The notes beneath the pieces were generated by a model, which was not told the DNA's origin, made no database searches, and was given only the letters and a program-made list of their open reading frames with translations. A program made the translations under genes and the position numbers. A DNA stretch of 64,000 bases from Clostridiales bacterium (GTDB lineage: Bacteria; Bacillota; Clostridia; TANB77; CAG-508): the NCBI GenBank assembly GCA_019419955.1, contig JAHZIB010000001.1, positions 29,971-93,970 of the forward strand, in the 5' to 3' direction. Positions 1 to 64,000 of this stretch are shown here, piece after piece (positions within the stretch are counted from its first letter, which is position 1; each line of letters opens with the position of its first letter).

Positions 1-8983: not shown

Positions 8984-10117
8984 CTAATAGTTTGTTATCA
9001 ATAAATGCTCTACATCTTTGTCATTTCTATTTTGAAAACTCACAAGATATTTTTTATCAAATGTTTTTATTTTAAATTCCTTTGTATTATATAAATTATA
9101 AATAAATTCTGTATTTTTTATAATTAGCATTATCTTTGCTTCAGTATTTTTTAAATATTCACATAATCTTACCTGATCTTTCTTACCAAATTCATTTTTA
9201 GCATAAGTTGAAAATTCTGTATCATATGGTGGATCTAAAAATATAAAATCTCCTTTTTCAGGATTTACTTTTTTTAGAAATACTTCAAAATCATCACAAT
9301 ATATTTGAGTTTGTTCCATATATGTTTTTATTTCCTTAGAGTCTATATATTCTATCTTTTTTCTAAATTCTTTTCTATTATAGCTTATTCCACCATATGG
9401 TACATTGAATTTTCCATTTTTATTATATCTAAACATTGATGCATAACAAAACTCTCTAATAAAGTAAAATATTGCTGTATAAAAAGATGTATTAATATTT
9501 AATTTTTCTGCCTCATTGTATAAATGTCTAAAATGCATATAAAATGCACTTTTAAATGCACATTCGATATTATCAAGTGTGTCTTTTTCATTCATTTGTT
9601 TTCTTTGTTTTTCAATTTTAAACATTCTATTCATCTTTGATATCAAATTTTTTACTATTTCATTTATAAAATTATCTATTTCTATATTGAAATCAGACGA
9701 TAATATTCCATTAAATTCCTCTGCATGTTTTATTACAAAAGCATATATTTTATCATTAAATTTAATTTTTATATTCTTACTTTCACTATTCATATTAAGA
9801 TCTGTACAATAGTCTCTATATATCTTTAATAACTCAATATAATTGTCTTCAACAACTTTTTCTAGTAATATCCAATTTTTATATATAGCTTTTAAGTTAC
9901 TAAAAAATTCTTTATCATTATTTTTTATACATCTATACAAGTTAATTAATTCTTCCGATTTATCATTGATTATTGATTTTTTAATATCTAAATTAAAATA
10001 CACCGCACCTCCACCAATAAAAGGCTCTATATATCTTTTTATATTACTTGGTAAATTTTCTTTTATATATGGTAATTCTTTTTCTTTTCCACCTGCCCAT
10101 TTTATTATTGGATTCAT
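8984..10117 (-). CDS. Site-specific DNA adenine (N6) methyltransferase, Dam/D12 class (alpha group)
   Basis: 377 aa. N-terminal IIKWAGGK and FIEPFIGGGAV (SAM motif) match Dam LKWAGGK and EPFVGAGSV. DPPY motif FLDPPYDTEF. About 250-aa insertion between motifs, presumed target-recognition domain. Confidence 0.9.
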   Translation of the reverse strand: MNPIIKWAGGKEKELPYIKENLPSNIKRYIEPFIGGGAVYFNLDIKKSIINDKSEELINLYRCIKNNDKEFFSNLKAIYKNWILLEKVVEDNYIELLKIYRDYCTDLNMNSESKNIKIKFNDKIYAFVIKHAEEFNGILSSDFNIEIDNFINEIVKNLISKMNRMFKIEKQRKQMNEKDTLDNIECAFKSAFYMHFRHLYNEAEKLNINTSFYTAIFYFIREFCYASMFRYNKNGKFNVPYGGISYNRKEFRKKIEYIDSKEIKTYMEQTQIYCDDFEVFLKKVNPEKGDFIFLDPPYDTEFSTYAKNEFGKKDQVRLCEYLKNTEAKIMLIIKNTEFIYNLYNTKEFKIKTFDKKYLVSFQNRNDKDVEHLLITNY

Positions 10118-10249
10118 AAAAAACTCTCCTTCATTATAACTATTTATTTTATATCATAAAATATAAATTTTAACAATAATTTATTACATATTTCTTTTGT
10201 CAATATTTTATCAAACATTTGTTTTAAATGCAATACATTTTTTATATTT

Positions 10250-10693
10250 TTAAAATTTTTTCGTTTCAAAATTTATACTATTAAAAAGATATAGTGCAAC
10301 TTTATTTTGTTCTGTCGAGTCCATTTCCATAATTTTGCTTGATACAAATATTATATAAGGATAGTTTGCAAAATTAATAGTAGTAGTTCTGTATTCACTA
10401 TTTATTTCTTTTAGTAGGTTATCAAAATATTTATACATTTCTTTTTTATCGTATTCTAAATTGGTATGGCTATAATTATCACACATACAAATTGCTAGTC
10501 TTAATTTATTTTCTAAATCCATATCTTTTATCATATCTATTACATAATTTACTTTTTCAGCATTCATAACTTTTTTATTCCTTTCCATTTTTATTTTTCG
10601 GGGGTATGGGGTGCAAATCCCATATTTGAGTTTGTGCGGGAGTACAAATTCATTGCTTGCTAGGACATAAAATTTGTATTTTTCAAAATTCAC
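10250..10693 (-). CDS. Hypothetical protein (island). Real start may be the internal Met near 10588
   Basis: ORF only. Upstream part overlaps a GC-rich palindromic stretch. Confidence 0.4.
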   Translation of the reverse strand: MNFEKYKFYVLASNEFVLPHKLKYGICTPYPRKIKMERNKKVMNAEKVNYVIDMIKDMDLENKLRLAICMCDNYSHTNLEYDKKEMYKYFDNLLKEINSEYRTTTINFANYPYIIFVSSKIMEMDSTEQNKVALYLFNSINFETKKF

Positions 10694-11118
10694 TATTTTT
10701 TTATCTGTGTATTTTTTAATAAATTTTCTTTATTTTTTTGTATTAAATCTACGCAGTCTATTATCATTTCATCTTCAATAATAGGATAATTTACAACTCC
10801 TTTTGTATAAAAATTTTCTTCTAATAGTTGTAGATATTCATTCATTTCTTGTGTAGAATATTCTTTATTTTCAATTTTTGAATGATAAAATATATAATAA
10901 TCTTCTTTTATTTTTTCTAACTCCTGTTTAGTAATTGGCTCTTTATAAATAAATCCGATGTTATTATTTTGTAAAATATCATTCAAATATTTTATATATT
11001 CTTTACTGCTTTTAGAGATAAATTCTTCTGTAAATCTTATATCTTTTATTTCAATATTGTATTTTTCATCTCTTGAAATTTCTATGAATTCCAGTAAATA
11101 AATGTATATGTTTTCCAT
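10693..11118 (-). CDS. Hypothetical protein (island), 141 aa
   Basis: ORF only. ATGA start/stop overlap with the downstream ORF. Overlaps the 3' end of the recombinase ORF. Confidence 0.4.
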   Translation of the reverse strand: MENIYIYLLEFIEISRDEKYNIEIKDIRFTEEFISKSSKEYIKYLNDILQNNNIGFIYKEPITKQELEKIKEDYYIFYHSKIENKEYSTQEMNEYLQLLEENFYTKGVVNYPIIEDEMIIDCVDLIQKNKENLLKNTQIKK

Positions 11119-11929
11119 AATTTGAATGCTTGTTTTTCTCTAAAATTATTCTCGTTGCATTCCATGTTTCTTGGTCAATTATTGGCTCACAATAGTTTTC
11201 TACTCTTAAAATATCTTGAAGTTTTCTAGCGTATTTTCCATACTCAAATATACCTATATAAATAGAATTTGTAAGTATTTTATAAACTCTATCACTTGTC
11301 CATTTTCCAGATTTTAAATAAGAATTATTATCTTTCATTACTCTTGCAATACCTCTACAAGAGTAACTTTTCCTACATAATTCAAATATTTCTTTAACAA
11401 TTTGTGCTTCAATAGGCTCTATTTCTAAATGTCCCGTTTCTTTATTTCTAGTATATCCATAAGGTGCTTTGCTAGGGTGTACCTTTTCTAAAGCCATTTC
11501 TTCTAATGCTCTTTTTGTTCTTGCTCCGATTTCTTTTCTTTCTCTTTGTCCAAAAACTAAGTTCATACCATAGAACATTTCACCATTTGCAGTTGATACA
11601 TCATAAGGCTCTAATATTAGTTCTATTTTTACATCATGTTCTTCACAGTAATTTAAAAGCCAAAATCCATCATAATTATTGCGAGTTAATCTATCTACCT
11701 TTATTGCAATTAACTTGTCTAATTTGTGCATTTTAATATCTTTTAGAAGTCTTTGCATTTCTGGTCTCATTAAATCTTTTCCAGAATGTCCTGCATCATT
11801 GTATACATCTACGATAGAATACTCACTTTTCTCACAATATTCTTTTATCATTCGTAATTGAGAATCAATAGAATAGCCATTATCTCTTTGTTCATCTGTT
11901 GATACTCTTACATAAATTCCACATCTCAT
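11066..11929 (-). CDS. Serine recombinase (resolvase plus recombinase domains), C-terminally truncated relative to large serine recombinases
   Basis: N-terminus MRCGIYVRVSTDEQ..GYSIDSQ (catalytic Ser region) followed by a recombinase domain. It ends after about 287 aa without the zinc-ribbon/coiled-coil module. GGAGG RBS before the second ATG. Confidence 0.8.
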   Translation of the reverse strand: MRCGIYVRVSTDEQRDNGYSIDSQLRMIKEYCEKSEYSIVDVYNDAGHSGKDLMRPEMQRLLKDIKMHKLDKLIAIKVDRLTRNNYDGFWLLNYCEEHDVKIELILEPYDVSTANGEMFYGMNLVFGQRERKEIGARTKRALEEMALEKVHPSKAPYGYTRNKETGHLEIEPIEAQIVKEIFELCRKSYSCRGIARVMKDNNSYLKSGKWTSDRVYKILTNSIYIGIFEYGKYARKLQDILRVENYCEPIIDQETWNATRIILEKNKHSNYGKHIHLFTGIHRNFKR

Positions 11930-12120
11930 AAAATTACCTCCCACTTATCCTGTGAATTTTTTTAGGTTTTGTATAGTAAAATTTCAAAAAAACTTAAAAA
12001 AATTTTATTTCTTTCATATATTTGCTCACAAAAGTCAACTTTTGCCCCCTTAATTTTGAAAAAAATTTTTTTATTCCTCCATATGTTTCCTAACTAAAAT
12101 GCGTTTTTGCAATCTATATT

Positions 12121-12408
12121 TTAAAATTTCTTTAATTTTATGAGAATTTGTTTTATTTCTTTGAGATTATACTTTTGTTTATATTCTTTAATATAAAAAT
12201 TCTTATTAGCTATTTCATTTACTTTATATTCGTAAATAGTAAGAGTAGAAGGATATGTAATTACATATTCAGTTGGTTCAATAAATTGTAAATTAGTAGC
12301 CCTTAAATGCTTAATTTTACCATTTTTAATTGTATAAACATAGTTTTTAATAATTTCTAATATTTCTGCATTTGGCTCTAATTCTTGTACTATTTCAAAT
12401 TCAAACAT
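12121..12408 (-). CDS. Hypothetical protein, 95 aa (island)
   Basis: ORF only. Confidence 0.35.
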   Translation of the reverse strand: MFEFEIVQELEPNAEILEIIKNYVYTIKNGKIKHLRATNLQFIEPTEYVITYPSTLTIYEYKVNEIANKNFYIKEYKQKYNLKEIKQILIKLKKF

Positions 12409-12527
12409 AAAAAATGCCCTCCTTTCTGGGAAGAGAACATTTTAGTATTTTTATGAAGTTCAATTCATCTTTTCTAAAAATGAAAAAACAACCTACAAAC
12501 CTTTATAGTTCGTAAGTTGTTAGAGTA

Positions 12528-12601
<74 letters not shown>

Positions 12602-12680
12602 ATTCTTCAATAATAAGTATAGCATTATTTTTTTATATAGTAAAGAGAAAAAAACAACTTACAGACCTTATAGTTCGTAA

Positions 12681-12766
<86 letters not shown>

Positions 12767-12900
12767 ATTTCATTTTCAGAACAGTTATTATTATAAACTT
12801 TTTAAAAGCTCTTGTCAATACTTTTTAAAAAATTTTATAAATTTTTTCTTAATACTTGCATTAGATGATATTTTGTGCTAATATAATATAGTAATTTCAT

Positions 12901-12976
12901 AGGGGTATAGTGTCAATGGTTAGCATAATGGTCTCCAAAACCACAGGTGAGGGTTCGAATCCTTCTACCCCTGCCA
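12901..12976 (+). tRNA. tRNA-Trp(CCA)
   Basis: AGGGGTA..TACCCCT acceptor stem, anticodon loop CTCCAAA. Near-identical in architecture to B. subtilis tRNA-Trp. Ends in GCCA. Confidence 0.9.
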
Positions 12977-13073
12977 AATACATTATGCACAATCATTGTA
13001 TTGTGTATTTTATTTTGCCAAAACATATATAGCAACTATAAAATTAAAAATATTTGATGAAAAGGGTATTCAC

Positions 13074-13544
13074 ATGAGTGAAAAACAAAAAAAAATAATA
13101 AATAAAATAAAAAACAATAAATTAGTAAATAAGTTTCTAACAAAAGAAATAATTTTATATGTTATTTTCGGAGTATTAACTACATTAATAAACATAGGCT
13201 CCTTCTATATTATGACAACATATTTCAATATTGAAGAAAACTTTGCAAATAATACTGCAATTATATTTGCTGTTTTATTTGCATATGTTACAAATAAAGA
13301 CTTAGTATTTCACTCTCAAGCTAAAGGATTTGGAGAAAAATTTATTGAGTTTTGTAAATTCATCTTAGGTCGACTTGTTACAATGTTTATTGAGTCTGTT
13401 GGAGGTTCTTTATTATTTAAGTATGCACCTTTTACGCCTATTGTGAGCAAATGCATTATAACAGTATTTGTTATAATTTTAAATTTTTTAATTAGCAAAT
13501 TTTTTACCTTTAGGAGTTCTCCTAAGAGTGAAGAAAAAAAATAA
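13074..13544 (+). CDS. GtrA family membrane protein
   Basis: Four TM helices, GtrA-like pattern. The longer ORF from 12996 would overlap the tRNA flank, so start is set at the second Met (MSEKQKK). Confidence 0.7.
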   Translation: MSEKQKKIINKIKNNKLVNKFLTKEIILYVIFGVLTTLINIGSFYIMTTYFNIEENFANNTAIIFAVLFAYVTNKDLVFHSQAKGFGEKFIEFCKFILGRLVTMFIESVGGSLLFKYAPFTPIVSKCIITVFVIILNFLISKFFTFRSSPKSEEKK

Positions 13545-13575
13545 AGCATTCGGGGGCTATTAGATTGGAGGTTAT

Positions 13576-14172
13576 ATGTCTAATAGTTTTTCTTTGTCCT
13601 TTAAAGGTTTAATTATAATTATCATATTCTTGATTTTATTTATTTGTATATTTTTTATTCCTACTAATCCAGATTGGTCCTATTCTTCTGTATCTAATGA
13701 AAATTTAATACTTGATATTAGCTCTTCTGGTTACGTCTGGCCTGCTCCAGGTTATACAAGAATCAATTCTTATTTTGGATACAGAACTTCTCCTACTGCT
13801 GGTGCTTCTTCATATCATTCTGGGCTCGACATAGGTGCTCCAGAAGGAAGCAAACTTGTTGCTGTTACATCTGGCAAAATTACATTTGCACAATTTCTTG
13901 GTGGAGGTGGTTATACTATAACTCTTACCTCTGGAAATATAAAGTTCACTTATTGCCATGTTTCACCTTATTATATTGTTAAAGTTGGGGACTATGTTAT
14001 TCAAGGACAATTGATTGGATATGTAGGGCCTAAAAATGTCTATGGGGTAAAGGGAAATCAATACAAAGATGAAAATGGAAATCCTACAAACGGAGCTACT
14101 ACTGGTCCACATTTACACTTTGGTCTAAGAATCAATGGAGAATATGCTGACCCCTTAACACTTTTTAATTGA
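13576..14172 (+). CDS. M23 family metallopeptidase (LytM-like) with N-terminal TM/signal segment
   Basis: HSGLDIGAP and GPHLHFGLR (HxxxD and HxH motifs). Confidence 0.85.
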   Translation: MSNSFSLSFKGLIIIIIFLILFICIFFIPTNPDWSYSSVSNENLILDISSSGYVWPAPGYTRINSYFGYRTSPTAGASSYHSGLDIGAPEGSKLVAVTSGKITFAQFLGGGGYTITLTSGNIKFTYCHVSPYYIVKVGDYVIQGQLIGYVGPKNVYGVKGNQYKDENGNPTNGATTGPHLHFGLRINGEYADPLTLFN

Positions 14173-14398
14173 TTTTTATTGATGTACCCTGGTTACTAAA
14201 TAATGGCTTAATATGATTTATAGCTGAAACCCTTGTGTTTCTAACTAGAGTATATTTTTTTAAAAGGTATACTTCTTTAAACGCACTTGCAATAAAATTG
14301 CTCGTTTGGATGCTGCGCGGTTCTGCAAAATGTCTCTAAATATACACATATCTTGCTTGGTTGCATTTGAGTTGACTAAAAGTTACTATACAATAAAA

Positions 14399-14446
14399 AA
14401 GAGGGTGAAAATTAAAATTAATCATTTAATTTCACTCTCCCCACCA
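14399..14446. terminator. Hairpin between convergent M23 peptidase and Zn-ribbon genes
   Basis: agagggtgaaa / tttcactctcc stem (one mismatch), flanked by A and T runs. Confidence 0.5.
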
Positions 14447-14456
14447 AATTTTATTT

Positions 14457-15035
14457 CTACATATCTTCATCTTCGTTTTTATTGTCTTCACTTATTTGAG
14501 CATTATTTATATCTCTATCCTTTTTGTTTTGACTTCTGTTTTGTGATTTTTTATTTTTAGAAATATCTTCATTATAGATGCCTTCATCTTCCGCAACCTG
14601 CTCGCTATGGCAGTGTCCACAATCTCCCATACATTCGTATTCATCATCAGAATTCCAATCTAATTCTATAATATTATTACATTTCGGGCATTTAATTTCG
14701 TCTTTTTCTTCATCTTCAATGTCAGTGGTAAATTCATAATTGCAATAAGGACAAATTATTTCAAATTCATAATTATCATCTTGTTCATAAATATCGCCCT
14801 CTATCTCATCTACTAATGATTGTACCTCTTCAATTCTATGATTAATCGCCAATTGCCTGTCTTCTACTTCTTTAATTCTTTCATCCATTAATGCCGTTAA
14901 TCTATCAACAATATCCATGAAAATAAATGTTAATTCCGTAATCTTCTCTTTTGAATACGTCAAATCATATGGTTCTTTAATATTATTTTCTAAATCTTCC
15001 AATATTTTTTTATATTTACCTTTTATATCAGACAT
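14457..15035 (-). CDS. Acidic zinc-ribbon protein (three CxxC pairs), hypothetical
   Basis: CPYCNYEF, CPKCNNII, CMGDCGHCH. Highly acidic, K/D/E-rich C-terminus. Confidence 0.6.
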   Translation of the reverse strand: MSDIKGKYKKILEDLENNIKEPYDLTYSKEKITELTFIFMDIVDRLTALMDERIKEVEDRQLAINHRIEEVQSLVDEIEGDIYEQDDNYEFEIICPYCNYEFTTDIEDEEKDEIKCPKCNNIIELDWNSDDEYECMGDCGHCHSEQVAEDEGIYNEDISKNKKSQNRSQNKKDRDINNAQISEDNKNEDEDM

Positions 15036-15067
15036 AAAAACCTCACTTCCGACTAAAAAACGTCTAA

Positions 15068-15634
15068 TTAAACTCTTTCCATATATTCGCCAGTTCTTGT
15101 GTCTATTCTTACAACATCTCCAATGTTTACAAATAGAGGCACTGTAAGTGTATAACCATTTTCAAGTGTAGCTGGCTTTCCTGATGTTGTTGTAGTATTT
15201 CCAGCAAATCCTGGTTCTGTATATGTAACTTCTAATTCAACAAACATTGGTGGTTCTACAGAAAATACATTTCCTTTAAAAGATAATATTTTAACATTCA
15301 TATTTTCTTTTAAGAATTTTAAACCATCACCAATTTGTTCCTCATTAAGCGGTAATTGCTCATATGTTTCATTATCCATGAAATAGTACAATCCACCATC
15401 ATTATATAAATATTGCATTTCCCTTTTTTCAATTTCTGCTCCTGGGAATTTCTCAGAAGGATTAAAAGTTTTTTCTAAAACTGCACCTGTTATAACATTT
15501 TTAAGTTTTGTTCTAACAAAAGCTGCTCCCTTTCCTGGTTTAACATGTTGAAATTCAACTACCTTAAATACATTTCCATCCATTTCAAATGTTGTTCCGT
15601 TTCTAAAATCTCCTGCCATATATACTTCTGCCAT
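15068..15634 (-). CDS. efp: Elongation factor P
   Basis: [24 protein letters not shown], near-identical to Bacillus EF-P. Confidence 0.95.
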
Positions 15635-15738
15635 TTTTTATTACCCCTTTCAAAATTAACATAATTATAATACAAAATATTTTATCATATATTTTATACT
15701 AAATCAAGTATTATATTATATTTTAAAGTAATTCTTTT

Positions 15739-16809
15739 TCAATCAGCTCCCACTATAATATAATTCTTGTCAGATTTAGTTAAATTTATACTTCCAGATT
15801 TTGTAATTAAAACTGTATCTTCTATTCGAACTCCAAAATTTCCTGGAATATAAATACCTGGTTCATTTGTAACAACCATGTTTTCTTTTAAGCAATTATC
15901 ATTTTTGCTATTTACAAAAGGTAATTCATGTATTTCTAACCCAACTCCATGACCCAAGCTATGGAGCAAACTATATCCATTTAGTTTGAAATCATTTTCT
16001 ACCATTTTTGAAATAAGCCTGATTGATGTACCATCTTTATATTCTTTCAAAGTTTGTTGTTCATTTTTTAATACTAAATCATATACTCTCTGTGCTTGAA
16101 CAGGTACATATCCTGCAAAAACTGTTCTCGTCATATCTGACATATACCCTTTGTATTGGCACCCCATATCTATTGTAATCGGATCACCTATTTCTATTTT
16201 TTTGTCTGTTGGGATTGCATGAGGTTTTGAGGTATTCTTTCCTGATGCCACAATTGTCTCAAAAGCCAATCCATCTGCCCCATTATCTCTAAAAAACTTT
16301 TCTATCTCAAATGCAATTTCTTTTTCTGTCATTCCTATCTTAATATATTCACAAATATGCTTAAAACATAAGTCAGTAATATAGCATGCTTTTTCTATCA
16401 GTCCGATTTCTTCTACATCTTTTAACATGCGCTGTTTTTCGATTAAATTTTCAGTTTCTTCAAAATTGTTTATCTTATATTTCTCAATAAATTTTTTATA
16501 TGCAGCATAAGTAATATAATTTTCCTCAAATCCAACATTTTCACAAAACATAAAGAAATTTTCATAATCATCTCTAGATATGTTTGCTATATCATTAACT
16601 ATTATTCCGTCATTTATAGTTAGTGTAGATTTAACATCTTCTAAATATCTGCTATCAGTGATAAAAAAATTTTCCTTTCTAGTGATTAATAGTACTCCTT
16701 CTGCTTGTATACCAGTTAAATATCTAATATTAATGGGATTTGATATTATCATTCCTTGCATGTTTTCCATATTTATTTTGTCTCTTAACCATTTAATCTT
16801 AGGATTCAT
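15739..16809 (-). CDS. Xaa-Pro aminopeptidase/dipeptidase (M24 family)
   Basis: M24 pita-bread fold motifs (HSLGHGVGLEIHE, NEPGIY). Classic efp neighbour. Confidence 0.9.
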   Translation of the reverse strand: MNPKIKWLRDKINMENMQGMIISNPINIRYLTGIQAEGVLLITRKENFFITDSRYLEDVKSTLTINDGIIVNDIANISRDDYENFFMFCENVGFEENYITYAAYKKFIEKYKINNFEETENLIEKQRMLKDVEEIGLIEKACYITDLCFKHICEYIKIGMTEKEIAFEIEKFFRDNGADGLAFETIVASGKNTSKPHAIPTDKKIEIGDPITIDMGCQYKGYMSDMTRTVFAGYVPVQAQRVYDLVLKNEQQTLKEYKDGTSIRLISKMVENDFKLNGYSLLHSLGHGVGLEIHELPFVNSKNDNCLKENMVVTNEPGIYIPGNFGVRIEDTVLITKSGSINLTKSDKNYIIVGAD

Positions 16810-16856
16810 GAAATTTCCCCCTTTTATGATACATACATTCTATGTCTTATTCTTAA

Positions 16857-17597
16857 TTAATATGTCCCAAGTGAAAATATTTTTAATAACACAAACAATA
16901 AATCTGGAGTGGATATATATATAGGAATTATACTAGCCACTACAATAAATGGTCCAAAAGGAATGTACTCTCCCATCTTTCTTTTTCTTGCAATTAAAAT
17001 TACTATTCCAACTATCGCCGCAAAAAGGAATGCCATTACTGAAATCATTACTATATTTAGCCATCCAAAGAAAAGTCCTAAGGCTCCCATGAACTTTACA
17101 TCTCCAAAGCCCATCGCCTCTTTACCAGCAATTGCACCTCCAATTAGTGTGATTAATAGGAAAATACCTCCTCCAACAAGCATTCCTAACATACTATCAA
17201 TAAATATGTTTATTCCTCCACCTGTTATTAGTAATGTCTTTATAAAAGTAAAAACAAGTCCAATTTCAAACATTGTAAGTGTCAATCTGTTTGGTATGAT
17301 TTGTAATCTGAAGTCAATTATAAATGCTATTAAAAGCATTGGAATTAATAGCATAAATTGAATTGTATCAATGTTTAAACCATTAAAGAATAATAAAGCA
17401 ATATATGCTACAGCCACAATTACCATTAATAAATATTTTGGTTTAGTATTTTTTAAATATTCTTTAAAAAAGTCTCTTGACAAAACTTTTTTATACTCTG
17501 GTAATCTTAAATTGCACCAATCTACCAACTGTCCCACTATTAAACCTATAATACCTACTATCACATATGTTAATATGTGTAAATCATTAATGTACAT
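16857..17597 (-). CDS. Prepilin peptidase (A24 family) lacking the N-terminal Cys4 zinc domain
   Basis: GFGDVKFMGALG motif (second catalytic Asp). IIDF...IIPN region. Eight predicted TM segments. Confidence 0.75.
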   Translation of the reverse strand: MYINDLHILTYVIVGIIGLIVGQLVDWCNLRLPEYKKVLSRDFFKEYLKNTKPKYLLMVIVAVAYIALLFFNGLNIDTIQFMLLIPMLLIAFIIDFRLQIIPNRLTLTMFEIGLVFTFIKTLLITGGGINIFIDSMLGMLVGGGIFLLITLIGGAIAGKEAMGFGDVKFMGALGLFFGWLNIVMISVMAFLFAAIVGIVILIARKRKMGEYIPFGPFIVVASIIPIYISTPDLLFVLLKIFSLGTY

Positions 17598-17626
17598 TTT
17601 CTTCCCCCGTTTTATCTAAAAATCTA

Positions 17627-18136
17627 TTATTTTAAAGCTTTCTTTCTTTTGGCTTCCTCATATTTTTTTATAACAAATTTCTCAAAAGGTCTTTTTAATT
17701 TTGTTATTAAATAGTCTTTCTCTTCAATTGGTTTAACTAAAATTGAAAACATGCCACATCTATTCGCTCCCAATACATCTGTAAAAATCTGGTCACCAAC
17801 TACTGCAATATTTTCATTTTCTAATTTTAGAAGCGCCTGAGCTCTTTTAAATCCAGACTTTAATGGTTTCTTTCCAAAGAATATATATGGCACATCAATT
17901 ATTTTAGCAACAGAAGTTATTTTTTCAATTTTGTTGCTATTAGATAATATGCAAATCTTTATCCCTTTAGACTTCAACTCTTTTGCCCAATTAGACACAC
18001 CAACAGGCATTTTTCTATCTAAATTAATTAAAGTATTATCCACATCTAAAATTAATCCTTTTATATTGTTTTTGTTTAGAAGCTCTATGCTTATATTCTT
18101 CACATTATCAAAATATTCATTTGGATATAATAACAT
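17627..18136 (-). CDS. YqeG family HAD phosphatase (HAD-IIIA)
   Basis: LILDVDNTL motif. GGAGG RBS before the internal Met, used as start. Confidence 0.8.
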   Translation of the reverse strand: MLLYPNEYFDNVKNISIELLNKNNIKGLILDVDNTLINLDRKMPVGVSNWAKELKSKGIKICILSNSNKIEKITSVAKIIDVPYIFFGKKPLKSGFKRAQALLKLENENIAVVGDQIFTDVLGANRCGMFSILVKPIEEKDYLITKLKRPFEKFVIKKYEEAKRKKALK

Positions 18137-18192
18137 TTTTCCTCCATTTCTTCTCTTTATTATATTATCAATATGTTCGCCATTTGTCAATA

Positions 18193-18882
18193 CTACAATA
18201 AATTGCTTAAAATATCATTGACTTCGGTTACTGGTATTGCTCCTTCCTTTATTAGCATATTGGTTCCATATGAATTATCACTAAAAATATTCCCTGGCAA
18301 TGCATATACGTCCTTGCCTTGTTCCAATGCATGATTTACTGTAATCATTGTTCCACTTCGTCTCCTTGCCTCAATGACAAGCACACCTTCTGAAAGTCCA
18401 CTAATAATTCTATTTCTTATTGGAAAATTAGGTTTAGCAGGTTTCGTACCTATTGGATATTCTGTAATTACTGCTCCATTTTTTCTAATTATATCTTTAT
18501 ATAGCCACATATTCTCTGAGGGATATACTTCATCCAAACCACTACCTAGAACAGCAACAGTTTTTCCTTTTGCATCAAGAGCTCCCAAATGTGCAAATGT
18601 GTCTATCCCCTTTGCCATTCCACTTATAATGCAAATTCCTTGCTTTGCCAATTCAAATGCAAATTTGTACGCATTTATCCTTCCATATTCGGTAAAATTT
18701 CTACAACCAACTATCGCAATAGCTTTTTCATTTAATAATTCAACATTTCCTAACACATACAATACCTGTGGTTTAGCATATATGTGCATTAGCTTTTCAG
18801 GATAGTTCTTGTCCTGTATTTTTATAATCTTAATTTTATCTATCTTTAAATTTATGTTCATACACAATTTCTCCTTCTTCAA
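18193..18882 (-). CDS. dprA: DNA processing protein DprA (Rossmann-fold core only)
   Basis: AIVGCRNFTEYG...GMAKGID...EYPIGT..RNRIISGLS DprA signature. Lacks the N-terminal SAM-like and C-terminal domains. Confidence 0.85.
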   Translation of the reverse strand: MKKEKLCMNINLKIDKIKIIKIQDKNYPEKLMHIYAKPQVLYVLGNVELLNEKAIAIVGCRNFTEYGRINAYKFAFELAKQGICIISGMAKGIDTFAHLGALDAKGKTVAVLGSGLDEVYPSENMWLYKDIIRKNGAVITEYPIGTKPAKPNFPIRNRIISGLSEGVLVIEARRRSGTMITVNHALEQGKDVYALPGNIFSDNSYGTNMLIKEGAIPVTEVNDILSNLL

Positions 18883-18902
18883 GAAATTGCCCCCGAACTT
18901 TT

Positions 18903-19760
18903 TTATTTTTCTATGTATCCCTCTAGACCTTTAGCTGCTTTAATCACATTTTTCATAAGCATTGCAATCGTCATAGGACCAACTCCACCTGGTACAGGCG
19001 TGATATAAGATGCTATTTTAGAAACATTTTCAAAATCTACATCTCCAATAATCTTTCCTTCATCATTTCTATTTATTCCTACATCTATTACAACTGCTCC
19101 TGATTTTACCATATCTTCCGTTACAAACTTTGGTTTACCTAAAGCAGCAATTAAAATATCTGCCCCTTTGGTTATTTCTTCTATATCTTTTGTTTTAGAA
19201 TGACATACTGTAACAGTAGCATTCTTATTTAATAAGCATTGTATTAAAGGTTTTCCAACGATATTACTTCTTCCAATAATAACTGCTCTCTTACCTTCTA
19301 TTGAAATGTTATACTCCTCTAACATTCTCATTACACCATTCGGCGTACAAGAAATAAATGTATCTTCACATAATGAAAGTTTGCCAACATTTATAGGGTT
19401 AAAGCCATCTACATCTTTTCTATAGTCTATTAGATTAAATGCTTCCCTTATATCTAAGTGTTGAGGTATTGGGCTTTGCAACAAAATTCCATGAATATCT
19501 TTTCTTTCATTTAGCTGTTGTATTAATTGAAGTAGTTCTTCTTGGGTTATATCATCCCCCTTCAAGAACTCCTCAAATTCTATTCCAACCTCATTACATG
19601 CTTTACTCTTATTTCTTACATAAACACTAGAAGCCTTATCATTACCAACAACTATAACTGCAAGTTTTGGTTTAATCCCTTGCTCTTTTAATATATCAAC
19701 TTCCTTTTTTAAATTTGCTCTAACCTTTTTTGCAAGCTCTTTTCCATCTATAATTTCCAT
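18903..19760 (-). CDS. folD: Bifunctional methylenetetrahydrofolate dehydrogenase/cyclohydrolase FolD
   Basis: 285 aa, FolD signature throughout (VGNDKASSVYVRNK, GINRNDEGKI..GDVD, PVPGGVGPMT). Confidence 0.95.
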   Translation of the reverse strand: MEIIDGKELAKKVRANLKKEVDILKEQGIKPKLAVIVVGNDKASSVYVRNKSKACNEVGIEFEEFLKGDDITQEELLQLIQQLNERKDIHGILLQSPIPQHLDIREAFNLIDYRKDVDGFNPINVGKLSLCEDTFISCTPNGVMRMLEEYNISIEGKRAVIIGRSNIVGKPLIQCLLNKNATVTVCHSKTKDIEEITKGADILIAALGKPKFVTEDMVKSGAVVIDVGINRNDEGKIIGDVDFENVSKIASYITPVPGGVGPMTIAMLMKNVIKAAKGLEGYIEK

Positions 19761-19842
19761 CTTTCTTTGTATGATAATTTTAATTTCTTAAATAATCATA
19801 CTCTCCCTTCTTCAAAATTTTATACCATCTGTTTTCTTTACT

Positions 19843-20709
19843 TCAAAAGTACTTCGTTATTTCAACAACCAAATTTCCTTTTTTAGTAGTATTAAGCACT
19901 TCTCCTACTTTAAATCTCCCTTTTCCTCTAACAGTAATAAGATCATCTTTTTTCACTTCTTTTGAGCCTTTTTTAAAAACTTCATGGTTCACAAAGACTC
20001 TTTCCTCCTTGATAATTTGCAAAGCTTTTGCTCTTGAAGTTCTTAGAGTTTCAGAAAGTATGCTATCTAATCTCATTGAAGGAACAATAATATTAAAGAC
20101 TTTTGTTTTCGGTTCTTCAACATTTAATTCTTTTAGTGTAATCAACTTAAACTCAGTCTTATTAAATCTTTTTAGTTGCTTAAGTCCATCAATTACATAT
20201 TTTTCCGCTTCTTTTAGTACAATAATATCTGCTCCATCCTTACATGTTAAAATGTCTCCAATTTTTTCACGCTTGATTCCAATTTTTATAATCGCTCCCA
20301 AATAATCTCTATGGAAATATATTCCTTTAAGCTCATTTGGAAGTATTATTCTAATAACTCCAAAAATTGTATCAAGAGAAAATTGATTGTTCTTAAACAA
20401 ATCTTCTAACTTTTTTGGATATACTGCTAAAACTGTTCTTTCTGCATTTTCATACCCACCACTAGCAATATAATTATCTATTTTCAATTCTTTTATAGTT
20501 TTTTCCATCAATTGTCTTTGTGAAAGATTTAAAAAATCAGTATATTCTATTGAATTTCTTTTATTGCTTTGTTCAATTTTGTCTAATAATCTAGATACTA
20601 AAATTCTGTCTTCGTCATTAGCAGTTTCACTTAATATTCTCTGTTTATCCACTATTTTCCTACCTTCTAACATAAGTAATATATTCATAGTCATATGGGT
20701 TTTTTTCAT
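19843..20709 (-). CDS. YlmH-like RNA-binding protein with S4 domain
   Basis: C-terminal S4 domain (RLDSILSETLRTSRAKALQIIKEERVFVN). Start may be an internal Met to avoid a 50-nt overlap with dfrA. Confidence 0.7.
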   Translation of the reverse strand: MKKTHMTMNILLMLEGRKIVDKQRILSETANDEDRILVSRLLDKIEQSNKRNSIEYTDFLNLSQRQLMEKTIKELKIDNYIASGGYENAERTVLAVYPKKLEDLFKNNQFSLDTIFGVIRIILPNELKGIYFHRDYLGAIIKIGIKREKIGDILTCKDGADIIVLKEAEKYVIDGLKQLKRFNKTEFKLITLKELNVEEPKTKVFNIIVPSMRLDSILSETLRTSRAKALQIIKEERVFVNHEVFKKGSKEVKKDDLITVRGKGRFKVGEVLNTTKKGNLVVEITKYF

Positions 20710-21148
20710 TCTTAAGTCCTTGTTTTCTTTCTACTTCTTTCCATTCAGTCTCACTTAACTTTGGAAAATAGGCATCCCCATCAAACACTTTATGAATTTT
20801 AGTCATATAGACTTTATCTGCTCTTTTTATAAGTTGATTGTAAATAATTGCTCCACCAATTATAAAATTTTCCTCAGTTTCATCTATATAACTATCTAAT
20901 TCATTTATATCATTAACAATATCTACATTTTCATTATTAACGACATATTCTGAATCTCTAGTTAAAATAATATGTCTTCTATCAGGCAGCACTTTTCCTA
21001 TTGACTCAAATGTTTTTCTTCCCATAATTATTGTGTGACCAGTTGTAAGTTCTTTAAATCTTTTCATATCTTCTGGTATATGCCATAAAAGTTTGTTATT
21101 CTTCCCTATAACATTATTTTCTGAAATTGCTACTACAATACTTAACAT
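20660..21148 (-). CDS. folA: Dihydrofolate reductase
   Basis: MLSIVVAISENNVIGKNNKLLWHIPEDMKRFKELTTGHTIIMGRKT. Confidence 0.95.
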   Translation of the reverse strand: MLSIVVAISENNVIGKNNKLLWHIPEDMKRFKELTTGHTIIMGRKTFESIGKVLPDRRHIILTRDSEYVVNNENVDIVNDINELDSYIDETEENFIIGGAIIYNQLIKRADKVYMTKIHKVFDGDAYFPKLSETEWKEVERKQGLKNEKNPYDYEYITYVRR

Positions 21149-21178
21149 TGTATTTCCTCCAATTATATATTTTTTTAA

Positions 21179-22051
21179 CTATATTGCCACTGGTATTTTT
21201 CCTATATTAATCTCTTTATTATAGTCATAACCTTGAATCTCAAAGTCTTCCACTTTAAATTCATAGAAATTATTCGTATTGTTATTAATCACAAGTTTTG
21301 GGCAAACATCCATTGGTTTTGCATCAATAAGTTGCTTTATTATTGGAATATGTCGGTCATAAATATGGCAATCTCCAATATTATGAGTTAATGTGCCAAC
21401 CTCTAATCCTGTAACTTGTGCAAACATGCAAAGCAAAGCCGAATATTGCATTGTATTCCATCCATTTGCAGCAAGCATATCTTGTGAACGCTGGTTTAAA
21501 ATTAAGTGTAATTTTCCTTCCTTAACAAGCCATTGCGTTCCATAAGCACAAGGTTCTAAATTCATATCTTTTAAATCTTCAAAATTAAATATATTAGTCA
21601 TAATCCTACGACTTGATGGGTCGTTTCTTAATAAATATAGTACATAATCTACTTGATCCATTTCTTTAGTTCCAGCTTTGGTTTTAAATTCATACTTTTT
21701 TCCCAATTGATAACCATAAGCCTTACCAATAGTACCGTTTTCATCCACCCATTGATCCCAAATATGAGAATTCAAATCTGCAACCTTATTAGACTTCTTC
21801 TGCCATATCCATAAAATTTCATCAATTGCTCTCATAACAGTTTTACTATTATTTCTTAGTGTTATCATAGGAAATTCCTTACCAACATTATATACATTAC
21901 TAACACCAACAATTGAAACGTAATTGGCCTCTGTCCCATCCTGCCATCTAGTTCTAACATTTGTACCTTCTGAAGAAAAACCTTCGTTTATAATTTTTTT
22001 ACATGTATCAATAAAATTTTTATCTGCCTCTGTCATTTTCATTACTCCCAT
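21179..22051 (-). CDS. thyA: Thymidylate synthase ThyA (long form)
   Basis: Thymidylate synthase motifs, including LEPCAYGTQW (active-site Cys). Confidence 0.9.
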   Translation of the reverse strand: MGVMKMTEADKNFIDTCKKIINEGFSSEGTNVRTRWQDGTEANYVSIVGVSNVYNVGKEFPMITLRNNSKTVMRAIDEILWIWQKKSNKVADLNSHIWDQWVDENGTIGKAYGYQLGKKYEFKTKAGTKEMDQVDYVLYLLRNDPSSRRIMTNIFNFEDLKDMNLEPCAYGTQWLVKEGKLHLILNQRSQDMLAANGWNTMQYSALLCMFAQVTGLEVGTLTHNIGDCHIYDRHIPIIKQLIDAKPMDVCPKLVINNNTNNFYEFKVEDFEIQGYDYNKEINIGKIPVAI

Positions 22052-22140
22052 CCATTATTATTGTTTATCCTTCAGTTTTTGAATATAATTAGTTCACTCA
22101 TTTTCCTAACAGTTCAATAATAATAACATTTATAGACTTA

Positions 22141-24213
22141 TTAATCCTCTGTCTTCAATCTCAAATATCCAAGCTCATTCCAAATGTTATACGCTAAGTT
22201 TAGCCTAAATAGCACTTTTGGCTTAGCACCAGCCCTATTTTTATCAACAACGCACGCATAATATCTTACATCTGGATTCTTAAACTTCTCTAATTCGAAA
22301 AACTTTGTATCAACCTCATTTAAAGAATATTCATACTTATTTAAGTCTTCTCTCATAATTTGTTTAATCAAACACAAAGTATCTAAAACCTCTTTAACTG
22401 TTCTACTAACAGCCAAGTCATTTATTGTTAAATTTATCGGAAGTGTCGAACTCTCCGTAAGTTGTAATGTAGAACAAATAAACATATTAAAATTTTGTGC
22501 CAAATTAGAAAGTATTGTTGCAGTTCTTTTAATTTCCTCTCCATTTCCAATATTAGCAGTATCAGTTTTTAAGGTATCATAAAAAACATACTCAATCTTT
22601 TCTTTGTAGTAATAATTCATAATAACCTTTTTTAACTCCTCATTTGTGTGGTCTGTTATATTTATGAAATAGATTGAATTATTAATTTGGTTATTTACCC
22701 AATCTGTAACAGCAATTGTCTTATTGAACTCTGAGGAAACCTTTTTTAGTCTTTCCACAAATTCTTGTCTAGTTTCACTTTCATTTTGTAAAACAAATCC
22801 TTCTTCATCAACTTTGACCTTTGTATCTTTATCTGGTCTAAACTTAAACTCCAATAGTTCCCCTTCGGTTTTAGAAAGCTTTTGCCCATGAAGTCCTTGG
22901 ATTTCAGGATTGTTTATAACCGTAGTAATTAAACAAAGTTTCATTTTTTCTTCAGACATTTCATTCGAAATAACTAGAACTTTCTTTTTATGTATAAACG
23001 CAGTATATGAGGCAATATTAATTGTAAACCTACTTTTTCCTGAGTTTGAAGGCATTGCAAAAGCCATTGTTTCACCTTTTCTTATACCTTTAAAAACGCT
23101 AGAAAGAATTGGCAAAGGTAAAGAAAGTCCATTTGTTAAATTATTTTCGCCTCTTTCTAAGAAATCAGTCAGTCCTTTGCTAAGTACAGCTTGTTTAAAT
23201 TTTTGTATTTCACTAACTTGTACAACTGCAGCTTTTACTTCATCCGCAGACATCTTATCATATAGTTCATAATTTCTAATATTCACAATTTGATCTTGTA
23301 TTTCTTTTCTAGGCTCCTCCAAATAACTCTTCCTTAAAACGCAAAGTTTTCTAAGATTATTATACACTCTCTCAGGATTATACTCTTTCATCCCAATTTC
23401 AAATTTCAACATCTGCTTTTGCTTATATGTTTCATTATTATCTACTGAAAAGTTAAAGCCTTTTTTTGCTATCTCTGGTGTGTAATTTCCACCCTCTGTA
23501 AATAAAATACTCTTATAAATATTTAACATGCTCTGGTCATCAAAATAGCATTCATTAAAAAGAATATAATATTTGACTATAAGCTTTGGATTATTTAAAA
23601 GCAAACCAACATAAGCTTTCTCTAATTTTTCATCTCTCAGCTTTTCTGGATATTGGGATTCTACCTTTTTAACTTCCTCTTTATATTTAGGTTTTATATC
23701 TCCATCTTCAAAAAAGTCATTCTTTTCCCCATTCTCATCGTCAAAGTCTTCCTCATAATAATTTTCAGTTTCAATGCCTTCATCTTCCTCATCATCCTGT
23801 TTGCTATTGTCATTACCTTCGTAACTACTATCTTCTTCTTCCAACTCATAATGCTCATTTGTTTCATTATCATATAAAGAATTATCATTCAAATCATTAT
23901 TTTTAGCTTCTGAAGAATCCTCATCTTCTTTCGTTTCCTCTGGTATAACTACTTTTTTTATTTTCTTTCTAGGCTTTTCATTCTCACTTTTTTCTCCTTT
24001 AGCGTTATTAGTATTTTTATTACTTTTTGTTTTTTTAGATACTGTAGAAACTGTGCTTTCAGAAGAATTTAATTTCCTAATTCTTTCAAGGGATTCACTT
24101 AAATTTCCAGAATCTATTAATTCTCTTATTGCCTTTATCTCTTCTTTATCTTTTCCTGCCTTCTCTAATGCATCTAAAATATTATATAATTTCTCCACAT
24201 TACTATTTGGCAT
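22141..24213 (-). CDS. DnaB-family replicative helicase paralog with a roughly 190-aa acidic N-terminal extension
   Basis: DnaB N-domain-like EKAYVGLLLNNP. Linker, then GLSLPLPILSSVFKGIRKGETMAFAMPSNSGKSRFTINIA (Walker A, H1) and VISNEMSEEKM (H1a). Residues about 60-190 are about 50% D/E. Confidence 0.8.
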   Translation of the reverse strand: MPNSNVEKLYNILDALEKAGKDKEEIKAIRELIDSGNLSESLERIRKLNSSESTVSTVSKKTKSNKNTNNAKGEKSENEKPRKKIKKVVIPEETKEDEDSSEAKNNDLNDNSLYDNETNEHYELEEEDSSYEGNDNSKQDDEEDEGIETENYYEEDFDDENGEKNDFFEDGDIKPKYKEEVKKVESQYPEKLRDEKLEKAYVGLLLNNPKLIVKYYILFNECYFDDQSMLNIYKSILFTEGGNYTPEIAKKGFNFSVDNNETYKQKQMLKFEIGMKEYNPERVYNNLRKLCVLRKSYLEEPRKEIQDQIVNIRNYELYDKMSADEVKAAVVQVSEIQKFKQAVLSKGLTDFLERGENNLTNGLSLPLPILSSVFKGIRKGETMAFAMPSNSGKSRFTINIASYTAFIHKKKVLVISNEMSEEKMKLCLITTVINNPEIQGLHGQKLSKTEGELLEFKFRPDKDTKVKVDEEGFVLQNESETRQEFVERLKKVSSEFNKTIAVTDWVNNQINNSIYFINITDHTNEELKKVIMNYYYKEKIEYVFYDTLKTDTANIGNGEEIKRTATILSNLAQNFNMFICSTLQLTESSTLPINLTINDLAVSRTVKEVLDTLCLIKQIMREDLNKYEYSLNEVDTKFFELEKFKNPDVRYYACVVDKNRAGAKPKVLFRLNLAYNIWNELGYLRLKTED

Positions 24214-24444
24214 TCTTTCGTTCCCCCCATTCTACTTTTCAAATTCTATCATAATTAGACATTTTTTACAATAAAAATTAGAATTTTTTTACTTCTCATC
24301 TTACATGATGATGGTTTTAAAAAACATTTTGCCGAAAGCCATATGTTTCTAGTCAATATTCTTGATGGATTAAAAATTATATAATATTTAATATTTTTAC
24401 TAATACCAAGCAAGATATATGTATATTAACCGTTAAAAACTTCT

Positions 24445-26073
24445 CTACGCGCCTCTCCTAAGCTCTCTTGCATGTGCAATTGATATATCAGTGATATCTC
24501 CAGAAGAAATCCTTGCTATTTCCATTACTGTTTCTTCATCAGACAACTTCTTAATATCTGTATACGTTTTATCTTTTATAATTTCCTTTTTAATAAAATA
24601 ATTATATTCTCCTTTTGCAGCAATTGAAGCAGAGTGGGTAACTACCATTACTTGATGATTTTTTGAAATTGTTTTCAGTTTTTCTCCAACTGCTCTTGCT
24701 GCTTTTCCACTAATCCCAGTGTCTATCTCATCAAACACCAAAGTGAGCACTTTGTCTACATCTGCCAAAACAGTTTTTATTGCGAGCATTATTCTTGACA
24801 TTTCTCCTCCTGAAGCAATTTTGGAAAGTTCCTTTTCTTCCTCTCCTCTATTAGTGCAAATCATAAACTCAACCTTATCTAGACCATTTGAATTAAATTT
24901 ATCACTTTGCTCTAGCTCTACATTTACTCTAAAAACCGCATTTCCCATTTCCAGGTCTTGTAGTTGACCATTAATTTTTTGTGATATTTCCTTTGCATAT
25001 TCTTTTCTTAATGCATTCATTTTTTCACATATGTCAACCATTTTCTTTTTTATATTTCCTCTTTCTAGCTTTAATTTATTATTTATTTCATCTAAATTTT
25101 CAATTTCCGAAATTTCCTGTTCTAGCTTTTTTTCATATTCCAAAATTTCTTCAATACTATTACCATATTTTCTTTTCAGAGAAAATATTTCATCCAATCT
25201 TACTTCAACATTATTTCTTGCCTGTTCATCAAAATATATATCCTCTCTCATTACAGAAATATCTCTTGCAAGCTCTTGGATTTCGTAATATACATTTTTA
25301 AGTTCTGAGAGTTTCTTCTGATAAATTTCTCCACAGTTTAAAATTTTCTCTAATGCTCTAATAGAATTAGAAACGCTTTCAATTGCCTGATTGTTAAGGC
25401 TATTATCTACTACCTCCAAGTTTTCCTGCAATTTCTCGGAATTTTTCATAATATCATGTTCTTCTTGAAGTTTAAAATCTTCTCCTACTTTCAATTTTGC
25501 ATTTTCTATCTCTTTTAATTGGTAATTTAATAAATCCAACCTTCTCTCCTTTTCTTTGTCATCCCCATAATTCTTATCAAGTTCCGTACCTATTTCATTA
25601 TATCTTTTATACAATTTGCTATACTCATCCTTTAGCAGTAGAATTTTCTCACCTATAAAGTTATCTAAATAGTTTATATGTTTAGTTGTATTTAACAAAT
25701 TCTGATTATCTTGTTGACCATGAATATTTATATTCTCTGCCATAAAATCCTTAAGTTCATTTACAGTAACAAGTCTTCCATTAATTTTGCAAGAATTTCT
25801 ACCATTTGAATATACTTCCCTTGATACTATAATATTTCCATCAATAGCCTCAGGACTTTCTGGACAAAAAATACTAGCCTCAACAAAAGAATATTTCTCA
25901 CCATTTCTAATCATATCTTTTGAAAATCTGCCTCCTGCAATAATACCCAAAGCTCCTATAATTAACGTTTTTCCTGCACCAGTCTCACCTGTTAAAACAT
26001 TAAAACCTTCATTAAAATCGATTACCAAATCTTCAATTATTCCTATATTTTTAATATGTAATGTAGATATCAT
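24445..26073 (-). CDS. recN: DNA repair protein RecN
   Basis: MISTLHIKNIGIIE..LTGETGAGKT N-terminus. Long coiled coil. C-terminal ABC signature and Walker B (KVLTLVFDEIDTG..GKAARAVG). GGGAGG RBS. Confidence 0.95.
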   Translation of the reverse strand: MISTLHIKNIGIIEDLVIDFNEGFNVLTGETGAGKTLIIGALGIIAGGRFSKDMIRNGEKYSFVEASIFCPESPEAIDGNIIVSREVYSNGRNSCKINGRLVTVNELKDFMAENINIHGQQDNQNLLNTTKHINYLDNFIGEKILLLKDEYSKLYKRYNEIGTELDKNYGDDKEKERRLDLLNYQLKEIENAKLKVGEDFKLQEEHDIMKNSEKLQENLEVVDNSLNNQAIESVSNSIRALEKILNCGEIYQKKLSELKNVYYEIQELARDISVMREDIYFDEQARNNVEVRLDEIFSLKRKYGNSIEEILEYEKKLEQEISEIENLDEINNKLKLERGNIKKKMVDICEKMNALRKEYAKEISQKINGQLQDLEMGNAVFRVNVELEQSDKFNSNGLDKVEFMICTNRGEEEKELSKIASGGEMSRIMLAIKTVLADVDKVLTLVFDEIDTGISGKAARAVGEKLKTISKNHQVMVVTHSASIAAKGEYNYFIKKEIIKDKTYTDIKKLSDEETVMEIARISSGDITDISIAHARELRRGA

Positions 26074-26221
26074 ATAAACCTCCCAAAAAAATTTCAAAGT
26101 GTTTTATATTGTTGCATTCTTATTTATCAACTAATTTACTCTCAATTTAAGCAAATTCATTTCCAAAATATTGTTCGCTTAAATTATACGTTCATTTGTT
26201 CGTTTTGTCAAGTAGAAAAAT

Positions 26222-26258
26222 AAAAAAACACCATGTTTTTCAATTGGTGTTTTTTTAT
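26222..26258. terminator. Bidirectional intrinsic terminator
   Basis: aacacca/tggtgtt stem with A7 upstream and T7 downstream. Confidence 0.7.
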
Positions 26259-26280
26259 TGCATAAGAATTTTTCGGAGCA

Positions 26281-26365
26281 ACCAGATTAGTTTTCCTTGG
26301 GCTATGCATATTCGCAACGAAAAATGCACATGCTTGCTTTCGCTAATTCGCAATTTTCTTCTTTT
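26281..26365. repeat. Intergenic repeat family, copy C
   Basis: Shares a core (ttccttRggctRtgcatattcgc..cgaaaaatgcacatg..cttgctttcgctaa..caattttctt) with 59516-59615 and 59660-59770. Confidence 0.7.
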
Positions 26366-28701
26366 CACATATCATATTCATAAATTACAATTTCCTTTGT
26401 ACCAAAGTCAAACTCATCAATCTTATAATTAATATAAAAACTTTCTTCTTTGCTAAATTTTAAATTTAGCTTATCAGCATCAATTAAAACTTCTGTGGAC
26501 AAATTCATTCCTAAAGGTAATGTTTTATTAAAATTATCATAAAATATAATATTCGAATAAAACACAAGTGGTGCATTTTCTTTTATATTAATTTTGCAAA
26601 GAGATATTTTGCTCTTTTTGCTTAAAAGTTCGTGCTCAAATGCATCCCTAGGATTAATACTTAGTATATTAAGTCCTTTAAGAGACTTTTTTGCTCCCAT
26701 ACAATAAGCAGATATGTTATAAGGAGACTGAATCTTATTAAGTGCTTCCCTAATTAATAATAAGTAACTCTCTAAATTCTCTGTATAAACCTTCAAGTCT
26801 GTATCTAGATTGATATTCAAAACCTTGTATTTATCCTTTTCGATTTCTCTATGTTTTACATTATTTATTGATTTAATTTTTGTCTTGTCATCTATTAACC
26901 CACCAAATATATTAAAATCCTTACTATTAATTATTTCTATATTGTTTTCGTATTCCCTTTTTAAATTCGTTAAATCTCTGCTTAATGGATTAACCTTTTT
27001 AGTTTTTGCTTTCTCCTTCTTTACTTCTTCCTCGTCCTTTTCTATATAAATCTCAACAGCGTTGTCTTTATCCTTTTCTAATTCCTTAAATGAGTCTGGA
27101 ACTTGTTTTATCGCAAATATAGCATCAGTTTCATTTTTTGATAGTTTTCTTCTCTGCACTTCATCTACAATCTGACCTAAGTCTTCTAAATCTGTTTCAT
27201 AGTCAAAATATTTTGCCATTCTGGTCTTTTCTTTTTTTTCTCTTTCCTCGCCTTCATTCAAGTTTTGAACTTCATCCTTACTTGTAAATTTCCAAAATTC
27301 AAAAATACTTTTTTTATGTTTATCAATTTCATTAATGTATAATTCTGCATTATCAATTTTCTTAGACAAAATATCTTTTTTCGTTTCGATTGCACTTATA
27401 TCTAGATTTAGATTAGTATTCTCTTTCACGACCTCTTCAAGCTTGGTACAAATACTTATTAAATCTTCAATTGTATACTGCTGTTTCAAAATATATAATT
27501 CTTCTAATGCTTCGTCCTTTTTTTCTTCTTCTCGTTTTTCTTTAATTATTGGCTTTTTTTCTTGCCTTACTTCTTTTTTCTTCTTAAAGAAGTATTTCAC
27601 TTTTCCAAAAAAAGTCTTTTTACATTCCAAAAAAGTAGCAATTTGCCTTTGCTTTAATAAGTACTCTTCTGTTAAGTCTTCGATTATCCCCTTAAATTTA
27701 TTTAATTTTCTATTTAATTCTTTTTGCTCTTTTTCTTCATTTTTCAATCTATCAATCTTATCTAAGTATTCAACCCTTATAAATTCCGAAAGAGAATTAT
27801 ACTCTAGCTTTACATTATCTTGCCAAAACTCTAACTGACTATCCTCTCCTATTTTCGTTTCAAATCTATATTCCTCTTTAGCACCTGTTGCTAATATAAA
27901 CATCGCTTTAAGTAGTTTATAAAACTCTCTAGCCTCTTTTTTACTATATAAACTTATTGCATATGTACTTTTAATCTTATCATATACGCTAGTTATCCCA
28001 ACAATCTTTATAAACATATTTTCTTCTTTATCATAAACCTCATAAACATTTGGCCATTCCTTTGTAAAAAACCATAAATAGTTTTCTATGTCCTCAATTT
28101 CTGATTTAGTCAAAAATGACCCTGAATACTCAAGATGGCTTACTGGTGCAAAAATAAACCTAGGTTTTCTTGCTCTCGAATTTGCAATTTTTTCTTTTAA
28201 CAAATATAGTAAGGCATTATTGTCCTGTTCTTTTACAGGCACTAGCATAAAATATTTCTTTGCATAATCAGAATAGTATATCTGCCATATATAATTATTA
28301 GGATATTTTACCTCATAAGGTATTTTATCATTCAATCCCTCTTGCTCTTTTGTTATCTCTTCTACTCTTTTTATATCTAAATTTGCAATTATCTTCATGA
28401 AATTTGCAAAATTTTCTATATTTTCTTCTTTTTTTGAATTTAAGCATGCACATAGCGGAGTAGATAATTTATATTTTTCTTTCAAGTCCGTTAACCTATC
28501 TGTAGGTGTAATTAGCAATTCTATGTTTTTAATATTTATATATTTATATACTTTATATATTGTATCATCATATGCTTTAGAAGGTCTAAAATTCAAATTT
28601 TCACATTCTTTGAGAAATGTAGGCAATTTATTCAAATTTAGACCAATATATTCTAAGTTTTTTTCAATTGTTTTTTCACTTTCTTTAGTTGCTTTAGGCA
28701 T
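26365..28701 (-). CDS. Hypothetical 778-aa protein: N-terminal globular region, long K/E-rich coiled coil, C-terminal globular region
   Basis: No recognisable catalytic motifs or TM segments. About 250 central residues are heptad-like and K/E-rich. Confidence 0.7.
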   Translation of the reverse strand: MPKATKESEKTIEKNLEYIGLNLNKLPTFLKECENLNFRPSKAYDDTIYKVYKYINIKNIELLITPTDRLTDLKEKYKLSTPLCACLNSKKEENIENFANFMKIIANLDIKRVEEITKEQEGLNDKIPYEVKYPNNYIWQIYYSDYAKKYFMLVPVKEQDNNALLYLLKEKIANSRARKPRFIFAPVSHLEYSGSFLTKSEIEDIENYLWFFTKEWPNVYEVYDKEENMFIKIVGITSVYDKIKSTYAISLYSKKEAREFYKLLKAMFILATGAKEEYRFETKIGEDSQLEFWQDNVKLEYNSLSEFIRVEYLDKIDRLKNEEKEQKELNRKLNKFKGIIEDLTEEYLLKQRQIATFLECKKTFFGKVKYFFKKKKEVRQEKKPIIKEKREEEKKDEALEELYILKQQYTIEDLISICTKLEEVVKENTNLNLDISAIETKKDILSKKIDNAELYINEIDKHKKSIFEFWKFTSKDEVQNLNEGEEREKKEKTRMAKYFDYETDLEDLGQIVDEVQRRKLSKNETDAIFAIKQVPDSFKELEKDKDNAVEIYIEKDEEEVKKEKAKTKKVNPLSRDLTNLKREYENNIEIINSKDFNIFGGLIDDKTKIKSINNVKHREIEKDKYKVLNINLDTDLKVYTENLESYLLLIREALNKIQSPYNISAYCMGAKKSLKGLNILSINPRDAFEHELLSKKSKISLCKINIKENAPLVFYSNIIFYDNFNKTLPLGMNLSTEVLIDADKLNLKFSKEESFYINYKIDEFDFGTKEIVIYEYDM

Positions 28702-28910
28702 ACTTTCTCAGTCTCTCCTTTCATGTTTTTTTGGGTTGAATCAAGAAGCATCTTTTTGCTTCAACGATTTGTATTATATCACAAAAAAATGTTTTATTCT
28801 ATATGTTTATATAATATTTATAAAGTTAAAGAAATTTCTATTTTCTTTAACTAAATGATATGTGTCACACGTGGAGCTACTTATAGCTAATAATCTGCGT
28901 ATTGTAATCC

Positions 28911-28946
28911 AAAACAATCGCCCAGAGAAATATCTCTAGGCGATTG
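28911..28946 (-). terminator. Intrinsic terminator of the RelA/SpoT-domain gene
   Basis: GC-rich hairpin caatcgcc-[agag..ctct]-ggcgattg followed by TTTT on the minus strand. Confidence 0.6.
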
Positions 28947-28953
28947 CATGCAA

Positions 28954-29826
28954 TTATAAGAGGCCAAACAGGTCAACAGGCTTGCACAAGCCAATACGGT
29001 CGTAAATCGTACCATCAGGCAAAAGTGCAAAACCAGGCATATTGACCTTAGAAAAGTCAATGTTAATGCCAGTCTCCTTATAGCGATCAAACTTGTATGC
29101 CGTATGAGATGCGCTCCCATATTCAGCTACAATGTCCATCCCTGTTGTTCGTACTTGCAGTTCGAAAATTAAGCCATGCGGTTTCTTAAAAATTACATGC
29201 AAACTCTGATAACCATTGTCCTTAGGATTAACAACATAGTCCTTAACATTGTTCTCAAACACTGGATTAATTAATCTCTCCTTAGGAATTACAATCCATT
29301 CTTCTTTAAATTTCTCGGGATCGAATCCTGTATCAAACACAGGCTCTGCTTCAAGTGGAATGCATCTGCTCTTCGCTACAAAAAACTCAATAATAGAGTT
29401 CATCATCTCGTAACACAGTTTCACCGTAAATGGCGAATCTTTTTGCTCGGTACAAAGTATTACTCTGAAACCAAACACATCCAACAGTTTGTCAAGCGGA
29501 TATCTCGTCTGGAAAAATAGACGAATCTTCTTGTTAATTCCTACGAAATCTTTCTGTCTGCCTTTTAAGACAACGTCTACACCATAATGCTCTGCCCAGG
29601 TGTGCAGTTGCTGCCTAAGAATATGAAACTCATTTTTGAGTTCGCTCATCTTCTCAGGTGCCAGCATGTTGTGCAGTTCTTCCAACTTATTCGCATATAC
29701 CGCGTTATAAATAGAAGAGTCATCAGTTCGCAACGCCTCAATGTACCGCAACCAGACTTCCTCTGTGGAACTGCTTGCGTAAATTGACGGTTCTAGTGGT
29801 GTGAACCGCATTTCCGTACTCAACAT
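28954..29826 (-). CDS. RelA/SpoT nucleotidyltransferase-domain protein (small alarmone synthetase / toxSAS-like), horizontally acquired
   Basis: Synthetase motifs DVFGFRVIL, NGYQSLHVIF, ELQVRTTGMDIVAEYG-SASHTAYK. About 40% GC with CGG/GCG/CCG/CTG codons against about 27% GC flanks. AGGGAGG RBS. Confidence 0.85.
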   Translation of the reverse strand: MLSTEMRFTPLEPSIYASSSTEEVWLRYIEALRTDDSSIYNAVYANKLEELHNMLAPEKMSELKNEFHILRQQLHTWAEHYGVDVVLKGRQKDFVGINKKIRLFFQTRYPLDKLLDVFGFRVILCTEQKDSPFTVKLCYEMMNSIIEFFVAKSRCIPLEAEPVFDTGFDPEKFKEEWIVIPKERLINPVFENNVKDYVVNPKDNGYQSLHVIFKKPHGLIFELQVRTTGMDIVAEYGSASHTAYKFDRYKETGINIDFSKVNMPGFALLPDGTIYDRIGLCKPVDLFGLL

Positions 29827-29869
29827 TGATTAAACCTCCCTTGTTTTTTTCAACAGGTTGCATATGCTT

Positions 29870-29898
29870 ATTATACCATATTTATGTAACTTATTCAA
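29870..29898 (-). promoter_or_regulatory. Sigma-A-type promoter for the RelA/SpoT-domain gene
   Basis: On the minus strand: TTGAAT, 17-nt spacer, TGgTATAAT (extended -10), 35 nt upstream of the RBS. Confidence 0.55.
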
Positions 29899-29979
29899 GG
29901 CTTGTACAATATTTCGCTTAGTTGCAAGATAATGGTTTTATAATATACTTGTCCTGCAACATCTATTACTATATCTATT

Positions 29980-31911
29980 CTATTTTGCAAATGTCTCAAT
30001 TTCTTCAGCAATCTTTGCAATAAACTCGTCTATATCCATTGCACCAATATCTCCGTCTTTTCTTGAACGTACACCTACTGTACCCGCTTCTTTCTCCTTA
30101 TCACCTAGTACTAACATGTAAGGTATCTTCTGAAGCTGTGCCTCTCTTATCTTATATCCTATTTTTTCGTTTCTGTCATCTAGTTCTACTCTCACGCCTT
30201 TATTTTCCAACTTTTCTTTTACTTCTTTTGCATAATTTATATGAGAATCAGCTATTGGAAGAAGTTTAACCTGTACTGGTGAAAGCCACATTGGGAAAGC
30301 TCCTTTTGTTTCTTCTATTAAAAACGATATGAACCTATCAAAAGTACCAAGAATAGCTCTATGAATAACAATTGGTCTATGGGCTTTTCCATCTTCTCCT
30401 ATATATTCAAGCTCAAATCTTTGCGGTAATAAAAAGTCTAATTGACATGTTGAAATAGTTATATCATGACCAATCGCAGTTTTAATTTGTACATCTAGCT
30501 TAGGTCCATAGAAAGCCGCTTCTCCTTCTGCTTCATAAAAGTTTAAGTTCAACTCTTTTAATATTTGTCTTAGTTGGCTTTCAGCATTTTCCCACATTTC
30601 GTCATCGTCAAAATACTTTTCTTTATTGTTCTTATCTCTTAAAGATAATCTAAATGTATAATCTTCAAATCCGAAGTCTTTATAAACTGCAAGAATTAAG
30701 TTGACAACTTCTCCAAAAACCGGCTTTATTTGCTCAGGTGTAACAAATATATGTGCGTCATTTTGGCACATTTCTCTTACTCTCTCTAATCCACAAACGC
30801 TTCCACTTGCTTCATATCTAAAGTCATGTGCAAGTTCTCCAATTTTTATAGGCAAATCTCTATAAGAATGTAATGTATTTTTATATATCAGCATATGATG
30901 AGGACAATTCATTGGTCTTAATACCATTTCTTCTGTATCCATTTTCATTACAGGAAACATATCTTCTTTATAATGCTCCCAATGTCCGCTCGTTTTATAC
31001 AATGCGACATTAGCAAGTGATGGAGTATAAACATGTTTATATCCTAACTTTATTTCTTTATTCATAATATACTGTTCTAACAATCTTCTTACTGTCGCTC
31101 CATTTGGTAAATACATTGGAAGTCCTGCTCCTACTAGCTCATGTGTCATAAATAAATTTAATTGTTTACCTATTTTTCTGTGATCTCTTTGCTTTGCATC
31201 TTCTAATAATTGTATATATTCTTCAAGTTGACTTGCTTTCGGAAAAGCAATTCCATAAAATCTTTGAAGCATTTTGTTATGCTCGTCACCTCTCCAGTAA
31301 GCACCTGATGATGATAAAATTTTAACAACTTTTAACTTTCCTGTGCTCTTTAAATGAGGGCCAGCACATAAGTCTGTAAACTCCCCTTGTTTATAAAAAG
31401 ATATTTCTTCTCCATCTGGCAGCTCCTCTATCAACTCTACTTTATAATCTTCTCCTTGTGCTTTCATAAATTCAATAGCTTCATTTCTTGGCAGTGTATA
31501 CCTTTCAATTGGTAAGTCTTCCTTAATTATTTTTTTCATTTCTGTTTCTATTTTTTCAAAATCATCTGAAGATATATTTTCTTCAACATCAAAATCATAA
31601 TAAAATCCATTTTCTATCGCAGGACCTATTGCAAGTTTAATCTCTTTTCCATAAATCCTTTTTATGGCTTGTGCCATAACATGTGAACATGTATGCCAAT
31701 ATGCTTTTTTACCTTCCTCACTGTTTTCAAAAGTAAGTATCTCAACTTTAGCATCATTTTCTATATTATACCTTAAGTCTCTAACTTCGCCATTTATCTT
31801 TCCACATGTAGCATTTCTTGCCAATCCTTCACTTATCTCTTCTGCTAATTCTAGTACACTAATTCCCTTTCTAACTTCTTTTATAGAGCCATCTTTTAAT
31901 GTAATTTTCAT
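29980..31911 (-). CDS. thrS: Threonine--tRNA ligase
   Basis: 643 aa. TGS and editing domains, class II core (HRAILGS..FPMWLSP), anticodon-binding domain. Confidence 0.95.
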   Translation of the reverse strand: MKITLKDGSIKEVRKGISVLELAEEISEGLARNATCGKINGEVRDLRYNIENDAKVEILTFENSEEGKKAYWHTCSHVMAQAIKRIYGKEIKLAIGPAIENGFYYDFDVEENISSDDFEKIETEMKKIIKEDLPIERYTLPRNEAIEFMKAQGEDYKVELIEELPDGEEISFYKQGEFTDLCAGPHLKSTGKLKVVKILSSSGAYWRGDEHNKMLQRFYGIAFPKASQLEEYIQLLEDAKQRDHRKIGKQLNLFMTHELVGAGLPMYLPNGATVRRLLEQYIMNKEIKLGYKHVYTPSLANVALYKTSGHWEHYKEDMFPVMKMDTEEMVLRPMNCPHHMLIYKNTLHSYRDLPIKIGELAHDFRYEASGSVCGLERVREMCQNDAHIFVTPEQIKPVFGEVVNLILAVYKDFGFEDYTFRLSLRDKNNKEKYFDDDEMWENAESQLRQILKELNLNFYEAEGEAAFYGPKLDVQIKTAIGHDITISTCQLDFLLPQRFELEYIGEDGKAHRPIVIHRAILGTFDRFISFLIEETKGAFPMWLSPVQVKLLPIADSHINYAKEVKEKLENKGVRVELDDRNEKIGYKIREAQLQKIPYMLVLGDKEKEAGTVGVRSRKDGDIGAMDIDEFIAKIAEEIETFAK

Positions 31912-31994
31912 AAATATTCTCCTTCCTTTACTTTGTAGATTAGAACATTTTTTTAAATCCTTTATTAATTTTCATATCCTCAAAATTGGATTTT

Positions 31995-33314
31995 CTAATC
32001 TTCATATCCTGGTTTTCCCAGTAATTTAAACATATTTGCCTTATATTTCTCTACCCCTGGTTGGTTAAATGGATTAACACCTAATATAGAACCAGACATT
32101 CCACATGCAAGTTCAAAAAAATAAATCAATTGCCCTACATGATTTGCATCTAATTGCTCGACATTTATAACTATATTTGGTACATCTCCCTCTGTATGAG
32201 CAATTATTGTTCCCTCCATTGCCTTCTTATTAACAAAATCCAATGTTTTTCCTTCTAAATAATTCAAATTATCCAAATCATCTTCTTCATGTCTCATCTT
32301 AATATCATTTTTGCTTTTTTCTATATTTATTACTGTTTCAAACAAATTTCTTCTTCCCTCTTGTATGTATTGTCCTAGAGAATGTAAATCAGTAGTAAAT
32401 TCAGCTCCTGAAGGATAAATTCCTTTTAGTTCTTTTCCTTCACTTTCTCCAAATAATTGCTTCCACCATTCAATGAAATAATGCAATTTAGGATTATATG
32501 TTACTAATAATTCTATATTTTTTTCCTTCTCATAAAGTACATTTCTTATGACTGCATACTTATAGCATTCATTATATTTTAAATTACTATCGTCATACCT
32601 ATCTTGTGCAATTCTAGCACCTTCCATTAATTCGTCAATGTCTATGCCTGCAACTGCTATAGGAAGTAAGCCAACCGCTGTCAATACTGAATATCTGCCT
32701 CCTATATTATCAGGAATAACAAACGTAGTATATTTTTCCTTATCTGCTAACTGTTTTAGCGCCCCTTTCTTTTCATCTGTAGTAACATAAATTCTACCCC
32801 TTGCCTCCTTCAAACTATATTTATTTTCCATTATTTCTCTAAAAATCCTAAATGCTATCGCAGGTTCAGTAGTTGTTCCAGATTTAGAAATAACATTAAT
32901 AGATATATCTTTATCAGCTATATACTCAATAAGTTCATTAATATAATCTGTGCTCAAATTATTTCCGACATATATTATTTGAGGTGTTTTTCTATGAGCT
33001 TTATCTTGCATATTGTAGAAACTACTTGTTAGTGACTCTATAACAGCTCTTGCTCCTAAATAAGAACCACCGATACCTATAACTAATAATACATCAGTAT
33101 CAGATTGTATCTTTGTTGCAGCTCTTTTAATTTCTATGAATTCTACTTTATTATATAATGTTGGCAAGTTTATCCAACCACAAAACTCATTTTGAACATT
33201 TGCTTTTTCATGAAGCTTTGCATGAAATTCTGATACCTGATTAGCATACTTCATAACACTCTTTTCAAAAACCCTTACGTTAGTAAAATCTATTTTAATT
33301 CCCATATCATTCAC
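31995..33314 (-). CDS. pgi: Glucose-6-phosphate isomerase
   Basis: 439 aa, PGI family motifs ([31 protein letters not shown]). Confidence 0.9.
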
Positions 33315-33422
33315 ATTCCTTTCCTAAGGTTCATTGAGGGCAATATTATTTGCAACTAAACCTTATCTATCTTTTGTATATTCCTTTTAATATAATATTA
33401 TACAAATTAATCTCAATAAATT

Positions 33423-34697
33423 CTATTTTATTATTTCTTTTAAATCGAATTGCCCATCCTTTGGAGTATCTAAAAACAAGCATACATATTTATCTCCTGC
33501 ATCAAACACTCCGTCGATTACAACCCCTTCAGCTCCCGCTTCAGTACTATATGGACGTTCTGCATAATAAAAAGTTTGATTTGAAATTTCAATTTCTTTT
33601 ATTTCCAATGTATCTTCCTGCAAAGCTGCCTTCAAATATTCTTCCGGAGTATAACTCTCTTTATAATTAGATTTACTGTCATTAAACACCATTATAAGCT
33701 TTTGAAAATCTGTACTTGTAGCAAACATATCATATGCATTATCATACCCCTCTCCAAACGCTCTTACTATTTGTTCATCATTTAGTATAACCATATCTTC
33801 AGGTAGCTCTAACTTTAGATTACCAATTCCAAGTGCATACTCTCCACCTGGTTCATTGTTTGCAATTTCTTGCAATAATTGGTTTGCCTCGTCATTTGCA
33901 GTATTTTGCTCCATAAACACTATTATAAATGCTAAAACAACAGCTATTGCAAGTACAATTAGAAAAGTTCGCAAATTTGCTATACCATACCTATACCATA
34001 TACTTCTTTCAGCCTTTTCTTCAAAATAATATTGATTTGATTTCTTTTTTATAATCTCCTGTATTTTTAAGTAATCAAATAATCTCTTTGCTTTTTCTTC
34101 TCCAAAAGCTTGTACTAAATCTACCATTACTGATTCTTTTGTTATCGCATTTCTTCTTGTTGTCGCGTTTTTTTCTTTAAAGATATTTTTTACTTTTTCA
34201 ATATCTTCTTTAGAAAATTGTTCAGTACTTATCTCTCTAGACAAAATTTTTATATCTTTTTCCTCAACTCCACTCTTTAACTGTTTATTTAAATTGTATA
34301 TAATTACTCCAATAACCACAGCTCCAAACAATAGTGAGATTAAATAATCAGTCATAAGTGAACCCAAAAACTCGCTACTACTGTAAATTGCTTGTATCAT
34401 CTCCCACGATACCTGTCCTAATTCATTTGCCAAATAGCAAACTGGTATTATTAAAAACATTGTTATAGTTATTGCAATAAATGATGTTATTGATAATATA
34501 ATTGGCAATTTCTTATCTATTTTTGCTTTTGTGAACTTATACCCATAAAAACTACATACAACTATTATAATCGCTAGTAATGAATACATTAAATCAGCAA
34601 AAACATATAATAATACCCAAGGTATAGCTCCAATCAAAGCTCCAATTAATGCTCCAAATATTCCTAAAAGATATTTTTTACTAATTTTTTCTTCCAT
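33423..34697 (-). CDS. Hypothetical membrane protein (five TM helices plus a roughly 170-aa C-terminal soluble domain)
   Basis: ORF and hydropathy only. Confidence 0.6.
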   Translation of the reverse strand: MEEKISKKYLLGIFGALIGALIGAIPWVLLYVFADLMYSLLAIIIVVCSFYGYKFTKAKIDKKLPIILSITSFIAITITMFLIIPVCYLANELGQVSWEMIQAIYSSSEFLGSLMTDYLISLLFGAVVIGVIIYNLNKQLKSGVEEKDIKILSREISTEQFSKEDIEKVKNIFKEKNATTRRNAITKESVMVDLVQAFGEEKAKRLFDYLKIQEIIKKKSNQYYFEEKAERSIWYRYGIANLRTFLIVLAIAVVLAFIIVFMEQNTANDEANQLLQEIANNEPGGEYALGIGNLKLELPEDMVILNDEQIVRAFGEGYDNAYDMFATSTDFQKLIMVFNDSKSNYKESYTPEEYLKAALQEDTLEIKEIEISNQTFYYAERPYSTEAGAEGVVIDGVFDAGDKYVCLFLDTPKDGQFDLKEIIK

Positions 34698-34763
34698 TAT
34701 TTTTACCTTCCTAACCCGAACAAATTTATGCTCTTAATAAAATTTATATAATAATCTTTTGAA

Positions 34764-36416
34764 CTATACAATCTTTCTTGCTAATTCATACTGTTTATTC
34801 TTCATATATTTTAGTAAAACTAATGTTGCAACAAGATATAAAACTCCAATTACAGTTATAGTCAAATATATTGGCCATTTTTCCATTAAAGAAATTATTG
34901 CTAAAACCAGTCCAATATTAATAAACGCAAATATCATTGGAAATATTAAATTCATATTTTGTTTTACTACTGCATATTCCGAACTCCATTTTAACTTTGG
35001 TCTCTTTAAATCCACAAGGATTAGTAGAAAACTTTGGAATACAGCAATAATTGTAGAAATAATAAACAACATTACCAAATCAAATATTGATATATCTATA
35101 ATGTACTTGGCAATTCCTAGTGTTAATACAATCATCACTAAATTCATTATAATATTTGGTATTGTTTTATAAACATATTGCTTATATAATGAAACTGGTA
35201 TATATTTCATATATACTGCATTTGCTCCTTCTCTAGAAATTGCTGTTGCTGAAACATATATTATCATCGAAAAGAATTGGATTCCTGCAAGTATTATAAA
35301 ATACATCATTGGTTTATCCGATTCACCTATAGTTGCAGCACTTCTTATTTCCTGCAACTCTTCGCCATTAAGACCAATAAACACTAATGCTAACATTAAT
35401 ATTGGAAATAGTACTGCTGGTAAAATACATTGTACTAGATACACCGGATTTCTAAATAATATTTTAAACTCTTTTGAGACATAGCTTTTACCTATTGTGG
35501 TTTTTTTACTGTTTAGATTTACTTTCTTATTGCTTCTTTTTGACCCACTATATAAATTTCCTATTAACCCTTTGAAATATAATTTTCTTGCTAATAATAT
35601 ATATACAATATAGGCTATTGCTGTAAATCCAATGAGCTTTAAAAATTGAATTAATGATGTAATAATCGAACTACTTAATATTGTATCAATTGCATATTCT
35701 AATGTAGGAAAAAATCCTTTGATTACATTTACCATACTATTAGTCTGTGTAAGCATTTGTGTCATCTGTTCATCCGTAATTGTATCTCCTTCTATTTTTG
35801 TTATAAATATAGAAAAAGCAATTACTAATGCAATTACAATTATAGTAGCAAAAAGTTGAAATCTATTTCTGTTCTTAGTTATTTTCGAAAAACTCATTAT
35901 AATCATTACAAGTAATGAAACGAGTACAATTGGAAGAATTGGTAATATAAGCAATGTTAACACAACTGAAATATAATACCACACACCACAATTAAGCATT
36001 ATTCCATAAATAACAAGAGGAATTAACCCAATAATAATATTTACAATGTATCCAACTAAAATAATAACATTTGTTCTTGCTAAAATAATTTGATGTGGTT
36101 TTAGTGGTAGTGGTAAAATTGCCTCTGTATCCTTAGTAAAATATAAAAGATTTATACTAGAAAATATTGTTTGTATTAATGTTACTCCAGTTACTAACAC
36201 AAGTATAATTCCTATAAAAGTAGTCTCTTGATTGATTGATTTGAAGTTATCAATCAACCCATAACTAAGAAGTGCAACAACTGCTAGTAGGTATAAAATT
36301 AATATTCCATATAAAGTTAGTTTTGTTTTAAACCCTTTTTTGTTGGCTAAATCATATTGGTCACCCATCTTTTGAATCGAGCTTTTTAAAAATATTTTTG
36401 TCAATAGAAGTGTCAT
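34764..36416 (-). CDS. ABC transporter permease (large, at least 12 TM)
   Basis: Polytopic, immediately downstream of the ABC ATPase. Confidence 0.7.
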   Translation of the reverse strand: MTLLLTKIFLKSSIQKMGDQYDLANKKGFKTKLTLYGILILYLLAVVALLSYGLIDNFKSINQETTFIGIILVLVTGVTLIQTIFSSINLLYFTKDTEAILPLPLKPHQIILARTNVIILVGYIVNIIIGLIPLVIYGIMLNCGVWYYISVVLTLLILPILPIVLVSLLVMIIMSFSKITKNRNRFQLFATIIVIALVIAFSIFITKIEGDTITDEQMTQMLTQTNSMVNVIKGFFPTLEYAIDTILSSSIITSLIQFLKLIGFTAIAYIVYILLARKLYFKGLIGNLYSGSKRSNKKVNLNSKKTTIGKSYVSKEFKILFRNPVYLVQCILPAVLFPILMLALVFIGLNGEELQEIRSAATIGESDKPMMYFIILAGIQFFSMIIYVSATAISREGANAVYMKYIPVSLYKQYVYKTIPNIIMNLVMIVLTLGIAKYIIDISIFDLVMLFIISTIIAVFQSFLLILVDLKRPKLKWSSEYAVVKQNMNLIFPMIFAFINIGLVLAIISLMEKWPIYLTITVIGVLYLVATLVLLKYMKNKQYELARKIV

Positions 36417-36440
36417 AGTAAAACTCCTTTCTTATCTGTA

Positions 36441-37169
36441 CTAAACATCTTGTTCGGTAATCTCTAAAAATAGCTCTTCTAATGAAGTCTGTTCTTTAAA
36501 CTTCTTCTTCATTTCTTCAAATGTACCAACAAAAACCACTTTTCCCTTATTTATAATACCTACTCTATCACACAACTTTTCTGCAACCTCTAAAATGTGA
36601 GTCGAAAAGAAAACAGTATTTCCATTTCTAGTATGTTCCCTCATCATTTCCTTCAAATCAAAAGAAGCCTTTGGGTCAAGCCCTGTCATTGGCTCATCCA
36701 ATATCCAATTCTTTGGATTAGACAAAAGCACTCCACAAATGACAATCTTTTGTCTCATACCATGAGAATAACTCTCAATATTATTATTAAGCTCATCAAA
36801 AATCTCAAACTTTTTTGTAAGACTCTCTATTCTACTATTTTTTTCCTGCTCAGGCACATTATATACTTTAGCCAAAAAGTTTAAATATTCTATTCCCTTT
36901 AATTTAAGGAACATATCTGGACTATCTGGGACAAACCCAAAATTCTTTTTAGCCTCTATAGGCTCTTTTTTTATGCTATGTCCATCTATTAGAATATCTC
37001 CCTCATCTGGTTCTAAAATACCAGTAATCATTCGAATTGTTGTAGTTTTTCCTGCACCATTTGGACCTAAAAACCCGAAAATCTCACCATCTTTTATATC
37101 CAAATTTAATGAATCAACTGATTTCTTATCTTTAACGTATGACTTTGAAACATTTTTTATTTCAATCAT
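36441..37169 (-). CDS. ABC transporter ATP-binding protein
   Basis: Walker A GPNGAGKTT, signature YSHGMRQK, Walker B ILDEP. Confidence 0.9.
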   Translation of the reverse strand: MIEIKNVSKSYVKDKKSVDSLNLDIKDGEIFGFLGPNGAGKTTTIRMITGILEPDEGDILIDGHSIKKEPIEAKKNFGFVPDSPDMFLKLKGIEYLNFLAKVYNVPEQEKNSRIESLTKKFEIFDELNNNIESYSHGMRQKIVICGVLLSNPKNWILDEPMTGLDPKASFDLKEMMREHTRNGNTVFFSTHILEVAEKLCDRVGIINKGKVVFVGTFEEMKKKFKEQTSLEELFLEITEQDV

Positions 37170-37215
37170 TATATTCCCTCCATACTATGTTTTCTGCTCT
37201 ATATCATAATATAAT

Positions 37216-37527
37216 CTATTTAAGCATTTTTGTAATTTCGCTTTTATCCTGAACGCCAATAGTTCTGCCTACTTCTTTGCCATTCTTTAATACAATAAAA
37301 GTTGGAATGCTCATTACATTATACTTAACAGCCAAATTTTTTTCCTCATCTATATTTATTTTATAAACTTTTACTGTTTCTCCCATTTCTTCTGCTATCT
37401 CATCAATCACAGGAGACATCATTCTACAAGGTCCACACCAACTCGCCCAGAAATCTACTAAAACAGGTTTTTCAGATTTTAGAACCTCCTCCTCAAAATT
37501 TTTTTCGTTTAAACTCAAAACTGACAT
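37216..37527 (-). CDS. trxA: Thioredoxin
   Basis: WASWCGPCRM active site. 103 aa. Confidence 0.95.
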   Translation of the reverse strand: MSVLSLNEKNFEEEVLKSEKPVLVDFWASWCGPCRMMSPVIDEIAEEMGETVKVYKINIDEEKNLAVKYNVMSIPTFIVLKNGKEVGRTIGVQDKSEITKMLK

Positions 37528-37558
37528 AATTAATTCCTCCTTTTTAATTTTTTATTCT

Positions 37559-38413
37559 TTATTTATTTGAAATAATACTAACGGCTGCTTTTGCACCTTC
37601 ATACACAGCTTTGTTAACCTGTAGCAATCCTCCAGTACAATCTCCACATGCGTACAATCCTTTTACTGTAGTTTCCATGTATTCATTTACAACAATATTA
37701 TTATTTTTTACAAGAGCTCCAATTTTCCTTGCAAGGTCTGTACTGGTAGCTGTTCCTATTGCAATAAATACGCCATCAATCTTCTTGCTTTTATTATTAT
37801 TAAATTCAACTTCTTTTATACTATTATCCCCTCGAAATTCTTTAATCTTTTCTTCCTCAATATCAAAATTTGCAGAATCTCTATTCTCTACTATTTTGTT
37901 TCCATTTGTCAAAATAGTAACAGAATTTGCAACATTCTTTAATTGATTTGCTTCATGTATAGCATAATTTCCATCTCCAACCACTGCAACATCTTTATCT
38001 TTGTAGAAAAAAGCATCGCACATTGCACAATAACTCACACCTCTTCCTTCAAAATCTTTTAGTCCTTTGATATTAGGTGTAACTCTATTCGTCCCTGTTG
38101 CAATAATCACACTTCTTGCATCAAACTCATTATTTACTGTAGTTATTGTAAAATGTTGTTCAAGCGAAATATTAGTTACCTCATCATTTTCAATAGGAAT
38201 CTCCAACTTTTTCATCTGTTTAATTCCTGTATTATATAGCTCATCCCCTGTTATACTCTCAATCCCATAATAGTTCTCTATTCTATCTGCCTTTTTCAAT
38301 GCTCCATTGCCTCTAGATATTACTAAAATCTCTTTTTTGGCTCTTTTCAAATATAATGCAGCAGACACTCCCGCAGGACCACTTCCCACTATTACAACAT
38401 CATACATAATCAT
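37559..38413 (-). CDS. trxB: Thioredoxin-disulfide reductase (short form)
   Basis: FAD GSGPAG, redox CAMCD, NADPH GDGNYA. 284 aa. Confidence 0.85.
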   Translation of the reverse strand: MIMYDVVIVGSGPAGVSAALYLKRAKKEILVISRGNGALKKADRIENYYGIESITGDELYNTGIKQMKKLEIPIENDEVTNISLEQHFTITTVNNEFDARSVIIATGTNRVTPNIKGLKDFEGRGVSYCAMCDAFFYKDKDVAVVGDGNYAIHEANQLKNVANSVTILTNGNKIVENRDSANFDIEEEKIKEFRGDNSIKEVEFNNNKSKKIDGVFIAIGTATSTDLARKIGALVKNNNIVVNEYMETTVKGLYACGDCTGGLLQVNKAVYEGAKAAVSIISNK

Positions 38414-38499
38414 TCCTCCATAGTTGTTTTCTTTAAAATGAATAAATATTTATAAAATATCGCTATAAATGCTCAATCACGATACTTTTAATAGCCTTT

Positions 38500-39399
38500 T
38501 CACATTAAATCATACATATTTTTAAAAGCATAGCCCTTTTCTTTTAGATAAATAATAACATCTTCTAATGACTCGTATGTTATATACTTATCAGCCGCAT
38601 CATGCATTAGCACCACAACATTATTCCAGCCATTCATCGTATCCTTCAAGTTCTTTAAAATCTTTTTTTTGGTATTAGCGCCCTCTGCATCATAAGTAAG
38701 GGCACTCCAATCTAAATAAGCAATTCCCTGTTTTTTTAATTGCTTTCTGGCCTTTTTCTTTACTTTTTCATATGGTCCTCCATAAGAACCTCCTGGAAAC
38801 CTAAATAAATTGCTAGAATAATCTGCATCTCCTATTGCATCTCTTATTGCATTCTCTGTTTTATTATATTCATCTAAAACATTATTAGCACTTTTGTATA
38901 TACTACTATATTTATGCGAATAACTATGGTTAGCTATGTAATGACCTTCTTGATAAGCTCTTTTTACTATATCTGGATTCTCTTTAACCCTACTCCCAAG
39001 TACAAAAAACGTCGCCTTAATATTATATTTCTTTAAAATGTCTAAAACTTTTGGTGTAACTTCTTTAGTAGGTCCATCATCAAAAGTCAAAAAAACCCTT
39101 TTTCCTTCTTCTCCATTATATATATTATCTATAGCATTTACAAATTTCTGTTTCTCAGCAGCAGCCTTTTCCTCCTCCTGAATATTTGTTGATGTTACCA
39201 CAGTATCATTTTCCACTTCAGAGTTAGTATTAATCACATTGGTGCTTGCCAATAGAGTATTATCCTCATTTACCTTATTAAACACAATAACTCCTATAGA
39301 CATCGCTATTCCCACAATGGCTAGTATTATGATTGTAATTACAATTTTTAAATCTTTTTTCTTCCTCATTCCTACTATCTGAATTTCGTTATAGTTCAT
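38500..39399 (-). CDS. Polysaccharide deacetylase (NodB-homology; peptidoglycan GlcNAc deacetylase-like), membrane-anchored
   Basis: FLTFDDGP...HSYSH motifs. N-terminal TM segment. Confidence 0.85.
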   Translation of the reverse strand: MNYNEIQIVGMRKKKDLKIVITIIILAIVGIAMSIGVIVFNKVNEDNTLLASTNVINTNSEVENDTVVTSTNIQEEEKAAAEKQKFVNAIDNIYNGEEGKRVFLTFDDGPTKEVTPKVLDILKKYNIKATFFVLGSRVKENPDIVKRAYQEGHYIANHSYSHKYSSIYKSANNVLDEYNKTENAIRDAIGDADYSSNLFRFPGGSYGGPYEKVKKKARKQLKKQGIAYLDWSALTYDAEGANTKKKILKNLKDTMNGWNNVVVLMHDAADKYITYESLEDVIIYLKEKGYAFKNMYDLM

Positions 39400-39537
39400 C
39401 TCTTGCCTCTCTAATTTAATTATGCAAATACATTATATAATATTTTTTTGATTTTTACTAGACTAAATTACATATTTTTTTATATTATGTTACTATATAA
39501 TGGTTTAATATTCTTTTATATCAGATATAGAGGCATA

Positions 39538-40254
39538 TTAAATACTAACAGTAACAATTGCAAGTAAAGCTAATATTATTATTTTAAAAATAGTAATTGT
39601 TGCAAGCCAGAAATTAGTAAGCGGTATTCCTATCTTGTTCAAATTTTCAAAATTATCCACCAACACTTCCACCTCTTCCGTCGTTATATTTGCATTTTTT
39701 ATAGAATATTCCTGCATATATTCTTTTGCTAAATATTTTGCTTTTCCCATAGCTTCTGTTTCTATATACCCTCTTATACATAAGTATATTAGAGAAAGAA
39801 ACGTATATACTTGGATGTATACCATTGGTTCGCCTATTCTGAAAAATATTAATACTAGAAATACAATAAAACTTAGCAAAAACAAATTTGAAAATATAAA
39901 ATTAAACAATAGAGTCCTTCTACTTTGTATAGAATGTAAACACTCATGTGCAATTGTTTGTATTCTTGTAAAAGAATCCTTTATTTTTGCTATAACTATT
40001 TTATTTGACATAACAAGAAACAAACTCGTTTTGTATTCATCATTTTCCTCAATCTCCACATTCTTATTTCCTAACTTTTCTAGTATTTTTTCGCAAATTT
40101 CCTTATTTCCTGGAAATTTATTTGCTACATCATTCAACTTTTTATCTGTTCCAATCTTTTTAATTTTTTCAATATCTCTTATTCTAACATTAAAACCTAT
40201 TTTTAAAACCAAAATTGTTATTATACTTATAATTATTATTATTAAATATTCCAT
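39538..40254 (-). CDS. Membrane protein with HExxH motif (putative zinc metallopeptidase)
   Basis: IAHECLHSIQ followed by three TM helices. Confidence 0.5.
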   Translation of the reverse strand: MEYLIIIIISIITILVLKIGFNVRIRDIEKIKKIGTDKKLNDVANKFPGNKEICEKILEKLGNKNVEIEENDEYKTSLFLVMSNKIVIAKIKDSFTRIQTIAHECLHSIQSRRTLLFNFIFSNLFLLSFIVFLVLIFFRIGEPMVYIQVYTFLSLIYLCIRGYIETEAMGKAKYLAKEYMQEYSIKNANITTEEVEVLVDNFENLNKIGIPLTNFWLATITIFKIIILALLAIVTVSI

Positions 40255-40381
40255 TTTAACCTCCTTTTTTCTCTGGTATATTACCTAAAATTTTAATTAC
40301 TACAATTAAAAAACTTTTGGTATGCTAAAATAACATATCAAAAGCATAATAACAACTCTTAAATTTCGACAATTAATATTT

Positions 40382-40714
40382 TTAAAGTACATCTCTTATA
40401 GCTTCAGCAATTATTTTGTTTACATCAGCTATCATAACATTAAATTTCACTTCTAAATCAAAATATTCTTTGACTTTATTGTTAACAATCAACATATTGT
40501 ACATTTCTTCCAATTTTTTTGCCTTTTCCTCGTCTCTATCTTCACCTGTATATTGCATTAATTGAACATCATATCTGAGCTTTTCAAACGCCTCTATTTT
40601 TTCCTTTAGCTCTAAATCAGTCATAACTTCGTTTTTAATTTTTTTGTATGACTTATATTCTTCAGAATCTTGTATCTCATATCCTAATTTGTTCGCTGTA
40701 TCATAAACATTCAT
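40382..40714 (-). CDS. YlbF/YmcA family regulator (UPF0342)
   Basis: 110 aa, helical. Pattern typical of YlbF. Confidence 0.6.
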   Translation of the reverse strand: MNVYDTANKLGYEIQDSEEYKSYKKIKNEVMTDLELKEKIEAFEKLRYDVQLMQYTGEDRDEEKAKKLEEMYNMLIVNNKVKEYFDLEVKFNVMIADVNKIIAEAIRDVL

Positions 40715-40808
40715 TTCTAAACTTGTACAACTACAAAAATAGTTGTAACTCTCCCTATATAAATATTTAGATTTTTAAAGGAATCCATAAACCTATATAA
40801 CAAGCATT

Positions 40809-42122
40809 TTAAGCATATGCATGTTTCTTCTTGAAAGTTAGCAAATTTGTAATCTCTTTCTCGGTGTTTTTCGCCTTGCTCGTCTTTTTTGCTTTTTCTT
40901 GTGCAATTTGCTCTGCCTGTCTTTCTGCCATAGTTTGGCATATTGCCTTTTCATAAATATAATGTGTATCCTGAGCAATCTTGTTCCAATTAAACTCTTC
41001 TTTTACTTTTGCCTTCGCTCTTTTAGATACATTTGATGCAAGTGCAGCATCAAACAAAAGACTTAAAACTGAATCAGCTATTGAATTTGGATTTCCTGCA
41101 TAGCTTTTCATACCATCAACTCTATGTTCAACTATTTCGTCTAATCCACCTATATCTGAAACCACAGTCGGAACTCCCGCAAGCATTGCTTCTAATGCAA
41201 CAATTCCAAATGGCTCATATGTACTTGGGAACACTGCAACATCAGCACATTTATACATTTTTTGCACCTGTTTTGAATTTAAATATCCAGTAAAATACAC
41301 TTTGTCTGCCAACCCCATATTGTATGCCTGTACTTTCAATTCTTCTAGCATTCCACCTTTTCCTGCAATAATAAGTTTTGCATCATGATAATTTGACAAA
41401 ATTTTGGGCATTGCTGATATTAGATGCTGAACACCCTTTTCATATACTAATCTTCCAACATAAAGTATAATCTTCTCATTATCCATCGCATATTGCCTTC
41501 TAAAATCGTAATCTCTATCTACTCCTGTAAAAGCACTCATATTTATTCCATTTGGAATAACATTTATCTTGTCAAAAGGTAGCCCAAATAATCCTTGTAC
41601 ATGACTTTTCATATAATTACTATTAACAATCACTTCCGTAGATTCATATGTTAAAAGCCATTCTGTATCATTTATATATCTTTGTGTATCATCATGTATT
41701 CCAGAATTTCTACCAGATTCGGTCGCATGTATTGTAGATACAATTGGTATATCAAATGAATTTTTAAGTGCTTTAGCTGCATTTGCAACCAACCAATCAT
41801 GTGCATGTATTACATCAAATTTTCCATTTTTATTAATTATTTCACTTGCCTTAGCAATTAAATTAAAATTAAGTTGCATAATCCAATCTATAAAATTATT
41901 AGGATGTATCATATAGTTATCAACTCTATATACATCCACCCCTTTATCATTTTCATAATACGGAGTGTCTCCATCCTTATATGTAACAACTGTAACTTCA
42001 TGCCCATCCTTTATTAGCCTTTTAGATAAATCGTGTACAACTCTAGCGATTCCCCCAACTATTCTTGGTGGATATTCCCATGTTAACATTAATATTTTCA
42101 TTGGCAATAGCGCCCCTTTCAT
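40809..42122 (-). CDS. Glycosyltransferase family 4 protein with basic C-terminal tail
   Basis: GT-B fold; MKILMLTWEYPP N-terminus (GT1/GT4-type); E-x7-E region. Confidence 0.8.
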   Translation of the reverse strand: MKGALLPMKILMLTWEYPPRIVGGIARVVHDLSKRLIKDGHEVTVVTYKDGDTPYYENDKGVDVYRVDNYMIHPNNFIDWIMQLNFNLIAKASEIINKNGKFDVIHAHDWLVANAAKALKNSFDIPIVSTIHATESGRNSGIHDDTQRYINDTEWLLTYESTEVIVNSNYMKSHVQGLFGLPFDKINVIPNGINMSAFTGVDRDYDFRRQYAMDNEKIILYVGRLVYEKGVQHLISAMPKILSNYHDAKLIIAGKGGMLEELKVQAYNMGLADKVYFTGYLNSKQVQKMYKCADVAVFPSTYEPFGIVALEAMLAGVPTVVSDIGGLDEIVEHRVDGMKSYAGNPNSIADSVLSLLFDAALASNVSKRAKAKVKEEFNWNKIAQDTHYIYEKAICQTMAERQAEQIAQEKAKKTSKAKNTEKEITNLLTFKKKHAYA

Positions 42123-42308
42123 TCTTCTTTTGATTATATGCTCTACAAATATATTTTATACAAAATTTTTATAAATGTAAACCATTTTTCGATAAAATTT
42201 TTAAAATTTTTTGACACAATCATTAAATTTTTATACTCTTCTTTAAGGGGTCAATAATTAATATTGTTTTATTGAAACATAAGTCGTCCATAAATTATAT
42301 TTATTTCT

Positions 42309-42340
42309 ACAAAAACTGAGCCTCTATAAGAGAGGCTCAG
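42309..42340 (-). terminator. Intrinsic terminator of the 146-aa membrane-protein gene
   Basis: tgagcctct-ataag-agaggctca 9-bp stem followed by a T5 run on the minus strand. Confidence 0.7.
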
Positions 42341-42344
42341 CTAT

Positions 42345-42785
42345 TTATGGAACGAAGAGGTCTTTTTTCAGTCGCTCCAGCATATTAATCAAAACTTGTA
42401 GGCTCCGAAGTTGGTCTTGATTCATTGTAGAACACTTCTGCAGTTTGTGGCATTCGTACTCAAATACTTGACAATATTCTTTAAACTCTTCATAAAGCTC
42501 ATCACTACGTTTCTTTTCTCCACCAAGTAATGCTTTGTAGCGCATACTATGTATTTCTTTAATCTCGATAAACATGTTGTACATATGTCTTACCATAGCT
42601 TCATCTTTAGCAAAAGTAATTGCTTTTTCGGACACGATATATATTATTATGATTATATACCCAATCATTAAAGCAATTTGTTGCCCAATTGTTAAAACTC
42701 CTAATCCCATACAAATGCTAAGAGCTACTACAAGTGCTACAAATACCCAAAAAGCTACTTTTTCAATGACGTATCTTTTTTCCAT
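42345..42785 (-). CDS. Hypothetical membrane protein (two TM helices plus cytoplasmic domain)
   Basis: ORF and hydropathy. Confidence 0.55.
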   Translation of the reverse strand: MEKRYVIEKVAFWVFVALVVALSICMGLGVLTIGQQIALMIGYIIIIIYIVSEKAITFAKDEAMVRHMYNMFIEIKEIHSMRYKALLGGEKKRSDELYEEFKEYCQVFEYECHKLQKCSTMNQDQLRSLQVLINMLERLKKDLFVP

Positions 42786-42933
42786 AATACAACCCTCCTA
42801 AAATATTAATTTTAAAATATATGCACTGCAAAGCTGAAAAAATGGAGACTGCTATAAATATATATATTCATTGTAACACAATTTACATAAAAACACAACA
42901 CAAGTTTTCTATCCTGAACATCGCTCTTTTAAT

Positions 42934-45576
42934 TTATTTATACATATTCTTATATTTTATATATACAAAAATACCTATGCCTGCAATAGTCAAAATTACA
43001 ATTCCTATTGGAATAACTCCTGCTTGCGGAATTATTCCACCTGCTGTTGTTTTATCATTATTTACACCCCCAACACTTCCATTGTTATCTGGTCTATCTA
43101 TCGTAATATCATCATCTATAACATCATCTATTGTTCCAACCATTTGATTGTCAAGATAAAATATAATAGAAGTATTTTTAGAAGGTTCCAATACAGAAAC
43201 TTTTATCTGCTCTAAACTCACATCATCTATATTTGCTACCTCTTTTATATATAAATATATTCTGTCCGAATTATTTAATTCTTCAATATTTGATATGTCC
43301 CTTGTATCCACTTCAAAGTTAATTGCAACTGTTCCATCATCCATTAAAATCTCTTCAGCATCAATCCTAATCCAGTTTTCTATATTTTCCTCTGTATCAC
43401 TACTTGATAAATAGAAATAATATGTGTAATTTGTTTCTTCATTACCATGCATTATATTAGACAATGTAAGCTGTAAATTCATATATGGTTCTTCTGGTAA
43501 TTCTTTATAAAGGTAGACTGATGCACCATTCAATTCAGTCACCATGTTTTCTAAGTCTGAAAGCATTGGCTCTACTGGTTCTTCAGGATCCGTTTTTTCT
43601 GCAACTGTAATAGCTTGTTCTGTTGTTTTATTTATTCCATTTTCTGTATATGATATTGTTACACTGGTTTGTCCTAATGTCAAATTCTTTCCATTTACTA
43701 CATCATAGCCCGTTATTGGTCTTGTAGATGAATCACTATATGTTGCTGTAACTTCCATTCCTGTATCTGAAAAGTTCTCTCCTTCAAGATAGTCAACCTT
43801 ATTAGGTGCCTTTGTTATCTCAATCTTCTCCAAATTTATATCTTCTTTAATCTCATTAGTTAAAGCTTTCACAGAAACATTTGCACTATTTTCTCCTGTG
43901 TTTTCTACATTCCAGTCTTGCCACTGATTTGCATTAAATCCCAGCTCGTTTGTATAATAACTTTCTCCCAAATTAACTTCCACATTCTTATCAGCTCTTT
44001 GATTCTCAGTCATTATCATAACATTTTCCCCTGATGTTTCCATGCTTACCGCCACTATAAATGTATCTCCAGTTAGATTAATAGGGCTATCCAGCTCTAT
44101 CACATGATATCCAGGCTCTAATGTAATACTGTTACCTGACTTAGTTTTAACCTCTTGTAAAGCAGAAAACTCGCCATTTTCGGCATTCACAAATACCTTA
44201 AAAGTAGCTTCTTGCATTGTATTTACTGCAACTTTATCAAGTAATTCTTCCTTACTTGCATCCCTATTAAACTTATTTCCAAAATATATTTTATTTCCCG
44301 AATATTCAAATGCAATTCTAGAACCTAACACATCATATTGATAAATATAATCATAATCCTTAGTTCCTGTTGCTTTCTGTATTCCAAATAACTCAGAGTA
44401 GACATTTGCATCATCATATGAAATATACATAAATCCTTTATCGCCTATTTCCATTACTATTTCATCATTCTCTATTTTCACTTTATCTGCACCATATGTA
44501 TTAGCAACCACACGTTGCATATATTCATCAGTCAAGTCATTTGGCGAATATACCCCTATCCCATTAAGTTCTTCTTCATTATTCGCATAAAACTCTTGTT
44601 TTAACTGTGACAAATTTTCTCTTATTTCACTCCCCCATGAATTTTTTACTATCCATGCACCATTATTATTAGGTTTATTATCTGCCTTAAAATTATCTAT
44701 GCTGTAATTATCATCCCAACCAATAATTGCAACACCATGGTCTATTGGATATTCTTCACTATTACTACAATAAATTGCACCAGTATTATTGTTATATGCA
44801 TCTGATAAAATCTGTGCACCATGAACCGCAGCATAAATTCCACCATAAGTTGTAATATGCTGTTTCATTTTTAACATTAGAGCATCTTTTTCCATATCAT
44901 CTAAATCTTCGAACATAACCGTATCATACAATGTAGAAGTAACTGTTTTATTTTGTATGTCAGAAATATCAATATCATTCATATTATCCTCAAATGGCAT
45001 CTCGGTCTCATTAATCGCTCCCATCCCATTTGATAAATATGTCTCCGCATGTAAGAAATTTCCACCTTCAGCAACTTTTCTCGTAAATCCATATGGGTTT
45101 ATTTTACTATTGTTAAATTCTCTTGTTATTCCATACATCATATGTCTTTCAGAAAAATCATATATATTGTTAGTATTACCATCTCTATAATCCTTCAAAG
45201 CTATATTTGTTTCTAATGCTCCAATTGAAGCAAATGCCCAGCAAGAATTTGTGCTTGCCTGGCTTTTAATCGCAACATTATTTGGAATTACATTTTGCAA
45301 GGTATATGCTGAATCAACAGCACTTCTAACAGCATTTACACTCTTTAAAATATTAGTTCCTCCAATAAATTTGTTGTTTCCGCCCGAATAACTCGCATCA
45401 TACATGCTAGGTTCAACAACCCTATTTTTCTCTTCCTCACTCAAATTCAAGTATGCCTTATACTCATCTGAAAATTCTACAAATTTCAAATCTCCAGCTA
45501 CAGCACTTGCACTTGTACATAAGCATACTAAGCTAAATACCATTGTAAGTATCACTATTTTTAGTCTCTTTTTCAT
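42934..45576 (-). CDS. Secreted papain-like (C1 family) cysteine peptidase, 880 aa, with Ig-like domains and a C-terminal membrane anchor
   Basis: Signal peptide. QASTNSCWAFASIGALE (active-site Cys). Later His/Asn region. C-terminal hydrophobic helix plus KYKNMYK. Confidence 0.8.
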   Translation of the reverse strand: MKKRLKIVILTMVFSLVCLCTSASAVAGDLKFVEFSDEYKAYLNLSEEEKNRVVEPSMYDASYSGGNNKFIGGTNILKSVNAVRSAVDSAYTLQNVIPNNVAIKSQASTNSCWAFASIGALETNIALKDYRDGNTNNIYDFSERHMMYGITREFNNSKINPYGFTRKVAEGGNFLHAETYLSNGMGAINETEMPFEDNMNDIDISDIQNKTVTSTLYDTVMFEDLDDMEKDALMLKMKQHITTYGGIYAAVHGAQILSDAYNNNTGAIYCSNSEEYPIDHGVAIIGWDDNYSIDNFKADNKPNNNGAWIVKNSWGSEIRENLSQLKQEFYANNEEELNGIGVYSPNDLTDEYMQRVVANTYGADKVKIENDEIVMEIGDKGFMYISYDDANVYSELFGIQKATGTKDYDYIYQYDVLGSRIAFEYSGNKIYFGNKFNRDASKEELLDKVAVNTMQEATFKVFVNAENGEFSALQEVKTKSGNSITLEPGYHVIELDSPINLTGDTFIVAVSMETSGENVMIMTENQRADKNVEVNLGESYYTNELGFNANQWQDWNVENTGENSANVSVKALTNEIKEDINLEKIEITKAPNKVDYLEGENFSDTGMEVTATYSDSSTRPITGYDVVNGKNLTLGQTSVTISYTENGINKTTEQAITVAEKTDPEEPVEPMLSDLENMVTELNGASVYLYKELPEEPYMNLQLTLSNIMHGNEETNYTYYFYLSSSDTEENIENWIRIDAEEILMDDGTVAINFEVDTRDISNIEELNNSDRIYLYIKEVANIDDVSLEQIKVSVLEPSKNTSIIFYLDNQMVGTIDDVIDDDITIDRPDNNGSVGGVNNDKTTAGGIIPQAGVIPIGIVILTIAGIGIFVYIKYKNMYK

Positions 45577-45757
45577 AAGTATATCATCCCTCCTCTGTGA
45601 ATTTCTGGTTGTATGTTATCCCAAAATTTTTCCACAGTCAATCATAAATTAATATACTTATATCATATCCTATGCCATAACAAAATTCAAGCTTTTTTTA
45701 CAATTTTGTCATAGCATAATATCTGTATTTTTCATAAAAAAGAGTACTATATCATAT

Positions 45758-46606
45758 TTAAACCATTACTTCTGTCTTGCCTTGGTATACTGTTGTGGCA
45801 GGTCCTTGCATGTAAATATGATTGTCCTTACCCCATTCAATTTTTAGTTCTCCACCTCTTAAATTAACTGTTACATTTTCATCTGTATATCCATTTAATC
45901 CTGATGCGACCATTGCAGCACATGCACCAGTACCACATGCAAAAGTTTCTCCTACGCCTCTTTCCCATACTCTAATTTTAATTCTATTCTTATCTATAAT
46001 TTGCACAAACTCTACATTTGTCCTATTAGGAAAAATCGGATTGTTCTCTATAATAGGTCCAAGCCTTCCTATATCTACATTTTCCAAATCCTCCACAAAA
46101 GTTATTGCATGAGGGTTTCCCATCGATACCACTGTAAATCTCATTTGCTCCCCATCAACATCCAAATCTAAATCCTTATTGAAAGCTTCATAAACATTAT
46201 ATGGTATATTTTTGTCTTGAAAAATAGGTTCTCCCATATCAACAATCGCCTCATTAAATTCTCCAGACACTCCTTCAATCAATTTTACTTTCTTAACTCC
46301 TGCTAAAGTCTCAATTGTAATTTTATCATTATTGCTCAACTCGTTGTCATGAATAAACTTAGCAGCACATCTTATACCATTTCCACACATTTCAGCCTCA
46401 CTGCCATCACTATTAAAAATACGCATTTTAAAATCTGATTTATTATTGTCAGGTTTATCAATCAAAATTACCCCATCTGCACCTACTCCAAAATGTCTAT
46501 CACTTAATTTTTTAGCTAACTCTGGTATATTTTCTAAATTTCTTTCCATACAGTTAATATATATATAGTCATTTCCAAGACCTGTCATTTTAGTAAAATG
46601 TAGCAT
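45758..46606 (-). CDS. dapF: Diaminopimelate epimerase
   Basis: GLGNDYIYI, two catalytic Cys (MCGNGIRC, FACGTGACA). Confidence 0.95.
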   Translation of the reverse strand: MLHFTKMTGLGNDYIYINCMERNLENIPELAKKLSDRHFGVGADGVILIDKPDNNKSDFKMRIFNSDGSEAEMCGNGIRCAAKFIHDNELSNNDKITIETLAGVKKVKLIEGVSGEFNEAIVDMGEPIFQDKNIPYNVYEAFNKDLDLDVDGEQMRFTVVSMGNPHAITFVEDLENVDIGRLGPIIENNPIFPNRTNVEFVQIIDKNRIKIRVWERGVGETFACGTGACAAMVASGLNGYTDENVTVNLRGGELKIEWGKDNHIYMQGPATTVYQGKTEVMV

Positions 46607-46737
46607 ATAATCACCTCTACGGCTAGTATATGCTACATTTTAAAATTTATACGACTTTTTTTAAGAGATTTTACTACACCATACATGTTACTTTTAACAA
46701 TTGCCTTTTTGTTTTTTGCTGTATTGCCTATTTCTTA

Positions 46738-47385
46738 CTAAGCTAAATTGCGTAGTTCATTGTATAAAAAATATGTAATCTCAACGTCTCTCAAACCTCT
46801 GTGAGCTCCTTCATAACTAATATTAAAATGTTCTGCTAAAGTACCAAGTTTGTGATTCTTGCTATCTGGAACTAACCTTCTAGCTATATACATAGTATCT
46901 ACATAGGAATTCCTTAAGTTATAATCTAAATATTTTAAACATTTATTACGTAAAAAACCTAAATCAAAGTTCACATTATGTCCTATTATGGTATTATCTC
47001 CTGTAAATTCCACAAACTCTTTTAATACAACCTCAGGACATTTTCCATCTTTTAGCATTTCGTCAGTAATTCCTGTTAAATTTGTAATAAATGTTGACAA
47101 CTTTCTATTTATTTTTATTAATTCATTATATGTATCAATTATTTGATTATTTTTTACTTTAATAGCTCCGATTTCAATTATATCATCGTCTACAGGTGAT
47201 AATCCTGTTGTTTCAATATCTACTAAAACATAATCATCAACAAACTTTATTTCATTTATATTCGTTTTATTTTTCTGCAAATTTGATAGGTTAAAGCTTG
47301 TTTGAACACCTTCTTCTTCATTGTTTATTTTTTTTCTTCTATTATTGTTTATATAAATATATTTATTGTACATTTTTCTCCCCAT
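46738..47385 (-). CDS. DEDDh 3'-5' exonuclease (DNA polymerase III epsilon-like)
   Basis: VLVDIETTG (Exo I). HNVNFDLGFL, YEGAHRGLRD (Exo II/III). Confidence 0.85.
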   Translation of the reverse strand: MGRKMYNKYIYINNNRRKKINNEEEGVQTSFNLSNLQKNKTNINEIKFVDDYVLVDIETTGLSPVDDDIIEIGAIKVKNNQIIDTYNELIKINRKLSTFITNLTGITDEMLKDGKCPEVVLKEFVEFTGDNTIIGHNVNFDLGFLRNKCLKYLDYNLRNSYVDTMYIARRLVPDSKNHKLGTLAEHFNISYEGAHRGLRDVEITYFLYNELRNLA

Positions 47386-47488
47386 TTCTTTTTGTATTTT
47401 TCTTATTTTATAATATTTATTTATAAATTACAAGAAAAAAATTAAATTTTATAGTTTTTTATTTACTTTTCAAATATTAGTACAAAAT

Positions 47489-47518
47489 AAGACTGCTAGC
47501 AAACTTGCTAGCAGTCTT
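47489..47518 (-). terminator. Perfect 14-bp palindrome hairpin downstream of the 230-aa gene
   Basis: aagactgctagcaa/ttgctagcagtctt. Weak U-tract. Confidence 0.5.
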
Positions 47519-47528
47519 AAAGTTCTTA

Positions 47529-48221
47529 TTAAAGATACCTCTCTACAAATTCTCTTTCCCAAACCCAAGCTCCTTTTATGCCAGGTAAAAGTTTCTTAAA
47601 AGGAATAGCCACCATTGCTTCTTCTGGATGATTTACTATTCTGTTTCCATCCATAATAATTGCTGTTTGACCAATTCCAATTCCAATTAAAGTTACGAAA
47701 TGGTTGCCTTTCTTACTACTATCATTGTGATAGATTGCATTAGATACTAAAATTGTAATAGGTTTACCCTCCTTTAAAGCTCTTAAGATGTTACTTAAGG
47801 AAGATTCTTCTTTAGTCAGATTGTGAAACAGAGCATACTCGGTTCCAGCTGCATCAACAATTAGTCCTTCTTCATTGTACACATAGGCTCTGTAGCCTTT
47901 GTAATCACACTGCTCTATAATTTCCAATAAAGAGGTCTGTAACCCCATTAACCTCAGCGCATATTCTACGGCTAATGGTCCACAGCCACCTTCTCCTATT
48001 GTCCCTTTTCTGCCATAAAGTAAATTCGAAAAAGCAGAATGTTTCTGACTAATAGGAAATATAGTTTCCGTAAGTGGACAAATCATCTCCACTTTAACCC
48101 CTTGACTGCTTGTAATTAATCTTCCTTGAAAATTCTTCTTCCATATCTCATCAGCCCTATCTAATACCTCTCTTTCTCTTTTGTTTTTCACTCGAATTTG
48201 ATTTTCCGGAAAATTTAACAT
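47529..48221 (-). CDS. Hypothetical protein, possible papain-fold/C39-like cysteine peptidase
   Basis: GGCGPLAVEYALRLMG candidate catalytic Cys. Later His. Confidence 0.45.
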   Translation of the reverse strand: MLNFPENQIRVKNKREREVLDRADEIWKKNFQGRLITSSQGVKVEMICPLTETIFPISQKHSAFSNLLYGRKGTIGEGGCGPLAVEYALRLMGLQTSLLEIIEQCDYKGYRAYVYNEEGLIVDAAGTEYALFHNLTKEESSLSNILRALKEGKPITILVSNAIYHNDSSKKGNHFVTLIGIGIGQTAIIMDGNRIVNHPEEAMVAIPFKKLLPGIKGAWVWEREFVERYL

Positions 48222-48311
48222 AAAATTTTCCTCCTTTCAAAAGTCAGGTACCTACCTTTATGGTATTATAACATTTAAGATAACCATTTTCAAGTTTCTC
48301 TCTTGCCTCCC

Positions 48312-49025
48312 TCATTCTTTAAACTCCTTTGCCAACTTTCCTATAGCCTTTGTCTCGATTCTTGAGACATACGAACGTGATATTCCCATCATCTCCGCTA
48401 TTTCGTGCTGAGTTTTAGGTTTCTTTCCATTTAGTCCAAACCTTAATTCAACTATGGATTTTTCTCTATCTTTTAATACTTCTTTCATTTTATTATATAG
48501 TTTTTTTATTTTAAATTTTAAATCCACCTCATCTTCTATACTTCTTTCATCGTTTTCAATAACTTCTTGTAAAGTAACAGTATTATCATCTTTGTCTTTT
48601 CCTATAGGGTCTTCCAAATATACTTCTGCATTTAATTTTTTAGCACTCCTTAAATACATCAAAATTTCATTGTCTATACATCTTGCTGCATATGTTGCAA
48701 GTCTAACACCTTTTGATGCCTCAAAGCTGTTTATTCCCTTTATTAATCCAATTGTACCAATTGAAATCAAGTCATCCTGTTCTGCTTTGGCTGTAGAATA
48801 TTTTTTGCATATATGTGCAACTAATCTTAAATTTCTTTCAATTAAAATGTTTCTCGCTTCCTCATCACCATTTTGCATCTGTTCTAAGTACTCTCTTTCC
48901 TCTTCTGTAGACAATGGCTCTGGAAATAAATTGTTGGTCGATATATATCCTATTAAAAATACTGCTGATTTCAAAAACTCAATAAAAGTTATTGCTCCCA
49001 AGCTTCCACATAACGCTGTAAACAT
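48312..49025 (-). CDS. sigK: Sporulation sigma factor pro-SigK (uninterrupted)
   Basis: Hydrophobic pro-sequence. ATYAARCIDNEILMYLR and SRSYVSRIE match SigK rather than SigE. GGAGGTG RBS before the second Met. Confidence 0.85.
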   Translation of the reverse strand: MFTALCGSLGAITFIEFLKSAVFLIGYISTNNLFPEPLSTEEEREYLEQMQNGDEEARNILIERNLRLVAHICKKYSTAKAEQDDLISIGTIGLIKGINSFEASKGVRLATYAARCIDNEILMYLRSAKKLNAEVYLEDPIGKDKDDNTVTLQEVIENDERSIEDEVDLKFKIKKLYNKMKEVLKDREKSIVELRFGLNGKKPKTQHEIAEMMGISRSYVSRIETKAIGKLAKEFKE

Positions 49026-49154
49026 AAATGCACCTCCGTTTTCCTTATACATAGATTATATGTTTTAAGAATTCAAAAGTGCATGACCAGTAAAAATATT
49101 CTTAAATCAAAATAATTCGCATATTCGAATATTCAAAGAATATTTATTTAGTGG

Positions 49155-49973
49155 GTGATTTATTTGGTAAAAATTAAAGATTTCTTTATTGGCATTTTGC
49201 TCGGGAGTGGTGCTATTCTGCCTGGAATAAGCAGTGGCGTGCTTTGTGTTATATTAGGTATTTATGATAAATTAATTAATTCTATTTTTGGTTTATTTAA
49301 AAATTTCAGAAAAAATTTTCTATATTTGTTGCCTATTGCCTTAGGTGGTTTTATTGGGGTTTTTATAGTTAGTAATATCTTAAAATATTTATTTAATACT
49401 TACCCATTGCAGACAAATTTCTGTTTTATAGGACTAATTCTTGGTAGTTTACCTCTTTTAGCAAAAAAAATAAATAGTGAGCATACTTTCAAACCAATCT
49501 ACTTGCTTTTTACCATCATTTCACTTATATTAGGCTATTTGCTCGTTATTTTGGAAAACAAGCTCAATTTTACAGGTACCTTAGCCAACATTTCTAGTGG
49601 TTATTTAGTATTATCGGGTTTTCTTATGTCGGTTGGAGTAGTTGTTCCAGGTGTTAGCAACACCTTAATACTAATGTGTTTAGGAGTTTATCCTACATAC
49701 TTAAATGCAATTTCCGTTCTAGACTTAAATATTTTGATTCCCATGGGAATAGGATTAGTACTTGGTTGTATAATTTTTCTCCTCATTATGAAAATACTTC
49801 TTAAATACTTTTATATGCAAACATACTATTCTATTATCGGATTTACTTTAGGTAGTGTTCTTGTGTTGTATAGTCCTATTACTTTTGATTTAGCAGGCAT
49901 TTCAGCTATAATATTATTAATACTTGGTTTTATGATTGCTGGAAAATTAGAAAAAATGAACAAAGAGACGTAG
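49155..49973 (+). CDS. DUF368 family membrane protein (candidate undecaprenyl-phosphate translocase)
   Basis: Duplicated PGISSG / PGVSNT re-entrant motifs; assignment to DUF368 is from memory of the conserved PGISRSG-type motif. Confidence 0.65.
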   Translation: MIYLVKIKDFFIGILLGSGAILPGISSGVLCVILGIYDKLINSIFGLFKNFRKNFLYLLPIALGGFIGVFIVSNILKYLFNTYPLQTNFCFIGLILGSLPLLAKKINSEHTFKPIYLLFTIISLILGYLLVILENKLNFTGTLANISSGYLVLSGFLMSVGVVVPGVSNTLILMCLGVYPTYLNAISVLDLNILIPMGIGLVLGCIIFLLIMKILLKYFYMQTYYSIIGFTLGSVLVLYSPITFDLAGISAIILLILGFMIAGKLEKMNKET

Positions 49974-50000
49974 TAGTCCTTTGTTCTACATATAATCTGC

Positions 50001-51236
50001 TTATTTTTTTCTCCTTATAATCCATCCATTTTTACACTCTACGGGAAGTTTCATCTTTATTGTTTGCCCAGCCTTACCTGGATTTACAAATTCTACTTCT
50101 TCATCTGTTTCAGTATCCCAGAGTCTATCTATTGTAAACCTGTATGGGTTAATATTGTCAGGAATTAAAATTTCTAAAATATCTCCAACCCTTAGTTTAT
50201 TTCTAATCTCTATTGTAGATTTATTCTCTTCATACTCTATAACTTTTCCACCAAATTCATAATCCGGATTATATTGTTTTCCATCATATTCTTGGAAATC
50301 CTTATTTTCTCTGCTATTAAAATAGAAAGTTGTAAGTCCTCTTGTCTTAGTTTTTTCAAGCTCATTAAAATATTTTGTATAATCATATTTTTCTGGATTT
50401 TGCAAATAATTATCAATCGCACATCTATAACTATTTACAACAGAAGCCAGATAATATTCTGTTTTAAGCCTTCCCTCTATCTTTAAACTATCCATTCCCA
50501 TTTCAATAATTTCTGGAATTTCCTTTATTAAGCATAAATCTTTTGATGAAAAAATATATGTACCTTTCTCATCATGCTCTACCGGCATCAAATTTCCAGG
50601 TTTGTTATGTTCCTCCACATAAACATTATATGCCCATCTGCAACTCTGTGCACAATCTCCCAGATTTGCACTTCTTGAAGCCAAAAAATCACTTAAAAAA
50701 CATCTTCCTGAGTATCCAAAGCAAATTGCTCCATGTACAAACATTTCTACTTCCAAGTCTTTTGGTTTGTTTTTCATTATTTCATGTATTTGCTCTTTAT
50801 TCATTTCTCTTCCGAGTATTACCCTTTTAGCACCATTTTTATACCAAAAATTTGCTGAATGATAACTTACAGTATTTGCTTGTGTACTTATATGAATATC
50901 AACATCTGGTGCATATTCTTTTAAAATTTCAATTACGCCTCCATCAGATGCAATAATTCCATCTACTTTTAGCTTATTTAACATCTTAGCCTGTTTCTTT
51001 ATTTCTTCATAATACTCATCCCAAGCATAAATATTTATTGTTGCATAAACTTTTTTTCCTATACTATGTGCATATTGAATTGTTTTTGACAAATCATCAT
51101 TATTTACTTCTGCTCTACTTCGTAAAGACAATGCACCTGTACCACAATACACAGCATCTGCACCATACATAAATGCTGTTTTTGCTTTCTCATATGACCC
51201 TGCTGGCGCTAATAGTTCTGGTTTTTTATTCGTCAT
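50001..51236 (-). CDS. U32 family peptidase (collagenase-like)
   Basis: PELLAPAGS..AVYCG U32 signature. GGAGG RBS before the second Met (MTNKK). Confidence 0.9.
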   Translation of the reverse strand: MTNKKPELLAPAGSYEKAKTAFMYGADAVYCGTGALSLRSRAEVNNDDLSKTIQYAHSIGKKVYATINIYAWDEYYEEIKKQAKMLNKLKVDGIIASDGGVIEILKEYAPDVDIHISTQANTVSYHSANFWYKNGAKRVILGREMNKEQIHEIMKNKPKDLEVEMFVHGAICFGYSGRCFLSDFLASRSANLGDCAQSCRWAYNVYVEEHNKPGNLMPVEHDEKGTYIFSSKDLCLIKEIPEIIEMGMDSLKIEGRLKTEYYLASVVNSYRCAIDNYLQNPEKYDYTKYFNELEKTKTRGLTTFYFNSRENKDFQEYDGKQYNPDYEFGGKVIEYEENKSTIEIRNKLRVGDILEILIPDNINPYRFTIDRLWDTETDEEVEFVNPGKAGQTIKMKLPVECKNGWIIRRKK

Positions 51237-51320
51237 AATAACCTCCATTCGAGCGAATTTATGCTCTAATAAAAATTTTATTTATAACCTCTATTAAATT
51301 CGTGAGAATGTTAGAGGTTA
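51237..51320. repeat. 84-bp direct repeat, copy 1 (contains the RBS and start of the U32 gene plus a hairpin)
   Basis: Near-identical to 51401-51483. Confidence 0.85.
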
Positions 51321-51400
51321 TTATTAGCCATCTCAAAATTCGTTAGAATTTTGAGGGCGATAGCGATTGTAGCTGTTATTGTGAAAAACTTGTTTTTTCA

Positions 51401-51483
51401 CAATAACCTCCATTCGAGCGAATTTATGCTCTAATAAAAATTTTATTTATAACCTCTATTAAATTCGTGAGAATGTTAGAGGT
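51401..51483. repeat. 84-bp direct repeat, copy 2
   Basis: Creates a second GGAGG-ATG, giving a 26-codon uORF (MEVIVKKQVFHNNSYNRYRPQNSNEF*). Confidence 0.85.
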
Positions 51484-51488
51484 CGATT

Positions 51489-51992
51489 TCATCCCATATT
51501 AAAATATTCACTTATTTCCTCCAAACCCACAAATTCATTCTGTCTCATAATCTCATAAGCAACTATCGCAACTGAATTTGAAAGGTTTAAAGAACGCAAA
51601 GTTGGTCTCATTGGTATTCTTATTGTTTTATCAATATATTTAAGTAAACTGTCCTCTGGAAGCCCTTTAGTTTCCTTTCCAAAAAGTGCAAACACTTCTT
51701 CCATTTCTTTATATTGAGGTTCAGAATATACATGCTTTCCTTTTGTAGTCACAAAAAACATATTGTTTTCTTCTGGCTTGTACTTTTCCAAAAACTTTTC
51801 ATATGAAGAATGTTCTTCAATAACAAGTTTATCCCAGTAATCAAGTCCTGCTCTTTTTACTGCCTTTTCAGATATACTAAATCCAAGTGGATGTACAAGA
51901 TGTAATTTAGCTCCAAGTGCTGCACAAGTTCTTGCAATATTTCCTGTATTTTGTGGTATCTCTGGTTCAACTAATACAATATTTAACTTCAT
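51489..51992 (-). CDS. trmL: tRNA (cytidine/uridine-2'-O)-methyltransferase TrmL (SpoU class)
   Basis: 167 aa. SPOUT motifs (NIVLVEPEIPQNTGNIARTCAALGAKLHLV, LNLSNSVAIVAYE). Confidence 0.9.
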   Translation of the reverse strand: MKLNIVLVEPEIPQNTGNIARTCAALGAKLHLVHPLGFSISEKAVKRAGLDYWDKLVIEEHSSYEKFLEKYKPEENNMFFVTTKGKHVYSEPQYKEMEEVFALFGKETKGLPEDSLLKYIDKTIRIPMRPTLRSLNLSNSVAIVAYEIMRQNEFVGLEEISEYFNMG

Positions 51993-52131
51993 TCTCCCAT
52001 TCCCTCTTTTTATTTAATTCAATAACATATATATTATAACATAAATATTAGAATTTTCATATAATAAAGATTATTTATTTACTTTTCCTATAAAATTTGA
52101 TATTATATATAATGTATTTTATGGAGGGGTA

Positions 52132-52773
52132 TTGAAACAAATGGAACAAAACAAAGTTGAAACAAATGAAACTATAGATAAAAAAGCAAAAATAGCATCA
52201 AAAATAAAACTTATAAAAGTATTACCTAACGGCTCAGGCGCAACAAAAAAACTACCCAGAATTTATACATATTTTTTGTATTTTTTAATTTTTGCAATTG
52301 TTGGCTGGCTTTTAGAAACGGCTTTTAGTTTTTACTCTTTAGGACACTTTACAAAAAGGGGATTTCTTTATGGTCCTCTTTGCCCAATATATGGATGGGG
52401 AGCATTGATATTAATTATGTTTTTTAGTAAATATAAAAAACATAACCTTAAACTTTTCTTATATGCTGCCATTGTATTCTCTGTATTTGAATATATTGTA
52501 AGCTTTGGAATGGAATCATTATTCTCTCTAAAATGGTGGGACTATACAGGAGAAGCCTTTAACTTAAATGGACGTATAGGTGCATTTTACTCATTTGCTT
52601 GGGGAATAATTGCAATACTATTTATTAATTTTGTATATCCATTCTTTAAGAAAAAACTAAATTTATTACTATCAAAAACTCCATATAAGCTAACTATATT
52701 TATAGTTCATGCATTATTCGTTGTTCTTATATTAGATACAGTTTTATCATGCCTTCGCTACTTTAATATGTAA
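52132..52773 (+). CDS. Membrane protein, putative ABC-transporter type IV/CmpB-like (PF06541-like)
   Basis: GFLYGPLCPIYGWG motif. Five TM helices. Confidence 0.5.
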   Translation: MKQMEQNKVETNETIDKKAKIASKIKLIKVLPNGSGATKKLPRIYTYFLYFLIFAIVGWLLETAFSFYSLGHFTKRGFLYGPLCPIYGWGALILIMFFSKYKKHNLKLFLYAAIVFSVFEYIVSFGMESLFSLKWWDYTGEAFNLNGRIGAFYSFAWGIIAILFINFVYPFFKKKLNLLLSKTPYKLTIFIVHALFVVLILDTVLSCLRYFNM

Positions 52774-52800
52774 CATTAATAATTATATTATTTTCCTTTT

Positions 52801-52838
52801 TAAAACACTGATAGCTAACTTCTATCAGTGTTTTTTTG
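52801..52838. terminator. Bidirectional terminator overlapping the O-methyltransferase stop
   Basis: aaaacactgatag/ctatcagtgtttt 11-bp stem plus T7. Confidence 0.7.
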
Positions 52839-53412
52839 CTACAGCTAACCCGTCTCCAACTTCGAGAATTTCTGTCTCTAATTCTTTATTACTTTGTAGT
52901 TCGGCTAAGAATTCTCTTAAATTTCTAACTGCTGTACGTTGTTTATGTTTGTTATAATCACTAAGGACATATCCTTTATATAATACATTATCTGCAAAAA
53001 TAATTCCATTATTTGCAAGTAGTCTTAATGCCTCTTTAAGAAAAAATGGATATTTTCCTTTTGATGCATCTATAAAAACCACATCATACTTCTCATGCAA
53101 TGTAGGCAAAACTTCTACTGCATCCCCCTCAATAATATTAATTTTATTCTGGACTTCAACTTTTTCAATATTTATTTTTGCTTCTTGTACTCTTTCATGT
53201 TCTCTTTCTATAGTGTCTATTATCCCATTTTCAGATAAAAACTCTGAGAAACAGATAGCAGAATATCCTACGGCAGTTCCAATTTCTAATACTTTTCTAG
53301 GTTCAATTTCTTTTAATTTATTTACAATAACTTCCAAAGTATCATCCATTATAATTGGTATATGTTCTTCCAATGCCTTTTCCTTAATTTTATTTAATTC
53401 TGTTTTATTCAA
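52825..53412 (-). CDS. Class I SAM-dependent O-methyltransferase (family 3, YrrM-like)
   Basis: VLEIGTAVGYS SAM motif. Caffeoyl-CoA OMT-like. Confidence 0.85.
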   Translation of the reverse strand: MNKTELNKIKEKALEEHIPIIMDDTLEVIVNKLKEIEPRKVLEIGTAVGYSAICFSEFLSENGIIDTIEREHERVQEAKINIEKVEVQNKINIIEGDAVEVLPTLHEKYDVVFIDASKGKYPFFLKEALRLLANNGIIFADNVLYKGYVLSDYNKHKQRTAVRNLREFLAELQSNKELETEILEVGDGLAVAKKH

Positions 53413-53456
53413 TTGACTCTACCCTTTCTCAGTTAGAAATTTAGTTTTAATCTTGC

Positions 53457-55280
53457 TTACTTTCTTCTTGCTTCTCTTTCCCTAGTCTTACTATCTAATA
53501 TTTTCTTCCTTAGACGAATATTCTTTGGAGTTACTTCAACTAATTCATCGTCCTGTATGAATTCTATTGCTTTTTCTAATGAAAGTTGTACTGGTGGAAC
53601 AAGTCTTAATGCTTCATCTGAACCAGATGCTCTAGTATTTGTTAAGTGTTTCTCTTTACATACATTAATTGATATGTCTTCATTTCTTGAATTTATGCCC
53701 ACTATCATTCCTTCATATACTTCTACACCTGCTCCTATAAATAATTCTCCTCTTTCTTGTGCATTGTATAGTCCATAAGTAACAGAAGTACCTTTTTCAA
53801 ATGCAACTAGCACACCTCTTGTTCTTGCTTGAATTTCTCCTTTAAATGGCTCATAGCCGTCAAATATACTATTCATTGTACCTTCGCCTTTTGTATCTGT
53901 TAAAAATTCAGTTCTGTATCCTATTAATCCTCTAGCTGGAATTTTAAATTCAACTTTTGTATGTCCTGCATCTTGAGGTTCCATATTTATCATTTCAGCC
54001 TTACGTCTACCAAGCTTTTCTATAACGTTGCCTATTGAATCATCTGGCACATTTACAACAAGCCTTTCGATTGGCTCACATTTTACACCATCAATTTCTT
54101 TATATATAACTTTTGGTCGAGATACCAAAAGTTCAAAGCCTTCTCTTCTCATAGTTTCAATTAATATTGATAAATGCAACTCTCCACGCCCACAAACTTC
54201 AAAACTATCTGCAGAGTCAGTTTCTTTTACACGTAAACTTACATTTTTCTCTAATTCTTTCATTAATCTATCACGAATATGTCTTGATGTAACAAATTGT
54301 CCCTCTTTCCCTGCAAAAGGTCCATTATTTACGCTAAATGTCATAGATACAGTTGGTTCATCTATGTCAATAAAAGGTATTTTTTCTGGATTGTTTATAT
54401 CACAAATTGTATCACCTATGTTTATATCAGCTATTCCTGATAAACATATTATATCCCCTGCTGATACCGATTCGGTTTCTATTCGCTTTAAGCCCTCATA
54501 AGTAAATAATTTTGCAATTTTTCCATTTTCTATTTTATCTTCCTTACAAATAGCCACACCAGTATTGGCAGCAATAGTTCCCCTTTCAACTCTACCAACC
54601 GCAATTCTACCCAAATACTCATCATACTCAATATTTGACACAAGCATTTGCATAGATCCCTCTATTTCGCATTTAGGTGGTTCTATATTTGAAATTATTG
54701 TATCAAAAATGCAATTTATATTTTCGCTTTCATCTTCCAAGTGCATTTTTGCTATTCCGTTTTTTGCTGATGCATATATAACTGGAAAATCCAATTGTTC
54801 ATCATTTGCATCTAACTCTATAAACAATTCCAATACTTTATCAACTACTTTTAGAGGCTCTGCACCAGGTCTATCTATTTTATTTATTATAACAATTGGT
54901 TTCAAATTTAGTGCTAACGATTTCTTTAAAACCTCTCTTGTTTGAGGCATTGGACCTTCAAAAGCATCAACTAACAAAAGTACACCATCCACCATTTTTA
55001 ATACACGTTCAACTTCTCCCCCAAAGTCTGCATGCCCTGGTGTATCTACTATATTCATCTTTACTCCATTATACATTACAGATGTATTTTTTGAAAGAAT
55101 GGTAATTCCTCTCTCTTTTTCAAGAGCATTAGAATCCATGACTCTTTCATTTACTTGTTCATTCTCTCTAAAAACATGGCTCTGCTTTAATAAAGCATCC
55201 ACTAAAGTTGTTTTTCCATGGTCTACGTGCGCAATAATTGCTACATTTCTTATTTTTTCGTTATTCATTTTTACAATCAA
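53457..55280 (-). CDS. typA: Translational GTPase TypA/BipA
   Basis: 607 aa. G1 IIAHVDHGKTTLVD, G3 DTPGHADF, NKID. Confidence 0.95.
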   Translation of the reverse strand: MIVKMNNEKIRNVAIIAHVDHGKTTLVDALLKQSHVFRENEQVNERVMDSNALEKERGITILSKNTSVMYNGVKMNIVDTPGHADFGGEVERVLKMVDGVLLLVDAFEGPMPQTREVLKKSLALNLKPIVIINKIDRPGAEPLKVVDKVLELFIELDANDEQLDFPVIYASAKNGIAKMHLEDESENINCIFDTIISNIEPPKCEIEGSMQMLVSNIEYDEYLGRIAVGRVERGTIAANTGVAICKEDKIENGKIAKLFTYEGLKRIETESVSAGDIICLSGIADINIGDTICDINNPEKIPFIDIDEPTVSMTFSVNNGPFAGKEGQFVTSRHIRDRLMKELEKNVSLRVKETDSADSFEVCGRGELHLSILIETMRREGFELLVSRPKVIYKEIDGVKCEPIERLVVNVPDDSIGNVIEKLGRRKAEMINMEPQDAGHTKVEFKIPARGLIGYRTEFLTDTKGEGTMNSIFDGYEPFKGEIQARTRGVLVAFEKGTSVTYGLYNAQERGELFIGAGVEVYEGMIVGINSRNEDISINVCKEKHLTNTRASGSDEALRLVPPVQLSLEKAIEFIQDDELVEVTPKNIRLRKKILDSKTREREARRK

Positions 55281-55499
55281 TCCTCCCTAAGGTAAAAATC
55301 TTGTTTAAATTCTCAAGTCTCTACTCCTATTCAATTTATATTTTTATAATCTATTTTTCCATAGATTAGTTTATATTATCCTATTTATATTTTAATTGAC
55401 CTCAAACCATCATATATAACAAAAAATTAGAACTATTATATTCTAATTTTCTATTTTTAGCTAATAGTCTCTATTTCTTAACGACTAATATATTATACT

Positions 55500-56789
55500 C
55501 TAAACTTCTTTCTTTGTCAACATAATTATATTGTCCATAATTTCTTTTGTTGCTTCATCCAATTTTTCTTTTCCGTATTTGCTTAAATCTATAGGTTCTC
55601 CATAATTCACATATACTTTACTAAAAGGTTTAAATGTCCCATGAATTCCAACAGGTATTACCTTTACATCTGCTCTTATTGCCATAAAAGCAGCACCATT
55701 TTTCGCTTTTAAATTTCTCTCCATTCCATTACGTGTCCCCTCAGGAAAAATTCCTAAAAGTTCTCCATTTTTTAGTACTTTCAAACATCTTTTCATTGCA
55801 TCAATATCTTGCATATTTCTCTTGATTGGTATTGCATCAAACAAATGGCCAAGCCACATAAGTATTCCATGTGTAAATAAATCTTCTTTTGCAACAAAAT
55901 TAACTTTTCTCTTATTAAATAACACAATTGCTGCAGCATCTAAATAATTTATGTGGTTACAACATAGAATATACGCCCCTTTCTCAGGTACTTTCCCACT
56001 AACTCTTACTCTGAATGCAATTTTATAAACAATATTTAAAACTACTTTAATTATTTTTCTAATAAACTTTTTCCAGGCAGTTTCTTTTCTTATTCTATAT
56101 ATTTTACTTTGTAATTTTTTATCCTGTTGCTTTTTTTTTATTATTTTTGTAATTTCTTCCTCTACTTGTTTTATAGTTAAATTAGTTGTATCAATAACCT
56201 CTGCATCATTTGCTACTTTTAATGCTCCTATTTCTTTCGATTTATCGTTCTCATCTCTCTTTTTTATATTTTCAAGAACTTCCGCATAAGACATATCAAT
56301 TCCCTTTTCCTTGTTCTGAGCATATCTTCTTTTTGCTCTCTCCTCTACATCTGCATCAAGGTATATCTTCAAATCAGCATTTGGAAATACATATGTGCCA
56401 ATATCACGACCTTCCATTATAACATTTTTTCCTTCTGCCATTTTCCTTTGAAGGTTTACCATACTTAGTCTTACTTCCTTAATTGAAGAAACCTGAGACA
56501 CAAGACTAGAAACTTCTTTTGTGCGAATTTTACTTGTTACATCTTCATCATTCAAAAATACTAATTGCTTTCCATCTTCTCTTTTAATTTCGATTTTGAT
56601 GTCTTTTAATAATTCTTTTATTTTGTCTAATTCATTAGGCTCTATTCCCTTATTTAGCATATCTAACGTAACCGCTCTGTAAGTTGCTCCTGTATCTACA
56701 TTTACAAAATTAAACTTTTTGGCAAGAAGCTCTGTTACTGTTCCTTTGCCTGTCCCTGCTGGGCCATCTATTGCTACTACAAATGACAT
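55500..56789 (-). CDS. cmk: Cytidylate kinase fused to 1-acyl-sn-glycerol-3-phosphate acyltransferase (Cmk-PlsC)
   Basis: Cmk N-half (IDGPAGTGKGT). PlsC C-half (CNHINYLD HX4D, FPEGTR). Single uninterrupted frame. Confidence 0.85.
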   Translation of the reverse strand: MSFVVAIDGPAGTGKGTVTELLAKKFNFVNVDTGATYRAVTLDMLNKGIEPNELDKIKELLKDIKIEIKREDGKQLVFLNDEDVTSKIRTKEVSSLVSQVSSIKEVRLSMVNLQRKMAEGKNVIMEGRDIGTYVFPNADLKIYLDADVEERAKRRYAQNKEKGIDMSYAEVLENIKKRDENDKSKEIGALKVANDAEVIDTTNLTIKQVEEEITKIIKKKQQDKKLQSKIYRIRKETAWKKFIRKIIKVVLNIVYKIAFRVRVSGKVPEKGAYILCCNHINYLDAAAIVLFNKRKVNFVAKEDLFTHGILMWLGHLFDAIPIKRNMQDIDAMKRCLKVLKNGELLGIFPEGTRNGMERNLKAKNGAAFMAIRADVKVIPVGIHGTFKPFSKVYVNYGEPIDLSKYGKEKLDEATKEIMDNIIMLTKKEV

Positions 56790-56877
56790 TTTTTTCATTC
56801 CTTTCAAGAAACCATTTACTTTGTGTGGTTTCATATACTATATTATATTTTATTATTTTTATATAAAACTACATTCC

Positions 56878-57723
56878 CTATCTTTGTTGTTCTTCCGGCA
56901 TATGTATTCCTTTTGCTACTACAGAAACTTCTTGAACATTCATTGTTGTAAGTTTTTCAATTTCCTTTTTTACTTTTTGTTTGAAGTCTCTTAACACATT
57001 AACTATATTGTACCCAAAAATAACATAAACTTCAACATACAAATTAGTAGCTCCAACTGAGTTTTCTACTCTAACCCTAGAAACTCTATGAATTCCCTCT
57101 GTTTTTTTTGCTACATACTCAGTTATCTGCCTGAAAACTGTATCTGATATTGTGAATTTTCCCAAATAACTGAAAGTCGGTCTTATTATAGATTTCTCAG
57201 AAATATATGGTTCTTCATTACGCCTATATTTAAAAATTTGAAGTGGGTCTAAAATATATCCAGCAAAATCTCTCTTAATTTCAAATGTCGGCACTGGAAT
57301 AACATGCTTTCCTTCGGTAGTTCTAATTCTTCTTGCAGTTTCCATCTCCGTTTCTGTTGCAACTTCATTTATATAAATTGTCTTCTCTGGCTTTGATAGC
57401 CCTAAGTTCTCGGTTATTTTTTCCACCATTCCATCAGATGTCCCAAGTATTAAAATAGCATCTGGTTTTACTCCCCTTAAAGCTTCTCTCATGTTTTTTC
57501 TATCTTCTTTTTCTATAAATATAGCCTTTTTTACAGTTTCTATTTTAGTAGGAGCCTTTTTTGCTGAGCTTCCTGCAATAACATCATTATCATGAATTAA
57601 AAGTCCATCATCTATTATATAATGAATATTGTTTTCATTCGCAACCAACTGAGCCCTATAACTCTTTCCCGTGCCAGATGGCCCCACAAAAGCATATACT
57701 TTAGTTTTGCCCTCCAAACTCAT
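56878..57723 (-). CDS. P-loop NTPase domain fused to an Asp23/Gls24-family domain
   Basis: FVGPSGTGKS Walker A. C-terminal 110 aa match the Asp23 (alkaline shock) pattern. Confidence 0.6.
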   Translation of the reverse strand: MSLEGKTKVYAFVGPSGTGKSYRAQLVANENNIHYIIDDGLLIHDNDVIAGSSAKKAPTKIETVKKAIFIEKEDRKNMREALRGVKPDAILILGTSDGMVEKITENLGLSKPEKTIYINEVATETEMETARRIRTTEGKHVIPVPTFEIKRDFAGYILDPLQIFKYRRNEEPYISEKSIIRPTFSYLGKFTISDTVFRQITEYVAKKTEGIHRVSRVRVENSVGATNLYVEVYVIFGYNIVNVLRDFKQKVKKEIEKLTTMNVQEVSVVAKGIHMPEEQQR

Positions 57724-57906
57724 TTTCTTTCACACTCCTTGATACTTCAATCAGTATAATAATTTTTCTTGATATGTATCACATACCTTTATAGTCTCAA
57801 AATTATTTTCTCTATTTATAAATTATTCATATTTTATCATATAATTATCTCTTTTTCAATCGTCTCTAAAAATTCTGGTAAATACTAGCACTAATTCGAA
57901 AAGTAT

Positions 57907-59487
57907 TTATTCTAGCACCATTAATGTAATTGTGTATGGGTAATTCTCGTATGCTGTTTGATATGCTCGTTTTTCAATTACTTTTCCGTTAAGTTCTCGT
58001 TCAATTGAGTCTGCTATAGCATAATTGGTTCGGTTTATAACCCACACCCTTCCTTTATAATCCTCCAATGATTCTAAACTATGTATTATCTCCATATTAG
58101 GACCATATGCTTTATATGCTTCATCAACCTTCCAGTCTGCTTCATCCCAGAAATACTGCTTTACATCTGGGAAGTTTGCAGATACAACAAATGGTTCTCC
58201 CTCATTTCCATATACTAAAATGTCTCCTTCTTGTATATTTTGTTTTAGATAGTCTATTGGTTGGCTATTGCTGTCATCATAATTAGTTTTTATTAACCCT
58301 AAATTCGTATATGATGCTAATATTATTGAAAATACACATATAATTGATATTATATATTTATTTCCATATCTGCCTAATATAAAGCTTATGAAAAATATTA
58401 ACAAACCTGTTATGCATAGCAAATATCTAGCATATAGTATAGACCTACCTATTGCTATTGAGACAATACATACAGCTAATACTACAAGTATGTAAACTAA
58501 TATTGCAAGTTTTGCAGGAGTATTGTTACATATCCCTATTATTTCTTTTTGCTTTTTATCAATATTATTATTTGTATTTATAGCATTGTTATTAGAATAT
58601 AAAGAGAAAAGTCGATTTCTCCTATACAATAAGAACAGTACACTTACGCAAATCAGTAATCCGAATATAATAGCTACATAGTCTGGCATATACTTAGTCT
58701 CTTGTAGATTTCCCACAAATATAAATGTAAACATTTCTATTAATGTTTCTGGAAATTGAAATTCTATCCAATATCCATTGGAAACTTGGCTTGCTTGTAG
58801 AAGAAGATACATAAGCCATGGCAAATACGCTACAATTTGAAGCATTCCAGTTATAATAAATGCTTTAAGGTTTTTAGTAATTTTCTTTTTTCTCACACTT
58901 TGTATTACTAGGTAAATAAGCAAAAGTAAATTTATTACAACTGCTGCTGCTAGCGCATAATAATGTGTATATGCCGCTGATAAACTAAAAAGTGCAAATA
59001 GTATCCAGTTTTTGGTTTTACAATTTTCCTTTTCAGCAAAAATTCTATATGCATAAATTGCAGTTAAAGTTACTAAGAGCATTGCCAATGGATACATTCT
59101 AACTTGTCCTGCATATATAACATTCAAAGGTAAAAAAAACACAAAAAATGAAAACAGTATTCCTACCTTTTCGCCAAAATCTTTTCTGATATGTGTATAG
59201 CCTATTATCCCTAATATTGCAAATGCCACTACTGAAAATAGCTTAAAAAGTATTATTTGATTGCCAAAAATAGCTCTAATTATATGTAATATCCAGTAAT
59301 ATAATACTGGATGAACATCATGCCCCCCAATAGTCCAAATTTCACCAAAACTATGGTTTGATATTGCCACTGAATATGACTCATCAAACCATATACTATT
59401 GTGAAATGCAGATAATGAAATAAAGATAATTCCTAGCACAATTATTGAAATATGAATTATTTTTGTATTCTTTATTATATTTTTCAT
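57907..59487 (-). CDS. GT-C fold membrane glycosyltransferase (GT39/ArnT-PMT-like)
   Basis: At least 12 TM helices. WFDESY (DE motif in first loop). C-terminal soluble domain. GGGAG RBS before the internal Met. Confidence 0.7.
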   Translation of the reverse strand: MKNIIKNTKIIHISIIVLGIIFISLSAFHNSIWFDESYSVAISNHSFGEIWTIGGHDVHPVLYYWILHIIRAIFGNQIILFKLFSVVAFAILGIIGYTHIRKDFGEKVGILFSFFVFFLPLNVIYAGQVRMYPLAMLLVTLTAIYAYRIFAEKENCKTKNWILFALFSLSAAYTHYYALAAAVVINLLLLIYLVIQSVRKKKITKNLKAFIITGMLQIVAYLPWLMYLLLQASQVSNGYWIEFQFPETLIEMFTFIFVGNLQETKYMPDYVAIIFGLLICVSVLFLLYRRNRLFSLYSNNNAINTNNNIDKKQKEIIGICNNTPAKLAILVYILVVLAVCIVSIAIGRSILYARYLLCITGLLIFFISFILGRYGNKYIISIICVFSIILASYTNLGLIKTNYDDSNSQPIDYLKQNIQEGDILVYGNEGEPFVVSANFPDVKQYFWDEADWKVDEAYKAYGPNMEIIHSLESLEDYKGRVWVINRTNYAIADSIERELNGKVIEKRAYQTAYENYPYTITLMVLE

Positions 59488-59515
59488 ATAATCTCCCATA
59501 TTACACTTATTTTTC

Positions 59516-59615
59516 CTATACAACAAGGTTAGGTTTCCTTAGGCTGTGCATATACTCGAAGTGAAGTTGAAAGCTTGCTTTCGTTAACACACACCTTTCT
59601 TATTGTATAGGAAAA
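59516..59615. repeat. Intergenic repeat family, copy A (closed by cctatacaa/ttgtatagg inverted repeat)
   Basis: Aligned with copies B and C. Confidence 0.7.
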
Positions 59616-59659
59616 ATCGACTTTTTGCCTTATATTTTAGTACTTATAACGATTTTTTC

Positions 59660-59770
59660 GTATACAACAAGGTTAATTTACCTTAGGCTGTGCATATTCG
59701 CGAAGCGAAATGCACATGTGGACGTCGGAAGCTTTGCTTCCGCTAACGTCCAATTTTCTTATAATTATTT
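59660..59770. repeat. Intergenic repeat family, copy B (contains hairpin ggacgtcggaagc-ttt-gcttccgctaacgtcc)
   Basis: Aligned with copies A and C. Confidence 0.7.
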
Positions 59771-59869
59771 TTAATTTTGCCTGATTATAAAATAAAGCAC
59801 TCCCTTTATTCTATTTTTCTACTATAAGGAGTGCTTTGCTTATTTCCTTAATATATATTATTTCATTTT

Positions 59870-61099
59870 TTAAGAAACTTCATTTATTTTTACATTTCTA
59901 ACGTGTTCAATTTTATCCCAGCTTGTATCTCTTTTGAATAGACATTTAAAATTGATTAGTATCCATGAGCCTAAAAATAATGGATAACATAATAATCCTT
60001 TAATCATTGGTTTAATTGGCTTTTTATCCAAAACCATAATCAATATAGCTGTAAATATTGGTAGCAAAAATGTTGGTATTAAATATCTTAAACAATTTAT
60101 TACTAAATCTACTACTGTCATTCCATTTGCCGCAAATATTACAAAGTTTAATAGTAATAAAAGTATTGTAAGTATGAACATCGGTATACTACCTAATATA
60201 TATAAAAGTCCATCAAAATTCATCATTGTTTTATGTTCTTTAACAGCTGCTGCTAAAGGCTTTGTATATTCACTCATGCACTGTATATGTCCAACCGTCC
60301 ATCTGGTTCTTTGTTTCCATGATTGTTTAAAACCAACCGGTTGCTCATCATATACAATTGCATCTGTAGCCCAGCCCAATCTTTTACCAGTAATAATTCT
60401 TTTTAATGAAAATTCAATATCCTCTGTTAAAGTATTTGTATCCCAACCATTAGGCTTTAAAACGTCAAATTTCACCATAAAACCTGTACCATTTATTAAT
60501 GGGGATAGTCCCAAATTATATCTTGCTAAATGATAAAATCTGTTCATCGTCCAATAAAACAATGCATATCCCGCTGATACCCAACTATCTGTAGGGTTCT
60601 TAATATCTCTGTAACCTTGTACTACTTCCTCACCTTGGCAAAGCTTTTTATTCATTGCCTTTAAGAAATTTCTATCTACTATATTATCAGCATCAAATAT
60701 ACATAGCGCATCATATGGTGCATCTTCCTCTATTTTTTGTTTTAAAAACCATTGAAGAGCATATCCTTTTGTTTTGTGTTCTTCATCAAATCTTTCCATA
60801 ACAATTGCACCGTGCTCTCTTGCTATCTCTGCAGTTCTATCTGTACAATTATCTGCTATAACATAAATATCATATTTATCCTTTGGGTAATCTTGATTAT
60901 TAAGGCTTTCTATTAAAGCCTCTATAACATTTTCTTCGTTATGGGCAGGTATTATTGCCATAAATCTATTGGTTTTTTCTTCTAATATTGGTTTTTCTTT
61001 CAATTTAACAAGTGAACATATACTTATTAACAATTGGTATAGCCAAAATATAGTTAATATCCATACTAAGGCCTGCTGTACCATATACAAATATTCCAT
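59870..61099 (-). CDS. Processive family-2 glycosyltransferase (membrane; DxD and QxxRW motifs)
   Basis: IIPAHNEE, FDADN, QRTRWTVG. N- and C-terminal TM helices. AAGGAG RBS before the internal Met. Confidence 0.85.
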   Translation of the reverse strand: MEYLYMVQQALVWILTIFWLYQLLISICSLVKLKEKPILEEKTNRFMAIIPAHNEENVIEALIESLNNQDYPKDKYDIYVIADNCTDRTAEIAREHGAIVMERFDEEHKTKGYALQWFLKQKIEEDAPYDALCIFDADNIVDRNFLKAMNKKLCQGEEVVQGYRDIKNPTDSWVSAGYALFYWTMNRFYHLARYNLGLSPLINGTGFMVKFDVLKPNGWDTNTLTEDIEFSLKRIITGKRLGWATDAIVYDEQPVGFKQSWKQRTRWTVGHIQCMSEYTKPLAAAVKEHKTMMNFDGLLYILGSIPMFILTILLLLLNFVIFAANGMTVVDLVINCLRYLIPTFLLPIFTAILIMVLDKKPIKPMIKGLLCYPLFLGSWILINFKCLFKRDTSWDKIEHVRNVKINEVS

Positions 61100-61232
61100 T
61101 TTTTTCTCCTTTTTCTCTCTATCTAATATTATATTATGCATATTGCATATTAATATATTCTTAAGTTTTCAATTTACATAATTTGCATTATACATATACT
61201 ATTATACTATTATATTACAAATTTTGCAACTA

Positions 61233-62216
61233 TTATTCAAAAATTACACCTGCCTCGACTTGATTGCCTCTCAAAAAATCCTTAATCTCCATTTTTCTAG
61301 CATTTTCCCCTTGTATTTCCAATACACTAATTATTCCATTATTTGCCTTAATATATAGCCCTTTTTTACTATCTGAAAACAAAACTGTTCCTGATTGTAC
61401 TTTTTCCATTCTACTCTTATATTCAGTTATTTCAGGAAATTCTTTTTCCACCTCTGAAATTGATAAAACTTCTGCCTTCCAAAACTTTACTTTCTTACCA
61501 TTAAAAAAACTATATGCACCCATTATTGGGTTAAGTCCTCTAATTAAATTTTTAATTTCTTCAGCATCTTTATTTTCCCAATCTATTTTTGCCATATCTT
61601 TATTTAGCATAGGAGCTAATGTAAAATTATCTCCTTGTTTTTCCCTTGGAGCTTTGCCTTCTTCTATTAGCTTAACGGTTTCAACAAGAAGTCTTGCTCC
61701 CACATCTGCCAATCTATCCCATAACTCTCCTGTAGTTTCATCATCTCCAATTTCCACTTTTTCTTTTAATATCATATCTCCTGAGTCCATTCCTTCAGCC
61801 ATGTACATTGTAGTAATTCCTGTAATATTATCTCCATTTATTACTGCCCATTGAATAGGAGCTGCTCCTCTATATTTGGGAAGTAATGAGCCATGTACAT
61901 TTATGCAACCATATTTTGGAATTTCCAAAAGTTCCTTAGGCAAAATTTTTCCGTATGCTACAACGCAGATAAATTCAGGAGCAATTTTTCTAATCTCCTC
62001 AATAAAATCCTCATTTTTTTTTATTTTCTCTGGTTGAAGAACTTTAATTCCTTTCTTCATAGCAAACTCTTTAACAGGTGAAGGAACAAGTTTCATTCCT
62101 CTACCTTTTGGTTTATCCACATTTGTAACAACAGCCTCTATATTGTAGCCTGCTTCATACAAACTATTGAGCGACTTTTCTGCAAAATCAGGCGTCCCCA
62201 TAAATACTATTTTCAT
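61233..62216 (-). CDS. fmt: Methionyl-tRNA formyltransferase
   Basis: KIVFMGTPDFA..NVHGSLLPKYRGAAPI. Confidence 0.95.
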   Translation of the reverse strand: MKIVFMGTPDFAEKSLNSLYEAGYNIEAVVTNVDKPKGRGMKLVPSPVKEFAMKKGIKVLQPEKIKKNEDFIEEIRKIAPEFICVVAYGKILPKELLEIPKYGCINVHGSLLPKYRGAAPIQWAVINGDNITGITTMYMAEGMDSGDMILKEKVEIGDDETTGELWDRLADVGARLLVETVKLIEEGKAPREKQGDNFTLAPMLNKDMAKIDWENKDAEEIKNLIRGLNPIMGAYSFFNGKKVKFWKAEVLSISEVEKEFPEITEYKSRMEKVQSGTVLFSDSKKGLYIKANNGIISVLEIQGENARKMEIKDFLRGNQVEAGVIFE

Positions 62217-62308
62217 TCAACCACTCCTAACTTTAATTTACGTAGTGCATACTTTTTTCCTACAGGCATCCTTATATCAACAACGTACTTTTTCATCACA
62301 AACTCTCC

Positions 62309-62794
62309 TTATTTGCTTGTTCCCTCAGGTTCCACATACTCAAGTGACCCCGGCACCATACTATCAATAAACAATATTCCATCCAAATGTTCCAGTTCGT
62401 GACATATTGCCTGTGCTAAAAGCCCTTTTGCTTTAATTTTTATCTTTTCGCCGTTTTCATTCAAGGCTTCTGCAACCACTTCCTCTGGTCTAATCAGTTT
62501 TGCATATTGGTTTGGAAAACTTAAACAACCTTCTTCTACTTCTTGCTTTCCTTTTTGTTTTACTATTTTCGGATTTATAAGACTTATTGGTCCATTATCA
62601 TCATATAGGTCAATTACAACAACTCTTTTTAAAATTCCTACTTGTGGTGCTGCTAATCCAACACCATTGTATTTGTGCATTGTTTCTATCATGTCTTCGA
62701 TTAGTTCCCTAATCTTTTCATCTACAACTTCTACTTCTCTTGCTTTTTTTCTAAGTATTTCATCGCCATATTCTCTAATTTTTCTTATTGCCAC
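62309..62794 (-). CDS. def: Peptide deformylase
   Basis: GVGLAAPQVG, EGCLSFP, HELEHLDG. Confidence 0.95.
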   Translation of the reverse strand: MAIRKIREYGDEILRKKAREVEVVDEKIRELIEDMIETMHKYNGVGLAAPQVGILKRVVVIDLYDDNGPISLINPKIVKQKGKQEVEEGCLSFPNQYAKLIRPEEVVAEALNENGEKIKIKAKGLLAQAICHELEHLDGILFIDSMVPGSLEYVEPEGTSK

Positions 62795-62810
62795 TTTTAT
62801 CGCCCCCTTT

Positions 62811-64000
62811 TTATAGTGACATCATATTACTTGGATTTAATGCAATTGTTATTCTAGTATTTTTCTGTTTTAAACTATAGTACTTATTTATTGTACTTTC
62901 AATTAATTGTATTATTTCATGTGAAAATTTACACTTCACAAGTATTCTCCATCTATATTTATTCTTTATTTTATTTATTGGAGAGGGTAGAGCTTTATAT
63001 AATATTATTCCTATATTTTCTTTTATTACTCTACTTTTTAAATATGCATGTATTGTTTCAGATATACTTTTTGCTTCTTCTTCATTTGTAGAAGTAAACC
63101 CAATTAATATTATATCGCAAAATGGAGGATATTTCAATTGTTTTCGCATAGCAATTTCCGTATTATAAAACAACTCGTAATTTTGTTTTTTAGCACACTC
63201 TATACTAAAATTATCTGGATTATAAGTTTGGATTATAACTCTTCCTTTTTCCTTATCTCTTCCAGCTCTACCCGCGACTTGTGTTAAAATTTGAAACGTC
63301 TTTTCGTTTGCTCGAAAATCATCTATATTAAGACTACCATCTGCTGCTACAACTCCAACCAAAGTCACATTTGGAAAGTGATGTCCTTTTACAACCATTT
63401 GAGTTCCTATTAAAATATCAATATTTTCATCTCTAAACCTTTCTAATATTTGCTCATGCGAATTTTTTTTAGTTACGGTATCAATATCCATTCTAATTGT
63501 ACTAGCCTCTGGAAATAGTTTGTTTATCTCATATTCCAATTTCTGTGTACCTGTTCCAAAATATCTTATTTGCTTACTTCCACATTCTGGGCAAATAGAC
63601 AATAAGCTCTCCTCATAGCCACAGTAATGGCATTTCAATTTGTTGGTATTATAATGGTAAGTTAAGTTTACATTGCAATTCTTACATTTTACTGTGTATC
63701 CACAATTCCTACACATTACGAAAGTAGAAAATCCACGCCTGTTCAAATAAAGTATTGTTTGTTTTTTATCTTTTAAGTTCTTTTCAATCTCCTCATATAA
63801 CCTAGTGCTTATCATGGACTTATTTCCTTTTGCAAGTTCCTCTCTTAAGTCTATTACCTCTATTTCTGGAAGTGTTGCATTATTAGCTCTATTTTTTAGT
63901 TCTAGCATAATAATCTCATCATTTTTTGCCCTGTAATAAGTCTCTAAATCTGGAGTAGCACTCCCTAACACCAATGGGATGTTATGCTCCCTTGCAATAA
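62811..64000 (-). CDS. priA: Primosomal protein N' PriA, 5'-partial (continues beyond window end)
   Basis: Zn-binding CxxC cluster (CRNCGY..CKNCN..CHYCG..CPECG). Helicase C-terminal motifs QVAGRAGR. Confidence 0.9.
   Translation of the reverse strand, partial: IAREHNIPLVLGSATPDLETYYRAKNDEIIMLELKNRANNATLPEIEVIDLREELAKGNKSMISTRLYEEIEKNLKDKKQTILYLNRRGFSTFVMCRNCGYTVKCKNCNVNLTYHYNTNKLKCHYCGYEESLLSICPECGSKQIRYFGTGTQKLEYEINKLFPEASTIRMDIDTVTKKNSHEQILERFRDENIDILIGTQMVVKGHHFPNVTLVGVVAADGSLNIDDFRANEKTFQILTQVAGRAGRDKEKGRVIIQTYNPDNFSIECAKKQNYELFYNTEIAMRKQLKYPPFCDIILIGFTSTNEEEAKSISETIHAYLKSRVIKENIGIILYKALPSPINKIKNKYRWRILVKCKFSHEIIQLIESTINKYYSLKQKNTRITIALNPSNMMSL

Follow-up and report, generated by a model that had tools for sequence, protein, structure and literature searches.

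DnaB is considered a universal component of the bacterial replisome that is passed on by vertical descent, and in Firmicutes its gene has a conserved position next to rplI (the gene order in Clostridia is rplI-lonC-dnaB). Viral replication proteins can nevertheless become established in cellular lineages. Twinkle, the T7 gp4-like helicase of mitochondria, is one such protein; phage-derived DnaC/DnaI loaders reportedly replaced DciA, and viral loader replacements are also said to have occurred in Vibrionaceae. We know of no described case in which the replicative helicase has been replaced in a free-living bacterial order. Acidic disordered tails are known from the SSB C-terminal tip, T7 gp4 and T7 gp2.5. 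Here, we analysed a DnaB-family helicase with a long, partly acidic N-terminal extension, encoded within a 64,000-nucleotide stretch of chromosomal DNA (the window) from an uncultured gut Clostridia species. We give about even credence to the proposal that this helicase, captured from a phage, is the replicative helicase of the TANB77 clade and has replaced canonical DnaB.

A complete helicase gene with intact catalytic residues

The gene and the region upstream of it were delimited as follows:

22141..24213, (-) strand: complete gene for the phage-type DnaB-family helicase (690 amino acids; stop codon 22141-22143; from the open reading frame list)
24214..24444, (-) strand: upstream intergenic region with its own promoter-like site and ribosome-binding site (consensus matches only)

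The open reading frame starts with ATG and is preceded by a G-rich ribosome-binding site (GGGGGG, 8 nt ahead of the ATG), with a promoter-like TTGTAA-17-TAGAAT and an upstream TG located 5' of the gene (24271..24243, (-) strand); both signals are consensus matches only. We identified homologues in 5,932 clusters at 90% identity, indicating that the open reading frame is not a chance occurrence. As originally described, the neighbouring genes are thyA, dfrA and recN, with RecN scoring 467 bits on TIGR00634 (cut-off 408). In the window, neither integrase nor phage genes lie beside the helicase gene, and its GC content equals that of its neighbours, indicating that the gene is fully ameliorated. 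SOS control was considered and dropped, since no LexA/Cheo box was found anywhere in the window.

The original prediction that the protein combines a DnaB N-domain, a linker and a RecA-like domain was borne out by profile alignment, structure modelling and structure comparison. Using hhalign, amino acids 192-668 aligned with residues 28-450 of E. coli DnaB (95.7% probability, E 1e-8). An AlphaFold2 (AF2) model supported the same three parts, and Foldseek matched the helicase to full-length DnaB, gp41 and G40P, with E-values of 1e-17 to 1e-14 over ~515 columns. The domains and key catalytic residues lie at the following positions:

23194..23646, (-) strand: DnaB-type N-terminal helical domain with hairpin, amino acids ~190-340 (hhalign, TIGR00665 alignment, AF2)
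23119..23193, (-) strand: linker region with linker helix, amino acids ~341-365 (AF2 helix 348-354 between the two domains; aligned to the E. coli DnaB linker)
22144..23118, (-) strand: RecA-like ATPase domain, amino acids ~366-690 (Pfam DnaB_C match; invariant residues)
22960-22962, (-) strand: catalytic E418 (invariant across 25 members)
22576-22578, (-) strand: Walker B D546 (invariant across 25 members)
22234-22236, (-) strand: R660 of the K658/R660 Lys/Arg finger (invariant across 25 members)

The N-terminal helical domain is all-helical in the AF2 model, with high pLDDT, and no Pfam PF00772 match to the helicase was found at E <= 0.01. In the hhalign alignment, amino acids 192-333 correspond to E. 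coli DnaB 28-165, including an EAE..LG motif (E198, G203), and the TIGR00665 alignment begins at amino acid 195. The RecA-like domain matched Pfam DnaB_C with 33.8 bits (cut-off 27), and contains a family-specific insertion of ~50-60 amino acids around positions 440-510. Both motifs named in the original prediction are present: the Walker A sequence AMPSNSGKS at amino acids 386-394 (nucleotides 23032-23058) and SNEMS at amino acids 416-420. We observed that G392/K393, E418, D546, the sensor Gln Q584, K658 and R660 are invariant in 25 of 25 diverse chromosomal and phage members. We conclude that the helicase is real, with intact catalytic residues and the full DnaB architecture; conservation of the Arg finger, which acts in trans, implies a putatively oligomeric active site. 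Invariance of all catalytic residues also argues against the suggestion that the protein acts as a helicase-loader decoy.

The ~190 amino acids ahead of the N-domain match the length given in the original prediction, but they are not uniformly acidic, consisting instead of three parts:

24058..24213, (-) strand: N-terminal three-helix module, amino acids 1-52 (neutral; AF2 helices 2-18, 23-34 and 38-50, pLDDT 93-96)
23941..24042, (-) strand: Lys-rich basic disordered block, amino acids ~58-91 (contains RKKIKKVVIPE; 11 K/R in 30 residues; pLDDT ~30)
23686..23940, (-) strand: acidic disordered block, amino acids ~92-176 (composition; pLDDT ~30)

The acidic stretch is present as predicted, but is shorter and less acidic than the 130 residues of about half Asp/Glu that had been described, covering ~85 residues at 43% Asp/Glu (39 in 91 residues), with a net charge of about -30, a peak of 17 Asp/Glu in 30 residues, and Tyr/Phe interspersed among them. 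An origin by repeat slippage was rejected, since the DNA contains no meaningful tandem repeats. We found the Lys-rich and acidic blocks in only some lineages, with the Lys-rich block differing in length between relatives and the acidic block evolving fast in both sequence and length; in most species, the extension is only 68-100 amino acids long and has a near-zero net charge. The acidic tail, being lineage-specific, fast-evolving and absent from most species, therefore cannot define the function of the helicase. The three-helix module is ~60% identical within the genus-level group. Comparisons with Pfam and with PDB folds (E < 5) gave no match to it. An HMM built for it matched the window helicase as well as 89 of the 93 remaining chromosomal loci, and no match was obtained in ~79 phage loci.

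Relationship to canonical DnaB and to phage helicases

We compared the helicase with canonical DnaB/DnaC (E. coli DnaB and Firmicutes DnaC; TIGR00665, PF00772 plus PF03796). The two share the two-domain architecture and the catalytic set (Walker A Lys, catalytic Glu, Walker B Asp, sensor Gln and Lys/Arg finger). By contrast, their sequences are only ~13-15% identical, the helicase has the RecA-domain insertion of ~50-60 amino acids and the additional N-terminal module, its gene does not adjoin rplI, and its scores lie more than 350 bits below the cut-offs of all curated DnaB models. Specifically, it scored 26.7 bits on TIGR00665 (cut-off 385), 15-28 bits on the NF models (cut-offs 737-898) and 30 bits on the phage_DnaB model TIGR03600, below the threshold of 499; an orthologue with a short extension (L036) scored 34 bits when tested for canonical DnaB membership. 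The best phmmer E-value against PDB sequences was 0.66, and matches at E <= 1e-3 were limited to 433 of 1.84 billion cluster representatives. RecN, PriA and ThyA of the source genome pass their equivalog cut-offs, indicating that the divergence is specific to the helicase gene. By sequence, then, the helicase is not a canonical DnaB.

The helicase matched PHROG family phrog_19 (E 3e-24 over amino acids 40-681), and phmmer connected it to phage members with E-values of 1e-40 to 1e-75, with no match to canonical DnaB. Its nearest non-chromosomal relatives, at 21-38% identity over amino acids ~190-687, are helicases of large Firmicutes and gut phages, including Geobacillus virus E3 and ~130-kb C. 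difficile phages; hosts of the annotated relatives belong to the Bacillus group and Clostridioides, not TANB77. Relatives are encoded on at least 211 IMG/VR contigs, most of them 110-205 kb long, and one phage relative (P0138) sits in a phage replication module with genes for a split DnaE, a RecJ-like protein and UDG. The phage DnaB-like helicases share the RecA-domain insertion and all invariant residues with the window helicase. They differ in being ~510-560 amino acids long, with 0-18 residues before the N-domain and no three-helix module, and in being encoded in phage replication modules, whereas the window helicase is encoded by a conserved chromosomal gene. Judged by these sequence relationships, the helicase belongs to a phage-type DnaB-like lineage and not to canonical cellular DnaB, in agreement with the phage derivation that was among the origins first suggested for it.

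Distribution of the gene and the search for a canonical dnaB

We found the helicase gene in at least 495 GTDB species genomes, all of uncultured gut Clostridia. The carriers include UMGS1663, a genus that belongs to TANB77 (PMC11680825). Chromosomal contexts varied but were always housekeeping, with no phage or prophage replication module. The core of the helicase is 70-87% identical between species, equal to ThrRS, PGI, FolD and ThyA when the same pairs of species are compared, and the genomes that carry it are reduced (contigs of 1.5-1.9 Mb). These observations contradict the idea of a mobile element or a sporadic extra paralogue, and we conclude that the gene itself is not mobile and is a conserved chromosomal core gene across TANB77 and its relatives. 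Linkage to thyA-dfrA was seen only in the closest relatives and linkage to recN only in the source species. No loader or primase gene adjoins the helicase gene in the chromosomal loci. Two downstream open reading frames of ~309 and 232 amino acids were considered as a loader operon and rejected, since they encode fructose-bisphosphate aldolase and peroxiredoxin.

To look for a canonical dnaB, we used E. coli DnaB, RplI, RpsF and RpsR as queries against the window and 87 chromosomal loci (~20 kb per copy). The only DnaB homologue was the helicase itself, matched weakly, and no homologue of RplI, RpsF or RpsR was found in the window or these loci. Extension of the window contig revealed priA, gmk, rpoZ and remA upstream, and no dnaB. 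In the helicase-bearing clade, lonC sits between tsaE-tsaB-rimI and rplS. Using a sister-lineage RpsF as the query, we found rpsF in the arrangement rpsF-ssb-rpsR, followed by a two-component system, dut, carD, dnaG and sigA, with no rplI or dnaB within 10 kb of the rpsF loci. Orthologues with the extension at the canonical replicative-helicase locus had been named as evidence against the original prediction; the N-terminal module is indeed common to the orthologues, but their genes are located away from rplI.

Complete TANB77 genomes reach only ~80% CheckM completeness with Clostridiales markers, indicating that many standard markers are missing or unrecognisable in these bacteria (PMC9606305).

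Role of the helicase in the cell

We propose that the ancestor of the helicase was the replicative helicase of a large Firmicutes phage, which would have been captured by an ancestor of a clade of uncultured gut Clostridia (GTDB order TANB77 and relatives) and then inherited vertically as a core gene. The protein is predicted to be an active hexameric DnaB-family 5'-3' helicase that would most likely drive chromosome replication in the role once filled by the ancestral DnaB, with loss of the canonical dnaB. The three-helix module would have been gained after capture, and may connect the captured helicase with a partner in the host (loader/initiator, primase or clamp-loader). The basic-then-acidic disordered insert of the source genus is probably a later, dispensable elaboration that may tune interactions or autoinhibit DNA binding; in some genera it would thus add a regulatory layer to the helicase. 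That TANB77 and its relatives lack a canonical DnaB, and that a phage-family helicase with a three-helix docking module runs their replication forks, would constitute a xenologous replacement, a conclusion on which our own judgement is equally divided. Several points count against replacement: the gene lies away from the rplI-dnaB position, with no adjacent loader or primase gene; the primase of a sister lineage retains a standard DnaB_bind domain; and the swap makes the demanding requirement that the new helicase be compatible with the primase, loader and tau of the host.

The same placement of the gene and the same ordinary DnaB_bind domain are consistent with a second explanation, which we consider possible but would hold only tentatively: that a domesticated phage gene encodes a core, accessory DnaB-family helicase acting alongside a canonical DnaB encoded elsewhere in the genome. 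Such a helicase could function in fork restart, in recombination or repair, or in replicating a particular region, with the N-terminal module recruiting it to its pathway. To our knowledge, canonical DnaB has been kept in all bacteria studied so far, and its generality favours this explanation, as does the recN gene adjoining the helicase gene in the source species. However, recN adjoins the gene in no other species and thyA only in close relatives, the window has no LexA box, and conservation at the level of an aminoacyl-tRNA synthetase across at least 495 species with reduced genomes would be unusual for a redundant helicase.

It is unlikely that the helicase is instead a vertically inherited, fast-evolved bacterial DnaB orthologue that phages picked up from such hosts. 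Clade-wide presence in at least 495 species and host-like composition are consistent with vertical descent, and markers in TANB77 are often divergent (PMC9606305). By contrast, other informational proteins of the source genome pass equivalog thresholds, the annotated phage relatives infect Bacillus-group hosts and Clostridioides rather than TANB77, and HMMER ties the helicase to phage members and not to canonical DnaB. Moreover, median identity is 35% among phage members and 70% within the chromosomal clade; the sequence diversity of the family therefore lies in phages, which counts against vertical descent.

Lastly, we regard as very improbable, and largely refuted, the initial suggestions that the gene belongs to a mobile element or prophage, or that its product is a decoy for the helicase loader or acts in defence or anti-defence: phage-family ancestry, prophages and recombinase genes downstream of the gene in several species, and an acidic tract that could mimic DNA are consistent with such roles, but the neighbours are housekeeping genes (thyA, dfrA and recN in the window, with no flanking integrase or phage genes), in the four high-identity 'viral' contigs the host-type helicase gene lies only at the margin of a predicted prophage, there was no PADLOC match, the catalytic residues do not vary, the gene has a core and not a patchy distribution, and most orthologues have no acidic tract.

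If the helicase has indeed replaced canonical DnaB, a whole order of abundant, uncultured, clinically noted gut bacteria would depend on a phage-type helicase, and viral displacement of replication proteins, so far described for loaders and mitochondrial Twinkle, would extend to the helicase. Replacement would also help to explain why complete TANB77 genomes are under-scored by standard marker sets, and would provide a natural system for studying how a small added domain connects a foreign helicase with primase, loader and clamp-loader of the host. Even with a canonical DnaB alongside, a second DnaB-type helicase that is part of the core genome and has an N-terminal domain of its own would be an undescribed replisome or repair component; we found no report of one in the searchable literature.

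The acidic tract resembles the tails of SSB, T7 gp4 and gp2.5 in being an Asp/Glu-rich disordered segment with aromatic residues on a replisome protein. It differs from them in being internal, between two folded parts at the N-terminus, in following a basic block, in being much longer, and in being missing from most orthologues. The replacement that we propose would follow the same route as loader displacement and Twinkle, in which a cellular lineage permanently adopts a replication protein from a phage; unlike in the loader cases, the helicase itself would be replaced, and in a free-living bacterial order.

The helicase gene and its surroundings

The window is ordinary bacterial chromosome (~29% GC) with almost all genes on the minus strand, among them ftsY, efp, dprA, folD, ylmH, thrS, pgi, trxB, dapF, typA, cmk, fmt, def and priA. 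The helicase gene has a G-rich ribosome-binding site ahead of its start and a promoter-like sequence of its own, TTGTAA-17-TAGAAT, in the 230-bp spacer between it and recN. The original prediction proved right in large part: AMPSNSGKS and SNEMS occupy aa 386-394 and aa 416-420, and the gene is flanked as described, by recN upstream (467 bits against TIGR00634, cut-off 408) and by thyA and dfrA downstream.

Features of the helicase gene and its product
22141..24213, minus strand: DnaB-family helicase ORF, 690 aa (ORF listing)
aa 1-52: N-module, neutral, a confidently predicted three-helix bundle
aa ~58-91: Lys-rich block, by composition
aa ~92-176: acidic block, 43% D/E, net charge ~-30
K393: Walker A Lys
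E418: catalytic Glu
D546: Walker B Asp
Q584: sensor Gln
K658/R660: Lys/Arg finger

The dihydrofolate reductase ORF (20660-21148, minus strand) overlaps that of ylmH by 50 nt. Its top match is the DfrD/G/K trimethoprim-resistance family, but the 161 bits scored are far short of the cut-off of 300, and this chromosomal gene does not merit a resistance label. Directly upstream of recN lies a 778-aa Lys/Glu-rich protein (26365-28701, minus strand) with no match in Pfam, NCBIfam, PHROGs or PADLOC; among the loci examined, it was seen only in those of the window's own species. At 6345-12976 lies a low-GC island (22-25%), probably integrated and serving restriction-modification or defence. It encodes a SMEK-domain protein (PADLOC Aga_REase-PNTD, E 4e-31), a TdeIII-type restriction endonuclease, a Dam-like N6-adenine methyltransferase and a serine recombinase, and adjoins two tRNA-Gly(tcc) genes and one tRNA-Trp gene. 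A papain-family C1 peptidase domain and a lectin-like domain are combined in an 880-aa protein (42934-45576, minus strand), probably a secreted or surface protease. The single 444-aa ORF at 55500-56834 (minus strand) is an unusual fusion of cytidylate kinase and PlsC-type acyltransferase domains; the contig also has a stand-alone cmk, further upstream. The window covers only the C-terminal 387 aa of the priA product. Just past its end (64000), in a locus of the same species (L181, 7150-9406), the priA annotation is split into two overlapping genes (255 and 516 aa), pointing to a frameshift, programmed shift or assembly error.

Fold, catalytic residues and N-terminal extension

The AlphaFold2 model is confident over aa 190-690, and its top Foldseek matches in the PDB are full-length DnaB from Geobacillus, Aquifex, E. 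coli and Vibrio, together with T4 gp41 and SPP1 G40P (E 1e-17 to 1e-14, ~515 columns). The family profile aligned with residues 28-450 of E. coli DnaB at 95.7% probability. As modelled and aligned, the helicase has the full DnaB architecture. By sequence, it is a non-canonical DnaB: it scored 15-30 bits against NCBIfam DnaB equivalogs with cut-offs of 385-898, the Pfam DnaB N-terminal family did not match it, and the best hit of a PDB sequence search had E = 0.66. When 1.84 billion cluster representatives were searched exhaustively with phmmer, only 433 proteins came up at E <= 1e-3, so the vast canonical DnaB population is out of reach. RecN, PriA and ThyA of the same genome clear their curated thresholds; the divergence is confined to the helicase gene. 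The catalytic residues K393, E418, D546, Q584 and K658/R660 do not vary among 25 diverse family members, so the helicase is very probably an active, oligomeric ATPase rather than the loader decoy that had been proposed.

The extension had been described as acidic. An acidic tract does exist (aa ~92-176), but the rest comprises a neutral module and a Lys-rich block, and aa 54-182 are predicted to be disordered. TANB77-type copies all start with a common ~50-aa module, M..KIYELLNNIPVTEENEELIEEIKEDL..G.Y..ALEKI. An HMM of this N-module matched the window and all but four of 93 other chromosomal loci (89); the four are a truncated gene, a variant and two genes of the sister lineage. It matched none of the ~79 phage loci and no further protein. 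AlphaFold2 predicts a three-helix bundle fold, for which we found no match among Pfam families or PDB folds. Most species have only 68-100 residues before the DnaB N-domain, with a net charge near zero; in the window's genus and a few scattered lineages this stretch grows to 140-304 residues with net charges of -20 to -55, and in the sister lineage the extension is hyper-acidic (net -125 and -194) and lacks the N-module. On this comparison, the basic-plus-acidic insert is not general across the clade. Within the genus-level group, identity is 88% in the ATPase domain, 80% in the N-domain, 60% in the N-module and 31% in the disordered part, the proteins are 643-804 aa long overall, and no DNA tandem repeats were found in the acidic tract region. 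Since most species lack it, and given its low identity and variable length, the acidic tract is a fast-evolving, dispensable elaboration, and the N-module is the conserved novelty.

The N-terminal 385 aa of one sister-lineage copy (L093, 10001-12670; 889 aa) are hyper-acidic (net -194) and lack the three-helix module; the gene lies between sigE and sigG within an ftsA-ftsZ-spoIIGA-sigE-sigG cluster. In the related genomes L097-L100, sigE is directly next to sigG.

Phage relatives and the chromosomal clade

PHROG family phrog_19 matched the helicase (E 3e-24), and its more distant relatives are phage helicases of ~510-560 aa with 21-38% identity and no N-terminal extension. Annotated examples occur in Geobacillus virus E3, Psychrobacillus and Lysinibacillus phages, ~130-kb Clostridioides phages, and large Bacillus and Clostridium botulinum extrachromosomal elements. 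One phage-type relative, P0138, is encoded in a replication module of a phage, whose other products include an intein-bearing UvrD, Gp157, a sigma factor, a RecJ-like DHH protein, UDG and a split DnaE. Relatives are also present on at least 211 IMG/VR contigs, most of them 110-205 kb long. Phage members are far more diverse than the chromosomal clade (median identities of 35% and 70%, respectively), which points to transfer from phage to cell. The original interpretation is right in part, on phage ancestry; the mobile-element, decoy and defence roles, and a functional meaning for the thyA-recN neighbourhood, are either wrong or lack support.

Close homologues of 640-800 aa number in the thousands in gut metagenomes, and a relative is present in the representative genomes of at least 495 GTDB species. 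The best 80 of these matches all come from MAGs of uncultured gut bacteria, named 'Clostridia bacterium' or 'Clostridium sp.', with human, chicken, rabbit and mouse as hosts. Isolate UMGS1663 is among the GTDB genomes with a relative; genus UMGS1663 belongs to order TANB77 (PMC11680825). Gene context tracks the relatedness of the species compared. The closest relatives share a helicase-(radical SAM)-thyA-dfrA arrangement; other genera have different neighbours (peroxiredoxin, fructose-bisphosphate aldolase, NFACT, a UvrD-type helicase), housekeeping genes every time; and recN adjoins the helicase only in the window's species among the loci compared. For the same species pairs, identity is 70-87% for the helicase core, 75% for ThrRS, 74% for PGI, 70-73% for FolD and 85-89% for ThyA. 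On four IMG/VR contigs (66-67% identity) the helicase gene is of host type and sits right at the border of the predicted prophage; an integrase-like gene and then a cI-like gene come after it. Based on the housekeeping-like core identity and the prophage-edge position, we conclude from these comparisons that the helicase gene is a vertically inherited, strongly constrained core gene. It does not belong to a mobile element and is not a patchy defence gene, and the helicase has no PADLOC match.

In the IMG/VR loci L101-L103, the helicase gene is followed by an integrase-like 357-aa ORF and a cI-like repressor, and large serine recombinases lie close downstream of it in L029, L039, L041, L048, L073 and L074. 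Such prophage and integrase genes recur there in several species, and elements may integrate preferentially in the region 3' of the gene. In two species (L050, 3603-3803; L051, 13319-13519), the intact gene is followed 1.8 kb downstream, beyond an ORF6N-domain gene, by a second fragment that matches helicase aa 587-687 at ~50% identity. A small element seems to have inserted at the gene's 3' end and duplicated or replaced the terminus.

Possible replicative role and comparison with known helicases

Our best explanation, to which we give about an even chance, is that the clade captured a phage-type helicase that would now act as its replicative helicase, with the N-module as the putative adaptor to the host. 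Circumstantially, replacement is favoured by the presence of a core gene in at least 495 species, conservation matching that of ThrRS, PGI and similar housekeeping genes, reduced genomes (1.5-1.9 Mb), the origin of a new domain exactly on the gene turning chromosomal, and the only ~80% CheckM completeness of complete TANB77 genomes with Clostridiales markers (PMC9606305). The main rival, a conserved accessory second helicase, is plausible but less probable; the presence or absence of a canonical dnaB in these genomes separates the two. Against replacement, we know of no bacterium without canonical DnaB, replisome genes are absent next to the helicase gene, and the sister-lineage primase appears standard. 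Neither rplI nor dnaB was found via lonC, rpsF or the extended window contig, within ~20 kb of the named proteins. We found neither this protein family nor the N-module described in the searchable literature.

The helicase has a fold in common with canonical DnaB, T4 gp41 and SPP1 G40P over the ~515 columns aligned by Foldseek. Canonical DnaB has the same architecture, but the helicase falls far under every NCBIfam DnaB equivalog cut-off. Whereas its phage relatives are ~510-560 aa proteins without an extension, the window helicase is 690 aa long and carries one at its N-terminus.

Follow-up and report, generated by a model that had tools for sequence, protein, structure and literature searches.

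A resident small alarmone synthetase gene with a family-wide codon anomaly, possibly restrained by its own mRNA

In a 64,000-nucleotide stretch of clostridial genomic DNA (hereafter, the window; GenBank assembly GCA_019419955.1, contig JAHZIB010000001.1, positions 29,971 to 93,970), a gene for a RelA/SpoT-type alarmone synthetase departs strongly in GC content and codon usage from everything around it, raising the question of whether it is a recently inserted foreign toxin gene, as the initial annotation proposed, or a resident whose unusual composition belongs to the gene family itself. The open reading frame is intact and encodes a protein of 290 amino acids containing the core motifs DVFGFRVIL (with D116), GYQSLH (205-210), ELQVRT (222-227), AEYG (234-237), and SHTAYK (240-245). 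The profile search that had been suggested assigned the protein to the RSH synthetase superfamily (PF04607, E = 1.6e-20, 73.9 bits against the Pfam cut-off of 27). PF04607 is its sole Pfam domain, and with neither an HD hydrolase nor TGS/ACT domains, it is a small alarmone synthetase (SAS). The initial description of a stand-alone synthetase with all core motifs is thus borne out, and the active site is intact.

Residues R90, K92, K100, D116, R121, K195, K202, Y206, Q207, S208, L209, H210, E222, Q224, R226, and H241 are invariant among 37 family members. Sixteen invariant columns align with catalytic residues of RelSeq, the counterparts being R241, K243, K251, D264, R269, K297, K304, Y308, H312, E323, Q325, and R327. 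The equivalents of RelSeq D264 and E323 are D116 and E222, and those of the substrate contacts are R90, K92, K100, K195, K202, Y206, and H210. The AF2 model of the monomer (pLDDT 91) is predicted to adopt the nucleotidyltransferase-like SYNTH fold. The gene is under strong purifying selection (dN/dS about 0.05), and the C-terminal tail is conserved across alleles rather than hypervariable. The identity of the gene and the integrity of its catalytic residues are established. Judging from these residues, the SAS would be catalytically competent and would make (p)ppGpp by transferring pyrophosphate from ATP to the 3'-OH of GDP or GTP.

Full-length matches at E<=1e-30 form 186 clusters at 50% identity. 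They are best read as an undescribed subfamily whose proteins, of ~290 aa, come from uncultured gut Firmicutes that are AT-rich and spore-forming and have genomes of ~1.6 Mb. A separate scan of genome contigs with RelA/SpoT motifs returned mostly generic matches; among the matches listed, only one, from an "uncultured Clostridium sp." (L024), was family-like.

Table 1. Features of the SAS gene, its transcript, and its product (window positions, or residues where so given)
Feature	Position	Strand	Details
Recombination cassette	28700..30040	.	thrS 3' end, SAS promoter, CDS, terminator, upstream region of the 778-aa gene
CDS, 290-aa SAS	28954..29826	-	ORF, Pfam, family alignment, AF2 model
N-terminal helical extension of SAS	residues 1-81	-	
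SYNTH core of SAS	residues about 84-248	-	~40-aa insertion at 153-190
C-terminal extension of SAS, conserved	residues 250-290	-	
Sigma-70-type promoter	29870..29898	-	-35 TTGAAT 29898-29893; 17-nt spacer; TG-extended -10 TATAAT 29875-29870
5' UTR (about 37 nt)	29827..29863	-	5'-terminal AUGCAA 29863-29858; Shine-Dalgarno AGGGAGG 29841-29835
Anti-Shine-Dalgarno segment GGCCUCUU	28958..28965	-	last codons (Gly-Leu-Leu); predicted SD partner in the same mRNA
UUGCAU just past the SAS stop codon	28948..28953	-	complementary to the predicted 5'-terminal AUGCAA
Intrinsic terminator	28914..28947	-	15-bp stem, 4-nt loop, U-tract
CGG codon 7 (Arg)	29806..29808	-	0 CGG in 16,047 codons of other long window ORFs
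CGG codon 27 (Arg)	29746..29748	-	kept in the 96%-identical L001 allele

The expression signals recognized initially are all present (Table 1). The promoter matches the consensus at 10 of 12 positions, plus the TG, transcription is predicted to start near 29863, and the strong Shine-Dalgarno (SD) sequence AGGGAGG lies 8 nt upstream of the ATG. Extended -10 promoters of equivalent type precede the orthologues in three related loci (L016, L013, and L009), equivalent terminators follow those in L016 and L013, and the terminator stem shows compensatory changes (alignment columns 925-956). In four loci, other clades included, promoter and terminator enclose the SAS gene alone, making it monocistronic. 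An Rfam search in and around the gene gave no match, and the opposite strand contains only weak promoter-like matches, with no antisense RNA evident. Likewise, no small adjacent ORF with conserved presence and no conserved partner gene were seen in the window and related loci, in agreement with the initial impression that no antitoxin ORF adjoins the gene.

The SAS gene sits between thrS (29980-31911) and a gene for a 778-aa protein (26365-28701). It is followed downstream by the 778-aa homologue and recN in the window and in L009, L001, L016, L104, L108, L106, L110, and L128, so that the same site is occupied in eight related lineages with thrS genes 64-98% identical. The exact SAS protein, in the same gene order, was found in about 130 sample blocks. 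The SAS neighbors differ between clades, with three genomic contexts in all, and genes for Fic, HipA_C, PBECR, and PDDEXK_2 proteins are found at neighboring sites in relatives. A vacant site between thrS and the 778-aa gene had been proposed as a sign of insertion; one such lineage exists (L111/L112, where a 70-nt spacer separates thrS from a 786-aa gene), against the eight that are occupied. Orthologues at the same locus in related genomes had been named beforehand as the observation that would speak against recent insertion, and they are what we found. The SAS is thus best read as a long-standing resident of the thrS-[SAS]-778aa-recN neighborhood and not as a recent import. The 778-aa protein, initially suggested as a possible neutralizer, was rejected as a partner because each gene occurs without the other: the homologue is present without the SAS in L111, lies three genes away from it in L110, and is not adjacent in L013 and L020.

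Residency of the locus is accompanied by turnover of its alleles. Between the window and L009, nucleotide identity is 98-100% outside a 1.3-kb cassette and 65-80%, with indels, inside it; dS is 0.06-0.13 outside and saturated inside. Within one species, strains have had the whole cassette replaced as a unit. In the comparison with L001, the relation is reversed: the SAS proteins are 96% identical with dS of 0.49, and the flanks have dS from 1.4 to saturated. Different old SAS alleles are exchanged among strains and among species, the cassette being replaced by homologous recombination.

The compositional anomaly is pronounced. The SAS gene has a GC content of 0.409 and GC3 of 0.436, compared to 0.27-0.33 and 0.19-0.23, respectively, for the flanking genes; the ~40% GC and outlier status given initially hold, whereas the 25-28% quoted for the flanks was slightly low (thrS, 32.7%). 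The suggested composition and codon-index checks place the gene at a GC3 z-score of +6.8 relative to the 40 other window ORFs of >=200 aa (background 0.20, next highest 0.278) and at a CAI-like index of 0.43 against a background minimum of 0.587. A codon count bore out the use of CGG, GCG, CCG, and CTG. The anomaly is family-wide: GC3 of the SAS exceeds that of its neighbors in 21/21 loci, and every allele examined shares the deviant codon usage (30-96% aa identity, three genomic contexts), not only the lineage that would have been the recipient. CGG, present in all 19 gene copies examined, occurs at 9.3 per 1000 SAS codons vs 0.07 in the background (54,375 codons). It accounts for 37% of CGN codons, compared to 14% for G-ending codons in the other four-fold boxes (p = 1e-8), and so is over-represented above the gene's own G3 level; even in the L128 genome, with GC3 of 0.09, the SAS retains one CGG. 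Every allele has at least one CGG within its first 105 codons, where it makes up 24% of Arg codons vs 9% later (p = 0.002). CGG positions are mostly unconserved between alleles, although all four alleles with Arg at the alignment column of codon 7 use it. CUC, the codon employed in the window anti-SD segment, amounts to 1% of background Leu codons. Reassignment of CGG was rejected as an explanation, considering that in some family members the codon stands at the positions of the invariant arginines R90, R121, and R226. A search of 26 related loci for tRNA genes yielded none.

Distant alleles share about as many identical codons as independence would predict (4931 observed vs 4765 expected), indicating that synonymous sites are saturated. 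Because high GC3 and CGG persist throughout the family despite this saturation, composition is not evidence of foreignness here, and the initial reading of atypical composition as a mark of recent acquisition does not stand. The amino acid composition of 194/194 family proteins is of the AT-genome type, with no GC-rich donor pool visible, and the islands' other accessory genes are native in GC3.

The SAS mRNA has an excess of predicted RNA structure. Against dinucleotide shuffles, the window coding sequence folds with z = -4.8 and 15 other alleles with z from -2.1 to -13.5, compared to -0.7 to +1.0 for seven neighboring segments. Under synonymous-codon permutation, no permutation reached the native energy in any of the nine alleles (z = -2.4 to -8.1); controls gave -1.4 to +1.0, and 22 neighbor ORFs in other loci averaged -1.1 but extend to -3.4, overlapping the weakest SAS values. 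The arrangement of codons, not their usage alone, is thus non-random with respect to folding. The excess remains when the base-pair span is restricted to 60 nt. Since distant alleles have few hairpin positions in common (pairing-profile correlation 0.07, null 0.00), a single conserved fold is unsupported, and the case is one of general structuredness.

Part of the predicted pairing involves the ribosome-binding site. The mean probability that the SD is paired is 0.80 in the SAS family vs 0.48 in 19 window genes. For the window allele, it is 0.89, with codons 288-289 as the predicted partner; the last codons of the ORF are the predicted partner in 10 of 15 alleles, the other five using other partners or none. 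In minimum-free-energy and alignment folds, the transcript's 3' end is the predicted partner of both the 5'-terminal AUGCAA and the SD; a consensus helix (alignment columns 30-36:908-913) is present in four alleles, and the UUGCAU/AUGCAA complementarity is kept in the window, L001, and L106 and lost in L009. Complementarity between the SD and the last codons extends to 16 nt in L020 and 19 nt in L114, with the same terminal codons in L116. The predicted SD/3'-end duplex of the window allele (-11.3 kcal/mol) is more stable than that of any of 34 control genes (mean -4.9, minimum -9.3). Duplex energies are more favorable in the family than in these controls (Mann-Whitney p = 1.8e-5; this and the other p-values are optimistic, as the alleles are not statistically independent) and lie beyond all 34 in 10 of 17 alleles, although for several alleles, that of the window among them (z = -0.8), the duplex is no better than with shuffles of the same 3' segment. 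Occlusion of the SD by 5' hairpins during transcription was rejected, as nascent 5' fragments mask it no more than those of controls do (p = 0.07-0.3), and co-transcriptional translation may escape the fold-back.

Taken together, these observations lead us to hold, with moderate confidence and on the strength of predicted structures, that the gene is a resident SAS of an undescribed subfamily restrained by its own mRNA. That every lineage has kept a GC-rich, rare-codon coding sequence would be explained most economically if synonymous sites were selected for extensive base pairing of the mRNA. The mRNA would form a chain of local hairpins and, in most alleles, would also fold back so that its final codons cover the SD. 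Such a transcript would be expected to be stable but to yield little protein, even with a consensus promoter and a strong ribosome-binding site, so that the mRNA, in place of a protein antitoxin, would limit the level of an enzyme with the potential to arrest growth. Besides the product, it is the translational repression, the reason for it, and a factor relieving it that we infer.

The alternative that survives best, although we consider it rather unlikely, is that the protein is a toxic SAS engaged in conflict (phage defense or addiction) as a single gene, held in check by mRNA folding and rare codons and/or by CapRel-like autoinhibition through its N- and C-terminal segments, and perhaps targeting ATP or tRNA rather than GDP/GTP. 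Allele replacement, the one empty site, and the conflict-type genes near relatives' loci would fit a defense or toxin role better than housekeeping: ancient alleles are swapped within a species, near-identical ones are common to different species, the gene is polymorphic for presence, and Fic, HipA_C, PBECR, and PDDEXK_2 genes occupy adjoining sites. Masking of an SD by a distal anti-SD is, furthermore, a hallmark of type I toxin mRNAs (PMC6733600), and PADLOC reported a weak PDC-S33 match, which covers the generic motif only. Against this stand the absence of sequence-level relation to validated toxSAS families, a G-loop (KDYxxxPKxNGYQSLH) nearly identical to that of long Rel enzymes, the strong purifying selection, the conserved C-terminal tail, synteny stable over deep divergence, and the failure to detect an antisense RNA or antitoxin. 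The phage association suggested initially found no backing either, as no relatives were found in the viral contigs of IMG/VR and PHROG matches were weak.

A further elaboration, which we regard as unlikely, is a new kind of self-restrained alarmone-synthetase toxin. Following family-wide synonymous recoding, its own mRNA, through hairpins, a masked SD, and barely decoded CGG-type codons, would act as the antitoxin; conflict-driven selection would keep and exchange old alleles; and only a specific insult would set translation free. Examples of such an insult would be RNA damage or unfolding, an altered tRNA pool, or a tRNA supplied by a phage.

Distinctly improbable, in our estimate, is that the rare codons are themselves the regulatory device and structure is secondary, with CGG (and CGN, CUG, and CUC) gating translation via a scarce dedicated tRNA or acting as a simple brake. 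The occurrence of CGG in all 19 copies and its near absence elsewhere, its concentration in the first 105 codons, and its excess over the gene's own G3 level favor such gating, and low-GC Firmicutes typically read CGG with one dedicated tRNA or leave it unassigned or reassigned (PMC8629427). The CGG positions are mostly not conserved, however, and CGN codons add G-C pairs; codon 7 of the window allele lies in a predicted stem, so the enrichment may be a by-product of structure. Finally, a recent foreign gene whose GC content and codons mirror a donor of about 40-45% GC is largely refuted and very improbable: in composition the gene is the most extreme outlier in the window, the site is empty in one relative, and the window allele, nearer to that of another species than its flanks are, may be imported, but the site is filled in eight lineages, the anomaly recurs in all 21 loci and three contexts, GC3 is high despite saturation at synonymous sites, none of the family proteins has the amino acid composition typical of GC-rich genomes, accessory genes of the same islands keep native GC3, and codon arrangement is non-random with respect to folding.

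The SAS gene is a clean counter-example to the use of GC or codon deviation as a proxy for horizontal transfer, being a case in which the deviation is an inherited and apparently selected property of a gene family. It suggests that a bacterial enzyme gene has been synonymously recoded over its entire length to favor mRNA structure, which would be a form of control documented so far mainly for tiny type I toxins. The uncharacterized subfamily defined here, comprising at least 186 clusters at 50% identity from abundant uncultured human-gut Firmicutes, may reveal how small-genome anaerobes run, or weaponize, alarmone signaling. With CGG otherwise unused in these genomes, the gene is also a natural probe of how a near-unassigned codon is handled.

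Among known systems, the SAS resembles Rel, RelP, and RelQ in sequence far more than any validated toxSAS: searched against PDB chains, the family profile matched Rel (2e-22), RelP (3e-14), RelQ (1e-8), and, without significance, FaRel2 (0.16), whereas CapRel and Tas1 were not found. It differs from the SYNTH domains of long Rel enzymes (B. subtilis Rel 6YXA/8ACU, S. aureus Rel 7OIW, RelSeq 1VJ7) in lacking HD, TGS, and ACT domains, in an insertion of ~40 aa between the D116/R121 beta-strand and the G-loop, and in N- and C-terminal extensions unique to it; TIGR00691 scores it at 84.6 bits, against a cut-off of 499. The matches to RelP and RelQ (S. aureus RelP 6EWZ, B. subtilis RelP 6FGK, RelQ 5DEC) are weaker than those to long Rel, these proteins are shorter (~210 aa vs 290 aa), and the RelQ/RelP (SAS1/SAS2) equivalog NF053588 (GTPPhKinYjbM) scores the SAS at 29.2 bits against a cut-off of 320, placing it outside that group. 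We know of no report of recoded, highly structured relP or relQ mRNAs.

The toxSAS modules (FaRel, FaRel2, PhRel, PhRel2, and CapRel) are conserved two- or three-gene operons with an antitoxin gene (PMC7229694). The SAS has no significant sequence match to CapRel (7ZTB), FaRel2 (8PU1), or Tas1 (6OX6) (PMC7229694, PMC11782079), has no bicistronic partner in the four loci with a monocistronic unit, has no relatives among the viral contigs of IMG/VR, and lacks a C-terminal domain the size of the pseudo-zinc-finger antitoxin/sensor domain of CapRel (about 100 aa); the initially suggested membership in the toxSAS, CapRel, FaRel, or PhRel subfamilies is thus not upheld.

In the type I toxin mRNAs hok and aapA3, a long-distance 5'-3' interaction hides the SD (PMC6733600, PMC9841398). 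The SAS mRNA has a strong SD, is likewise predicted to be highly structured, and in its full-length form would be closed on itself, the 5' end and SD pairing with a distal 3' anti-SD. Whereas type I systems yield small membrane peptides, however, the SAS gene encodes a 290-aa enzyme; an antisense RNA was not identified for the SAS, metastable 5' hairpins are unsupported, and because the anti-SD is part of the terminal codons, trimming of the 3' end to activate the mRNA would destroy the stop codon.

Rare-codon gating is exemplified by the bldA tRNA-Leu(UUA) of Streptomyces, where a codon nearly purged from the genome persists in regulatory genes. The SAS likewise keeps CGG, almost purged from its genomes, but as the mirror image of the bldA case: its GC-rich codons stand in an AT-rich genome, and the whole gene, rather than single codons, is recoded.

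The 290-aa ORF contains every (p)ppGpp-synthetase motif attributed to it in the initial annotation, and the Pfam RelA_SpoT profile scores 73.9 bits against it (cut-off 27). The claimed promoter, ribosome-binding site (RBS), and terminator were likewise verified, and the observation itself is confirmed. The profile aligns in one piece over the C-terminal half only, because an insertion of ~40 residues between the DVFGFRVIL strand (D116) and the G-loop KDYVVNPKDNGYQSLH (residues 195-210) splits the core. A word-indexed search retrieved ~60 clusters of related proteins (285-300 aa, 30-96% identity), of metagenomic origin throughout, with a single one labeled 'Clostridia bacterium', and an exhaustive profile search matched 186 clusters (50% identity) over the full length at E ≤ 1e-30. 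A 37-member alignment has 20 invariant columns, among them R90, K92, K100, D116, R121, K195, K202, Y206, Q207, S208, L209, H210, E222, Q224, R226, and H241, with the RelSeq (1VJ7) counterparts R241, K243, K251, D264, R269, K297, K304, Y308, H312, E323, Q325, and R327 in HMMER alignments. Judged by this correspondence, the invariant residues make up the full synthetase active site, including both residues classically mutated to abolish synthesis, and conservation indicates that the product is most likely (p)ppGpp. The common core accounts for about half of the protein. No NCBIfam model reached its cut-off, and PADLOC and PHROG matches covered the generic motif alone. The intact active site, the relatives, and the failure of any NCBIfam model to reach the protein identify it, on sequence grounds, as a real, intact small alarmone synthetase (SAS) of an undescribed subfamily. 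In likeness to known synthetases, RelP comes after the closest, and RelQ after RelP.

The gene is the compositional outlier it was said to be: its GC content is 0.409 and its third-position GC (GC3) 0.436, compared with a GC3 of 0.19-0.23 in the flanking genes. Relative to the 40 other window ORFs of at least 200 aa, its GC3 is 6.8 sd higher than the mean, and its CAI-like codon adaptation index (0.43) falls below the background minimum (0.587). As a sign of foreignness, this composition fails, because it is a family trait: SAS GC3 exceeds that of the other long ORFs, mostly every one of them, in 21/21 loci drawn from three genomic contexts, with amino acid identities of 30-96%. These genes are all poor in third-position A and markedly rich in CGN arginine codons. 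Distant alleles share identical codons at identical amino acids at the level of independence (4931 observed, 4765 expected), and the anomaly is not inertia. All 194 full-length family proteins have the amino acid composition of AT-rich genomes, so there is no visible GC-rich donor pool; further accessory genes of these islands show native GC3.

Folding predictions tie this trait to an unusually structured mRNA. The predicted transcript with its terminator is far more stable when folded than its dinucleotide shuffles (z = -7.1), as is the coding sequence alone (z = -4.8, versus -0.7 to +1.0 for seven equal-length segments of neighboring genes), and 15/15 other alleles are also negative (z from -2.1 to -13.5). 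Under permutation of synonymous codons, which alters neither the protein nor the codon usage of the gene, the native sequence folded better than every permutation in nine of nine alleles (z = -2.4 to -8.1), compared with z = -1.4 to +1.0 for eight control segments and a mean of -1.1 (minimum -3.4) for 22 neighbor ORFs of six other loci. The signal survives a 60-nt limit on pair span, which attributes most of it to local hairpins. Between distant alleles, conservation of hairpin positions is weak (r = 0.07 versus 0.00), and selection seems to act on structuredness in general, not on a single fold. Helices of this kind need G- or C-ending codons, and CGN instead of AGA. Selection on mRNA structure would account most economically for the 'foreign' composition.

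The Shine-Dalgarno (SD) sequence is probably masked in this mRNA. In full-length transcripts, its predicted mean pairing probability is 0.80 (15 alleles), compared with 0.48 for 19 other window genes. The predicted partner lies in the final six codons of the ORF itself in 10 of the 15 alleles, among them the 30%-identical allele L024 and others residing in different genomic contexts; the remaining five have other predicted partners or none. In L020 and L114, AAAGGAGGU is complementary over 16 and 19 nt to the terminal codons ...AAC UUC CUU UAA, which L116 also has. The terminal codons are CUC CUC in L001, L009, and L016 and CUC UUA in the window; CUC makes up 1% of background Leu codons. Pairing of the initiation region with the final 30 nt is predicted at -10.6 kcal/mol on average, versus -4.9 for 34 control genes (p = 1.8e-5), and is stronger than the strongest control in 10/17 alleles, although the duplex of the window allele does not outperform those formed when its 3' segment is shuffled (z = -0.8). 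In a four-allele RNAalifold consensus, the SD helix (columns 30-36:908-913) is kept in a nested 5'-3' panhandle, with double changes in 33/227 pairs, and in the window, the 5'-terminal AUGCAA is predicted to pair with UUGCAU right after the stop codon. Hiding of the SD by nascent 5' fragments was not above controls. The conserved protein motifs F-P-D-L (N-terminal) and D-P-F-x-L-L (C-terminal) are encoded, here and in orthologs, by pyrimidine-rich UUYCCU, CCNUUY, and CUCCUC strings; these are the predicted SD partners in different alleles, so RNA and protein constraints may be entangled. GC-rich synonymous codons would yield a heavily structured mRNA with a masked SD, and we consider it somewhat probable that the gene encodes an alarmone synthetase under tight post-transcriptional restraint.

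The window and the related locus L009 come from essentially one species (flanks 98-100% identical in nucleotides, neighbor proteins 93-99%, flank dS 0.06-0.13), but a sharply bounded block at ~28700-30040 is just 65-80% identical, with indels, and the SAS genes have saturated dS, their proteins being 80% identical. Against L001 the pattern is reversed, with flanks 85-87% identical (dS 1.4 to saturated) and SAS 96% (dN 0.023, dS 0.49); L016 and L104 repeat the L009 pattern (SAS 63%, flanks 86-93%). Old alleles have therefore been swapped at a fixed locus, each under strong purifying selection. This exchange, together with the Fic, PBECR, HipA_C, and PDDEXK_2 genes that relatives carry in nearby intergenic regions, lends some support to the accessory, conflict-like character initially proposed, and is what a toxic, conflict-type SAS with RNA-level self-control can claim. 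We regard this main rival as possible but rather unlikely; it differs from a restrained synthetase mainly in the purpose of the enzyme. In contrast to SAS, the conflict-type genes of loci L110 and L111 have native GC3.

The family-wide anomaly extends to CGG, which is practically unused outside SAS in the window (0/16,047 codons in the 40 background ORFs, where CGN makes up 8% of Arg codons) and occurs in 4/54,375 codons of the wider background, two of the four inside a spurious antisense ORF. Every SAS allele carries one to six; in L128, from a genome with GC3 = 0.09, the one CGN codon of SAS is CGG. In SAS genes, CGG accounts for 37% of CGN, versus 14% G-ending codons in other four-fold boxes (p = 1e-8), and is enriched over the first 105 codons (p = 0.002). 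Its presence at invariant arginine columns shows that it is decoded as Arg. In low-GC Firmicutes, CGG is nearly purged, and is either decoded by a dedicated tRNA or unassigned or reassigned (PMC8629427). Gating by rare codons as the primary device appears improbable.

The order thrS-SAS-(~778 aa)-recN is shared by the window and L009, L016, L104, L108, and L128; L001 has pfkB-SAS-780aa-recN, in L106 the large gene again follows SAS, and L110 has three additional genes between thrS-SAS and a 776-aa gene. Across these lineages, thrS is 64-98% identical. The window's exact SAS protein occurs with the same synteny in ~130 sample blocks, and in two further clades the gene sits in a different, likewise conserved housekeeping setting (Peptidase_U32 ... 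SAS, with a convergent O-methyltransferase gene). These neighborhoods argue against the recent insertion initially proposed. The corresponding empty site does exist, in L111/L112 (thrS ~88-91% identical to the window's group), where a 786-aa gene follows thrS; parsimony favors loss. The L111 spacer contains a promoter-like stretch with TATAAT and a GGAGG RBS, and no SAS remnant. A phage link is not borne out, with no relatives encoded in 2.9 million viral contigs. Plain recent horizontal acquisition, to which the empty site might point, is largely refuted and very improbable given the conserved synteny, the anomaly in all 21 loci and three contexts, and the AT-type protein composition. SAS is a long-term resident of its locus whose alleles are exchanged.

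The 778-aa protein, suggested as a neutralizer, had no match in Pfam, NCBIfam, PADLOC, or PHROG. Its family is very large (>5000 matches, the best 120 all at least 71% identical), its gene is invariably directly upstream of recN in this clade, and it appears to be a lineage-specific core protein without a known function. Each protein is found without the other, so it is not an obligate partner. In the window, L009, and L123-L127, recN and thyA are separated by a DnaB_C-like helicase gene; lysS directly follows recN in L016, L104, L110, L111, and L128, so the helicase may be a lineage-specific insertion. Window genes are nearly all on the minus strand, and a tRNA cluster marks one of the few strand/GC-skew change points. 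The split recN and thrS genes of two otherwise identical contigs are frameshifts or assembly errors.

Features of the SAS locus and of related loci
Feature	Position	Strand	Remark
SAS ORF, 290 aa	28954..29826	-	
Promoter TTGAAT-17-TG-TATAAT	upstream of SAS		signal scan
RBS AGGGAGG	8 nt 5' of SAS ATG		
Terminator, 15-bp	SAS		signal scan
Helical N-terminus	residues 1-81		SAS-specific, outside core
Insertion	residues 153-190		SAS-specific, outside core
C-terminal tail, ending DxFxLL			conserved; SAS-specific, outside core
778-aa protein	26365-28701	-	conserved family, no known domain
DnaB_C-like helicase, 690 aa	22141-24213	-	acidic low-complexity N-terminus; phrog_19 E=3e-24
Two tRNA-Gly(UCC), tRNA-Trp(CCA)	12528-12976	-, +	
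L111 spacer, 70 nt	7931-8000		thrS stop to 786-aa gene start
L111 Fic; PBECR2/3	10358-11038; 12877-13242		between 786-aa gene and recN; after recN
L110 PDDEXK_2, DUF4362, 434-aa ORF; HipA_C	3782-7778; 13820-14701		between SAS and 776-aa gene; after lysS
L126 recN, 282 + 250 aa	11601-13229		broken
L127 thrS, 177 + 482 aa	5660-7604		broken

No antisense RNA was found for SAS. In type I toxin mRNAs such as hok and aapA3, the SD is sequestered over a long distance (PMC6733600), and a similar arrangement is predicted for the SAS mRNA. Unlike in those systems, the SAS product is an enzyme, and the predicted anti-SD lies in the coding sequence.
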